From contig OZ024742.1 in NCBI GenBank assembly GCA_964016885.1, positions 241,614,001 to 241,678,000 of the forward strand: 64,000 nucleotides of DNA, read 5' to 3'. The first letter of the stretch is position 1, and every line of letters begins with the position of its first letter. The position numbers were made by a program, and so were the translations under genes. Positions 1 to 64,000 of the stretch are shown here, piece after piece. The notes beneath the pieces are model-generated. The model had not been told where the DNA came from, ran no database searches, and was given only the letters and a program-made list of their open reading frames with translations. Source of the stretch: Eledone cirrhosa (taxonomy: Eukaryota).

Positions 1-110
1 AACAGGACAGACACGCGTGGTAAGTAATACACACATAAGCACATATACATACGTTCGAAATAGTAAACACATACACACACTCTCACACATGGTCTAATAT
101 AGACCAATCA

Positions 111-326
111 ATTGATTGGTCTATATTAGACCATTCGAGGGAGTACCAAAGGGGCACAAAGAATTGTTCTTTGTGTACCACAGAAAAGTATAGGATTTTG
201 CTAAACTTGAGAGACACTTCCGCTTGCCTTAACTCTAAGACTGAGATCTTCAGATGCTGTCCTCATCTGAAATCGCATCTGATCTGTAACTGGATTGACA
301 CTCCTACGATAAATCAACCGCCTTGA
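111..326 (+). pseudogene. 3' fragment of Penelope-like element ORF (Naiad-like GIY-YIG endonuclease C-terminus), 5'-truncated
   Basis: Manual translation IDWSILDHSREYQRGTKNCSLCTTEKYRILLNLRDTSACLNSKTEIFRCCPHLKSHLICNW...* matches the W-S-I...Y...CxLCxxEK...LN...E...CxH pattern of Naiad-type PLE endonucleases. No ATG, so absent from the ORF track. An HHR motif follows downstream. Confidence 0.8.
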
Positions 327-641
327 ACTCCTTCTCTGCTCTTTACTTTTGCTACGGCTTTTATTTTGCTGCTTCTACCTTCTGTACTCTTGTATTTTTA
401 AAAAAAAATTTTCTCCCTTACCTCCCCTTATATTTTTACCTCCTCTTAGCCCTCCCCCCATATATTCTTTTTGTTTTGCCCTTCACATACCTATGTGTAT
501 GTGTATGTATTTGTGTGTGTATATATGTATATGTGTACGTATATGTTTGTGTATGTATATATATGTGTATGTATGTATGTATATGTATGTATGTATGTGT
601 ATATATGTGTATGTATATATGTCTGTATATATATATATATA

Positions 642-691
<50 letters not shown>

Positions 692-767
692 CGTGTCTGT
701 ATGTGTGTATATATTAGTATATTTGTGTGTGTATATGTATGTATATGTGGATAAACCAGGGCTTTTT

Positions 768-825
768 TTCATTCTGAAGATTGAAGGAAACTTTTTTTGC
801 TTTTAAGAAACCTCTGGTGAATGGA
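768..825 (+). ncRNA. Minimal type I hammerhead motif, family N (Naiad-linked); cleavage triplet is GUG, probably inactive
   Basis: ttcatt-CTGAAGA-stem II (ttgaag.../cttttaa)-GAAA-cc tct gg-TG-aatgga. Confidence 0.75.
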
Positions 826-969
826 TTAATTGCCTTGTATGGCTTTATTACTTTACTACTATATATACGTTTATGTAAGGTTCATTTGTCTTATCTAATA
901 CTGAGCTTTACACATACACACACATGTATATGTGTGTGTGTATGTGTATGCATATGTGTATGTGTACGT

Positions 970-1015
<46 letters not shown>

Positions 1016-1181
1016 GTGTGTATATATGTATATGTATATGTATGTATGTATATATGTATATGTATGTGTATGTATGTATATGTTGCGTGTGTTTTTATTT
1101 ATTTTTATGTATGTGTGGGTTTGTGTGTGGGGGTGTGTGGGGGTGTATATATGTGTGTGCGTTTATATTTTTATATTTTTG

Positions 1182-1217
<36 letters not shown>

Positions 1218-1255
1218 ATTAAATAAATGGAAAACTATATTTATAAAACCATATC

Positions 1256-1321
1256 TATTTCATCATATATATTTCGGGGATATCATATTAACAATATGCT
1301 ATGCCTTCATCAGACAAAATA
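1256..1321 (-). ncRNA. Minimal hammerhead motif, family P (element ~1215-1490 inserted in (TA)n)
   Basis: Minus strand: tattttgt-CTGATGA-long stem II (catatt/aatatg)-GAAA-tatata-TG-atgaaata; homologous to 8534-8595. Confidence 0.6.
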
Positions 1322-1967
1322 CAATATAAACAGTTTTATAGATAAATATATTCGACATACCGTAATAAACATCAACTTCATTTGAAGAGGTTTACTCTAG
1401 TAAATATACTCCAAATATTTGTCGAGTGCTTTTATATCAGTTATAAATATTTACTAGTTGTAACCCAACAATTTTAAATATAACTTTACATATATATATA
1501 TATATATATATATGTATATGTGTGTGTATATAATTACATATACATGTGTGTGTTTATATTGTATACGTGTACGTGTTTGCGTATGTATGTGTATGTACGT
1601 GTTTATGTATTTGTATATGTATATTTATGTGTGAGAGTGTGTGTATGTGTTTACTATTTCGAACGTATGTATATGTGCTTATGTGTGTATTACTTACCAC
1701 GCGTGTCTGTCCTGTTAGCTGGGGCATGTATCGCTGTCAAATATTTGTTAATATTATTTATATATATTTTTTTCTTATATTTATTTGCGTGTGTTAATAT
1801 GTAGTGGAGTGCATTCATGTATGTGTATGTATGTACGTTGTATGTTTGTGTGAATGTATGTATATATGTGTGTGTATATATATGTGTGTGTGTATGTGTA
1901 GGCTTGTACACACACATGTGTGTGTGTGTGTGTGTGTATGTATATGTGTGTATATGTGTATATGTAT

Positions 1968-2005
<38 letters not shown>

Positions 2006-2034
2006 GTATGGATATGTACATGTGTATATATATG

Positions 2035-2085
<51 letters not shown>

Positions 2086-2379
2086 ATGAATATATGTATG
2101 TGTATATGTGTGTATATATGTGTATGTGTGTGTAGGTGTACGCTCTTTTTATATATATATATATATATATATGTGTGTATGTGTATATGTGTGTGCGTGC
2201 AAATTATATGTGTATATATGTGTGTGTGTGTAAGTATGCTTTTGTGTTTTTTTGTGTGTGTTTGCATGTGTAGTTTTATTTTATTTTATTTTTCCTTTCC
2301 TTCTCCCTTTTCCAGCCTCACTTTCATATAGATTGCATTTTTGTTTTTAGAATCCATATTCAATAAACAAACCAGGATT

Positions 2380-2439
2380 TTTCATTCTGAGGATTGAAAG
2401 CAAAACCTTTTGCTTTTAAGAAACCACTGGTAAATGGAA
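2380..2439 (+). ncRNA. Minimal type I hammerhead ribozyme, family N, intact core
   Basis: tttcatt-CTGAGGA-ttgaaagcaaaa cc ttttgcttttaa-GAAA-cc act gg-TA-aatggaa. Confidence 0.85.
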
Positions 2440-2571
2440 TAATTGCCTTATGTTGTTTATTACATAATAATAATAATTAAGCTCTGTTGCTTACATAGAG
2501 CTCTCTTTTTTCCTGGACTTTTCCGATGGAATTACTTCATTCACACATATATATATATATATATAATTATA

Positions 2572-2960
2572 TTGCCAGTATAACCAATAAAACCGCACCA
2601 TATAACCAGTTATTGCTTAGTTGGTCAAAGTTCTTTCATCACACATACTGTCTCCCCCTGAATGATTATCCCTTCTCTTTTGTGCCCCCTTCTTCTTTCT
2701 GGTCTCCAAATGAAGAAAAGCTGTAATGAACAGGTTTAAGACAAGAGAGAAGAAGCGGCACAAAAGAAAACAGATAGTCATTGAGGAGGTCACAGAATGT
2801 GTGACGAAAGAACTATGAGGAGCTAACCAATAACTAGTAATAAAGGTAAAAGGACAATCATATAACACGTGTGTTTTTTTTATTGGCAATACTGGCAACA
2901 TAACCATTTCCAAATATAACAATATCGCGTTCAACACACGATTTCACATTGAGTATCTTG
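2572..2960 (+). mobile_element. Diverged fold-back derivative of the PLE-A 3' end, with hammerhead 2776-2818 (core TTGAGGA)
   Basis: Similar to 34920-35150; 2572-2657 is an inverted copy of ~2785-2897. Confidence 0.7.
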
Positions 2961-2988
2961 AAATACATACATACTTATATACATATAT

Positions 2989-3612
2989 ATTGGGGCACTG
3001 GGATATGTTAGGGACTGCCTCAGTACAAATGTTGAGCTGTGCTTCACAGAAACAGAAAGAGCACGACTAGTTAGGAATTTACAAGTACAATCTATTAATG
3101 GAACAGTAAAAATACGTAAAACATTGAAAACATTCCGTATCTAATATCTCCATATACACTTGTACAGATACAAAGCATATACACATGTACACATATAACT
3201 CAGATCATACACCTCCAAACATACAATAACATCCATACCTGCACACACATGCATGCAGACATGCATACATATCTATCTAGTTGATGTCTAAATTCCAATG
3301 AGAGAGTCTTGTATCTATGTTAGAAACCGACTCTCTCTCTATTGGTAACAATTTGTGAAATTATAAAACCAGAAGAACATACATACGTACATACATATAT
3401 AACTGCATGTACACATGTACAGATACAATGCATATGCACAGGCACATACAATAACATCCATATCTGAACACACATGCATGCATGTAGACATGCATACATA
3501 TCTACCTAGTTGATGTTTAAATTCCACTGAGAGAGTCTTGCGTCAGTTAGAAACCGACATTCTCTATTGGTAAAAAATTATAAAATTATAAAACCAGAAG
3601 AACATACATACA
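2989..3612 (+). mobile_element. 3' end of an RLE-type (R4/Dong-like) LINE with tandemly duplicated 3'UTR ending in (CATA)n
   Basis: 2989-3144 translates IGALGYVRDCLSTNVELCFTETERARLVRNLQVQSINGTVKIRKTLKTFRI*; homologous to 24761-25170. Confidence 0.7.
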
Positions 3613-4115
3613 TATATATATATCGTCGATAGCTATAAATAGGAATTTGAAATCGTGTGGACTGACTCTAGTGACGGAAAAATAGACAAACACTGCATTT
3701 ACTGGATGTAGGACGAGTGTTTTAACCACTAGGTTAACGAGCCGATAGCTACAAATTCTCTTTTTAAAAAGAATTTAAGCATGTAACTAGAAATGTAAAG
3801 AAAGTGGTTGAAATCTAAAATATGGCGCCCTATCGCAAATGACAATAATACCTAAACAATGGTTGAGAGAAAAGGGTAAAATTTAAAGATTCGCCTGCAA
3901 GGAAACGAATCCATATTTTTATGATGGCGGAAAGTGTGTTAGCCACTAGAGTAAAGAGCAGCTGGAAACTAGATACGTCTTTTTAGCAGATTTGAAGCCA
4001 GTCGTAGCTAGAAAAGTAAACATAGCGGTTGATTTGACGAGCTTAGTAAACATTTAAATTTTGAAATGAGTGTATTCACTGCCTTTATAATTATATATGT
4101 GCATATATAAATAAG

Positions 4116-4259
4116 CGGCGAATTGGCAGAGTCGTTAGAACATCGGATTGAATGCTTTGTAGTATTCATTTCGGCTCTCTGCTCTCTGAGTTCAAATGCT
4201 GCCGAGGTCAGCTTTGCCTTTCATCCATTCATGGTCGATAAAAAAGTACCAGTCAAGTA
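4116..4259 (+). mobile_element. tRNA-derived SINE (older variant; Meta-domain-like core GCCTTTCATCC..GGTCGATAAA)
   Basis: A-box TGGCAGAGTCG, B-box GAGTTCAAAT, core shared with many other copies. Confidence 0.75.
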
Positions 4260-4260
4260 T

Positions 4261-4297
<37 letters not shown>

Positions 4298-5588
4298 CAG
4301 GGTGGGGCATAAAAACTGTTACAAAATAAAATGCAAATAGTTCTTGAAAAAAAACATTTATTTCAAGATCTGACTTCAACAAATAGTAAGTAATATACTA
4401 TTAAACAATTGCACAAAAATGTATTCGAAATGCTTTCCTCTAGCGCTCACTACTGTTCGAAATCTTCTAGTAATGTCTTCGATGGCTGGACGAACAGTTT
4501 CCATGGGTATTTTCTCCCATACTTTATTCAGTTTTGATTTTAGAGTTTCAATATTTTGGCTAAGAGTAGAGCAGGCTTCACTCTCAAGAATTGACCATAA
4601 AGAAAAATCAAGAGAGTTGAGATCTGGTGATGTGGGAGGCCACTCTTACTTACTTATCCATGCAGGACAATGGTCTCTACACCACTGTTGTGTGGCTCGT
4701 CGCTCCATCTTGTTGGAGAGTCCAAATGTCATCGCCATAAACAGATGTGCACCATGGCATCAGTGTTCCTTCCAAAATATCCTTTATGTAAAATTCTTTG
4801 TTAATTGAAACTCCGTGAGGCACAAAAATCAGAGGAGACTTCCCTCTTTCAGAAATGGCTGCCCAAACCATCACTGATGCTGGTTTCTGTGTTCTGAACA
4901 CTTTTCCTACACTTGAAGGAATTGATTTGAGACTTTTTGCAAGTACTCGATCATTTTGATGATTGTGAGACTGCTGCACAGTGAATAAATTCTCATCTGT
5001 AAAGATGATGTTTTGCAGCGTGCCATCCTTGATACGGTTCAATAACAGTTTACTTCTGGAGAGCCTCTTTTCAATTGTGGCTGCAGAAAGAAGCTCCCTC
5101 TTTTGGAACTTAGAGGGTAACATCCGCAGATCATCTCGACATATCCTCTGCATAGTTCTCGGCGATGTTTCTGCTTCTTCTGCCATTTTTCTCATGGACC
5201 TTCTTTGATTACGCCTTATTTTTTCCCTCACACTTTTAACGAGTTTTGGTGTTCTTGAGGTGCGAGGGCGTCCGGATTGAGGTCTGTCTTTGGTCGAGGA
5301 AGTTTCATTAAATCGATCGATTGCCCCTTTGATCAACATTCTTTTGATCTTAAGAATTTACCCCAGTTTAAATATCTTGGGTGGGGTCAGGCCTTTTTCA
5401 TGCTTCTCTATTATGAACTTTCTTTTCAATTCTATGGACATTGCAAATTGTTAATGGAGTAATGTTCTGAAAAATAGTTAATATGGTTATAGTGCATGGA
5501 TTTGATACAAATATATTAGTTATATTAGCAACATAATGTATTTTTAAATTGATTTAAAACTTTGTAACAGGAATTATGCCCGACCCTG
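4298..5588 (-). mobile_element. Tc1/mariner superfamily DNA transposon (maT/DD37D-like), full length, degenerate
   Basis: ~28-bp TIRs cagggtggggcataaaaactgttacaaa / tttgtaacaggaattatgcccgaccctg, TA flanks, 1291 bp. Confidence 0.92.
4420..5441 (-). pseudogene. Frameshifted DDD transposase
   Basis: GRPR linker, IIFTDE, VMVWAAIS, QQDGA, then in another frame WPPTSPDLNSLDFSLWSILE; stops and frameshifts near 4650-4690 and ~5400. Confidence 0.9.
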
Positions 5589-6363
5589 TATATATATATA
5601 TACATATATATGTATATATATAAACGTATGTGTGTTTATGTGTGTGATTTTGTGTGTATGAGTCGTTTAAAATTAAGGTTATGACTCTAATAGTCATCCA
5701 CTGGTGGCTAAGTACCCACGGATCTCTCTGAATTTAACTGATCAGGAGAGGGGATTACATTGCCAAACGTATCAAGAAAAACAAAGAGTGTATTCCTTAT
5801 TTAAACGCCTGATGTAATCAGTAACAGAGTCTCAGGGCTAGAGAAAGATGTACTGTTTGATTCGTTTGGTGAATCTTCATGTTAGAGGAGTTCGCTTCGC
5901 CACACCGTGAGTCTGGGTTCCGTACCACTCACTCTGCATCACATTCCATGTATTCTATTTATAGCTTAAAATTGAATACCTAAATCGTTGTTTTGTGGTC
6001 TTTCAAACTGTTCTCAATGTGGTATATTACTTTTGTAACACATACCAATACCCTAGATTATTAATATCACTCACCTCCTCATAGTCCCAGCTGATATGAT
6101 GGAAAAGACATTGCTACCGAGGATAGCGAGGGCAGGCATGCTGGAACAGCCACATCACCACGTGAGACTAGCACTTTCGGGTAGCCGACTGCTTCCCAAT
6201 AGCCCTGTGTGGTCCAAGGGCCTCAGAAAGCGGGAAGTCTCTAACCGCCACAGGCTGAACGACAAATCTATCAGAAAGCAGCCAATACTTTGACAGTTCG
6301 ACTTCTGACTAGAAGTTTGGTAGACGGACATTGCAGAAGCCCCGACTCTGTCTCTCTCTCTCT

Positions 6364-6447
<84 letters not shown>

Positions 6448-6569
6448 TCCGACGAGTTTTTGATTCCAGAGTCGGGCCAGATTGATACAGATTGAGCCTT
6501 GAGCTGATCAATCGCGAAACGCGCGTCGCACCTCAATAAATGGAATGAAGGTCTAACACCTCAGCATTT

Positions 6570-6757
6570 GGTGAATTGGCAGTATCGGGTAGAGGGTTGG
6601 ACGTCATGCTTTCTAGCATAGTTACGTCCCTTTATGGTCTGAGTTCAAATCCCGTCGAGGTTAACTTTACCTTTCATCCTTACGGGATCGATAAAATAAA
6701 GTACCAGTAATGTACTGGGTAATTGCTGGCCTTGTGCCTAAAGTTGAAACAATTATT
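6570..6757 (+). mobile_element. tRNA-derived SINE, full length
   Basis: GGTGAATTGGCAGTATCGG head, GAGTTCAAATCCC B-box, core, GAAACAATTATT tail. Confidence 0.9.
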
Positions 6758-6859
6758 AAAATATATTTATAATAAAACTCTGCTTCGCACAGCACCTTTA
6801 TACCTAGTGGATATTAAGCATCGAGTGCTCCGGTGAACCTACAGTATCTGGAGGTTTCA

Positions 6860-6909
<50 letters not shown>

Positions 6910-6911
<2 letters not shown>

Positions 6912-7347
6912 TTCGTTTTTGAATTTGTTTTGCAGCATTTCTTATCTGGAAACGTGTTTCAAAACAGATATTGTTATACTTTGGGAGGGCCATGCTGCCA
7001 ATAAAAGCACACACACACACACCTGTTTGGTCTTTACTTCAGTTTATTATAAATTTCTGGTTGGTTGGTTGGTTCGATAAACTGGATAGTTGATTATAAA
7101 TTGTGAAAGCTCTTTCGTCACAAAATTCTGTGACCTCCTCATTGACTGGGTTTTTATTTTGTGAATCTCCTTTGTTCTGGTCCTACAACAATGTTTGACG
7201 AAAGAACTTTGATAATTTATAAACCATCTGGCTATCGAACCAGCCAACCAACTAACCACCGGAAATTTATAATAAACTGAAGTAAAAATCAATAGGTGCG
7301 TGTGTGTGTTTTATTTTGCAGCAATGACCCTCCCAAAGTATAACAAT
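6910..7347. mobile_element. Fold-back derivative of the PLE-A 3' end; degenerate hammerhead 7103-7147 on minus strand
   Basis: Arms 6970-7119 and 7196-7347 are inverted and match 34976-35150; tail 6910-6969 matches the reverse complement of 11418-11476. Confidence 0.85.
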
Positions 7348-7383
7348 CTCTCTCTCTGTATGTCTCCCTCTCTATCTCTCTCG

Positions 7384-7473
<90 letters not shown>

Positions 7474-7530
7474 AATTGATGAGCAGAACAAACAAACATT
7501 AAACAATCCTTTAAATAAATAAAAAAAATG

Positions 7531-7590
<60 letters not shown>

Positions 7591-7922
7591 CTTTTCTTTA
7601 TTTACTTTCCCATGATTTTATATGTTCTGGCTTGTTAATTTATTGACTTGCCATTGAACCACACTGGCATATGTTGGGGACTATACTTGTATCCCTGTGT
7701 GTATTAATTACGTATAGGAACACATACTTTTATTATTATACTCGCCAATGGTAGAGAAACCTATAGTCGTCTGAATGACTGCTATTTTTAGCAGTACAGG
7801 ATTGCACACGGTACCATACCAAAACTGCTTTATCATTCATTTACTCTCATTCACGCTAAGAGCGTGCAACTAATACCACTGTATTTTTGCATCTCTGCAT
7901 TTGTCTCGTCTATTCTTTAACT

Positions 7923-7958
<36 letters not shown>

Positions 7959-7986
7959 ACACACAATATATATATATATATATATA

Positions 7987-8156
7987 TAGGAACCAGTAAG
8001 ACCCCGACAGCTGAGCTCAAGCCGTTTTGACCGTCGAAACGGCTTGAGCTCAGCTGTCGGGGTCTTACTGGTTCCTATTACCCACTCTACTACCCCAAGT
8101 ATTGAGTACTTTGGTGCGTTATGGTCCACCTGGTTCCTTACCACATTTCCTTCGTT
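7987..8156 (+). mobile_element. Family C fold-back element (hairpin plus ~80-nt tail) carrying the 3' half of a hammerhead
   Basis: ~44-bp arms with a 3-nt loop; GAAA-cggct..agctg-TC-ggggtc; (TA)n on both sides; copies at 47690 and 52101. Confidence 0.85.
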
Positions 8157-8346
8157 ATATATATATATATATATATATATTTAATTGCATCAATACACAG
8201 TTAATTACTATTGAAAGGTATATAAAATTCACGTTATTTTGTCCCTATTGAGTCACACACAGACATACGCCCCCCCCCCCCCCAAAAAAAAAATTATTGT
8301 TTATATCTTGGGATTTGATAAATTAGCCAATTATGTATATATATAA

Positions 8347-8402
<56 letters not shown>

Positions 8403-8406
<4 letters not shown>

Positions 8407-8636
8407 ATGATATTAATAAATGGAAACTATATTTATAAAACCATATTTATTCTATTATATATATTTCAAGGGTACCAGAACTTAAAACGATGTTCTTGTT
8501 TTGAATATGTCACTATCTGTAAATCAACTTTTATAATTTATCTGATGAGAACGTACCAAAAATGTTGGTACCCTTGAAATATATATAATAAAATAAATAT
8601 GGTTTTACAAAGATAATTTCCATTTATTAATAATAT

Positions 8637-8640
<4 letters not shown>
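8403..8640 (+). mobile_element. Family P fold-back element with hammerhead at 8534-8595
   Basis: ~75-bp inverted arms 8403-8477 / 8566-8640; CTGATGA-(gtaccaa/ttggtac)-GAAA-tatata-TA-ataaaata; flanked by (TA)n. Confidence 0.8.
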
Positions 8641-8725
<85 letters not shown>

Positions 8726-9069
8726 GAGAAAGGGAGAGAGAGAGAGACATATTCGTACACATACGTTTGTGCTCAGACACACTCCGAAATGTATACACAT
8801 ACACGCACACACATACACACATACACACACACTGACACACACAATACACTCATCACTCAATACATACGGTTTCGACGATATGTATTCCAATTTTTAGACC
8901 AACTGATGTACTTTTTCATTGAATGTCAAAAGTGGTTGATTTTCCACTGACACGTGTACTCTTAATGTAATTTTGAAGCAGAACCAGCTCGTTCTCTGAT
9001 TCATAGATACAGTCTGACATGCTGTGAGATCGAACTCTTAAACACATGTACTTGCCTGCGTCAGTAAAA

Positions 9070-9122
<53 letters not shown>

Positions 9123-9504
9123 TAATAATAATAAATTTGAAGACTAAAATCCAAAGAGGGCTTGATAAGAATAAATATATATCAAATATATAAGAACCCT
9201 AGAGCAAATATTTATTAAAATAACAGATTATCGCTATCTATTTATATAGCATGTATTGAGTTAGACTCTCAAAATAGTCTCATTACAGTAAATTAGCTCT
9301 AGGAAAAAGATATTTTCGAGCCATATATAACTGAACAAAAAGGAAAAACGAACACAGACATATATATATATGTGTGTTCAAATCGTAATGGACCAAAATC
9401 GCTAAGGTGAAAAAAATACTAACTTCAGACAATAGGGTTTGCTAGACTCAATTTAAGAATAAATTAAGAAAAATAAATACAAACCTGTATTGCGTTAACT
9501 ACCA

Positions 9505-9577
9505 TCACCCAGACGGTATTTGATAGAACCGTTTCGCAATGTTAGATATACCAAATTCCAGGCTCATCAGTGGGTGA
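9505..9577 (-). ncRNA. Canonical type I hammerhead ribozyme, family B, intact core
   Basis: tcaccca-CTGATGA-gc...gc-GAAA-cggt tctatcaaat accg-TC-tgggtga (GUC cleavage triplet). Confidence 0.92.
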
Positions 9578-9861
9578 AGAAATTAGTATCCTCCTCACTT
9601 CTAAATCAAATACTTCTAACTCAATACATGCTTTTGATATTTTCGGCTCCGTTAATTTGTAGAGCTATTTCAAATGTCGTGTAGACTCGGCTGCTATTTT
9701 TAGTGGTGTAAGTCTGCGCGACACGCTAAGTTCGGGAACCATGTGCGTTATATATATATACGCACAATTTCCAGTTTTCTATTTGATTTAGAAGTGAGGA
9801 GGATACTAATTTCTTCACCCACTGATGAGCCTGGAATTTGGTATATCTCTTCACAAATAAT

Positions 9862-10041
9862 TGTTTCTACTTTTGGCACAAGGCCAGCAATTACCCAGTG
9901 CATTACTGGTACTTTATTTTATCGACCCCGTAAGGATGAAAGGCAAAGTTAACCTCGGCGGGATTTGAACTCAGAATGGCAAGGACCGTAACTCTATGCG
10001 TCAAAGCATGGCGTCCGACCCTCTACCGATACTGCCAATCC
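9862..10041 (-). mobile_element. tRNA-derived SINE, full length, with 19-bp TSD
   Basis: TSD atatctcttcacaaataat at 9843-9861 and 10042-10060. Confidence 0.93.
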
Positions 10042-10151
10042 ATATCTCTTCACAAATAATATTGCGAAATGGTTCTATCAAAGACCGTCATCCCTCTCTC
10101 TCCCCCTCTCCCTCCTTTCTCTCTCTCTCTCGCGCTCTCTCTCTTTCTTTC

Positions 10152-10266
<115 letters not shown>

Positions 10267-10558
10267 GTGAGTATGGGTATGTGTATAAACAAAGATACAT
10301 ACCGATATATCTATATATCTATTATCTTTCTCTCTTTTTTCTCTCTCTGCATATTGATACGTATATATATATATTGTCTGTAATGCAAAGAAATACCTAT
10401 GATGGCTAGTAGACAACTGATGATGGATATTCCTAACTTATATTTCTAATTCTTCATTTATTATAACTAAATGCAACTACACAGCTCGCCCTTTTTTATT
10501 TATATATATATTTATTTATTTATTTATTAGTTATGTAATAAACAACATAAGATAATTA

Positions 10559-10617
10559 TTTCATTTACCAGTGGTTTCTTGAAAGGAAATAAATCTACTT
10601 TCAGTCGTCAGAAGGAA
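10559..10617 (-). ncRNA. Minimal hammerhead, family N (element ~10470-10710)
   Basis: ttcctt-CTGACGA-ctgaaag...ctttcaa-GAAA-ccactgg-TA-aatgaa; flanks homologous to 2340-2545. Confidence 0.8.
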
Positions 10618-10951
10618 AAAAACCTGGTGTTTTTATTGAATGTGGATTTGAAAACAAAAATATAGCACTCTTTTTTCCTGTACCTTTCCGACGGAATTAC
10701 TTCATTTACACACACACATACATATATATACACCTACTATATCAAGTGTTAAACTAGTATATATCATCTTCGTATTGTGGCCCAAGTTTGAGTCCAGAAG
10801 TTATCTTTTGCAACAGGTAGATATTTCATCCATCTGTTTTGGTCGAACTGTTCAGTTACAGATTAGAAACAAACAACAGTGGTTGTTGCGATATTTTGAA
10901 CTAAACACTGATATGGAATTACTCTCACAGACATATTCATCTCCGTCTTCT

Positions 10952-11028
<77 letters not shown>

Positions 11029-11190
11029 ATATATATATATATATATACACTGTTCGATTTGTCAAGCTATTTAAACGTATGTTATTACTCTAAGGACGTA
11101 ACTTATCGAGTGCTTTGCTAACTCATCATTTCATATAAGTAGGCCGAATTTGCTTGCAAACCGCCAGAGATTCGATTTTACTAAATTTCC

Positions 11191-11233
<43 letters not shown>

Positions 11234-11240
<7 letters not shown>

Positions 11241-11476
11241 ATACTTTGGGAGGGTCATGTTTCAAATAAGAAACACACGCACCAGTGCTTTCACTTCAAT
11301 TTATTATAATAAATTTATAAATTTAGGAATTTATAAATTTATTATAATAAATTGAAGTGAAAGCAACTGGTGCGTGTGTTTATTATTGGCAACATGACCC
11401 TCCCAAAGTATAACAATATCGATTTCAACACACGTTTTCAGATAAAGAATCTTGCTAAACAAATTCAGAATCGAAA

Positions 11477-11478
<2 letters not shown>
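11234..11478 (+). mobile_element. Fold-back derivative of the PLE-A terminus (palindrome plus ~60-nt tail)
   Basis: 11234-11325 is inverted against 11328-11418; matches 35040-35150; (TA)n on both sides. Confidence 0.88.
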
Positions 11479-11548
<70 letters not shown>

Positions 11549-11549
11549 A

Positions 11550-11765
11550 TTTGGGGGATGGCGTTCCGATGAGTACTGGAGGTGGGAGGTGGCCACAGTC
11601 TAAAAAGGTACTCAATACGTTATTAGTGCGTAGGCATTTTTATTTTAGAAAGAAATGACCTCTACAGAAGTAGAACTGTTTCATTTGTATGAAATCATCA
11701 GGAGAGTGATGATGATTCCATACGAATGAAACAGTTCTACTGCTGTAGAGGTCATTTCTATAAAA
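11550..11765 (-). mobile_element. Family D fold-back element with hammerhead 11659-11705
   Basis: Minus: tctc-CTGATGA-tttcatacaaat-GAAA-cag ttctactt ctg-TA-gagg; arms 11651-11700 / 11710-11759. Confidence 0.8.
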
Positions 11766-11814
11766 TGTTTATACATACATACATACACACATACATACAT
11801 ACATATATACATAC

Positions 11815-11931
<117 letters not shown>

Positions 11932-12122
11932 AAGAGAGAGACTGTGGTGCTGTGAACGAGGAGACTACTAATAACGGTAGTACTCGATGCATGGGGAGAT
12001 GCAGAGTGGTTTATGCTTTTCTGTTCAGCAAGCCGAAACCTCTTGGCGCCGCGGTGGGGACTTTACATCTCTGTCTCTCCATCCCCCCTCTCTCTCTCTC
12101 TCTCTCCCGCTCTCTCTCTCTC

Positions 12123-12164
<42 letters not shown>

Positions 12165-12632
12165 TATATTTACGATGGCCTTCCAAATTACTCTCACGAA
12201 TAATTGGTCTGCCTGAGGCTAGAACTGAAGGCACTATGCCATGCTTGCCACGCAGTAGAACCGAACCTGAAATCACGCACTTTTAGTTTAATATATATAT
12301 ATATATATATATATACATTTATATGTATGTTATGTGTGGGTGTGTCAGTGCATGCGTATGTGAGTGGGTATGCGTGTGCGTATTAGTGTATTATAAACAT
12401 ACATATATACTGAGTGAAAGAGAGAACGAGCGAGACAGATAAAGTGAGAGAAAGAAACATGAAGTGCGAGGGAGAAGAATAATGGTAGGGGGTTGGTGCA
12501 GAATGAGAGTAATATAAAAGTGCATTACCATATAGAAACCTACTTTTAAAACTAGTGTAGTATTATATATTCGAAACAAGGCTGACTGTTGGTCTGTATG
12601 TGTTTAGTTATTTACTTTCATACTTCATGAAT

Positions 12633-12765
<133 letters not shown>

Positions 12766-13653
12766 CATATGCACGTAAGTACACACACGCACTTAAACTC
12801 TATATATATTCGAGACTATGATATGGTCACTCGATCTTCAGAAATAGTAACCAATGTCGCTCAGATTGAACACCGCTGCCTCGAAGAAAAGAGAAGACAC
12901 ATCAGATAGTGTTGTCTTAGGTGATCTTATACTGAACCAATTGTAAGGAATTGGTCAGAGCTGGAATGCTTTTCATCATAGATCCGCTCGCTCAGAGCCG
13001 ACTTTGGAAAAAACAAAAATGACATAAAGACACACACATACATATACTCCATGTATTTATAATTGGTTGATGATTTTTTTTTTGTTTTGTCCCAGATCGG
13101 ACATGTTCGGTGGGATTTACGATTAAAGACATACCTGCCGTGACTCTTGCGTCTGTCCTTTTTTTTTTCAGGTATAGTCTATGTAGGACGACATTCTCCA
13201 GTATGTGTAGTTTGAGGGAGATTTGGCTGCTATTTGTAGAAGGTCGAGCTACCACATAGAAAGAAGCCCGTTGCTGGCTCATTGGCGGCAGTGTCACAGT
13301 AAGTTTCTTAGACCTAGAAGTAAATTTCAGTTGTCAACTACAATCGTTTGTCTTCTCTTTTCACATATTGTAATTTAAAATATTTGAACCTCACAAAATG
13401 TTGAGTCCTCTTATATATTTACTGTTTTACTGCCTCAAACCCGAGACAGGATGGTCATAGTGGAGCCGTAACCGACTATCATTTTTTGCCTACATCATTT
13501 ACAAACACACGCAAGGATAATTTGCGTGCCCACACTCACAAACATTAAAATACAATACTTACAATATTAATTTCCCATATATGGCACAAGGTTATACATT
13601 TTTGGATTTTTAGGTTATAGAAAATAGTCGATACAATCTATCACTCTTATTTG

Positions 13654-13831
13654 AGTATCGGTAGAGAGTCGGACACCATGCTTTGCAGCATAGAGTTACG
13701 CCCCTTTCCGGTCTGAGTTCAAATCCCGCCGAGGTTAACTTTGCCTTTCATCCTTACGGGGTCGATAAAATAAAGTACCAGTAATGCACTGGGTAATTGC
13801 TCGCCTTGTGCCAAATGTAGAAACAATTATT
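13654..13831 (+). mobile_element. tRNA-derived SINE
   Basis: Same family consensus as 50118-50307. Confidence 0.9.
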
Positions 13832-14040
13832 TGATTGCCACTTATGCTTTTCGTCACCAAAAGGATGGAAGTTACAGGCTATATTTGCTGAGAATGCGAA
13901 CCAGTAACTTACAAGGAATTCCGATGCTCAGCCATGGTTTTCATTGTCTATTAATAATAATTGTTGCAAGCATAGGTATAAGGTAAAACAATTAAGGGAT
14001 GGGTTAGCCGATTGAAACGCCCCTAGTAGTTCATTGCTTC

Positions 14041-14252
14041 ATTGGCATTATCGGTAGAGTCGGACACCATGCTTTGCAGCATAAAGTTACGGTCCTTTAC
14101 GGTCTGAGTTCAAATCCCGCCGAGGTTAACTTTGCCTTTCATCTTTACGGGGTCGATAAAATAAAGCACCAGTACCATACTGGGGTCTATTTAATCGACT
14201 TTCCTCCTCCCCCCAAATTACTGGCCTTGTGCCTATACTAGAAATCATTATT
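14041..14252 (+). mobile_element. tRNA-derived SINE (long-body variant), followed by an inverted partial copy to ~14350
   Basis: Family consensus plus the ggtctatttaatcgact segment. Confidence 0.85.
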
Positions 14253-17200
14253 TTATCGACGCCGGAAAGATAAAGTTGACCTTGGGGAAATTGGAAATCA
14301 GAACGTAAGTGGTCCTAACTAAACACCACATGGCGTTCTAACTAACATTGACAGCAGAAGATCTCTAGCCTAAATTTACGACTATTCATTTATTTATATG
14401 AAATACTAAACAATTGTTTAATCCACAAAAAGGACGTTGATTAGGAAACTGTCTATTAGCCCAAGAAACGTATGCATTGTTCAGAAACAACACTAGGTGT
14501 TTTACATTTTCGAATAGTGTACCACAAGTTTCTGTTATATCACTCATTATCAACAACCTATATTTTTACCCGCTTTCCATTAAAATATAACGCCACACAG
14601 ATGACACTGGTCTCACATCGCCCCACCATTTAAAAAAACACATCTGTCTTAAAATCCCCGAGAAATCTTGTTCCAAAGCAATATACTTGAAGTAGCACAT
14701 TTCAAGTCCATTGTCTCCTTCTTACAAGTAAAACCATAGAACATCACATGCAACCAACTATCGATATAACAAATAAATATGCTGTGAGCTGAACATGGAG
14801 CAACAAAGTATTTTTATTGACAAATAACATTCTCTTCAAATAACATTCAAACATGTTATTTATCACATCAGCAGACTATTACAACAGAATCTTAAAAACA
14901 GTATATCTTCCACGCTACCAAAACAAGTATTTTGAAAAATCAACATATACATACAGAAATTGTTGCAAATTCGATAGGTATTGGCCCAAAATTCTGACCT
15001 CTCCTAAATACTACCAACTGTAAATGTCCAGCAGCAGAGAATGTTGTGTTCTGAGAGAGTCCCCAAAGTCCGCCTCCCTGTATTCACCCTCATAATCTTC
15101 AGACTTGTGGCAACACTAACATCAGCACCATGTCAATAAAAAGGGAGTGGACAGTTAAGAACGTATATAATGTCAAGACACTACTTCTCATAACCTTTAC
15201 TGCTCCAGTTCGGAGTTTGTGATATAGCTCTCAAATAGAAGGAACGTCTTATATTCCGAACAACGAACAGATCTTAAGTTTTTTATAGCGTATAGTCAAG
15301 GACTTGCGAACCATAGGTCTGTTCAACCAGTGCTGATATGGGATCTACAAAAGAACAACAACATTAACAATCATTTAATTTTTTTTATCAGTCCCCAAAG
15401 ATAAAACGCAATGTTGACCATGTCAGGGTTTTAATTCAGAACATAACTAGTCTTGCACTATCGCATTCTTGTCATCCACCGTCCATGAGTTATTTATTTT
15501 CTTAATACTTTGACGTCAACTAAACGCCGCTGACAATGTAGTGAATGATGCAAACATTTGATGAACATGACTAGCATATGTTTAATTCTATTGACACGCC
15601 TTGAACACTGGTGGCATACATTGAAAGCTGTTGTTCAAGAGGGGCATTACCGGTTGAGGCTATTTAACTTTTGACATATTATTTTATTTACCTCTTAACA
15701 TCCTGTAATAATTTAGCAGGAAATATCTAAAAGTGGGATTATTAATTCAAATGCATTTCATTAGTCAACAAGTCGTTTGCAGTATCAGAGAAACAATTTT
15801 AATAATTAATGTAATGTAGATATAATTATATTTTGTATTACACTTTTCAAGAATGTCTTGCTAATACAGTTTCATGCAGGACAGTACATTAAGAGGTAAT
15901 AATGATTTCATGCGACTATATCTTTCAATGGGTCTTTTAATGTAAATAGAATGACATAGCGCAACTCCTCCGTGGAAAATTAATTACTTTCCAGTGTTTT
16001 AAGGATTATTGATAATTTCAATTTATGCCCTCTCGTCATATCCAACCGGAGGCATATCTGGACTCTCTACTGACATGACCAATCCCCTGATTGCTACGTA
16101 TCTTCGTTATCCATGAGAAAACGAATATGGGTATATTGGAAATTGGATTCAAATGATAGAACTTATTGATAGAATTTATCTAAAGTGGGGCCCTTATTAA
16201 TGCACTCAGCAGAACCTTTCAGGCAAGAAAAACGAATTTTATCGGTACATTCCTGTAATCCTTTTTTCAAGAAACAGCGAAAACATGTTCATGAGGTTTT
16301 GAGATTGAACCGAATATAGGGCACCAGGAAGAACAGGTTTTCGTGCGAGGACAAGTAGATTTAGAGGTTCTAGTACTAATGTCAATGTTTTTTAGACGAT
16401 ACCAACGCTTCCAATGTGTATTTCTGATAGGATAATATGTGACCTCATGATTTGTTGGGATACCCATATAACGCAAGAGGACATCAAAGAGGACATATTA
16501 TCTAGGTAAACCGAAAATAGAAAATAACGTAGGGAAGCAGGAAACGCCAATCACTGAGGAAATGTGACAAGAAAAGGCAAACAAAATGTTCAACTTTGTA
16601 ACACTAGGCATATGTTCGTTTGCCCTACCCATGACAAATTCCATAATAGCTGTTTCTGGGTTATTTTAGTGCCGTAAGAACTTCATTTGATTCAGGGAAC
16701 TAAGCATTGATTAGAAATCTTACTCTATCAGAGAATCAAGGAACTTGCCAAAAGCTGTTTGTGAATAGGTCCATGATATTATATAAGGATTGTCTCATAG
16801 CATGTGCATTTCTTTACGTGACAAAAGTGCAATTTGTCATGACTAATTTGATAACCGAAGCTAAAGTTAAACTGAAATAATTGACCGTGTGCCTGAGCGT
16901 TAAATTGAGAGTTAAATGCCTTACCGACGACAATGAAATACAGTAGGAAACACTAAATATCTTCTTTGTACTAAATATCTTCTTTGAAAATATATTTTGA
17001 ACTACGCTGTATAAGTTACACATCGGTTAAACCTCTAATTAGGTTAAACAATTTGTAGTGCATGAGTAGTCAGTTACTAACATGATTTTTCTGTTGATGT
17101 TAACGGCATGTACATTTACTCACCAGGATAATTCACTTGACTCGATAACGTTTGATTTGAGCATTTTATTCGCTTCCAATTAAATAAACTCTCCGTCAGA

Positions 17201-18395
17201 TGATTTAAACTTATGGGATTCCGTAATTCCGATTTTAAAATCCGTTGATAGATTACGGAAGATTCTGGACGGATAGATGTTTTGTAACAACTCTAAGTTC
17301 GATTGGAATGCTATAACAGATGAATATTTCAGAAAAGGGAATACCAATAATAACTTCTGGGTAACAGGAACGTTGTACGAGGAAACATATTTGCTTATAT
17401 GGTGGTCTTTTAAATGTAATTCTAGTTCATAATATGTCTTCATTGGTGTAACTGAAGTTGTCGTTATCATACCCTAGTATTCATTAGCCAGCAAAATATA
17501 GATTACGCAGTACTGTTTTAGAGGTGAGATTTTCAGAACTACCCATGCCAGTGTGCTTTTTGTGACATATTCCGTGAACGTCAAAGCCAATGACATCGTC
17601 ATTTAGCGCAAGTGATCTACAGGCAATTCTCGCAGAGAGAATAGGATCGCCCATTGTTTCTTTCGCCGGTATACAGATCTTTCATAAATAAATGTCCCTT
17701 TTTATTACACTAGAAACAAACAATATTGTGAGCTGTACATTTTGAGCAATAACGTTACGGCAAATATTTGCATATATAACACCTCTGAAATCTACATGAT
17801 GCAAATACACAAGATGGAGCTTTTTTAGTAGTCTAATTAGGTTCAGAATTCAACTGTTCTCCTCTAGTATTATCGACAGCACTACTATCTGATTTTCTAA
17901 TTGACGTGTTGAGTCAGGTATTTGATAATCCTTCATGATTGGTTCAAAAGTACAAGCTATATTTTTGTTTTCCAGTAGTCTGTTCATATAAGGGCAGAAG
18001 ACGTTTCGGTTATGAATGAATCACAAACATATTCCTCTCTGTATGTGTCACATTCATGGAATTACAGTTAAACCGGGTTTTGGAAGAGATCATACCATCA
18101 ATAAATTCCCTGTGGTCAATTGATTGCAGGTGGCAAACTACTGTAGCGCTACGACTTCATTGCTCGGCTGAAAGAAAGCATTTAAAAAAGATATGACGTC
18201 ATCGTAGAGAATACACTCAGAAATAATTCCTATATAAGAGTTCTTCCCTTCAAGTTCACCGTTGTACAAGATAAACAAAATAATAGAAATGATGTAACTG
18301 AATCTTCATAGTAAATATGTCATTTTTACACAACTTTTACTTTGTGTTAACGCGTCCAAATACACAGGCATATGGGAACATGTCAAACAAATAAC

Positions 18396-18583
18396 AATTG
18401 TTTCTACTTTTGGCACAAGGCCAGCAATTAGTCCCAGTGCATTACTGGTACTTTATTTTATCGAACCCGAAAGGATGAAAGGCAATGGTAGCCTCAGCGG
18501 GATTTGAACTCAGAACGCAAAGGGCCATAACTCTACACTGGAACACATGGTATCTGATGCTCTACCGATACTGCCAATCCACC
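18396..18583 (-). mobile_element. tRNA-derived SINE
   Basis: Reverse complement of the family consensus. Confidence 0.88.
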
Positions 18584-18768
18584 CTTTGGCACAGTATCAC
18601 ATATCATATATATGCATGAGAAACAGATTTAAACAATCAAATCTTTTTAGTATTCATTTTATCGACGCCTGGAAGGATAGAAGAAAGTCGACTTCAATGG
18701 CATTTGAACTCAGAATGTAAATTGGCGAAAATAAATGTCACAAAATATTTACTCCTGTTATGGGTTAT

Positions 18769-18963
18769 GAAACCTGCTAACCTCTAAAAACACAAACGGG
18801 GAGTACCATGAAAAAAGGTGCCCCAAAACGGGGAGAAATTAGGCAAAATGGGGAGATTTCAAATAATGAAAGCAAAACCCATTTTCACAAGAGGAGACAT
18901 CTTTCACCCACCCCAAAGTGGGTGGGTAATCTCCCCTTCGGCCGGGGGGAATTGACAAGTCTG
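18769..18963. mobile_element. ~195-bp MITE with CAGACCTG(C/T)CAAC-like TIRs (hAT-like)
   Basis: Homologous to 37902-38096; ggttat duplicated on both flanks. Confidence 0.7.
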
Positions 18964-20139
18964 GGTTATTTCTGATACTCAATTGTATTTGGCGTAAAGT
19001 TAATATTAATCTGGTTTCAAGGGAGGCGTAAGAGAAAATCGGTATCACGCTATATATTGCAATGTCTTATAATATTTAGCTTCGAAATCTACATCTCTAG
19101 TTGAAATCTCGCCTGAGTAGACATTGGCAGTCACCTAAGTGAGGTCATGACCACAAGTTGATTCACTCAAATATAATCATATTCAATGAATGTATACTCT
19201 TATGTAATGAATGAATATAAATATTCGATTGACATATGTAGATGGATGACAAAACTCTGCTGAACGTCGATGACAGATTACATATTTTACATTGTTTGCT
19301 GAAACATCCATCCAGGGTCAATGATTCAATCTACTGTACTCTTAATTTCTCACATATTTAATCTTGTGCCAATCACAGAATTCACTACTTATTTGATATT
19401 CTATTCAATCTCAAGTTGTGTACTACATAAAACCAATCCACAAAGGAGACATTTTATACTGCTAAAATTTATAAATTTCTACTGCTGAGAAAGAGGTAAG
19501 ACCCGACTCATCGAGATGCAGAAAATGGTTAAAATTCAATTGCTTATGGACATATTATTTTAGAAATAACAGAAAGACCTTTGAGCAAGTCATGAAATTT
19601 TAACTATCCATTTCCATATAAGATAAAATAAAGCACCAGTAACGAACGAGGCTCGATTTAATCGACTTTCCCCGCCCCCAAAATTGTTGATCTTCTGCCT
19701 AAATCAGAAACCATTATCATTTCGCGAGCTTTTTCGTTTGTTTCTGTTTAGCAAATCTGTCAATGCAAGATCTTTTTTAGAACTTTCTAATAGATAGCGT
19801 TTACAGTTTAAACTGTTGCCTGAAATAGATGCGAGTAGTGCCAAAGTCACCCTGTTAGACGATTGTATAATTTCAGAGATAAATAAACCCCCTTCATAGA
19901 TCGCCGAATTCTCAATGTTATTAATACATGATTTGCCGACCTTTAGAGGATTAAAGCCAACTAAAGTAGGATTTGATTCATTGAATAGGATTATTAGTAA
20001 AAACAAAAACGTTTCCCGATGTTAGTCTATTTTGTAGTTAAATATATACGCACACACGTATATGCATACATACATACATAGATTTTACTGGGATGATGGC
20101 CGATCAAAAATAAACTTAAAATTGAGAGAAAGATAGAAC

Positions 20140-20413
20140 ATACATACATGATGATGATGACTGTCCCCTAGTTATCGAATTATGGCCATTGCACGATATA
20201 CCATTATTAATAATTATTAATTAATTCCATCGGGCAATGCCTGTGCGTGAAGATATTTTTTAAAGTGAGGAAAGACTGTGCACTGAGCCAATCCGACTGC
20301 CTGAGCGACAGTAGCTATAACCCGAAAAGAAGAAAAGATCAACATCATCGGTAACTACTGAGCCGCAGGTTTTATATCGGAGTTATCCCAGTTTCCTGAG
20401 TTGCCTTCTCCTA
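20140..20413 (-). mobile_element. Short non-autonomous retroposon (RTE-derived-like) with (CAT)n/(GTAT)n tail
   Basis: Reverse complement of 56828-57098. Confidence 0.7.
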
Positions 20414-20790
20414 TATACATACACACGCAAAATGTGTTTGTGTAGGTATATAAATACTCATACATAATACAAATGTGTTAAATGCATACATATGAATAGA
20501 AAGATGATATTTCATATGATGTTTCATATCTGCAATCATCAGTACTTTTATTGTAGTAAAAAAAATTTATATGCATAAAACCTTTTTATTCACATATATT
20601 CGATGACTGAAGTATTTACTACTTATATAAAATCATAAATGTTTTGAAAATGTTCGTAAAACATTGGACTTTTCCGAAGGGCTATCAAAGTGAATAACCC
20701 ATACTTCTATTTTTAAACATTTTTGAACATTTTTTATATCTTACTGATATAATATGAAACCATTAAGGTAAAAATACGGCTTTATATAGC

Positions 20791-20852
<62 letters not shown>

Positions 20853-20856
<4 letters not shown>

Positions 20857-20931
20857 GTACCCCCAAAACATGTATACATACTGCAACAGCATTCTATTAA
20901 AAGTATGTATACATTTTGGGGGGACACCCTG
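20853..20931. mobile_element. ~80-bp Tc1/mariner-type MITE
   Basis: TIR cagggtgtccccccaaaatgtatacatac, within (TA)n; second copy at 22762-22847. Confidence 0.75.
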
Positions 20932-21168
20932 TATATATATATGCTAGCGCTTACATACTCTTTTAATGATAACATTTTAGTAGTGATATCTGATTTTATA
21001 TTCAGTGATCGTACATACACAGTTACATACACACTCGCACACATATATATACATATGAGACTACATAAATAGAGAGAAAAATATGCAATTTTATATACAC
21101 ACACACGCACACATATATATATATATACATATATGAGAAAAAACCACAGAAGCTTCAATCTCAACTCT

Positions 21169-21206
21169 ACTTTTGAAAAGCAGAAGAACTGCGAAACCGG
21201 TAAAGG
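21169..21206 (+). ncRNA. Minimal hammerhead with U3-A8 core variant, family H (element ~21133-21285)
   Basis: actt-TTGAAAA-gcag aagaa ctgc-GAAA-ccgg-TA-aagg. Confidence 0.7.
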
Positions 21207-21280
21207 AACCAAATAAATATATATTTAAAAAAAAAAATGATGCCAGTTGCATTTTCGATTTCATCTTTTTTCCTTATATT

Positions 21281-21328
<48 letters not shown>

Positions 21329-21494
21329 TGGCATGTCTGATGCAAAAATTCCAACATACCAGTATGTATAAATGCATGTGTACGTGGGTGTGTTTGTTGT
21401 GAGTGTATATTATCGATTGTATATGTTAGTGTATGTATGAGTGGGCGTGATTAAGCTGTGATGTAAGCACGGACGTTTGTTTATTCATTACATG

Positions 21495-21601
<107 letters not shown>

Positions 21602-21659
21602 TTTTCGAATATTAATAATAATATTTGACTCGTTTGCAATTATGCAAACAGCCTCTTAA

Positions 21660-21866
21660 CCCTTTAGCATTCACATTACTCTATATTTACTATTGTATTT
21701 TCACCGTAAACACTTTATTTCACAGAATATTAAATGTGCGAGATTTTGATATTATTTATTTTGAGAACAATACGTTAAAGTAAGTATGGGGGCCAGTTAT
21801 GACCAATTTGAATAGAAAGAGGTGAGAGAATTCTGGCCGCATACGGCCGGTTTAAATGTTAAAGGG
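21660..21866. mobile_element. piggyBac-type MITE
   Basis: TTAA TSD (21656-21659, 21867-21870), TIRs ccctttagcatt / aatgttaaaggg; the paralogous arm near 22532 has a single TTAA. Confidence 0.88.
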
Positions 21867-22023
21867 TTAAGCTATGTGAGTAGAACAACCTCGCCATTCT
21901 TGCTCTTGTGTTGGCATTCTGCCGTTCTGTTTATATGCCAACACAATAGCAAGAATGACGAGGTTGTTCTACTCACATGGCTTCAGAGGATCTGTGCATA
22001 ATTGCAAACGAATCGAATATTAT

Positions 22024-22193
22024 GGGTGGAGAGTCGGACGCCATGCTTTCCAGTATAGTTACGTCCCTTTACGGTCTGAGTTCAAGTCCCGCCGAGGTTA
22101 ACGTTGCCTTTCATCCTTGCGGAGTCGATAAAATAAAGTACCAGTAATATACTGTGTAATTGCTGGTCTTGTGCCAAAAGTAGAAACAATTAT
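22024..22193 (+). mobile_element. tRNA-derived SINE nested in the family E element
   Basis: Family consensus; inserted in a tattatt tract that is uninterrupted at 22568-22580. Confidence 0.9.
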
Positions 22194-22428
22194 TAATATT
22201 CCTATAATAACCTATTTGTTAGTTATTTAACTATGGCAAAGCCGGCCATTAATCGTTCGTATACATAAAACTGACTGGCCTACTTGCTGTTATGCAAATC
22301 TGGCTGATCAGTCAGGTCTGACTGGTCAGGCAGTGTGATAATATGCAAATCAGGCCGATCAGTCACTGTATATTGTAGACAATATCATATATTTTCACTA
22401 GCTCTCACAGTTGGCAGATAAATATCAT

Positions 22429-22475
22429 ACGGTACTGATGAAGGGTAATCACCTAGAAACATTAGTGTCTGCCGT
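22429..22475 (+). ncRNA. Type I hammerhead ribozyme, family E, intact core
   Basis: acggta-CTGATGA-agg gtaatca cct a-GAAA-ca ttag tg-TC-tgccgt. Confidence 0.9.
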
Positions 22476-22761
22476 TCTGTTTATATTCCAACATAAGAGC
22501 AAGAATTGCGAGGTTGTTCTACTCACATGGCTTAAAAGGCTGTGTGTATAATTGCAAGCGGATCGAATATTATTATTAATATTCGAAAAACTCAGATTTA
22601 CATTTCTTGTATTCAGCCAGGTAGAGCGATAAAACTATTTGTTATATATACATACATACATATAAATACATGCAAACACACACACAAACACACACACAAA
22701 CACACACACACAAACACACCACACACATTCACACACACACACACGCACACATATATATATG

Positions 22762-22847
22762 CAGGATGTTCCAAAAATGTATACATATGTTTATTAGAAT
22801 GCTGTTGGAGCTGTTGAAGTGTGTATATATTTTGGGGAGGCACTCTT
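22762..22847. mobile_element. ~80-bp Tc1/mariner-type MITE, diverged copy
   Basis: Reverse-complement similarity to 20853-20931. Confidence 0.65.
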
Positions 22848-22877
22848 TCACATTTATTATCATTATTATATATATAT

Positions 22878-22937
<60 letters not shown>

Positions 22938-23333
22938 TATAAAGTATGTCCATAGAATCATTTGATAATATATATACACCATTTCCTCTCCCAATTAGCA
23001 TAATTGACCACACAAAAAATCAATTAGACCAGGCTTTAAGATTAAAAGGTATCTATGAAGAAATAGTAGTTAAATAAACTACAGCAATCTCATCGCGATC
23101 AACCGCCTTAGAATATTTACCCAACATTTCAACAGCACGTGGAAATCGATTAAATATACCGTCAACCATACACAATTAGGTATAAAATTAAAGTTAGAAG
23201 AACAAAATGCATATACACATACCAGGATCACGTTTCTACCCTAGGGTTTCGTTCGCTTTCGGAAATATCCTATTAAGGATAAAATCTCGAGCTTCGAACT
23301 CGTCAGGAAACAAACTCATTTGGACAAAGTATG

Positions 23334-23393
<60 letters not shown>

Positions 23394-23394
<1 letters not shown>

Positions 23395-23560
23395 CCGGGT
23401 TCGATCGGGGGGTAACCACAGTAAGTAAGGTACTCAATACATAGCAGAGTATACATATTTAATATAGAAATGGCTTCTACAGGACTAGAACTGTTTCATT
23501 CCTGATGATTTCTCCCGAATGAAACAGTTCTAGTCCTGTAGAAGCCATTTCTATATTAGA
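23394..23560. mobile_element. Family D fold-back element with hammerhead 23499-23543 (+)
   Basis: ttc-CTGATGA-tttctcccgaat-GAAA-cag ttctagtc ctg-TA-gaa; perfect arms 23460-23501 / 23517-23558; (TA)n on both sides. Confidence 0.85.
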
Positions 23561-24250
23561 TATATATATATACATTAGGTCATGCATTGGGTTACTAGTT
23601 TATTTATTTCCTTCTTTTTATCAACCACTGCTGCAAAGTGGCGCTTCGTTAATTTAGGGATGCATATGAACTTAAAACGGAGCAATCGAAGTTATCTAAA
23701 GCGACAATAACAACAACAAATTTAATTGCCCGTTTCGCAACCATCCGCTGAACCATATCGTAGCGATGTCTCTTTTCTTTCAAATACAATCCGGTAGCTG
23801 GTTTCCATATCATATTATTATTCTATGGATAGATGTAGACAACAAAATCGTATTTCAGTATGTTCAAGAGAGCAGTCGTTATATTTTGTATAGCCGTTGT
23901 TTTTGTTGTTGTTGACGTCAGTGGTCATGTCATGGTTGAAGATAAAATAAGTAGATATTTTATTCAAGCCGATATATAAGTATATTTAAGCTTATGATAA
24001 CATATGAAAAACACAGAGACACACACAAGCACAAGCGCAAGCACAATCACCCCCCCCCCCCACTTCTCCACCACACATGTGAACACATTCACACAAATAC
24101 TCGCACCTACTGACATATGCATAGGCACACATATCTACACATAAATATATTATACAGATTTACATATATGTGTGATATATATTTTATTACACGCACACAC
24201 ATATGCGCCGAGACACACGCATATCTATTTAGAGAGTGAGAGATAAAGGA

Positions 24251-24323
<73 letters not shown>

Positions 24324-24760
24324 GAGAGAGAGAGAACGTAAGAGGGGGAGAAAGAGATAGATAGATAGATAGAGAGAGGGAGAGAGTAGTGGGAGAGCAG
24401 AAGATAAAGGGATGATATACACGTGAATACCAAAATCATGTATCTGGAAATCCTATAAAATCCAATTTCGATGTGTGTGAGTGTTTGTCTATGTATACAT
24501 GCATGTATATGTGTGTATATGCATAGGTATGTATGTACATACATGTGTATGTATATATGTATTTATTTATGTATGTAATGTCTATGTGTGTGTGTATATG
24601 TATGTGTGTATGTAAGTATGTATGTATATATGTGTGTAAATATGTATGTAAGTATGTATGTATATATGTGTGTATAGATGTGTGTATGTAAGTATGTATG
24701 TATATATGTGTGTATGTATTTATGTATGTATGTAAGTATGTATGTATATATGTGTATGTA

Positions 24761-25170
24761 TGTTCTTCTGATTTTATAATTTTACAAAGTTTTACCAATA
24801 GAGAGAGAGTCGGTTTCTAACTTAGACACAAGACTCTCTCATTGGAATTTACACAACATCAACTAGGTAGATATGTATGTATGCATGCATGTGTAGATAT
24901 GGATGTTATTGTATGTGTGGATGTTTTGAGTTGTATGTGTGCATGTGTATATGCTTTGCATCTGTACCTGTGTATATGCAGTTATTAGATGCAGCATTTT
25001 TGGAATGTTTTACATATTTTTACTGTTCCATTAATGGATTGTACTTGTAATTTCGTAACTAGTTGTGTTCTTTCTGTTCCTGTGAAGCCTAGCTTCTCAA
25101 GATTTGTATTGAGACAGTTACTAACATATCCCAGTGACCCAATAATCACAGGCATAAATCTGAAGGTCTA
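24761..25170 (-). mobile_element. 3' end of an RLE-type (R4/Dong-like) LINE abutting a (TATG)n tract
   Basis: 24985-25167 minus: TFRFMPVIIGSLGYVSNCLNTNLEKLGFTGTERTQLVTKLQVQSINGTVKICKTFQKCCI*. Confidence 0.75.
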
Positions 25171-25999
25171 ATCAGGCTGATAGGATGATCATATATGTAA
25201 TGCCTTCTATGATTATGTTTCATATAAGAAATGAAATCATTTTCTAATAGGTTTACAGCAGTTCGTTGTCCATTGCAGTGAGCTTCAGATTTAAATGAAT
25301 ATAGAACACCTTACTAAGTGAAAATTAAAATAATTTTAATTTATTTGAAAAGTGTTATTCAACAAAATGTTTTCGTTTTACTACTTTACTATTTTGGAAA
25401 GGAAAAACCTCTTTCATGTTTCATTTTAGGGCCTCTGCAACTGGCGTATATGAGGGCGGAATATATCCTTAAACAAGAATCCTATCTGAAATGCTTCCAA
25501 AAGAGTGCACAACACTAAAGCCAATCAAAGATCAGGCGGTCTTGTTAAATCTAGTGATGGTCCATCACCAAGTAGGGCATAGTAAAAATTGCAAAAAATA
25601 TAATTTTGAATAGATATGCGATTGCAAGGAAGAGGATAGACGCGAATGTAAACAAAGTATTACTTATTCACAGTTAAGAAACCGAAAATATAAAAGATAG
25701 TGTGTGAGAGATATAAATCTAGTTATAAATGAAAGACAAACAATGAAAAGGATGAGAAGGTGAGTAGAAGAAAGAGGTGGTAATAATATGAGAGAGTGTG
25801 TGGAGGTAAGCTGCAGCGAAGTACTGCGGTGTTCTACGCGCCTTGGCACAGCAACGGCTTGGCAAACAATCTTATAGCTTTCCTTGGACCACCTACCAAT
25901 TATCATCACAACATCCGCACATCAATGTAGTAAAATTACTTCTATAACCCTTAAAGAAGCACAATGAAACGGGTTCCATCATGAAACAGAATAAAGATT

Positions 26000-28250
26000 T
26001 TTAGAATTCAATAACAAAATAATCACCTACAGTACATGCATTCAACAAAACAATTATGGACACATGCAAAAAGCAAAAGAACAAAAAAACAAAAACAAAA
26101 AAAGAACACATCCCACAAAAGAAACATAAAAACTTACAACTGTAATTATACACTAGAAACAGCGAACATTATGAAAAACCTAGAACAACCTCAAAGACTA
26201 TACACCAAAACCACACACAATTAAAATAAAAACTAGCATCAAACAGCTGAACGAAAATACAAAAATTTAAACCACAGAAAAACCTGAAAAAAAACATGAC
26301 AAACTTTTGTATTTCACTTAAACTCAAAATTAGCTGTACAGCACTATATCGAGTAATTAGACTCGCCAACAACAATTGTTATACCAATAAAAACCTCAAA
26401 TAATATACCCATATTGCAACACCAAGCATATACCCTTATGAGATACTTCTCGAAAATTAGCCATCAAAAACCACATAAAGAATACAGGAACACAAAACGA
26501 AACATAATTGCCTTCCAACTAGACTACAATTTTCATCCCTTCCGTCCATCAAACTCCTAATAACCAATTAAGAAATCAATAAACTCCAAAGTTACAGAGC
26601 CACCCAAAATCAGATACATACACGTAGGGCTTGACTAAATCACTGAACTCTCTAATATCTGGTTTCAACAGTAAGGAAAGATTCTACCACACATACATTC
26701 CAAAGAACTCCAAAGTCACAGAGCCACACAAAATCACATACATACACGTAGGGCTTGAATAAATATCTGAACTCTCTAATATCTGGGTTCAAATGTGAGG
26801 AAAAATTCTCCAACACGTATCATTCTAAATGCGTCGACATTAGCAAAACTTTGGTTCAATATATTAACAAAATTACTTAAAGCCATATTCAAAAACGACA
26901 CAGAATACCGACGAATAAACTAACTGTCAGACGCCAAGCCTATGTAGTCTACAAGAACATTACTTGCAGAACCTGCAATTTTCCGAATGGGGTACCACAC
27001 AAATCCATACGTCTATCCACTCTTTCTGGGCACCAATTACACGAACTTCCTACACCTCCACAAAACATGTAGATAACTTTATAAGCATGTGACATCACAC
27101 TTACATCCATCAACTATTCTCCAAACATTGATGTATTACTATCCCAGCCCTACTTCAATCAACTAAAAACCTGAATCTACAATAACAAGCCTAAAGTAGT
27201 TCTTCTTCTTCTTCTTCTTCTTCTTCTTCTTCTTCTTCTTCTTCTTCTTCTTCTTCTTCTTCTTCTTCTTCTTCTTCTTCTTCTTCTTCTTCTTCTTCTT
27301 CTTCTTCTTCTTCGCTCACTTATTCCCGGGAAGGTCATGGTAGAGGACACATACAAAGTCCTCAAGTACGCCTTCCAGTGGGTCTTGTCTGAAGAAACCG
27401 CTTACAATTGATCCGGCTGGATCCCTAACTAAGACCAGCCGAGCCTATGGGTGTTATCCAAATATCTTGCACGGGGTCTACCACTGGGTCTCCTACCGAT
27501 TCGTTTTGCCCATAAAATCTATCCAGCGATTCTGTCTTGAGACATTCTAACTACATGTCTGTAATATTGGAGCTATGATATCTCAATTCGGAGAAATAGC
27601 GGCTCTACCTGAATCAACTCAATAATCCCCGAGCTACGCACTCTAGCGAGTAACGTTACTCAAAAGATCCTGAGGAACCCCATTTCAGCAGCTTGTATTT
27701 CAGTCATTAAGCCTAAGCCTGGATTTAATAGGTTCAGCCTAAAATTTGAGCAAATAAATCCACTCCTACCCTTTTTACTAGAAACACTATAGAACAACAA
27801 ATACAACTATTACACTCAACAACACTAGAAGTTATATTCAATTCCTCTACAATATTCACACCACACAATATTCACACCACACAGAGATGACATAGCAAAG
27901 AAAGTAAAACGACCGACCGACAGACAGAAAGCAATCACATCACATGTATCACAATAGAAAGGAACAATAATAGTGTACAAACAATGTATTATTTCCATTA
28001 CGTACTAAACTCGTCTTATCTGGTCCCACATTTACTCCGCAAACATGCAATAAACTACAAAGGACACAAAACAGAATAATACGAATCATAACAAGTTCTA
28101 TATAGACCACACCCATTGACAACCTACAAAACGAAACAAGACTACTTAAAATAATATACCACCTGGACATGCGCATATCTTGTTGCTTCAATTCCCACAG
28201 TCCCTGACATTACATGAAAAGAACATGATATAAACATCCATACAAATAAA
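26000..28250 (+). mobile_element. Highly decayed I/Jockey-group LINE relic, interrupted by an RTE fragment; boundaries approximate
   Basis: A/C-rich strand; NGVPHKSI (GVPQGS-like) near 26986; KLQRTQNRIIRIITSSI*TTPIDNLQNETRLLKI at ~28052-28153; 124-bp tandem duplication at 26582-26826. Confidence 0.55.
27200..27705 (-). mobile_element. RTE-clade LINE 3' fragment with (GAA)n tail
   Basis: Minus: IQAAEMGFLR...VEPLFLRIE..LQYYRHVVRM...GRRPSGRPRARYLD; (TTC)n at 27200-27313. Confidence 0.85.
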
Positions 28251-28555
28251 TGGCTGCACCATAAATTACGTCAATAGACCTAAAGGCAACTGGGATGCAC
28301 ATCGCCAATAATGCACGTAAAGGACAACAAATATCGCATTCTGATTGCATTCAATTTGTTTCACTTCACTTTGGCCAACAACTACATAAATAAAGTGGAA
28401 TGTGAAGAGATTGCAATAAGTCGACAATGTCTATGGATTATGGTATTGAACATGGCGGAGACATGGTATAAATGGAAAGATGGATCTGCTTAGCGTTCGA
28501 CCAACTTACTTGCGTGCCATAAGATTGCTCAGCCTGAGTTGATCTGGTGCCTGAG

Positions 28556-28777
28556 AATAATGATTTCTAGGCCAGAAGGGGTCGGCGGGGGGGGGGGGGG
28601 GGGGGGTTGAAGTCGATTAAATCGAATTCAGTACGTTACTGGTGTTTTATTTTATCGATCCCTTAAAGATGAAAGGCAAAGTTAACCTCGAAGGGATTTT
28701 AACTCCGACCGTAAATGATCGTAACTCTATGCTGCAAAGCATGGTGTCCGACTCTCTACTAATACTGCCAATCCACC
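28556..28777 (-). mobile_element. tRNA-derived SINE (long-body variant with poly-G tract)
   Basis: Reverse complement of the consensus; degenerate TSD ctggtgcc..a.aataa. Confidence 0.85.
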
Positions 28778-29399
28778 TCCCTGGTGCCCTACAATAATAA
28801 CAACAATAACAATGACAACAGGATCAGCAACAGCTGCAATGAAAACGGCAACAACAAATTAATACAACAGAGATCAAGATATACACATTCATCTGATTTT
28901 GACATTGATAGTTAAAACCACTCGCTTCCCTTTCATATTTGATTTCAACTTGATCACTGAATGAGGCAATGACACTTACCGAAAACTGCTGAATTTTAGC
29001 AATGAGTTAGGCTTTATAACGTAAGTTCGAATCCCACCGGGAGTAGCATTTATTTTCATACATTTGTGTTTAATAAATAAATGTTAGTTATATTCTTATA
29101 TCAGTCTCTCAAGTATATAATACATTGCAGATTGATGTTCAACTTTGATATTAAAGTTGTTTAACCTCAGACTTGATTCCTCAGGCATATGACGAGGACC
29201 ACTTTGTAGCTTTATGGAGAGCTAGAAATATATTACGTCATGAGTCTTTCCCGATTTCGAGACGGAAGGTAATAATTTAAAGGAGACTTGACTGCTATTT
29301 CTAGCAAGTACATCGACTACGTAAATGCTCACACATTGACTCCTTAATATTATTGCTCTCGTTGATTTGAAGAGCCGTTAGAATGCCGGTTAGCAATAT

Positions 29400-29860
29400 G
29401 TTTTTCGGCACTTTACATTCTGAGTCCAAATCCTGCCGGGGGTCAATTTTACCTTTCATCGTTCCGAGTTCAATAAAATAAAGTACCAGTCAATTACTGG
29501 GGCAATATATAATGGACTCTAGACCCAGATCACATAAAAAAATGGCCTTGTGCAAAACTAGAAGCCATAACTTTACCTTTCATCATTACGGGGTCGATAA
29601 AATAAAGCACCAGTAATGCACTGGGATAATTGCTGGCCTTATGCTAAAAGTAGAAACAATTATTTAAGCGTAATGGATATGCTGAATCATTAGAACGTCG
29701 AACAAAATTCTTTGCTCTATTTGTTACAGCTCTTTACGTTCAGAGTTCCAATACCACCGAGATCAACTTTACTTTTCAACTCGTCAATTACTGGAGTCTA
29801 TTTAACCGGCTAACTCCCCCATAAAAATAAATGTGTGGCTTTGTGTCTATATTGGCACGG
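29400..29860 (+). mobile_element. Cluster of 2-3 degenerate or partial tRNA-derived SINE copies
   Basis: Repeated tttacctttcatc...aataaagtaccag core segments. Confidence 0.7.
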
Positions 29861-29967
29861 ATTATTGTTATTGTAGCGATGTTATTGGTAATGGTCGTCG
29901 TGGGGTGTCTGACAATCTACATTTCTTAGTTAAATTACTTGCACTATCTAGTTATTTAGCATTGCAT

Positions 29968-30255
29968 GGCTTAGTGGTTAGAGCATTCGGCTTGCAATCG
30001 GAAGGTTTAGTGGTTAGAACATTGGGCTTGCAATCGGAAGGTTTAGTGGTTAGAGCATTGGGCTTGCAATAGGAAGGTTTAGTGGTTAGAGCATTGGGCT
30101 TGCAATCGGAAGGTTTAGTGGTTAGAGCATTGGGCTTGCAATCGGAAGGTTTAGTGGTTAGAGCATTGGGCTTGCAATCGGAAGGTTTAGTGGTTAGAGC
30201 ATTGGGCTTGCAATCGGAAGGTTTAGTGGTTAGCGCATTGGGCTTGCAATCGGGA
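29968..30255 (+). repeat. Tandem array of 8 x 36 bp made from a tRNA-derived SINE head (A-box plus anticodon arm)
   Basis: Unit ggtttagtggttagagcattgggcttgcaatcggaa, starting at 29968, 30004 ... 30220; no spacers. Confidence 0.92.
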
Positions 30256-30520
30256 AATGCGTTGTGTCCTTGAGAAAGACACTTTATTTCACGTTGCTCC
30301 AGTTTACTCAGCTAGTTGCGACGTCACTGGTGTCCAAGCTGTATAGGCCATTGCCTTTCCCTTGGACATGATCGGTGGCGTGGAGAGGGTAGGTTGGAAT
30401 GGATGGGCCACTGCTGTTCTTCCACAAACAACCTTGCTCGGTCTTGTACCTCGGAGGGAAACTTTCTAGGTACAAATACCATGGTCATTCGTGACCGAAG
30501 GGGGTCTTTACCCTTTTTTA
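30256..30520 (+). mobile_element. Body of a second SINE family (CORE-like central domain)
   Basis: gcgttgtgtccttgagaaagacacttt motif directly after the amplified head; degenerate relatives near 33200 and 41870. Confidence 0.65.
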
Positions 30521-30651
30521 CCATTGCATTCTGACCTGCACTCCGCATTTAGAATGTCTCGGAAGTTGTGGTTGATATACCTCTCTTATAAAATCTTGTG
30601 AATTTGTGTCACTATAAAGAACCTTTATTAATTACTGAAGTTCATTAGAAC

Positions 30652-30850
30652 GGTGGATTGGCAGTATCGGTTGAGTTTCGGACACCATGCTTCGCAGCGG
30701 AGAGTTACAGCCCTTTACGTTTTGAGTTCAAATCCCGCCGCGGTTAGCTATGCCTTTCATCCTTACGGGGTCGATAAAATATAGCATCAGTAATGCACTG
30801 GGATCGATTTAATCGACTTTCTGGCCTTGTACCTAAAGTAGAAACAATTA
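30652..30850 (+). mobile_element. tRNA-derived SINE
   Basis: Family consensus. Confidence 0.88.
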
Positions 30851-31699
30851 GTTACTTAATTTCATAAAGACACCAGCAAATACATTAGAAGGAATCTCTC
30901 TATTGCCATACGACATATTAGAAACAACATTCAAATTTCACTTAAATCTCACCAATCTTTGTATAGGTTTACACAATCAAGGTTGCTATAACCAACTGCA
31001 TGTAAATAACAAGAACTGCAATATGCCTATTGGCTGTAATCCTGGCGGAAAGTCAAAGTTTGTTGTATTTTCATCTGTGAAAAAATCATTTCATTATTAT
31101 TGTTTTTTCATTTCAAACATTCAACTTTGAACAATTTCTAAAATTCACTGTTCTTTTCCGATTGCGTAAAAATCCTAGTTGATTGATTCGTTGGTTCAAA
31201 ATGAATGACGAAATCAATGGATTCCACTTCCTTTCGTTGAGATCCGGTAGCGCAGATTATGACACTGGTGACAGCAAACGCAGGGTTTATAAAAAGAAAA
31301 AAAAACTAACAACAATGGCTGCCCATTAAGAACATATTCAAAAACATAACGAATTTTAAATCAAAAGCTGCTAAAGAAATAGTTGAAGCTCATTGTAGAA
31401 GTTAACAATAGCATTTGAAAGAACCCAACAAAGGCAGCAACAGCAAGAAACAAACAAACAAAATCTTGCAAGTGAAAAAATGCTACAGCAATACTAATGT
31501 CTATAACATCATCGTAAACAACAAAAACAACAAGAACAAATAAACAATCAAAAGGAAATATAGCAGACAATAAAAAAACAACAACAAAACATTTATCAAC
31601 AGCAATAGTATTATTGTGTCCGGTAATATTGGTGATATCAATGGCTGTTATGGATGAGGACGATGATGATGATAATGATAATGATGATAATAATGATAA

Positions 31700-32025
31700 T
31701 CTTCCTCTTCTTCTTCTTCTTCTTCTTCTTCTTCTTCTTCTTCTTCTTCTTCTTCTTCTTTGTCCAATTATTTCTTGGAGAGTCGTGGGGGCAGAGTCCT
31801 TAAGCACACCTTCCAGCAGGTCCTCTCAGAAGCAACCGTCTCCAATTGGACCAGTTGGATCCTCAACCGAGAGCAGCCGAGCTCATGGATGTTATCCAAT
31901 AATCTTACTCGTGGTCTTCTCTGGTTTTGCCCGTAAAATCTGTCCAGCGATTCTTTCCTTAAGTATTCTAGGCGCATGTCCGTAATATCGGAGCTGTGGT
32001 CTCTCAATTTGGAGAAGTAGCAGTT
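31700..32025 (-). mobile_element. RTE-clade LINE 3' fragment with (GAA)n tail
   Basis: LLLQIERPQLRYYGHAPRILKERIAGQILRAKP; homologous to 27314-27610. Confidence 0.8.
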
Positions 32026-33594
32026 TCTTTTTGTTGCCTTTCATTACTACCAAGTCTATGGTAGAAAAACACATAAATATGGGTTTCTTATTCAGAAACA
32101 CATGGCTGCAGCAAACCACATAAACATCCACATCGTCTTAGTTAAATTTTGTTCAAGCGTTTTAATGTTGAAATATTAAAGTACCGAGAGAGGATGTATA
32201 AGCTTATGTGTTGACTATATCGAATTAAGAACCTCACTGTAAACCTTTTTGTTTAGTCGCACGTAGAAGATTTATCTAGTAGACATATGATTAAAGACAT
32301 TCCAACGATAAACACCCTCTATTTTATCAGGCATAATGAATCTAAAAATAAATTATTCAATATATCCACCTCTCTTTTTAAGAAGACTGTTTTTCAAGTA
32401 AAATCATCTACGTCAGTTTTAACTTAACATTATTAAACCATTGCCTAAAAGAGCTTATGATAAAAGGTCTCCAGACGTACTTTTATGGTTTTCTATGATG
32501 ACATAATTTCTTTCAAATGTTAGGGTGCGATGTGAAGGATATGTGGCAGCTGTTTTCAACAGAACGAGCAACTATAAAAGGATCTCTACACCACCGAATA
32601 CCTTTATTAAGAGGTCTGCATCTCCTCATTACAAAATCCATTCGTTTCGTAACTCAATTTTATGCAATGATTTAGATAAAATCTCTATACAATTTTCTCT
32701 TTTCCTATCTTTACCTACTCACCTATTTACTTTTATTATGAATTATTTATGTAATTAACTTCTTACATATATAGATACCTACCTACTTTCCAAATTAGCC
32801 ACCTATTTACCTACATACTGACCAATCATATCAAAGAGTTATCGACACATTGAGGTAACTAAATTTTTGTCAACTCATTCACCCAATTCATTTCACTTAA
32901 CGCCTCATCGGATAACAACACACGCACATACTCTCACACACATGCTCTCTATCACACACACACACACACACGCACACATACACACATATACACATACACA
33001 CACACACACACACATATACACACACGCACGCACACGCACATACGCAACAATTTATTTGTTTCTTTCGCAAGTTTCTTGGTGTGAACCGTGCGCCGACAAC
33101 ATATATTGTATCTGAGGATGTCAGCCTGTTAATATTTACACATATTGGCTGTGAACAACACGTTAATTAATTAACGAGTTAATTAATCAATTATAGCCAT
33201 GAGTATGGTTTTGTGGTTAAAGTGCTCGCTTTGTAATCATGTAGTCCTGAGTTCAGTCCCGCTGTACAGCACCTTGGGTAAATGGCTTCTGATATGGACC
33301 GTCCGTAATATCTGTCCATCGGGTTTAAGTCATCATTCTTCAATGAAATATAGCTGAAACGAAGCTATATGAACGAAATTGTATGAGGCTTGCTGGGACT
33401 CAAAAAATTTAGAACGGGGAAACGAATAAGTTGTATTAACGGATAAGTTATATTAAATGGACCTACAATTTATAACATTTCAAAAGCGCTGGCTTAAAGT
33501 TTAAATAACGAAGTCGTTTGTATGCCTGTGATATTTCACCGCTAAACCTGAGTAACATTGATGAGCTAGATTCGAGACTGACACACACACACAG

Positions 33595-33647
<53 letters not shown>

Positions 33648-33695
33648 AACACATACACGCACACACACATACATATATATATGTAAATACATCCT

Positions 33696-33731
<36 letters not shown>

Positions 33732-33760
33732 AACACAACTCCAGGTGTCTAGTACAGGTA

Positions 33761-34737
33761 ATCGATTACCTGTACTAGACACAGAGCTCTGGTTAGATAC
33801 CATTAACAACCAAAAACAAATCCTCCATTCCCATTATGCCAAACCCATGACTTCCAAACATCTGATCCACCGAAACTCGGCCATTTCGGACCATACCAAA
33901 ATCAACATACTGATTGCGGATTTGGTACGGGTGATGAGAAATGTGTCCCGCATGTGCAACCCCGAAGAACTAGAGAGACACATACAACACTTCATCCACC
34001 GTATGCAGTTCTCTGGCTACAATCAGAGAGATAGAATCAGAGTGTATAGAGGAGCCAGAACCAAATGGGAAAAAATGGTAAATAATGACATAAATGGGAC
34101 CTGCCCCTTGTATAGGAGCAAATTTTGGAATAGAATAGAAAGAACTAGGAACAAGGCTAATAGAATAAACTCATGGTATGATAGCAATAAATACCAGAGT
34201 GTAATGTTCATCGATACAACCCCTAGAGGCGAACTAGCCTACAAATTTAGAAGGGCCCTAAATAAACATAAACTCAATATTAAGATAGTAGAAAGACCAG
34301 GTACCTCCGTAAAAACACTTATTAGCAAGACATACCCTTTCCAAAGACCCTTATGTATAGATAAGAAATGTATAACCTGTAAAATAAGCCCCCATATTAA
34401 CTGTAAAACTAGAAATGTAGTGTATAGCATAAGATGTACTGAAGGACAATGTAGAAACAAAAATATAGTGTACATAGGTGAGACAGCTCGTAGTATAGGG
34501 GAACGGATAAATGAACACTGGCGAGACCTTCAAGATAATAAAGAATCATCTGTACTCTACCAACATGCTAAGATAGAACACAAGGGTGAATTAGAGAACA
34601 TAGAAATAAAAATAGAATCTACACACAGAAAAGATGCAATGTTTAGACAAATTACAGAGGCAATAAACATAAAAGAATTACAACCAAAATTAAATAGAAA
34701 ATATGAGTGGAACAGCAACATCACAACTTACAATTAA
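33761..34737 (+). pseudogene. 5'-truncated Penelope-like element ORF (PLE-A): RT C-terminus/thumb, Cys-rich linker and GIY-YIG endonuclease (Neptune/Nematis-like), frame uninterrupted
   Basis: LPVLD, SGY, PLYRSKFWNR, CxxxxCxxC linker, VVY..C...YIGET.R....R..EH, H....H, RQITEAI, LNRKYEW. Confidence 0.92.
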
Positions 34738-34949
34738 GGACAAAATGAAAACACACACACACATAGAACAAACAACCAACCAATAACATGTAAATAAATA
34801 AATAAATAAACAAATAGATAAATGAACATAAACACACACAGACACCCGGATGTGGCGCATGCGCAAACTGAGCACACAACACACACACAGAAACAAAATG
34901 GCGTAGGACAGAACAAAGGAGAGGCACGGAGACAAAGAAAGGAATCCCC

Positions 34950-34994
34950 AGTCACTGAAGAGGTCACAGAGTGTGTGACGAAAGGACTATGACT
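34950..34994 (+). ncRNA. Minimal type I hammerhead ribozyme in the PLE-A 3'UTR, intact core
   Basis: agtca-CTGAAGA-g gtcaca gagtg tgtgac-GAAA-ggac-TA-tgact. Confidence 0.88.
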
Positions 34995-35159
34995 ATATAT
35001 AAACAACTATCTGGTTGTGGAACCAACCAACCAACCAGAAATTTATAAGTTTATAAATTTGTAAATTTATAAATATATAATAAATTGAAGTGAAACCAAC
35101 TGGTGCGTGTGTTTCTTATTGGCAACATGACCCTCCCAAAGTATAACAATATATATATA

Positions 35160-35247
<88 letters not shown>

Positions 35248-35280
35248 ATTATTAAGGTCAGTTATTACAACTGCGCCAGA

Positions 35281-35329
35281 CCAGATACGTGCGTTTCGTT
35301 GGACCGGTGAGCCAACTTGTTCAACCTGA
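35281..35329 (-). ncRNA. Degenerate hammerhead-like motif in a TA-adjacent segment
   Basis: cagg-TTGAACAA-gttgg..ccaac-GAAA-cg ca cg-TA-tctgg; the CUGANGA box is corrupted. Confidence 0.5.
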
Positions 35330-35533
35330 ACCGAAAAGGTTGTGGTGTTGATAAGGTTTTAATTATATTAAAACTCGTCCTACAACTTGTGCTTCTGTAT
35401 ACTTCGGATATCTTTACCATCACACACACACACACGCATGCACACACACACACACACACACACACCTATATATACATATACACACACACATATATATATA
35501 TATATATGTATACATACACACACACACACACAC

Positions 35534-35582
<49 letters not shown>

Positions 35583-35583
<1 letters not shown>

Positions 35584-35974
35584 GAGGGCAATCCCAAAAG
35601 TAAGGTCTCCTTCAGATATTACAACTTTTCCGTTAAAATCCTGTGGATGGTGCTTCGGGAAACCTCAGGAACCAAAATGCAGAGAACTCCAGAGTGATCC
35701 GCCGATCTTTACGCATGTTTTCCTCGGAAGGAGACCTTACATTTGGGATTGCCCTCTGTATAATAGCTGCGCGAAATTCGCACTTGGCAGTAGCGTTCAA
35801 CGGAAGCTCCATTCTCAACGGCTACCAAGCCAAGATTGAGCATCCCAGCGAATCGCGTGCATGCTTGTTTGGGAGTGAAGGAAGCACCAATCACAACAGT
35901 GTTACCAACAGCCGTACGAACAGTTTCTCTGTGTCCCCATCGCTTTGGAGACCTTACTTTTGGGATTACCCTTG
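35583..35974. mobile_element. Mariner-derived composite: ~175-bp MITE (35583-35757) joined to the 5' end of a related mariner (35761-35974, minus)
   Basis: Three copies of TIR cgagggcaatcccaaaagtaaggtctcc; minus-strand MELPLNATAKCEFRAAI resembles a mariner transposase N-terminus. Confidence 0.8.
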
Positions 35975-36159
35975 TATATATATATAACACAAGGGTATGA
36001 GTGCATGTGTGCCCGTGCGCCAGTGTGTACACATACGTATACAAGGGGTTCAATGTAATGATATATTTAGATATATACTTGTATTATTATCTATACAGTT
36101 TTATCAACAAGCATGTATCCAGCCCTTTAATATTTGCGCCTAGAATACAAATACACACG

Positions 36160-36253
<94 letters not shown>

Positions 36254-37241
36254 CTAGCAGCTGAGCCCGGTTGCACCCGGGGTCACTTTTTATTAAGTTA
36301 ATAATTTGAAAAATATTATTGAAAGTTTATTATAAAGAAGCAGTTTCAGGAAAAAAAAATAGAAATATGCACTTGGGCTGGACGGTGTACATTGTCTTAT
36401 TTCGCTGTTAATAAACTGTCGCCTTCTACAATACGTTTCATTTTCAGTTTTCATTTACAGTTGTTCTATATTAAATTTAAATACTTCTATAGCGATCATA
36501 CAGTACCGTTTTATCAAATCGATTCTGCAGTAGAATTTTACGAAATGCCAAACCGAAAAAGGTCACTGTTTCTAACAAAAGAAATAAAACCCTTACATTG
36601 CGAATCCCCTGTTCTAATACTGGGGTTAGTTATTTCCCCCTCTTCTAATAAACGTCTAATATATAGAGGCCCCTCTTGCTGACCAGGGCAATCAAAGTGT
36701 AAACAATCATACAAACCATCATAATCTGCATTTTCAAACTTGCATATCATCGACATTGCTATTTCACTGTTAATAAACAACGCTTTTCACGTCGCTCCAC
36801 TTCTCATTGTACGCCGTCCAGCCCCAAGTGCACATTTCTATATTTTTTCCTGAAACTGCTTCTTTATAATAAACTTTCAATAATATTTTTCAAAAACAGC
36901 GAAAGAACGTTGTGTTTGATATGTTATGAAAAAATTGATGAGTTTAAAAATTTGTATGAAATTGTAAATAAGACTACGAAATTGAAAGCGACTACGGAAA
37001 ATAACTCATCCAAGTATTAGAACAGGGGGAAAGAACTCACCGGAAGCGATAGTAAATAGACCGTTTGGGGGCCCTAGGGACCACATTTTTCAAGTTAGAG
37101 ATTTGAAACCTCGTCTATTTGCTTCCTAGACACTTTTTACATAGATGCGTAAATTTTCATGTCCGTCCGACCTCGTCTACTACCATTTAACCGTGCACAA
37201 CTGAATTTCAACCACCACCCATTTCACAAATATATTTTAGA
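36254..37241 (-). mobile_element. Non-autonomous Helitron-like element
   Basis: Minus strand begins TC and ends with hairpin cccgg-gtgcaa-ccggg then CTAG; sits between A and T; no TSD. Confidence 0.75.
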
Positions 37242-37354
37242 TATTGGCTTACGTCGGTTCAAGTTTTAAAGTTAAGTCTTGACTTCTGGAACCGACTAAC
37301 GACGTTGGGTGATATATAACTATATATTTATATGTATGTATACATAGATACATA

Positions 37355-37473
<119 letters not shown>

Positions 37474-37530
37474 ACGTACACACACACACGCACACACATA
37501 CACACGTACACACACACACGCACACACACA

Positions 37531-37561
<31 letters not shown>

Positions 37562-37563
37562 CA

Positions 37564-37607
<44 letters not shown>

Positions 37608-37901
37608 CATGTACATATTTATATGTATCTATGTTCGTGTATGTGTGCGTGGCTTCGTGCGGAAGGGCGTATATATGTATGTGGAAGGTTGTGGTGTTGA
37701 TAATGTTGTTGTTTAACCCAAGGCCAGCTCTGGTACTGCAGACCTATGATCAAGAAAGTTTATAATAAAACCAACCGCTTTTTCGTTCATGACACAACGT
37801 ATCTAGGAATATATTATCGAATATGTGCTTTTCCTTTATAATGGAAAGAAAGGTATGAAGAAGACACAACTACTAATTCTAGCAGATCGAGTATTCACAT
37901 T

Positions 37902-38096
37902 AACACCTGCCAACCTCTAAAAACCCAAAAGGAGAGTACCATGAAAAAAAGTGTCCCAAAACGGGGAGAAATAGGGCAAAATGGGGAGATTTTACATAAT
38001 GAAAGCTATATCCATTTTCACAAGAGAAGACATTTCTCATCCACACCAAAGCGGGTGGGGGATCCCTACATTGGACGGGGAGAGTTGACAGGTCTG
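37902..38096. mobile_element. ~195-bp hAT-like MITE, second copy
   Basis: Termini acctgccaac / gttgacaggtctg; homologous to 18769-18963. Confidence 0.7.
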
Positions 38097-38708
38097 CATT
38101 GAGTAGGGGTGAGGATAGCCTCACCTATATTTAAATTTAAAACCTAATGTCAGAGTTTATAGAGACTATAAAACTCACCCCTCAACAACACTGTAATTTA
38201 ACTTGTAACATCATGTAAAAACATCATGTAAAATATGTAGAAAAAATATCTATAAACAGTAATTCAAATGTTTATAGTATATTTTCCAAGGACAGATAAA
38301 TGTGTAAATTTATTGTATTAAAATCACAACTTGAATTTTTAATGTGATGCAGTAGTAGTGCTGTTATTTAACTTTTCCAAAATGTCTTGTTGATGTGGTT
38401 TTATGTCAAATTTCTGATGCACTATAATTTTCAGTCACTCATATACTGGCAATTGGCCTCCGGAATAAATTTACCAATATTCCGTTTTGTAGAAGTATAC
38501 GTAAACCAGTAAAATTACACGCAATGACATACACCCATATATACACACACACACGCACATATATATATTTATATGTGTATATATATATATCTATGGATGT
38601 ACGTACAGACAGACACACACATACAGAGACTCACAGACACACACCTATATATATATATTGTGTATATATATATACATAGGTGTTTGTGTATATATATATA
38701 TATATATA

Positions 38709-39542
38709 TTATAATTTAAAAAATATATGATCAACACTACTGTGTTTTTTTTTGCAAAATGACAATAATTTTTTAGCCAGATAGAAATACCTTAATTCAA
38801 GTACATATAGTCCGTCTGTATCGATCTAGAGAATATTAAATATTAAATCTATACTTACAGACGTAAAATGGCAACTGCCTGGTGCCTAGACAAGTTTAAA
38901 TTTCAAAATTCAAACCTTTTCAGCAGATCGGGCGGAACTTCAAAACATAAACCTGTTTCACAAGGGATGTTATACTAATGAAATAATTAATTAATTACGG
39001 AACAACTATTTATAAAATAATTATTAGTGAAGTAATCAATTTTCTGTGATCTTCAGTAGGCACCCAGAAATTAAAATCACTTCTCCTAAGATAATATCTT
39101 AAGACTGATCTGTCGCAAGCCTAATACATGTGCTTTTGCACACGACCTTCTCAGCATTCTGGCTCATATCCATGGCGCTAGAAATAGCAGCCGTGAATAT
39201 GTGATTATGAATTCAGCTCAACCGTAGGAGCAGATTAATTTCAGTTTAGTAGTCAGTTACAAATATTAAGCTCTAAGAAAATACTTCTGAGCATTACATT
39301 ATAATTTAAAAAAATATATGATCAACACTACTGTGATTTTTTTGCAAAATGACAATAATTTTTTAGCCAGATAGAAATACCTTAATTCAAGTACATATAG
39401 TCCGTCTGTATCGATCTAGAGAATATTAAATATTAAATCTATACTTACAGACGTAAAATGGCAACTGCCTGGTGCCTAGACAAGTTTAAATTTCAAAATT
39501 CAAACCTTTTCAGCAGATCGGGCGGAACTTCAAAACATAAAC

Positions 39543-39546
<4 letters not shown>
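38709..39546 (-). mobile_element. Family L element: ~590-nt monomer with ~245-nt terminal direct repeat, within (TA)n
   Basis: 38711-38956 is nearly identical to 39301-39546. Confidence 0.88.
38881..39064 (-). ncRNA. Extended type I hammerhead with large loops II and III, family L
   Basis: ggtgccta-CTGAAGA-(~90 nt)-GAAA-caggttta (~50 nt) taaacttg-TC-taggcacc. Confidence 0.78.
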
Positions 39547-39610
<64 letters not shown>

Positions 39611-39619
39611 ATATATATA

Positions 39620-39686
<67 letters not shown>

Positions 39687-39766
39687 AAGTGAAATTACAG
39701 GATGCCAAATATGGTTAATATTGAAGAATGACCAATTCTACCAGTGGTAAACCTCCAAATTTAGAC

Positions 39767-40462
<696 letters not shown>

Positions 40463-40472
40463 AATTATATAT

Positions 40473-40625
40473 ATGCTTTGACGTATAGAGTTACGGCCCT
40501 TGCCATTCTGAGTTCAAATCCCGCCAAGGTTAACTTTGTCTTTCATCTTTACGGGGTCGATAAAATAAAGTACCAGTAATGCACTGGGTATTTGCTAGAC
40601 TTGTGCCTAACGTAGAAACAATTAT
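40473..40625 (+). mobile_element. tRNA-derived SINE, 5'-truncated
   Basis: Family consensus. Confidence 0.88.
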
Positions 40626-40656
40626 ATATCTATATATATCTATATATATATATATA

Positions 40657-40710
<54 letters not shown>

Positions 40711-40715
<5 letters not shown>

Positions 40716-41770
40716 AAGGCATGTATTGAGTTAGAAACTCAAAATAGTCTCTTACAATAAAATAGCTCTAGGAAAGAGGTTTTTCCGAGCCGTATAATAT
40801 AACTGAACAAAAAAGAAAAATGAACACAGACATATACATATATGTGTTCAAATCGTAAGGGACCAGATTCGCTAAGCTGAAAAGAATACTAGCTACAGAC
40901 AATAGGGTTTGCCTGACTCAATTTAAGAATAAATCAAACCAGAATTGTGGCAACTACCAATCACCCGGACAGTTTAGATAATACTGTTTCGCAATATTAA
41001 TTGTGAAGAGGAATACCAAAATTCTAGCTTATCAGCGGGTGAAGAATTATTAGTATCCTGGTAACTTTTAACTATATTAAAAAACTGGATATTGTGCGTA
41101 TATATAACGCACATGGTGCCATCACTTAGCGTGTCTCACAAACTCACGCGCCACTAAAAATAGCAGCCGGGTTTACTCGACATTTGAATTAGCTCGACGA
41201 ATTAACGGAGCCGAATATATAAAAGGCATGTATTGAGTTTTTGTTCAGTTATATTATACGGCTCGGAAAAACCTCTTTCCTAGAACTAATTTTATTGTAA
41301 GAGACTATTTTGAGTTTCTAACTCAATACATGCCTTTGATATATTCGGCTCCGTTAATTCGTCGAGCTAATTCAAACGTCGAGTAAAACCGGCTGCTATT
41401 TTTAGTGGCGTGAGTTTGCGAGACACGCTAAGTGCTGGCACCATGTGCGTTATATATACGCACACTATCCAGTTTTTTAATATACTTAGAAGTGACCAGG
41501 ATACTAATAATTCTTCACCCGCTGATAAGCTAGAATGTTGGAATTCCTCTTCACAATTAATATTGCGAAACAGTATTATCAAAACTGTCCGGGTGATTGG
41601 TAGTTGCCACAATTCTGGTTTGTATTTATTTTTCTTGATTTATTCTTAAATTGAGTCGAGCAAACCATATTGTCTGTAGTATTCTTTTCACCTTAGCGAA
41701 TCTGGTCCCTTACGATTTGGACACATATATGTATATGTTTGTGTTCATTTTTCTTTTTTGTTCAGTCATA
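40711..41770. mobile_element. Family B element: two inverted, differently permuted ~510-nt monomers, each with a hammerhead (40961-41042 minus; 41515-41596 plus; core CTGATAA)
   Basis: Terminal redundancy within each arm; strand switch at ~41239; (TA)n on both sides. Confidence 0.92.
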
Positions 41771-42143
41771 CTATATATATATATATATATATATATAGTA
41801 TGACTGATATATATATATATTAGGTATAAATATATTATATATATATGTATATATACAAGTATATGAAGGTGCGCAGACTCGTGGTTAAATTATCGACCAG
41901 AATCTTGAGCAAAACACTTTTCACTTTTCACTTTTCACGTTGCTGTATTCCACTTAGCTGAACACGAATACCAGATATAGATTGAGGCTTAAACATGCAA
42001 TAGATTTCTGTCATAACCGGCGGGAAGGTCAGAGATGAAGGGTGGTATGTATCTTGTACGGTCTGTTGCTTAACGCATATGAAACCGCGGTAATCTCCGG
42101 TGTGATGAGCTTCTGAGTTTAGAACAGACTTTAACCTTTCTTT

Positions 42144-42185
<42 letters not shown>

Positions 42186-42275
42186 GGAAAAAATGAAACA
42201 AAATTTCATTTCCCACTCTTCGTACGGCTGTATGAGATGTGATGTGAGAAAAACCAGACCCTCCACCTCAACTCA

Positions 42276-42313
42276 CCTTTTGAAAAGCAGAAGAACTGCG
42301 AAACCGGTAAAGG
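42276..42313 (+). ncRNA. Minimal hammerhead with U3-A8 core variant, family H (element ~42181-42455)
   Basis: cctt-TTGAAAA-gcag aagaa ctgc-GAAA-ccgg-TA-aagg. Confidence 0.75.
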
Positions 42314-42449
42314 AACCAAATAAATATATATATTTTTAAAAAAAATAAGACTTCAGTTGCATTTTCGATTTCATCCCTTTTTCTTTATACTTCCACTCGT
42401 GTAGGACACCTCGGTTATTTTTCATTTTGTAAAAAAAAAAAAACCTCAC

Positions 42450-42629
<180 letters not shown>

Positions 42630-42758
42630 TCTCAGTGTGTTTGGCCTTTAACGTTTGTTATAGCTCTGGTTCATCGGAATCATTGAGCACTTGCCACACA
42701 TCTCGGAGGTTGTTTTTCGTTATTTCGTGGGCCGAAATACGATTCTTGATAATTTATT

Positions 42759-42805
<47 letters not shown>

Positions 42806-42808
<3 letters not shown>

Positions 42809-43890
42809 TATATATTACACAAAGAGAAATGTGTTACACAGTGAGAAGTGTGTAAAGAATTATTACAAGTGATTTTACCGTTACTGTATAGGGAACAATA
42901 TCTACAGGTAAGCAATTAAATAGAAAAAAAACCAGATCAGAATCAAATCTCTGGATTGGAATTTTAAATCACAAACCTTATAACTATATTTTGCTGATAC
43001 GAACCTAGTTTTTCGTTTCACCATTTATATGTGTCACCACCTATATGTGTAGAATAACAGTCCAACATGGATCATCAGTCAGCAAAATGCGAGACTGAAT
43101 CCTGCACATCTAACCTTCATAGCTAGAGAGATTGCAAATAGACACGCTGGCCAGAGTGGGCGAAATCACGTGTTATTCGAATCAAATAACGGCTCTCATG
43201 GATTGGGGAGGATGCTAGAAAGTACAGCCCAACCATGCGAATTATTAGCTCAACAATTTGGAGCTCATTAATTATACAAAAATCGGAATTAAGAGTATTC
43301 CGCAGTTCACTGTAATAATAATAATAATAATAGTATTATTAGCTCAAAGAAGAATAGAGAATTTCCTTCCGAGCTCAAATGCAAGTATATATTACACAAA
43401 GAGAAATGTGTTACACAGTGAGAAGTGTGTAAAGAATTATTACAAGTAATTTTACCGTTACTGTATAGGGAACAATATCTACAGGTAAGCAATTAAATAG
43501 AAAAAAACCAGATCAGAATCAAATCTCTGTTATTCTACACATATAGGTGGTGACACATATAAGTGGTGAAACGAAGCTAGGGTCGTATCAGCAAAATATA
43601 GTTATAAGGTTTGTGATTTAAAATTCCAATCCAGAGATTTGATTCTGATCTGGTTTTTTTCTATTTAATTGCTAACCTGTAGATATTGTTCTCTGTACAG
43701 TTACGGTAAAATCACTTGTAATAATTCTTTACACACTTCTCACTGTGTAACACATTTCTCTTTGTGTAATATATACTTACATTTGAGCTCAGAAGGAAAT
43801 TCTCTATTCTTCTTTGAGCTAATAATACTATTATTATTATTATTATTATTACAGTGAACTGCGGAATACTCTTAATTCCGATTTTTGTAT
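42806..43890. mobile_element. Family F element: 577-nt monomer plus ~147-nt redundancy plus inverted arm
   Basis: 42806-42953 is repeated at 43383-43529; 43527-43890 is inverted; (TA)n on both sides. Confidence 0.92.
42988..43088 (-). ncRNA. Type I hammerhead ribozyme, family F, intact core
   Basis: ttttgctga-CTGATGA-t ccat...atgg t-GAAA-cgaa..ttcg-TA-tcagcaaaa. Confidence 0.88.
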
Positions 43891-44005
43891 ATATATATAT
43901 ATATATCTATATATATATATATAGATATATATATATATATAGATAGATATATATTTGTAGACACACACTCGTACAAGCACACACGTACAAGCACACACGT
44001 ACAAA

Positions 44006-44090
<85 letters not shown>

Positions 44091-44370
44091 ACACACACTC
44101 ACACACATTTTCATTTAGAATCTGTGAACGCGCACACACACACACACACATACACACACACATTTTCATTTAGAATCTGTGAACGCAAGAATGAGTACTC
44201 ATTTACTGGAATAGCGATAGATCGTTGATCTAGTGTCTTGCTATTCTAGAGTTTCTCTTTCGTCTTACGGGTTCCATTTGCGGGTTTCTCAAACAGCTTA
44301 AGATCCAACCTGGAACTGTCTGACAAATTTGTATTATGCATGGGAATCACTAATAGGCTACTGGATAAAC

Positions 44371-44425
<55 letters not shown>

Positions 44426-44574
44426 TAGATAGATAGATATAGATATATATACATATATATATATATACACACACACATTCATTTTTATTTTCATTTTTAT
44501 CATTATATTGTATCTTTATTCGTAACATCCCTCCTTACTCCCTCTTGGTGTTCCTCTTCTTCCACTATCCGAAC

Positions 44575-44610
44575 CTTCCCGATGAATGACTTATGTCCGA
44601 AACGTTGAAA
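44575..44610 (+). ncRNA. Degenerate Penelope-style minimal hammerhead motif
   Basis: CCGATGA-atgacttatgtcc-GAAA-cg-TT-gaa; U4 mutated. Confidence 0.45.
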
Positions 44611-44692
44611 CATCCTCCATTTTCACAAAGCGTGAACTTAATATAACTGCGTACAAATGCCTCCTGTATTTTGCACGTTCATTTATATCCTG

Positions 44693-44795
<103 letters not shown>

Positions 44796-44933
44796 AAGAG
44801 CGGGATCTGTACCTTCTCTACATCTCCGCATGTATTCAGTACTCACATGATTAAGTCTCCTCGGTCTCAGCACCACAGACTCTCTCTTTTACTCTCTCTC
44901 TCTCTCTCTGTCTTTCTCTTTCTCTCTCTCTCT

Positions 44934-44982
<49 letters not shown>

Positions 44983-44987
44983 CATAC

Positions 44988-45036
<49 letters not shown>

Positions 45037-45101
45037 TATGTACACGTACAGAGATATATGTATACACGTACATACATATATATATATATATATAAATACA
45101 T

Positions 45102-45163
<62 letters not shown>

Positions 45164-45164
45164 G

Positions 45165-45221
<57 letters not shown>

Positions 45222-45844
45222 TTTTAGCCTAAGAAAATATCTATATGCGTGTGTAATTAATACACGCATGCATTTATTTTTTTAATTTCAATTGAGTTCT
45301 TAACACGTTGGATTGATAATGTTTTTTGAAAAAACTAATTAACCCGCGTGAATATTATTTTTTTCTTTTCTCGTGTATTGGTTATCTCCCCTTCCCGCTT
45401 CGTGACGCTATAATACTTCCTCAGTCAAAAACTGCTGGAATTTCAAATTTGGCGGTCATTCGATGCGTGAGGGAGCAGCTTAGCCGACACGATTTTTAAC
45501 TGCGGTAAGAATTTTTTCTTATATCAAAGTTTAATGGGCTTCTACTGATGATTTATAAACGCCCACCTAAATATATTCTTACATGAATATATGTTAGGCT
45601 TCTACATAAACTGGAAATATTCTCCTAATTTGTAGAAAACTTATAATGAAACAATTGTTTGGAAAGAGAGATATATTAAACTTTAATTATATCTCATAAA
45701 ATAATACAACTGGCTTTCCACATAATACATATAGTTAGCACCCCAAACACTTAAATTGGGTTTATACTAACATATAACCTAATGTTTGTTGAGTGAGATG
45801 GTTGCCAGTCAGAGTTTAGCTTTAAGCTATCTCTGTTATTGTAT

Positions 45845-46600
<756 letters not shown>

Positions 46601-46645
46601 CATATATATATATATATATATATAAATACATACATATATATATAT

Positions 46646-47334
46646 ATATATTGGTAAACGGAATAGAAAATGCTGACAAATTGTTCACAGTGAAAAATAG
46701 TTTAATTAGGAATAAATGAGAATTAGTAATTGTATTGGTTAGTAATCAGTTTTGGTTTTAAATTTTACCGGTTGCGCATTTCTAAATGCTTTTCAAAAAT
46801 AATTTTGAGATAGAGCGTCTGTGATGTTTGCTCTGATCTGATTAGTTTTGGGAATTCTACCTGTTTTTATGTTAAAATAGTGGCTCCAGCGCTATTAGAA
46901 TTGGTTTTTTGCGCCAATTCGTGTTGCAAAAATTCTTGTGGTCAAAACAATTTTGATTGGTCGGTAGAGGTCATGTGAATGCAAAAAATTGATTTTGCGC
47001 CAAGACTGAGAAATGACTCTTTCACAACAAATATGTGTGTGTGTAGTAGTAGTAAAGTGTTCGTTGTTGTGATAATGGTTAGCAGGGAAGTGTGTGCGAA
47101 CAGCAGCCTGTTGACAGTTCAAATGCCTATTAAGACAAGTGTGGGTGTGTGTGTGTGTGTGTGTGTGAAATGCGCAACCAGGTAAAACTTAAAACCAAAA
47201 CTGATTACTAACCAATACAATTACTAATTCTCATTTATTCCTAATTAAACTATTTTTCACTGTGAACAATTTGTCAGCATTTTCTATTCCGTTTACCAAT
47301 ATATAATAACTTGTGTGTTACACCTCTATTCTTT

Positions 47335-47340
<6 letters not shown>
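46646..47340. mobile_element. Family J element: ~137-bp inverted arms plus tail; hammerhead-like motif 46762-46800 (minus)
   Basis: Arms 46646-46782 / 47167-47303; attt-TTGAAAA-gcatt..aatgc-GCAA-ccgg-TA-aaat. Confidence 0.8.
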
Positions 47341-47427
<87 letters not shown>

Positions 47428-47624
47428 CTTTTCCCTGAGTCGGTTTTTTCGTTGTTCTGGTCCTAGGGGCTTGCTTTTCGGTCGCTGGCTTCAATTTGCA
47501 TAGCTGTCTAAACTTAATGTTATAACTCTAAGGTAAAATTCCTTATTGGGTGCTTTTGGCTGCACTTCCCGACACCATTCGTTAACTTGCCCGCAACCAG
47601 AGCTTCGATTATGCTGTACTACCT

Positions 47625-47689
<65 letters not shown>

Positions 47690-47693
<4 letters not shown>

Positions 47694-47842
47694 AACGAGT
47701 AGGACCCCGACGGCTGAGCTCAAGCCGTTTCGACGGCTAATTCTGGACTATTACCCACTCCTATTACCCACTATACTACCCTAAGTATTGAGTACTTTGG
47801 TGCGTTATGGTCCATCTGGTTCCTTACCATATTTCCTTCGTT
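47690..47842 (+). mobile_element. Family C element (one arm plus tail)
   Basis: Homologous to 7987-8156 and 52101-52292; (TA)n on both sides. Confidence 0.85.
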
Positions 47843-47868
47843 ATATATATATATATATATATATATAT

Positions 47869-48868
47869 AAGTAGGTACATGTACATACACATATGTATAC
47901 AGACGTACAGTAGTATGTATATATATATATATACATACATGCACATATATATATATATATATATGTACGTATGGATTCACCGAACATTTATTATAATGCA
48001 CGGTGTGTTTGTAAACAAACATCCCGTATTAAGCCGTAGTGTCTAGCAACCATCGTTGCTCGTTTGTTCAACACTGACAAAGGAACGCTGTACTAGTTTC
48101 AAGCTTATTAGCTATCCTCAGCAACGTATACCTTCCTGCCAGATTGTTGAACGTATATACTTACCTTATGCATATTAAGGGCTGAGTAGCCCAATTTGCA
48201 TATCGAGTGGGTTAATCGGCCGGGTGCACCGAAAACGATAAACGGAAAAAATGAAACAAAATTTCATTTCCCACTCTTAGTACGGCTGTTACTTATATAT
48301 AAGTAGGTACACGTACATACACATATGTATACATACGTACAGTAGTATGTATATATATATATACATACATGCACACATATATATATATATATGTACGTAT
48401 GGATTCACCGAACATTTATTATAATGCTCGGTGTGTTTGTAAACAAACATCCCGTATTAAGCCGTAGTGTCTAGCAACCATCGTTGCTCGTTTGTTCAAC
48501 ACTGACAAAGGAACGAGGCATAAGGTAAGTATATACGTTCAACAATCTGGCAGGAAGGTATACGTTGTTGACGATAGCTAATAAGCTTGAAACTAGTACA
48601 GCGTTCCTTTGTCAGTGTTGAACAAACGAGCAACGATGGTTGCTAGTCACTACGGCTTAATACGGGATGTTTGTTTACAAACACACCGAGCATTATAATA
48701 AATGTTCGGTGAATCCATACGTACATATATATATATGTGTGCATGTATGTATATATATATATACATACTACTGTACGTCTGTATACATATGTGTATGTAC
48801 GTGTACCTACTTATATTTAAGTAACAGCCGTACTAATAGTGGGAAATGAAATTTCGTTTCATTTTTTA
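47869..48868. mobile_element. Family G element: 432-nt monomer plus ~215-nt redundancy plus inverted arm
   Basis: aagtaggtac at 47869 and 48301; 48518-48868 is inverted. Confidence 0.92.
48085..48127 (-). ncRNA. Minimal type I hammerhead, family G, intact core (second copy 48562-48604 plus, core TTGACGA)
   Basis: acgttg-CTGAGGA-t agct aata agct t-GAAA-ctag-TA-cagcgt. Confidence 0.88.
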
Positions 48869-49543
48869 TATATATATATATATATACATACACACACACA
48901 CACACACATATATATATACACACACATATATATATATATATAATAACCATACATGAATACATACACATAGGTCTAGCCATCTCTGTATCTGTCTTTCTGT
49001 CTGTCTATCAGTCACAGTGACTATGAAGATACTAACCAGTCAATACGCCCTTTCACTATCTGTTCTCACTCCACTACAAATCCACAATAAATATTTAAAT
49101 ATTTACCAACTACAGCTGTGGGTACTTGATATGCATCGCTTCGCCAGATCGATTACTTGGAAGAAATCGATACAAATTAATGCTCACTTGCATTCGCTTC
49201 ATTCCTCCTTCATTTTCTCGTTTTCTTCCTGTTTTGTTTTTTTTACCAGCTAAAATTTTCCCCTCTTTTTCTTTTCTTTCTTTCTCTACTTCTACGCGTG
49301 TCTCTATCTCTCTCTCTCTCTCTATTTCTATCTTTCTCTATCTTTCTCTCTCTCTCTCTCTATCTCTATCTTTCTCTCTCTGTCTCTATCTCTCTATCTC
49401 TATCTCTCTGTCTCTATCTTTCTCTCTGTCTCTATCTTTCTCTCATTGCCTTCATCAGTGTTACATATATTTCTCTCTTGGTCACTGTTTCTTCCCCCCT
49501 CTCTCTTTCTCTCTCTCTCTCTATCTATCTATTTATCTATTTG

Positions 49544-49626
<83 letters not shown>

Positions 49627-49690
49627 CTTTCTCTCTCGCTATCTATCTATCTATCTGACTGTCCGTCTGCCTGTCTAACTCTCACTGTGT

Positions 49691-49755
<65 letters not shown>

Positions 49756-49926
49756 ATCTGTCTGTCTATTCGTTTGCTTGTCCTGTCAGCCCGTTCTTCT
49801 TTCTGTCTGTCTTCATTTTCTTTCTTTCTTTCCTTCTTTCTTTCCTTCTTTCTTTCCTTCTTTCTTTCCTTCTTTCTTTCTTTCTTTCTTTCTTGCATTC
49901 TTTCTTACTTTGTTACTTCCTCTCCG

Positions 49927-49957
<31 letters not shown>

Positions 49958-50117
49958 TCATATACCCCCCCCCCCCACACACACTTATATATCTGTATCC
50001 TTTCTACCTCGCCTATCTCTCCCTCTGACATCACAACCTTTAAGAGTATTATTTTATTTATATTTTCATTATCTCTATCTCTTCCTCTATTGTCTTATGC
50101 ACCTCAGCCAGCATTAT

Positions 50118-50307
50118 GTGGATTGGCAGTATCGGTAGAGGGTCGGACGCCATGCTTTGACGCATAGAGTTACGGCCCTTACCATTCTGAGTTCAAATCC
50201 CGCCGAGGTTAACTTTGCCTTTCATCCTTACGGGGTCGATAAAATAAAGTACCAGTAATACACTGGCGTAATTGCTGGCCTTGTGCCAAAAGTAGAAACA
50301 ATTATTA
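50118..50307 (+). mobile_element. tRNA-derived SINE, full length, near consensus
   Basis: A and B boxes, core, attatta tail. Confidence 0.92.
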
Positions 50308-50339
50308 CCTTTACACATGCATTCACTTTAACACACACG

Positions 50340-50466
50340 CACATATGTATATATATACCTACACTTGTACACAGATAAACACACATATATAAGTACGCTT
50401 GTACACATACACACACGCATATATACGTACAGCTGTACACAGATACACACACAGACACACACACAT

Positions 50467-50514
<48 letters not shown>

Positions 50515-51481
50515 GTACACTTGAACACAGATACACATATATACATACAATTGTACACAAATACAGACACACACATACACACACATATATATATATATAT
50601 ACGTACACTTGTACACAGATATACACACACATGTATACGTACACTTGTACACAGATACACACACATATATATATACTTACACTTGGACACGAACACACGC
50701 ATATATATATACTTACACTTGTACATGAACACACACACACATATATATATACGTACACTTGTACACAGGCACACACATATATACGTACAATTGTACACAG
50801 AAACACATATATATACGTACGCTTGTACACAGATATACACACACATATATTATATATATATATACGTATAATTGTACACATACACACACATATATATATA
50901 TATATATATACGTACACTTGTACACAGACACACACATATATATATACGTACACTTGTACACAGATACACACACACATATATTATATATATATATACGTAT
51001 AATTGTACACATACACACACATATATATATATATATATACGTACACTTGTACACAGACACACATATATATATACGTACACTTGTACACAGATACACACAC
51101 ACATATATTATATATATATATACGTATAATTGTACACATACACACACATATATATATATATATATACGTACACTTGTACACAGACACACATATATATATA
51201 CGTACACTTGTACACAGATACACACACACATATATTATATATATATATACGTATAATTGTACACATATACACACACATATATATATATATATATACGTAC
51301 ACTTGTACACAGACACACACACATATATACGTACACTTGTACACAGATACACACACACACATATATTATATATATATATATACGTATAATTGTACACATA
51401 CACACACACATATATATATATATATACGTACACTTGTACACAGACACACACACATATATATACGTACACTTGTACACAGAT

Positions 51482-51535
<54 letters not shown>

Positions 51536-51850
51536 GTATAATTGTACACATATACACACACATATATATATATATACGTACACTTGTACACAGATACACA
51601 CACACATATATATATGTACACTTGTACACAGATACACACACACATATATTATATATATATATACGTATAATTTTACACATACACACACACACATATATAT
51701 ATATACGTATAATTGTACACATACACACACACATATATATATATATACGTATAATTGTACACATATACACACACATATATATATATATACGTACACTTGT
51801 ATACAACACACACATATATACGTATGCTTGTACACAGACACAAGCATGAA
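50340..51850. repeat. Microsatellite-derived minisatellite (~40-bp unit tacgtacacttgtacacaga(ca)n(ta)n) with a ~127-bp higher-order repeat
   Basis: A three-subunit block recurs with period 127, 127, 131 across ~50850-51400. Confidence 0.88.
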
Positions 51851-52100
51851 TTGACACACATACACACACATGACACATATCGCACAAATATACACATAAA
51901 AACATATTTATCTATACACACACATATATACATATAAAGATATTTATCTATACACACACATATATATACATATAGAGATATTTATCTATACACACACATA
52001 TATATATATATATACATATAGAGATATTTAGCTATACACACACATATATATATATAGAGAGAGAGAGATATGTAGCTATACACACACACACATATATATA

Positions 52101-52292
52101 TAGGAACAATTAAGACCCCGACGGCTGAGCTCAAGCCGTTTCGACGGCTAATTCTGTACAGAATTAGCCATCGAAACGGCTTGAGCTCAGCCGTCGGGGT
52201 CTTATTTGTTCCTATACCCACTCTACTACCCTAAGTATTGAGTACTTTGGTGCGTTATGGTCCACCTGGTTCCTTACCACATTTCCTTCGTT
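52101..52292 (+). mobile_element. Family C fold-back element, loopless palindrome centred on TGTACA, plus tail
   Basis: Arms 52101-52157 / 52158-52214. Confidence 0.88.
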
Positions 52293-52881
52293 ATATATGT
52301 ACATATAGAGATATTTATCTATGCACACACATATACACATTCATACGCACAGACATGTAGTCTCACGCAAACGATCATACCAGACACACACATACACATG
52401 CTCATACACACATACATACACACGCACATACACACGCACACATACACATGCACATACACACACATACACGCACATATACACACGCACATACACACACACA
52501 TACACGCACAGATACACACGCACATACACACACATAAACACACAAATACACATGCACATACACACACACATACATGCACACACACACACGCACATACACA
52601 CACATACACACACACATGCATACATACATATACACACACACACATCCACACACACACACAATAATACAGACACACACACACATACATACATACATACATA
52701 CATACATACATACATACATACATACATACATACATACATACATACATACATACATACATACACACACATGTGTATATGTACAGTCAAAACCAGAAACGTA
52801 GTTTTCTTCTCTATATTTGTGTTTCTCCCTCATTCCACCATTTATTATACACTCACCCCTACTCTCTCTTATTCACCTCTC

Positions 52882-52923
<42 letters not shown>

Positions 52924-53079
52924 AGCTTTCTATTACCCCTCTCGTCCCCTTACTCACCCCCAGTCTCATTAGCTCTCTCACCCATTCTCTACTATTCACT
53001 TTCGAATCCATTCATTTTTTCCCGTTCACTCTCTCCCTTATTTACTCTCACATACTCCCACTCATCCACACTCTCTCTC

Positions 53080-54720
53080 ATTCACTCTCTCCCATTCACT
53101 CTCTCCCATAAACTCTCTTCCATACACTCTCTCCCATACACTCTCTCCCATACACTCTCTCCCATAAACTCTCTGCCACACACTCTCTCTCATACACTCT
53201 CTCTCATTGACTCTCTCCCATTCACTCTCTCCCATAAACTCTCTCCCATAAACTCTCTCCCATACACTCTCTCCCATTCACTCTCTCCCATTCACTCTCT
53301 CCCATACACTCTCTCCCATACACTCTCTCCCATACACTCTCTCCCACACACTCTCTCTCATTCACTCTCTCCCATTCACTCTCTCCCATAAACTCTCTCC
53401 CATAAACTCTCTCCCATACACTCTCTCCCATACACTCTCTCCAATAAACTCTCTCCCATACACTCTCTCCCATTCGCTCTCTCCCATTCACTCTCTCTCA
53501 TACACTCTCTCCCATTCACTCTCTCCCATTCGCTCTCTCCCATTCACTCTCTCCCATTCACTCTCTCTCATTCACTCTCTCCCATTCACTCTCTCCCATA
53601 CACTCTCTCCCATACACTCTCTCCCATACACTCTCTCCCATACACTCTCTCTCATTCACTCTCTCCCATACACTCTCTCCCATACACTCTCTCTCATTCA
53701 CTCTCTCCCATACACTCTCTCTCATTCACTCTCTCTCATTCACTCTCTCCCATTCACTCTCTCCCATACACTCTCTCTCATTCACTCTCTCCCATTCACT
53801 CTCTCCCATACACTCTCTCCCATTCACTCTCTCCCATTCACTCTCTCCCATACACTCTCTCCCATACACTCTCTCCCATTCACTCTCTCCCATACACTCT
53901 CTCCCATACACTCTCTCCCATTGACTCTCTCTCATACACTCTCTCCCATAAACTCTCTGCCACACACTCTCTCTCATTCACTCTCTCCCATACACTCTCT
54001 CCCATACACTCTCTCTCATTCACTCTCTCCCATACACTCTCTCTCATTCACTCTCTCTCATTCACTCTCTCCCATTCACTCTCTCCCATACACTCTCTCC
54101 CATACACTCTCTCCCATACACTCTCTCCCATACACTCTCTCTCATTCACTCTCTCTCATTCACTCTCTCCCATACACTCTCTCCCATACACTCTCTCCCA
54201 TTCACTCTCTCCCATTCACTCTCTCCCATACACTCTCTCCCATTCACTCTCTCCCATACACTCTCTCCCATACACTCTCTCCCATTCACTCTCTCTCATA
54301 CACTCTCTCCCATAAACTCTCTGCCACACACTCTCTCTCATTCACTCTCTCTCATACACTCTCTCTCATACACTCTCTCTCATACACACTCTCCCATACA
54401 CTCTCTCGCATTCACTCTCTCCCATACACTCTCTCCCATACACTCTCTCCCATACACTCTCTCCCATACACTCTCTCTCATTCACTCTCTCCCATTCACT
54501 CTCTCCCATACACTCTCTCCCATTCACTCTCTCCCATACACTCTCTCTCATACACACTCTGCCATACACTCTCTCGCATTCACTCTCTCCCATACACTCT
54601 CTCCCATACACTCTCTCCCATTCACTCTCTCCCATACACTCTCTCTCATTCACTCTCTCTCATACACTCTCTCTCATACACTCTCTCTCATACACACTCT
54701 CCCATACACTCTCTCGCAAA
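53080..54720. repeat. 14-bp minisatellite CCCAT(A/T)CACTCTCT, roughly 115 units
   Basis: Direct reading of the periodicity. Confidence 0.95.
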
Positions 54721-55914
54721 CACATTCTCCCATTCACTCTCCTGTTTCTCTTATATTCGCTCTCTCCTATTCAATCGCTCTCCTTCACTCCCTCACATAC
54801 TCTCCCTTACATTCCCTCCCCCCACATACACTCACTTCCATTCACTTTCCTAATTCTCTCCCACTCAACCGCCCCCCCTCCCCTCATTCAATTCCCAGTT
54901 CACTAACAACGCTCTCTTAATGATTTTTGTCTGTTCGCTCTCTCATTCATTATCTCCCATCCACTCTCTCACCATCCAATCAACCATATATTATCCCCCC
55001 CCCCTCTATCATTCACTATTCATTTATTTTCTACCTTACACTCACCCATTCACTCTCCAATCCACTCTCTCTCCCTCTCGCTCTCTTTCCTCTCGTTTTT
55101 CCAATTCACCTCTCCCTCTATATACATGCGTGCAAATATATATATGTATGTATGTATGTGTGTAAGAATGTATGTATGTGTGTGTGTGTGCATGTAGGTA
55201 TGAATACATGTATATATGTATGTATATGTATAATATATATATATATATATATGTACGTACATATACACATGCATATATAAGTATGTACATACATACACAA
55301 ACAAACACATACATACATATACACATACATACACAGTGGAACCAAGCAAAATAAATATGCAACCTCGCACATAGAGGCACTTATGTATTCAGATAGAGTC
55401 ACTTACATACATTGAAATGCAAACACCCACAAACTGGTACACATAGATCCATTCACTACTACACGTATATACTCAGCCCCTCATCCCCGCCTCATACTCA
55501 CAGTCACTTTCACACAGACCTATTCACATAGACGCCGACACAGACTAAACAATGCGCAATCGTTCACGCAAACACCCACATAGCCAGACCCACACAGGGA
55601 GTCCTTTTCTACACACTATCGTACATCTGCTCACAAACGCTTACACGCATAAGCTACACGTTGAAAGAATATACATACTCAGAATGTAGACAGACGCATA
55701 TTCATGCAGTCACACACTCACACAAACATACAAAAATACATCTTCACACAGACACAGTCAGTCACCCACCCACGGAGACTTATGCAGACACCCACATAAT
55801 AATCAGTCGCTCCCTGACACCCACCACATATTACAGACGCACATATAAACAGCCACAACACATTCACACTATCGTTCTCTTACACTCTAACATTGAATCT
55901 AAATCTCTATCTTA

Positions 55915-55983
<69 letters not shown>

Positions 55984-56424
55984 CCCTATCTCTTTCCCTC
56001 TCTCTCTCTTTCTCTGTTATTGTTTCTGCGTTAATTACATTTTTCGCCACAATAGCTGATCACTAAAATACATCGACTCACTAAGGAATTTGCCTGCTAG
56101 AAATAACAGACAAATCTACATCAAACTACCTCCTGTCACTTTATGTAAAGAAGGATACAAGAGACAATAGTTACTGATGTACGACTGGAAAGTCTTTCAT
56201 CATTACATATTCTTAGCCAGGGATGACCTAGGGCTATATAATATCTCACGCAAAATGCTCGTTCTCCCTCATTTCTGCAAACACACAAGCAGTAACACAT
56301 AGGTACACACCTGCGCACACAGACTGACACACAGACAGAGAGACAGACACACACACACAGACAGACACACACACACACACACACACATACACACATGCCA
56401 TGGATGTATGTATGCATTTGTTTT

Positions 56425-57098
56425 GTGGAGTGAAAGACTCCTAGTCTTCATTAAGACATCTCTTTAGGAGAAGGTCACTCTGATATAAAACCTGCGACTT
56501 CATTTGCATCCAATGATGTAGACCAGAGAATGGGATTGGCCCCGTGCAAAGCCTTTTCTCGCTTAAAAAGGTTTCAAGCACAGCATAGTTTGATATGTGT
56601 CATTTTTGCGATGTATGGTATTGCTGGCCATAGGCAAGTCCCTTGCAGGACTAAAAGGCCACATCTGTGATTCTCATGATTAAGTATCAAGCGATAGCAT
56701 TGTATGCATGCATGTATGTATGTGTGTATGTATGCGCGGGGACATAGAAATAGTTGGGCTGGACACCCGATCGCGCAGTTAAACCACTGGGAGTGAAGGA
56801 CCCCTAGTCTTTGTCAGGGCATTCTTCTAGGAGAAGGTATCTCATGAAACTGGGATAACTCCGATATAAAACCTGCGGCTCAGTAGTTACCGATGATGTT
56901 GATCTTGCCTTCTTTTCGGGTTATAGCTACTGTCACTCAGAGAGTGGGATTGGCTCAGTGCACATTCTTTCCTCACTTTAAAAAATATCTTCACGCACAG
57001 GCATTGCACGATAGAATTAATTAATAATTATTAATAATGGTATATCGTGCAATGACCATACTCGATAACGAGGGGGCAGTCATCGTGTATGTATGTAT
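56425..57098 (+). mobile_element. Two adjacent related short retroposons (56425-56700, 56735-57098) with the RTE 5'UTR-like motif TAGGAGAAGG..ACTC.GATATAAAACC and (GTAT)n tails
   Basis: Mutual similarity, and similarity to 20140-20413. Confidence 0.65.
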
Positions 57099-57237
57099 TT
57101 CTGTTTTAATGATTAAGAATTTCGGAGCACTAATGAAGATTAGAGACCGAAAAAAAAAAAATGAGAAAAAGAGGGAAGGATCTTCCGAGGGATTCGAACT
57201 CCGTATTTGTAGAATTCGGAATAATCGAGTTACTAAA

Positions 57238-57658
57238 TATTTGTTTTTACTTTAGGCACAAGGCCAGCAATTACCCAGTGCATTATTGGTGCTTTATTTT
57301 ATCGACCCCGTGAGGATGAAAGGCAAAGTTAACCTCGGCGAGATTTCAACTCAGAACGTAAAGAGCCACAACTCTATGCTGCAAAGCATGGGAAAAGAGA
57401 ACATTAACGCAAATTAATCTGATCCTTGACAAGCAAGATGATAACTTGGTTCAGATTTAGATATCATCAATAAAACATTGTTTTTACAATTCCTATTAGT
57501 TCCACAACAACGGAGTTATTACTCTGTCTATATATACTACAACCTGGCATGAGATCATAACATCATAACCGCGGCGGGATTTGAACTTAGAACGTAAAGG
57601 GCCATAATTCTATGCTGCAAAGCATGATGTCTGACGCTTTACCGATACTGCCAATCCA
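57238..57658 (-). mobile_element. Two partial tRNA-derived SINE copies (57238-57391, 57567-57658)
   Basis: Reverse complement of the family consensus. Confidence 0.82.
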
Positions 57659-57995
57659 ACATAATGATCGAAAGAAATGATCCAAGTATGACATCTGCAT
57701 GGTAATTGTTTTGTAAAATCAGTTACACACTTAATGTGTAAATTAACAGATAAGTGATGTAAACTAACACTTTAATCTTGACCCTCAGCATAATATTCAA
57801 ATATGGTAAACGTGGCGCGTTATGAGAGATGGCTGAATTGCAGTTCAGATAAATCCAATTGCTTTTCTTCTATCCATTTTCATTAGCAATATAGAAAACA
57901 AGCAGTGGGTTGAAAGATGGGTTATCACGAAATTCTTAACTAATCGACCATGCCTGTGATCGAGAATCGAGAATGAGAATGCGTTTGTGTGTGCG

Positions 57996-58060
<65 letters not shown>

Positions 58061-58295
58061 GGGAAAGAGTGTATGTGTATGTATGACCCTACCAACCATG
58101 ATGTATGATGTCTGGGATATTATATATATAGTTGAAAATAAACGAACAAAACATAGGTGGCAATTATATATATATTTCGGATCTAGCTGTGTGTGTGTGT
58201 GTCTGTGTGTGGGTGTGAGTGTGTGTGTGTGTGTGCGTGTGTGTGTGTGCGTGTGTGTGTATGCATGTGTGTGTGTGTGTGCGCGTGTGTGTGTA

Positions 58296-58408
58296 TCCAG
58301 GGTTCAATCGGAGGTAACCACCGTAAATAAGGTACCCAATACATAGTAGAGTATATACAATGATTAATATAGAAATGGCTTCTACGGGACTAGAACTGTT
58401 TCATTCGA
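58296..58408 (-). mobile_element. Family D element, truncated (3' half of the hammerhead plus tail)
   Basis: Similar to 23394-23501. Confidence 0.8.
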
Positions 58409-61400
58409 AGGAAACCATATTCTTGACGGTTAGTAATAAATATATTTTTACTCTGTTAAAGCTCATATCCCTTATGTGTTTGTGAGTAATGCATGCATAT
58501 GTAAGTTCGAAGTTATTTATTTAACATTGATGAATTTGTAAATTGAGAATTAAAAGGAGACTGTATAGTGGTATCTAAATATGCAGGTAAAACACAGCAA
58601 ATATTAAATTCTCAATATCTTGGAAAGTTGTAGACATAAAGAGTAGGAAATTTGAAGTTTGAACTGAATGTTAGCATTTGAAAGGTTTCTACCAGCATAT
58701 ATATATGAAGGAAACACCAATAAGAAATATATTTACTAAGTATGATTTAATTGAGTTTGATCAAACTGCTTCACCGATGAAATTGCCAAGGAAGTGGGTG
58801 ACAGTCTGACCTAAATTATCGCTGAATATATTAATCGTCACCGAAGCGGAGGTGATTTAAACTATTCTCGTACGCTGTCATTTACAATCAGTTCATTCAA
58901 TGTAGATATATTGGAGGGGTCAGATCATTGTTCGATTACTACTTATGATTTAAAGATATTATCTCGCGCATTGTTAATACAACAGGAATGGATAGAAGAG
59001 GAGAGGCGTCAATCGAAAGGTTTATTGGAAATAATGAATAAAAATATTGCGCTGATACGTTGGTAATCTTTAGCCAGATAGACATAAGTATGTTATAGGT
59101 AAGTTGGTAATAAAACTATTTATAGTTCCAAAAGAAAGTTTTGGGAAGTGGTGATTTCCCTTTATATTCATCTGTGGTCAATAAAATAAATACCAGAATC
59201 GAATTATTTTATTATGCTTATAGTTCGAATTATCTTTGATGCTGACCTGGTTGAGTGGTTAAGAGTTTCGCAGCACTATTATGAAAGTATCGGATTAAAT
59301 CGCACTGATCAGCATCTTTGATAAAGGTCAATAGCTCAGGTGAAATATCCTCATGTCAACTTTGACCTTGTGAGTAAAACTGTGCGGGTGCTAGTAAAAT
59401 GGATTGTATTCCTAATTTAAAGTTCCAACCTTGTTCCAAAGTTTCAGACTTCATGATTCAGCTTGAAGATTACGCTAAAGGTACATATGTCGAATGAATA
59501 TTCTATCACTTACACCTTAATTTAGTGAGTAGGTAGTGAAGTTGATGGGACAATTGAATGGATATTAAATAGAATGTAGAAATATAATGGATGTATACTA
59601 TGGTTTTAGGGATTTGTCAAGAATGAACCACAGCACCGCATGATGTTTTGGCAGAATCTCTAATACTGGTGGTCAAATGGAAAAAAAAAACGAAAAATAA
59701 ATCAATATCCAAAAGTTAGTGCACTATGAAGCTGTGCCTGAAGTTATCGAATTATTCTAAAACTCGATACAGACTCAAAAAGGTTGTAACAGGAGACTTC
59801 ACTAAAATACATCATACATAAGTGTTGGTGTTGAACTAAGAGGCAGATAATATATGTATAAGAACGGACTTCCGCGCAGTCTCCATATCTGCGATTTGTC
59901 TCACAGCACTTTACTCAAACTGAGGTTATTGTGTAACAAATCTTCTCAATTAACTAATCATTATTTACGTATGTTTGGCTTATAAGAGGAATAATTAATT
60001 ATATGAATTCGATGCAATGGCCATATGTTGGACATAGTTAAACTAACATTTGGGATTTATAGACGTAACATGTTCATTACTAATTTTCTCTGTAACTTGG
60101 AAAATATGTAATTTTATGGAGATACTGCAGTTAAGGGAACATAATGAGTGAATTAATTATTGAAACTACCACTTACCCCACCTGGAGTTAGATTTCTAGG
60201 ACCGAGAAAGAGTTGAAATTCCTTTTCAAGCTGCGTGTAGATTCAATAAATGTTACATAGTTGGTTCCTGGCTTTAACTCATTCAGATCTATGTTTCTCA
60301 GTTTCACGACGTATAATTTCTTTAGCAGATATTACATTAATAAACTGCGTGTGTTAGACTTCTTCCGTTTCTGCTAACTTTATTGCCGTTTTATTGCATT
60401 TATTAAGATTTGCAACTGTACAATTCTAGTTTTACACGTCAGTTCAGAAAAGAATCGATTTCATGAACAAGCTTTCTCTGTCAAACTACCTTTAATCTTT
60501 GTTACACTATCAACAGAGGATTTCACTATCGTTTTAGCACTTACTTTAACGTTTCCTGAGTCTCTGAATGTGCTTCTTGAATTCAAGCTTTTTAAAAGGT
60601 ACGCTTATGTGTCTGTGTGTGTGTACACACAGACACATATGTATTTACACATATACATACATACATAAATACACACACACATACACTCACACACACACGC
60701 ACACATATATATATATAATGCATTCCTTTTGAATAAGTTCACATCTACCATTTTATGCAGTTTCCTTTATTTACTTTTGGTATTTCAACTGAAATGTTAA
60801 CTTTTCAAAATCAAATTCAAGTTGCCCACTTTATTGAAGATGTTCAGATTTCGTTTTAGGTGTATGAATATATAGAAACGCAAAATGTTATTCCAAAGAA
60901 GCATTGAGGCTTAAAACTCTGTTTATCTCTAGAACATTTTATTTTTACTCCATTAACAGATAGTAAATAGATTAGCGAAATGAAATCTTATCTTCGAACG
61001 ATATGAAAAATTGCTACATCCGCTCTAAAGACAGAAAAAAACCTCTTTATTTACCATCATATGGCCACATCGTCGCTACCAACATTAATAATAATGACAC
61101 CTCATTTTTACACTATTGCTGTTTTTAAAGTCCTCTTAAGTAGACAGATAAGTATTACTGACTTCAATAACAATGTCCTTACTATCAATAGGGTTTCTTC
61201 TTGCAACTGATACTGTCATACTGTGAACGAGACTAGTTTTCTGAATATCAAGCTCTCATCACATACTTGACAGGCTAGAAAGTTATCAGCAGGTGAACCT
61301 TAGTCTATTCACCGTTACATCACGCTATCGCTACTCTGTTGCGTCCCTCGCGTTCCTCGAGTTATCTTTAAATCCTTTTCCCCCACCAACTGCCCCCACT

Positions 61401-61914
61401 TCACACCCTAATCTTTACGATTTCCAACGCCATTCATATGTAAATGACGATAAGGTCTAATAATCATCTGAGAAAAAAAATATTTATCACTTACTGTTAT
61501 CGCTTGCTGTTGTTGATGCTACAAGTACTATAACTACTATTATTGCTGCAATCCCTGCTGTTGTCCTGCTGCTGCTGCTGCTGCTGCTGTTGCTGTATTG
61601 CTGTTGGTATTGCTACCCTTCCCTTCAGTTATGCTTTTACATTTTTCCTTTCAGCTATTATTCTTGCTGTTATTGTTGTTGTTCTTAGAAAGAAATTTTG
61701 AAACATTCGTCCATTGGCGATATTGTTTTAAACAAATCTAGATTTAATATTCTACCATACTATTTCATTCTAATACCATTATAATTTTCAAGGATTGTAA
61801 ATAAAACGAGTAAATCAGATAAAGTTGGAATTCCTTTTATTAATATAATCTTCTATACACAATCATATACACCTGTGTATATTTATTTATATATATATAT
61901 GTATATATATATTA

Positions 61915-62024
<110 letters not shown>

Positions 62025-62025
62025 G

Positions 62026-62082
<57 letters not shown>

Positions 62083-63000
62083 AGATAACTGCAAAGTCAA
62101 GTAATCTTCTTTGGAATCATTTATAGAAACTTTCGAGGGAATGATTCGAATTATGTTAACTGAGAGAAGAATAACAGCATAATACATTCTCTGGAACCAG
62201 TAAGAATGTATTAAAAACAAAAATGTTTCCAGTGACTATTGTTTCAAATTGTATTTCGTATTTTGATTGTCTCTTAGTTATTAAATGAACAACTTTATTT
62301 TATGTTTACGAAAGAAGGCTGAACAATTAACAGCAAATAAATTAACAAGCGCTTCCCTATTTTGAAACATAAGAGAAAGGAAATATTGAGTTAGTGAATT
62401 TCAGAGTAGAGGAATAGTTTCAAGTAATGAAGTCCTCCTTTACATGCAACCAATGATAATGTACGATGTGAGTAATACTGTTCTTCTCATATGTGAATAG
62501 TTCTAAAATGTCGGGGAAAATCCCACTAATATTTCGCTAGATATTTAAGATTCAAGTGAAGTAATTTATAGATCCCGAAACTGAAATTAATGTCAGTAAT
62601 TAAGTCTTGATTATGTAAAGTTTTATCGGTGAATCAAATGAATTGTTGAATTTGATTTTAGACAATACTTGCCTTAGGAGTGTGTATGTTTAGAAATGTA
62701 TGCAATTGTTTGTTAATATAGGGATCAAAAGAGGTGTAAGGTGTAGCCGTCTGAAAACTAATTTTATAACCCATGGTTATAAAATTAGTATCGTAAAGAA
62801 TACACGAAGACAAGATGAAATGGTGAGAAATGATAGTTTAGATAACAAGTGGAATGTTTTAGTTTTATGGGTTTTCTTTTCCTCGAGATTCTTGTGAGAG
62901 ATATTCCCAACGGAATATTCAGTACGGAGAGAGTGTGGAAGAAGGGGAGAAAGGGAAGAAGAGAGAGCTGGGGAGGAAGAGAGGGAGAGAGAGAGAGAGA

Positions 63001-63089
<89 letters not shown>

Positions 63090-63740
63090 GGAGCTAGAGG
63101 TATAGAAATAGAGTGTTTCGTTTGGATAAGTAGACATTGGAGCTATACGTAAACTAAGCAACATTTGTTCCAGCCTTATAAGCAACATGTAGTTTACAGA
63201 AACATCTTTGTTGAGTAAATTATGTAATAACAATAGGTGAAGTTTCATATTCTAAAGTAATATACCTAAATTTACTAATATAGGGAGTATTACCATAAGT
63301 ATAACATTTGTAATTAAATCTTTTCTGGGACGATCCTTAAAATATCTATCTAATAAGCAAGTTTTAAGAACGGAACTCTTAAACCCTAAGCAAACCCCTT
63401 CTGAGATGAGCCTTCAAATGTTTATCTAATAAGCATGCTTTAAAAACAGAAATCTTAAAACTAAGCAAATATGAGATAATAAGGGACACAACACACTACA
63501 GATGCAATAGGTACCAGTAAATACGCACAAACAAAACATATATTACATGAATCAAATAGTCCCTAGTAAAAGAATGGGAGAATACATCATTAACAAATTT
63601 ATAAAACAGAACACAACATTCGTCACATCTATCCACAGTCTAACAATTAGAAAATATTACACCACCACCAGAATTAGAACTATCTGACTGACATGAAACC
63701 ACAACTTACACATCATAGATCTTACGTAGTCTACATAACC

Positions 63741-64000
63741 AACATATTGCAATATACAAGTTTCAATGAAAGCATGCAAGATGTAAACTTCGGGACTGTA
63801 ACTGTAACACAGAACACACAACAGTGATACCTTCCTGTTGGTTGTTGGTTGAGCATGGATTTACAAGAATAATTCATTACAATAAATTATAATACTGACT
63901 ACAACATGCGTCACATCTAACGTATTGCAATATACAAATTTCAATGAAAGCATGCAAGATGTAAAGTTCGCGACTGAAACTGTAACACAGAACACACAAC
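63741..64000. repeat. Direct repeat of ~82 bp with 178-bp period, runs off the window
   Basis: 63741-63822 is similar to 63919-64000. Confidence 0.8.

What the first reader, a model, noticed from the sequence alone, without database searches (positions are those of the whole stretch)
38709..39546. Family L: unusually large hammerhead inside an LTR-like 590-nt unit
Seen: perfect 8-bp stem I, intact CUGAAGA, GAAA, 8-bp stem III and GUC spread over 184 nt, with ~90-nt and ~50-nt loops. The ~245-nt direct repeats differ only by a few changes near homopolymer runs, so the insertion is young. The repeat extends upstream of the cleavage site into stem III. Length-limited HHR searches would miss it. 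Stem II pairing is the weakest part.
Basis: partly seen in the sequence, partly recalled or inferred. Interest (0 to 1): 0.7.

Follow-up and report, generated by a model that had tools for sequence, protein, structure and literature searches.

The report
Pseudoknotted, enlarged hammerhead in animal retrozyme
This is one young copy of a non-coding jumping repeat of a known kind; its predicted self-cutting RNA grew from about 80 to 184 bases by short duplications while keeping an extra helix that likely braces it, and the textbook core seen in this copy is a rare, likely chance variant of a family whose cores are mostly non-standard.

Summary
The motif is real. On the minus strand, a 184-nt type I hammerhead sits in a 590-nt unit inserted as 1.4 units into (TA)n. 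Sister subfamilies show three compensatory changes in stem I, G-C/A-U/U·U at 10.1:11.1 and a C3-G8/U3-A8 swap.

(1) It is not LTR-like. It is a non-LTR retrozyme with Penelope-type ends: two fixed 3' ends and two-armed insertions.
(2) The 'intact CUGAAGA' occurs in 3 of 109 long-loop copies and is likely CpG decay of CCGAAGA; the family carries CCGAAGA, UUGAAAA or CCGUAGA.
(3) The loops are structured. Helix III is a 67-nt hairpin. Loop II starts with a ~20-nt strand that pairs with the bases 5' of stem I (helix P, a pseudoknot), kept in relatives only ~60% alike.

A tree shows stepwise growth: 78, 136, 154, 184 nt. Cutting is not shown. 5' ends pile up at the cut site in this subfamily group but not in sisters, and subfamilies lacking U4 or A6 still spread. 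No autonomous partner was found. This scan reported what is probably the same 591-bp family on other DNA.

The parts
38705..39547 (-). Whole insertion: 1.42 units of a 590-nt retrozyme in a (TA)n tract; 5' end inside helix III, 3' end at preferred site A
38889..39478 (-). One unit from predicted cut site to predicted cut site (590 nt; the putative RNA monomer or circle)
39299..39546 (-). 5' partial copy (helix III, first cut site, 3' part of unit); lacks CUGAAGA, stem II and GAA, so it is not a complete ribozyme
39065..39085 (-). 5' arm of helix P, directly before stem I
39057..39064 (-). Stem I, 5' strand
39050..39056 (-). Core positions 3-9, CUGAAGA in this copy; CCGAAGA in its subfamily
39047..39049 (-). 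Stem II, 5' strand (U10.1, C10.2, A10.3)
39027..39046 (-). 3' arm of helix P, directly after stem II
38979..39026 (-). 48-nt AU-rich insert in loop II, absent from subfamilies B and C, 18 nt in D; built of repeats of the ~15-nt motif that ends the P arm
38960..38962 (-). Stem II, 3' strand (U11.3, G11.2, U11.1)
38956..38959 (-). Core G12 A13 A14 A15.1
38890..38956 (-). Helix III, 67-nt hairpin of about 21 pairs
38889..38889 (-). C17; predicted cut follows it (38889/38888)
   Evidence: 5' junctions of other copies
38881..38888 (-). Stem I, 3' strand
39270..39308 (-). Module 1: preferred 3' end A (39308-39298) followed by a GCUC/GAGC hairpin (39292-39270); candidate reverse-transcription start (inferred)
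39216..39248 (-). Module 2: preferred 3' end B (39248-39238) followed by a second GCUC/GAGC hairpin (39231-39216); candidate second start (inferred)

Best explanation
This is a young copy of a non-coding non-LTR retrozyme, likely mobilised by a Penelope-like element, whose type I hammerhead fold is kept by compensatory changes, is likely braced by a long pseudoknot (helix P), and is predicted to cut only slowly in this subfamily. Steps: (1, inferred) a longer-than-unit RNA is transcribed from a tandem copy. (2, pairing shown by comparison, folding order inferred) helix P forms first as a hairpin whose 18-nt loop holds the 5' strand of stem I, the core and the 5' strand of stem II; the downstream strands then complete stems II, III and I. 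P ties the far ends of stems I and II together in place of the usual loop-loop contact. (3, duplications shown, tolerance inferred) with P and a long helix III carrying the fold, loop II and helix III took up short tandem duplications, which is why the motif is large. (4, inferred) some RNA is cut at C17 and may be circularised, but much stays uncut. (5, footprint shown, enzyme inferred) a borrowed Penelope-type reverse transcriptase/endonuclease nicks (TA)n, starts at one of two internal sites next to GCUC/GAGC hairpins, often on both strands, and runs through the cut site for more than one unit. This gives partial tandems like this one.
For: Fold: stem I has 3 pairs changed on both sides and 98.7% of cells paired; 10.1:11.1 is G-C or A-U where paired; slid controls reach at most 48.8% paired (29 rows). 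The 3:8 pair is U-A 20, C-G 5, U-G 4 of 29. Helix P: -16.9 kcal/mol in the window, p = 0.004 against 500 shuffles; 93.5% and 96.9% of cells paired in subfamilies A-D; p <= 0.012 in 11 of 15 copies of diverged families with different arm sequences and in 2 of 2 matched copies of another. Growth: tree of 27 rows built without domains II and III nests 184-nt forms within 154-nt, within 136-nt forms, with 78-79-nt forms outside. Mobilisation: 125 of 141 arms end at three fixed sites; 43 of 93 loci are two-armed, 37 of them pairing site A with B or C. This matches two internal starts and extension of both strands by a purified Penelope-like protein (PMC11167929). Cutting: 5 of 114 arms begin at unit positions 1-3 against 0.64 expected, P = 5e-4; 9 of 15 genome-wide pattern hits are true junctions exactly at the cut site.
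Against: No RNA or cleavage data. A TATAT site at unit position 80 collects as many 5' ends (7) as the cut site, so microhomology with (TA)n shapes these counts; a stall at the base of helix III would map within a base of the cut site. In sister subfamilies whose cut is followed by CA, only 3 of 30 examined hits were junctions, among about 758 copies, near the baseline. Subfamilies with U4C, U4A or A6U have spread. Within A-D, helix P has only 1 of 18 pairs changed on both sides, and RNAalifold on a sequence-only alignment across families predicted no pairs. In the window copy the minimum-energy fold does not contain P and traps G12-A13. No autonomous element with a homologous end was found.
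Confidence: 0.65

Rival explanations
1. The hammerhead of the youngest subfamilies is vestigial. The element spreads from uncut tandem transcripts, and the fold is kept for RNA stability or protein binding, or is only inherited.
For: CCGUAGA (12) and CCGUUGA (4) of 109 copies lack A6; U4 was replaced in three separate amplified lineages. 66 of 141 arms exceed one unit and 29 cross the cut site twice (sample biased to long copies). No clear excess of cut-site junctions in B/C/I. Hammerhead mutants did not affect insertion by a Penelope-like protein in vitro (PMC11167929). 8 of 9 predicted frog retrozymes did not cut in vitro (bioRxiv 10.64898/2026.07.22.740005).
Against: The U3-A8 to C3-G8 compensation happened on the branch to the youngest subfamily. 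G5, A9, G12-A14, A15.1-U16.1 are kept in all subfamilies. Cut-site junctions occur in copies with CCGAAGA (L029, L092, L056) and with UUGAAAA (L024, L097, L105). U4C, U3-A8 and U10.1·U11.1 are each reported as active (PMC3088659).
Confidence: 0.25
2. Helix P is an off-switch or a rod-like element of the circular RNA, not part of the active fold. It forms early and must open, or simply coexists, when the ribozyme cuts.
For: P is in the minimum-energy fold of subfamily B, where stem I is not formed. It abuts stems I and II with no linker, which may strain the junction; this could not be modelled here.
Against: P leaves the core and both stem strands unpaired in its loop. The same link, from the strand after 10.x to the side of stem I, is the rate-enhancing pseudoknot of other hammerheads (PMC3088659 section 7). 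A rough sum without pseudoknot penalty brings the active fold plus P from 2.7-18.6 above the minimum energy to within -3.7 to +5.7 kcal/mol of it in 7 of 7 cases.
Confidence: 0.25
3. An LTR-type retrozyme or TRIM-like element with 245-nt LTRs.
For: Two near-identical direct repeats flank a 340-nt middle in this one copy.
Against: Repeat length and 5' end differ from copy to copy, arrays reach about 5 units, 43 of 93 loci have inverted arms, ends lie in (TA)n, and the hammerhead is type I. LTR retrozymes carry type III motifs and 4-bp target duplications (bioRxiv preprint).
Confidence: 0.02

Closest known systems
Metazoan non-LTR retrozymes (Cervera and de la Peña 2020, PMC7229834: passages and sections 14, 17 read; Li, Clavereau and Pollet 2026, bioRxiv 10.64898/2026.07.22.740005: parts 1-3 of 5 read)
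   Same: Non-coding, AT-rich tandem unit with one type I hammerhead per unit; dispersed copies; unit length inside the 51-972 bp range of the preprint; U·U at the base of helix II as in axolotl HHR_Amex2.
   Different: Helix III is a 67-nt hairpin, not 1-2 pairs; domain II is up to 90 nt; a ~20-pair helix P replaces the loop 1/loop 2 contact; cores are mostly non-canonical; circular RNA is not shown here.
Pseudoknotted hammerheads and core variants (Perreault et al. 2011, PMC3088659: passages and sections 7, 8 read; supplements not read)
   Same: A helix joins the strand leaving stem II to the stem I side; stem II is very short; U3-A8, U4C and U10.1·U11.1 are known natural variants.
   Different: The tested pseudoknot there is 6 pairs, in a metagenomic type II motif, and repetitive type I motifs were left out of that stem-length analysis. 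Here it is about 18-20 pairs in an animal type I motif inside a retroelement.
Hammerheads in pseudo-LTRs of Penelope-like elements (Cervera and de la Peña 2014, PMC4209133: parts 1-2 of 4 read; Craig et al. 2021, PMC8557442: passages; Frangieh et al. 2024, PMC11167929: parts 1-2 of 4 read)
   Same: Partial tandems, inverted 5'-truncated arm, (TA)n targets, two internal 3' ends, U3-A8 variant, read-through of the cut site.
   Different: No ORF; the ribozyme is extended and not minimal; the two ends are about 60 nt apart, not 30-40; no homologous autonomous element was found.
Discontinuous Clec2 hammerhead of mammals (seen only as a passage of review PMC6765202)
   Same: A hammerhead can work with a large insert between its parts.
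   Different: There the insert is several hundred bases in an mRNA 3' UTR; here the inserts are structured and lie in a mobile unit. Size alone is therefore not new.

Membership tests
Type I hammerhead ribozyme | Three helices round the core, helix I open | tested here: met
   stems I, II, III in register, with changes on both sides in each.
Type I hammerhead ribozyme | Conserved core C3 U4 G5 A6 N7 G8 A9, G12 A13 A14, A15.1-U16.1, H17 | tested here: inconclusive
   Met in this copy. In the family 3 of 109 long-loop copies are canonical; most carry U3-A8 or U4C (published active variants), 16 lack A6.
Type I hammerhead ribozyme | [quoted passage not shown] | tested here: inconclusive
   Helix P is a candidate; its presence in the active fold is not shown.
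Type I hammerhead ribozyme | Self-cleavage 3' of position 17 | not testable with these tools
   Indirect only: junction excess in subfamily group A, none clear in B/C/I.
Non-LTR retrozyme | Tandem or partial-tandem non-coding unit with a type I hammerhead per unit | tested here: met
   the only ORFs of 40 aa or more are 3 that run into the flanking microsatellites.
Non-LTR retrozyme | Dispersed, mobile copies | tested here: met
   192 exact matches of an 18-mer after the cut site, 0 for the reversed control; 727 for the sister pattern.
Non-LTR retrozyme | Expressed as linear and circular RNA monomers | not testable with these tools
   No RNA holder listed; the test on private variants shared between units was inconclusive.
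Non-autonomous Penelope-like element | Partial tandem, inverted 5'-truncated arm, two internal 3' ends, AT-rich target | tested here: met
   a GIY-YIG-like element of this genome shows the same two-end pattern in (TA)n.
Non-autonomous Penelope-like element | Sequence shared with the pseudo-LTR of an autonomous partner | tested here: inconclusive
   No match to the 3' regions of the 30 loci or of 8 other fragments; only a few of the genome's families were sampled.
LTR retrozyme / TRIM | Fixed LTR boundaries, type III hammerhead, 4-bp target duplication | tested here: not met
   Variable boundaries, arrays and inversions, type I motif; target duplications cannot be read in (TA)n.

The most novel reading that the evidence does not exclude
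A widespread animal hammerhead architecture has been overlooked: a type I ribozyme assembled inside the loop of a ~20-pair hairpin. This brace frees loop II and helix III to grow by duplication and lets the core lose U4 repeatedly (U4C twice, U4A once) while still cutting, so successful retrozyme lineages tune cutting down to favour longer-than-unit templates. The same flank-to-loop pairing shows in several other hammerhead families of this genome.
Probability: 0.3. Interest if true: 0.72.

Novelty: new variant of a known kind. Interest (0 to 1): 0.5.

Why it matters
The element class is known, and size alone has precedent. What is useful is a natural series in one genome, from a compact canonical 78-nt hammerhead to a 184-nt one with a drifting core, all sharing one long extra helix. 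It gives ready-made constructs for two open questions: which tertiary brace animal type I hammerheads without the usual loop contact use (mussel retrozymes are described as lacking it, PMC7229834 section 14), and whether cutting is needed at all for retrozymes to spread. It also shows why length-limited and core-strict searches undercount animal hammerheads.

Tried and rejected
Rfam scan: no hammerhead among the best 150 of 247 listed matches, which were nearly all microRNA models, apparently on microsatellites.

RNA evidence: no RNA holder listed. The three contig runs come from one sample and only confirm the subfamily variants.

Autonomous partner: Penelope-type ORF fragments lie near several copies but behind (TA)n tracts, read as shared targets. 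Their 3' regions carry other hammerheads and no match to this family.

RNAalifold on 19 rows across families gave 0 pairs, because the alignment slides the two arms of P out of register.

Circle versus linear template: 21 private variants shared between passes against 152 single ones in 91 insertions, with no A-to-G excess; inconclusive.

Cut-site junctions in sister subfamilies: about baseline.

Helix P was not significant in 3 of 15 diverged copies (L276, L295, L237) or in the L059, L104, L075 and window 23306 motifs. The strong L008 value is probably an inversion junction and was set aside.

The bacterial promoter scan is not informative for this host.

Literature searches. None listed a paper on long pseudoknots in animal type I retrozyme hammerheads. 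One search was too loose to use, and one search gave nothing on stem lengths of the crystallised pseudoknot hammerhead. No supplements were read; those of PMC3088659, PMC8557442 and PMC7229834 may hold related motifs.

Full report
Observation. The window lies in a 3.0-Gb genome rich in microsatellites. The host is an animal by inference; earlier notes of this scan call it a cephalopod, which I did not test. On the minus strand the region holds stem I (39064-39057 with 38888-38881, 8 of 8 pairs), CUGAAGA (39056-39050), GAAA (38959-38956) and GUC ending at 38889, 184 nt in all. A descriptor asking for 8 pairs in stems I and III finds 1 hit in the window and 0 in 200 local shuffles; the region folds with z = -3.99. 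The repeats 38709-38956 and 39299-39546 are 590 apart and differ by 1 substitution and 2 one-base indels. Both ends run into (TA)n.

The family. An 18-mer after the cut site has 192 exact matches in the genome and 0 for the reversed control. I mapped 109 fetched loci on the unit; 30 were chosen for holding a full unit, most others for holding the 18-mer, and some overlap. Copies are partial tandems of variable length, up to about 5 units. Of 141 arms, 73 end at site A (unit 168-187), 43 at site B (229-245), 9 at a minor site and 16 elsewhere. 43 of 93 loci have two opposed arms; 29 pair A with B, 8 pair A with the minor site, 2 are A with A (merging of overlapping loci is imperfect). Sites A and B each precede a GCUC/GAGC hairpin in two similar modules. 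A purified Penelope-like protein starts at two internal sites, extends both strands, prefers AT-rich DNA and does not need hammerhead cleavage (PMC11167929, parts 1-2 of 4). Partial tandems, inverted arms and (TA)n bias are described for these elements (PMC8557442, passages). So the element is a non-LTR retrozyme with a Penelope footprint, not an LTR element. The partner was not found.

The core. Among 109 distinct long-loop hammerheads with an intact stem I anchor (of 182 extracted), cores are CCGAAGA 45, UUGAAAA 32, CCGUAGA 12, UUGAGAA 8, CCGUUGA 4, CUGAAGA 3, CCAAAGA 2, others 3. The window's nearest relatives have C at position 4, and one dimer has CUG in one unit and CCG in the other. CCAAAGA is the opposite-strand product of the same CpG. 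The canonical core here is therefore most likely a post-insertion CpG change (inference). U4 is replaced in three amplified lineages: CCGAAGA, CCGAUGA and CAGAAGA. U3-A8, U4C and U10.1·U11.1 are published active variants (PMC3088659 passages and section 8; PMC4209133; PMC7229834).

The fold is under selection. Sister subfamilies were found by searching with a diverged copy and with shared motifs. On 29 hand-picked rows, stem I has 3 pairs changed on both sides and 98.7% of cells paired. Position 10.1:11.1 is G-C in 10 rows, A-U in 3 and unpaired in 16. Helix III has 93.8% paired. The whole structure has 94.3% paired against at most 48.8% when slid. The rows are related, so cells overstate independent events.

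The large loops are structured. Helix III is a 67-nt hairpin. Relatives have 17-37 nt versions, growing in 7-nt steps in one subfamily. Domain II is 28-37 nt in the compact families, 41-44 in B and C, 60 in D and 90 in A; the added bases repeat a ~15-nt motif. A tree of 27 chosen rows, built on flanks without domains II and III and rooted at the midpoint, is a ladder: compact families apart (100/100), then C, B, D, and A innermost, with 14 of 24 inner branches strongly supported. Total sizes are 78-79, 136, 154 and 184 nt. A compact relative lies in this same window, with its core at 9570.

Helix P. The ~21 nt just 5' of stem I pair with the ~20 nt just after stem II: -16.9 kcal/mol, p = 0.004 against 500 mononucleotide shuffles, and -4.5 for the downstream flank. 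In A-D its two parts are 93.5% and 96.9% paired, but only 1 of 18 pairs changes on both sides. Stronger support comes from diverged families with other arm sequences: p <= 0.012 in 11 of 15 copies, 0.04 in 1, not significant in 3, and p = 0.002 in 2 of 2 matched copies of 3 tried. These are about six families, not 17 independent tests. Of 12 further motifs tested, L014 (two copies), window 43078, window 9570 and L078 had p < 0.05 with substantial energies; L108 was marginal; L008 was set aside as a probable junction; window 2387 gave only -2.5 kcal/mol; four showed nothing. RNAalifold on a sequence-only alignment found no pairs. In topology P equals the rate-enhancing pseudoknot of other hammerheads, which also forms before the substrate strand binds (PMC3088659 section 7), but it is three times longer. 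In the window copy the minimum-energy fold lacks P. The active fold is 7.7 kcal/mol above the minimum without P and about 2 above with it, by a rough sum that ignores pseudoknot cost.

Does it cut? For: 5 of 114 arms from loci on the three largest contigs start at unit positions 1-3 against 0.64 expected (P = 5e-4); 7 of 141 against 0.79 in all. Genome-wide, of 15 hits for the cut-site 14-mer not preceded by C, 9 are true junctions, 2 are point variants and 4 are unrelated. Against: a TATAT site at position 80 collects 7 ends, so microhomology matters, although the mean over 63 other TA sites is 0.6% against 4.6% at the cut site. A stall at the foot of helix III would map within one base. In sisters whose cut is followed by CA, 3 of 30 examined hits (of 31) are junctions among about 758 copies, against roughly 1.5 expected from the group A baseline (my arithmetic). 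Sixteen copies lacking A6 belong to an amplified subfamily. Slow or partial cutting fits best; a vestigial ribozyme in the youngest branch is not excluded.

Novelty. Retrozymes and their link to Penelope-like elements are in print (PMC7229834; bioRxiv 10.64898/2026.07.22.740005, parts 1-3 of 5). Earlier notes of this scan describe a 591-595-bp U3-A8 retrozyme with two-armed insertions on other DNA of this genome, probably this family; a look-up by sequence returned nothing, so identity is not confirmed. I consulted them after reaching these readings. I found no note or paper on helix P, the size ladder or the repeated loss of U4; supplements were not read. Verdict: a new variant of a known kind, interest 0.5.

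Noticed in passing
window 9250-9840: A distant member of the same superfamily with a compact canonical hammerhead (core at 9570, minus strand), the same end modules, a short helix P and an inverted arm.
   Followed up: partly
window 42990-43115 (minus, core 43078): Another type I hammerhead: 10-pair stem I, U·U at 10.1:11.1, 52-nt domain II, and flank-to-loop pairing of -18.1 kcal/mol (p = 0.016).
   Followed up: partly
window 23230-23312 (minus, core 23306) and 2380-2440 (plus, core 2387): Two more hammerhead-like motifs with long stem II and short helix III; no support for helix P.
   Followed up: no
window 33733-35230 (plus): 3' part of a Penelope-like element: 334-aa open frame with a GIY-YIG match just under the Pfam cut-off (E = 1.4e-4), and a minimal hammerhead in its 3' region; close relatives (about 90% aa identity among copies) lie in several fetched loci.
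   Followed up: partly
L305-L334: Abundant GIY-YIG-like element (150 best hits at 80-88% aa identity apart from the query itself) whose copies end at two sites about 66 nt apart in (TA)n, and whose hammerhead also has U·U at 10.1:11.1; not homologous to this family.
   Followed up: partly
L341, L346 and subfamily A1 (e.g. L002): The change from UU to CC at core positions 3-4, with G8, appears in two separate lineages; why U4C accompanies the return to C3-G8 is unexplained.
   Followed up: no
L335, L349, L351, L357-L360: An amplified sister subfamily has core CAGAAGA (U4A) and a helix III that varies from 17 to 37 nt in 7-nt steps.
   Followed up: partly
L021/L022/L026/L027 (contig C1714): A five-unit array whose private variants partly alternate between units, suggesting later local duplication of a dimer.
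   Followed up: no
L014:~700 (+), L059:~1138 (+), L078:~2184 (+), L104:~2216 (+), L108:~445 (+): Five further hammerhead families with enlarged domain II (35-77 nt) and helix III (18-38 nt) turned up by chance beside copies of this family.
   Followed up: partly
window 4680-5357 (minus): 226-aa open frame resembling a Tc1/mariner transposase N-terminus (resemblance recalled, not tested).
   Followed up: no

Follow-up and report, generated by a model that had tools for sequence, protein, structure and literature searches.

In the window, the 64,000-nucleotide stretch of the Eledone cirrhosa assembly that we analyzed, two head-to-head arms of one non-coding unit of ~517 nt lie at 40714..41766 between (TA)n runs (Table 1). 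Copies of an 18-mer at 40715 and 41222 give the left arm a period of 507 nt, and copies of an 11-mer at 41239 and 41756 give the right arm a period of 517 nt. When compared with a doubled left-arm monomer, the right arm matched in a single alignment (501 of 544 columns, 92%) that crosses the left arm's end-to-start junction. Relative to the right arm, the left arm lacks 15 and 1 nt and has 4 and 2 nt extra, and the 10-nt gap between the two periods results from these indels. The longest ATG-initiated ORF in the unit encodes 68 amino acids, and a pattern scan located one type I hammerhead in each arm, with the sense of both pointing outward. A previous reading of the sequence alone had described these terminal repeats and periods, the read-through of the left arm's junction, a single hammerhead per monomer and the lack of a meaningful ORF, and our analysis confirmed each of these points. 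A match this long and this similar, together with at least 3,245 first-look candidates for the unit in the 3.0-Gb genome, rules out chance as the source of the similarity between the arms. Truncation of both arms just past one unit accounts for the terminal repeats of 18 and 11 nt, which are accidental. With (TA)n on both flanks, a target-site duplication would be masked at this locus.

Table 1. Features of the window discussed in the text (positions counted from the first nucleotide of the window).
Feature	Position	Strand	Remarks
Left arm, second head-to-head insertion	9249..9613	-	other subfamily, about 79-82% alike; canonical core at 9570, loop II deletion
Right arm, second insertion	9614..10089	+	dispersed repeat at about 9862-10045; 3' part missing
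Coding PLE 3' fragment	33733-35120	+	334-aa frame, CX4CX2C linker, GIY-YIG
Minimal hammerhead of this PLE fragment	34950-34995		pattern scan
(TA)n run, left flank	40623..40713	.	likely target site
Left arm, about 1.04 units	40714..41239	-	3' end at outer fixed site, merging into (TA)n
86-nt tail, inner to outer fixed 3' end	40714..40802	-	terminal in left arm only
Left-arm type I hammerhead	40961..41042	-	G8>A at 41030; predicted cut after 40968
Head-to-head junction	41238..41239	.	both arms 5'-truncated; 2-nt overlap (TT)
Right arm, about 1.02 units, period 517	41239..41766	+	3' end at inner fixed site, merging into (TA)n
Right-arm type I hammerhead	41515..41596	+	GUC cut site after 41589; G8>A at 41527; stem I 7 bp, stem III 5 bp, stem II base 2 bp, loop II 34 nt
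(TA)n run, right flank	41767..41855	.	right arm merges into it

The arms disagree at 18 of 477 sites in addition to the indels, and the window copy is old. These differences, the different ends of the two arms and the presence among the sampled loci of 39 head-to-head pairs, each with its own junction, argue against a fold-back chimera created during assembly. Such an artefact would be in keeping with the contigs of runs X1 to X3, among whose listed pieces none covers the whole stretch, but we consider its probability negligible. These contigs come from one sample, possibly the assembly's own, and carry no expression information. The best-supported loose end listed among them, (TA)n after 41344, corresponds to the outer fixed site.

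The second head-to-head insertion, at about 9.6 kb, represents another subfamily that shows the same two ends as the window family. Its arm at 9249-9604 begins in the same phase as the window's left arm, and its piece at 9614-9861 crosses the left arm's junction by about 21 nt, as previously described. The dispersed repeat in this insertion, presumably a SINE, is bounded by a direct repeat of ~19 nt, and similar sequence occurs at about 40490-40590. Five 5' ends at 235-237 in this subfamily were set aside, as they probably reflect an alignment break against the diverged reference. An old and weak relative of the unit was detected on the minus strand at 38843-39233 (profile E, 1.3e-8). Two inverted structures, at 47880-48790 and 43313-43848, also lie between TA runs; their arms are 94% and 97% complementary, each contains a partial tandem by eye, and the pattern scan detected no hammerhead in either. 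A type I hammerhead-like motif at 23306 (minus strand), with a canonical core and a long stem II, is unrelated to the window family. Elsewhere in the window, a 226-aa frame at 4677-5357 (minus strand) with a weak, below-cutoff match to HTH_32 (E, 1.2e-4) is probably a DNA transposon remnant. A 36-bp tandem at 29971-30253 (7.9 copies, 97% alike) is reminiscent of the head of a tRNA, and a 14-bp minisatellite extends over about 2 kb from 52855 on.

Both window hammerheads have the core CUGAUAAG, which carries G8>A, and the canonical core CUGAUGAG was present in 48 of 56 distinct family copies. The X1-X3 contigs have G at 41527 almost without exception, and G8>A is one of seven minority alleles common to both window arms. 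A G8A change abolishes hammerhead cleavage. The same has been described for a G8C change in the available part of one study (PMC11167929). Judging from this base, both window hammerheads are likely inactive. Across the family, 97.9% of the cells in the hammerhead stems were paired, versus 22-42% in slid controls, in 37 copies that had been chosen by a pattern demanding the core (the window arm, 11 copies of the 9.6-kb subfamily and 25 random ones, from 70 distinct pattern matches). In these copies, two-sided changes affected three pairs, one in stem I and two in stem III; this covariation traces to three events that were then inherited, and as many two-sided pairs arose in 338 of 500 shuffles. 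In the minimum-energy fold, stems I and III form and stem II does not, and the isolated core fragment was no stabler than its shuffles (z, -1.09). The unit as a whole gave a linear z of -4.05, and circular folds of four units with 12 shuffles each gave z values of -2.0 to -5.2 in the sense orientation and -2.6 to -3.4 in the antisense. At the window locus, Rfam returned no hammerhead family among six weak matches, and its microRNA matches were rejected as microsatellites. Because loop II is long and the base of stem II comprises only 2 bp, the self-cleavage activity of these hammerheads is uncertain. Cleavage in vitro was reported for one of nine Xenopus retrozymes in the available text of a 2026 survey (bioRxiv 10.64898/2026.07.22.740005).

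To place the locus within its family, we mapped genomic copies on a head-to-tail repeat of window 41250-41766; all copy counts are samples of the best-scoring copies and not of the whole family, each search scoring 40 candidates and yielding at most 30 loci. Loci L001-L090 yielded 121 distinct segments, with edge-cut segments and those below 78% identity left out. Their 3' ends fell mostly at two sites 86 nt apart, 57 at the outer and 44 at the inner site (101 of 121), with 20 elsewhere, whereas the 5' ends were scattered over all ten bins. Since the first query favored the outer end, the count was redone on loci chosen by the central hammerhead region, where 101 arms gave 43 outer, 40 inner and 18 other ends (83 of 101 fixed). 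The sequence-only reading had interpreted the window arms as circular permutations of one sequence and expected the genomic copies to show many phases; instead, what had looked like permutations are the two ends normal for this family and not random phases. It had also expected every copy to span the junction, which was not the case, as 54 of the 121 segments exceed 530 nt. Segment lengths ranged from a few dozen to 1266 nt, with most copies at 0.1-1.5 units and a maximum of 2.4 units, and 15 of 154 segments reached 780 nt. The cut site is traversed in 87 of the 121 segments. Two or more cut sites are spanned in 14 of 121, a count of consecutive hammerheads made by cut-site span and not core by core, in multimers sampled by similarity; at the window locus the two hammerheads are on opposite strands. 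The 2026 survey takes two or more hammerheads in succession at a locus as the mark of an active element. No accumulation of 5' ends was seen at the hammerhead cut site in this family (1 observed versus 0.96 expected). Clusters of 5' ends at 439-450 and 45-56 were rejected as template ends: they coincide with an inverted repeat inside the unit, and a duplicated locus is among them.

The head-to-head pairs followed the same end rule, with one inner and one outer end in 26 of 39, two outer ends in one, two inner ends in none and an end of the "other" class in 12. Among loci L001-L090, no tail-to-tail pairs were detected. Overlaps of 2 nt or more were found at 17 of 23 gapless arm joins, compared with 19.5% for random blunt joins, and a further 14 of 37 joins have a gap; the overlaps fit the joining of two cDNAs by microhomology. 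The element sequence just behind each 3' end starts with TATAT, which suggests that a cut (TA)n end may pair with the RNA at the start site. A TATA-like motif is insufficient on its own, since other such stretches of the unit are seldom used (3 of 121 ends at 487-488, 0 at 202-210). Tandem and inverted copies can also form in DNA, whether from a satellite, a rolling-circle DNA transposon or an extrachromosomal DNA circle; repair or fold-back could generate palindromes, whose arms are able to convert each other. A DNA-level origin is at odds with the strict polarity of the copies, whose 3' ends are fixed in the hammerhead sense and whose 5' ends are ragged, with the exclusively head-to-head arrangement of the pairs among family loci and their one end of each kind, with the use of the same end rule by coding retroelements and with the conserved ribozyme motif. 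We therefore assign it a very low probability.

A sister family shows the same architecture. Its unit is 547-549 nt long, with 2,798 candidates and copies that are 95-99% alike, and it is 59% identical to and colinear with the window unit, likewise without an ORF. Of its arms, 80 of 86 end at two homologous sites 82 nt apart. The core is CUGAGGAG, and its predicted stems are weaker. As in the window family, no pile-up of 5' ends was observed at the cut site (2 observed versus 1.8 expected). The longest sister array comprises 4.03 units, with 7-13 differences per unit pair, none of them recurrent; examples of the family are found at L138:1480-2090 and L169:3643-5852. The sister family is younger than the window family and the better target for RNA work.

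The genome also encodes potential sources of the required enzyme. It holds 10,597 GIY-YIG candidates, and open frames with reverse transcriptase (RT) and GIY-YIG domains are present that contain the CX2-5CxxC linker, a feature of Neptune and Nematis in the available sections of Craig et al. (PMC8557442). Coding Penelope-like elements (PLEs) of this genome form partial tandems and inverted pairs like those of the hammerhead unit, and two coding families also show an AT-rich match behind their ends. One PLE family is represented in the window itself by a 3' fragment with a minimal hammerhead (Table 1). The best 150 matches to this family are 96-100% alike, with frames of over 800 aa; 31 of its 33 readable ends lie at one of two positions separated by 60 nt, and 3 of 4 loci with both ends readable have one of each kind. 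This young family is a candidate helper.

These observations raise the question of whether the unit is merely the pseudo-LTR (pLTR) of a longer coding PLE, with the copies representing its truncated ends. The PLE-like architecture and target are compatible with such an origin, and according to the available part of the 2026 survey, 24 of 57 Xenopus retrozyme families match the termini of annotated elements, nearly all of them PLEs (bioRxiv 10.64898/2026.07.22.740005). Nevertheless, all 54 segments above 530 nt align to successive units and run from one copy of the unit into the next, not into coding sequence as the sequence-only reading had foreseen for a pLTR; the ORF for RT and GIY-YIG that lies between the repeats of autonomous PLEs is absent both from the unit and between units. 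The colinearity of two ORF-less families at 59% identity also counts against it. Neither BLAST of 48 coding loci nor a profile scan of 138 detected a pLTR homologous to the unit; these loci are few relative to the more than 10,000 GIY-YIG candidates and are biased by family. The profile, built from 24 units, had matches in 6 of the 138 loci, whose strand or distance, or a TA run in between, leads us to read them as separate insertions. Among individual candidates, a match beside a GIY-YIG gene at L138 was rejected as a helper pLTR, being a separate sister-family insertion. At another coding locus (L122), a tandem of ~280-nt units with a CUGAAGA...GAAAC core in each copy lies about 1.3-2.4 kb past the ORF and is likely another retrozyme family. 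For the copies studied here, the pLTR interpretation is largely refuted and we give it a low probability, while an ancient descent of the unit from a pLTR is possible.

To characterize the template, we compared variants within and between 63 insertions; several of the compared pairs come from the same insertion and are hence not independent. Of the subfamily-diagnostic sites, 48 of 426 were discordant between tandem passes and 54 of 568 between paired arms, versus 46% between insertions. Private shared variants, defined as those present in at most 3 insertions, numbered 55 in 7,881 sites for tandem passes (7.0 per kb) and 44 in 10,147 sites for paired arms (4.3 per kb), compared with 194 in 886,823 sites between insertions (0.22 per kb). 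Gene conversion between arms could be an alternative source of shared variants. Lengths of up to 2.4 units (4.0 in the sister family) and private variants shared within an insertion support a multimeric, head-to-tail template. The sequence-only reading had proposed a circle or a head-to-tail multimer as the template and had regarded the arms as the strongest evidence of circularity in the window. Head-to-tail copying is upheld by these data, but the two phases are no evidence of circularity, as two such ends, and inverted pairs too, are also seen in coding PLEs. Because coding PLEs also make the same partial tandems, the geometry needs no circle.

The same element and the same two-site priming could thus operate on an uncut linear multimer, or on separate RNA copies between which the enzyme jumps. 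Coding PLEs make identical structures. In the accessible portion of an in vitro study of a PLE, uncut RNA was the main substrate, synthesis began at a site lacking homology to the target, and none of the RNA-seq reads terminated at the cut position (PMC11167929). An internal promoter such as that reported for Penelope, in the available text of PMC2377424, would allow a 1.8-unit copy to renew itself, and copy lengths in the family drop off quickly. Sister-family 5' ends were also more numerous than expected at positions 95-106 (8 versus 2.9), as might follow from a transcription start in a linear template; this pile-up was suggestive in a first sister sample but not significant in a wider one (about 0.45 after correction), and the homologous region of the window family showed no excess (12 observed versus 13.0 expected). 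The private shared variants and the star-like 4.03-unit array are unlike what an old, heterogeneous source array would produce, and the canonical hammerhead has been kept across subfamilies. By analogy, an active ribozyme combined with read-through would favor a re-ligated circle; circular RNA has been demonstrated for coral, mussel and axolotl retrozymes in the available part of PMC7229834. We regard the choice between a circle and an uncut linear multimer as about even, and the linear template with two-site priming as a serious possibility that falls short of an even chance.

Taken together, these data identify the family as a non-coding, hammerhead-bearing element of the animal non-LTR retrozyme, or non-autonomous PLE, kind, with a unit of 517 nt. 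Insertion of the unit into (TA)n runs is likely the work of an enzyme from a Penelope-like retrotransposon, with priming likely occurring at two fixed RNA sites from both sides of a DNA break. Apart from the shape of the template, we hold this explanation with high confidence; with a small RNA circle included, the chances are even. In the proposed mechanism, rare two-hammerhead loci would be transcribed and the RNA cut to a monomer and ligated. A Neptune-type RT/GIY-YIG protein would then nick (TA)n, and each DNA end, paired to a short UAUA directly behind one of the start sites, could prime a cDNA. Each cDNA would extend a variable distance, often beyond one unit, before the two cDNA ends join by microhomology. 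The most specific version of this model, in which both arms come from one hammerhead-made 517-nt RNA circle by UAUA-paired priming at sites 86 nt apart and rolling synthesis, with the two-site handle kept across 40% divergence without a coding parent, is tentative, and we would not yet call it probable.

How animal retrozymes enter the genome has so far been assumed, not shown, and a family of thousands of copies that bears the complete signature of PLE insertion is direct DNA-level support for mobilization by PLEs. The analysis also defines two start sites for in vitro work. It further indicates that two circular permutations of one unit are a PLE footprint and not proof of an RNA circle. If the circular reading is true, the family would offer a minimal substrate for studying how PLEs make tails, tandems and inversions.

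Metazoan non-LTR retrozymes have been described by Cervera and de la Pena (2020, PMC7229834) and by Li, Clavereau and Pollet (2026, bioRxiv 10.64898/2026.07.22.740005), the latter arguing that such retrozymes are non-autonomous PLEs; our comparison extends to the available parts of both papers. The family resembles these retrozymes in its head-to-tail non-coding unit with one type I hammerhead each, its low G+C content, its thousands of copies, the presence of PLEs in the same genome and its predicted mobilization by PLEs. Its unit of 517 nt, known here from DNA alone, exceeds the 170-400 nt circles of the 2020 study (PMC7229834) and falls inside the 51-972 bp of the 2026 survey (bioRxiv 10.64898/2026.07.22.740005). 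In contrast to the long arrays of metazoan retrozymes, its copies are mostly head-to-head pairs of 0.1-1.5 units, and its loop II is unusually long. Neither two fixed ends nor inversions are described in the available parts of either paper (PMC7229834; bioRxiv 10.64898/2026.07.22.740005). Among the titles and abstracts listed by literature searches, none reports the two-end, two-arm pattern for a retrozyme. Plant LTR retrozymes differ in having LTRs, a PBS, a PPT and type III hammerheads, whereas the family has type I hammerheads and no LTR pair.

Among PLEs, non-autonomous Chlamys elements such as MRC1 are similar in that they are partners of PLEs that lack coding sequence, carry pLTRs and insert as multiple head-to-tail copies, in the available text of PMC8557442; they generally resemble their autonomous families at the 3' end (PMC8557442), whereas no similar partner was found here. 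For clades with an N-terminal endonuclease (EN), the same available text reports no canonical hammerhead (PMC8557442), unlike the family. PLE insertions are described as 5'-truncated and partly tandem, with an inverted copy beside them, a 30-40 bp tail on one side and microsatellites as targets (Craig et al., 2021, PMC8557442), and this tail has been shown to correspond to the interval separating two RT start sites (Frangieh et al., 2024, PMC11167929), in the sections available of each. The family differs from the EN+ Neptune-type PLEs covered there in its lack of an ORF, its tail of 86 nt versus 30-40 and its full stems I and III versus their minimal hammerhead; its start sites precede a TATA-like, target-matching motif, whereas the start of the anole element has no such homology in the accessible portion of PMC11167929. 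What it has in common with them, as far as those sections extend, is the truncation of 5' ends, the partial tandems, the inversion of a copy next to the 5' end, the one-sided tail, a microsatellite target and a hammerhead in the repeat (PMC8557442, PMC11167929). The retrozyme class and the PLE tail and inversion are already in print, and the family adds useful mechanistic detail.
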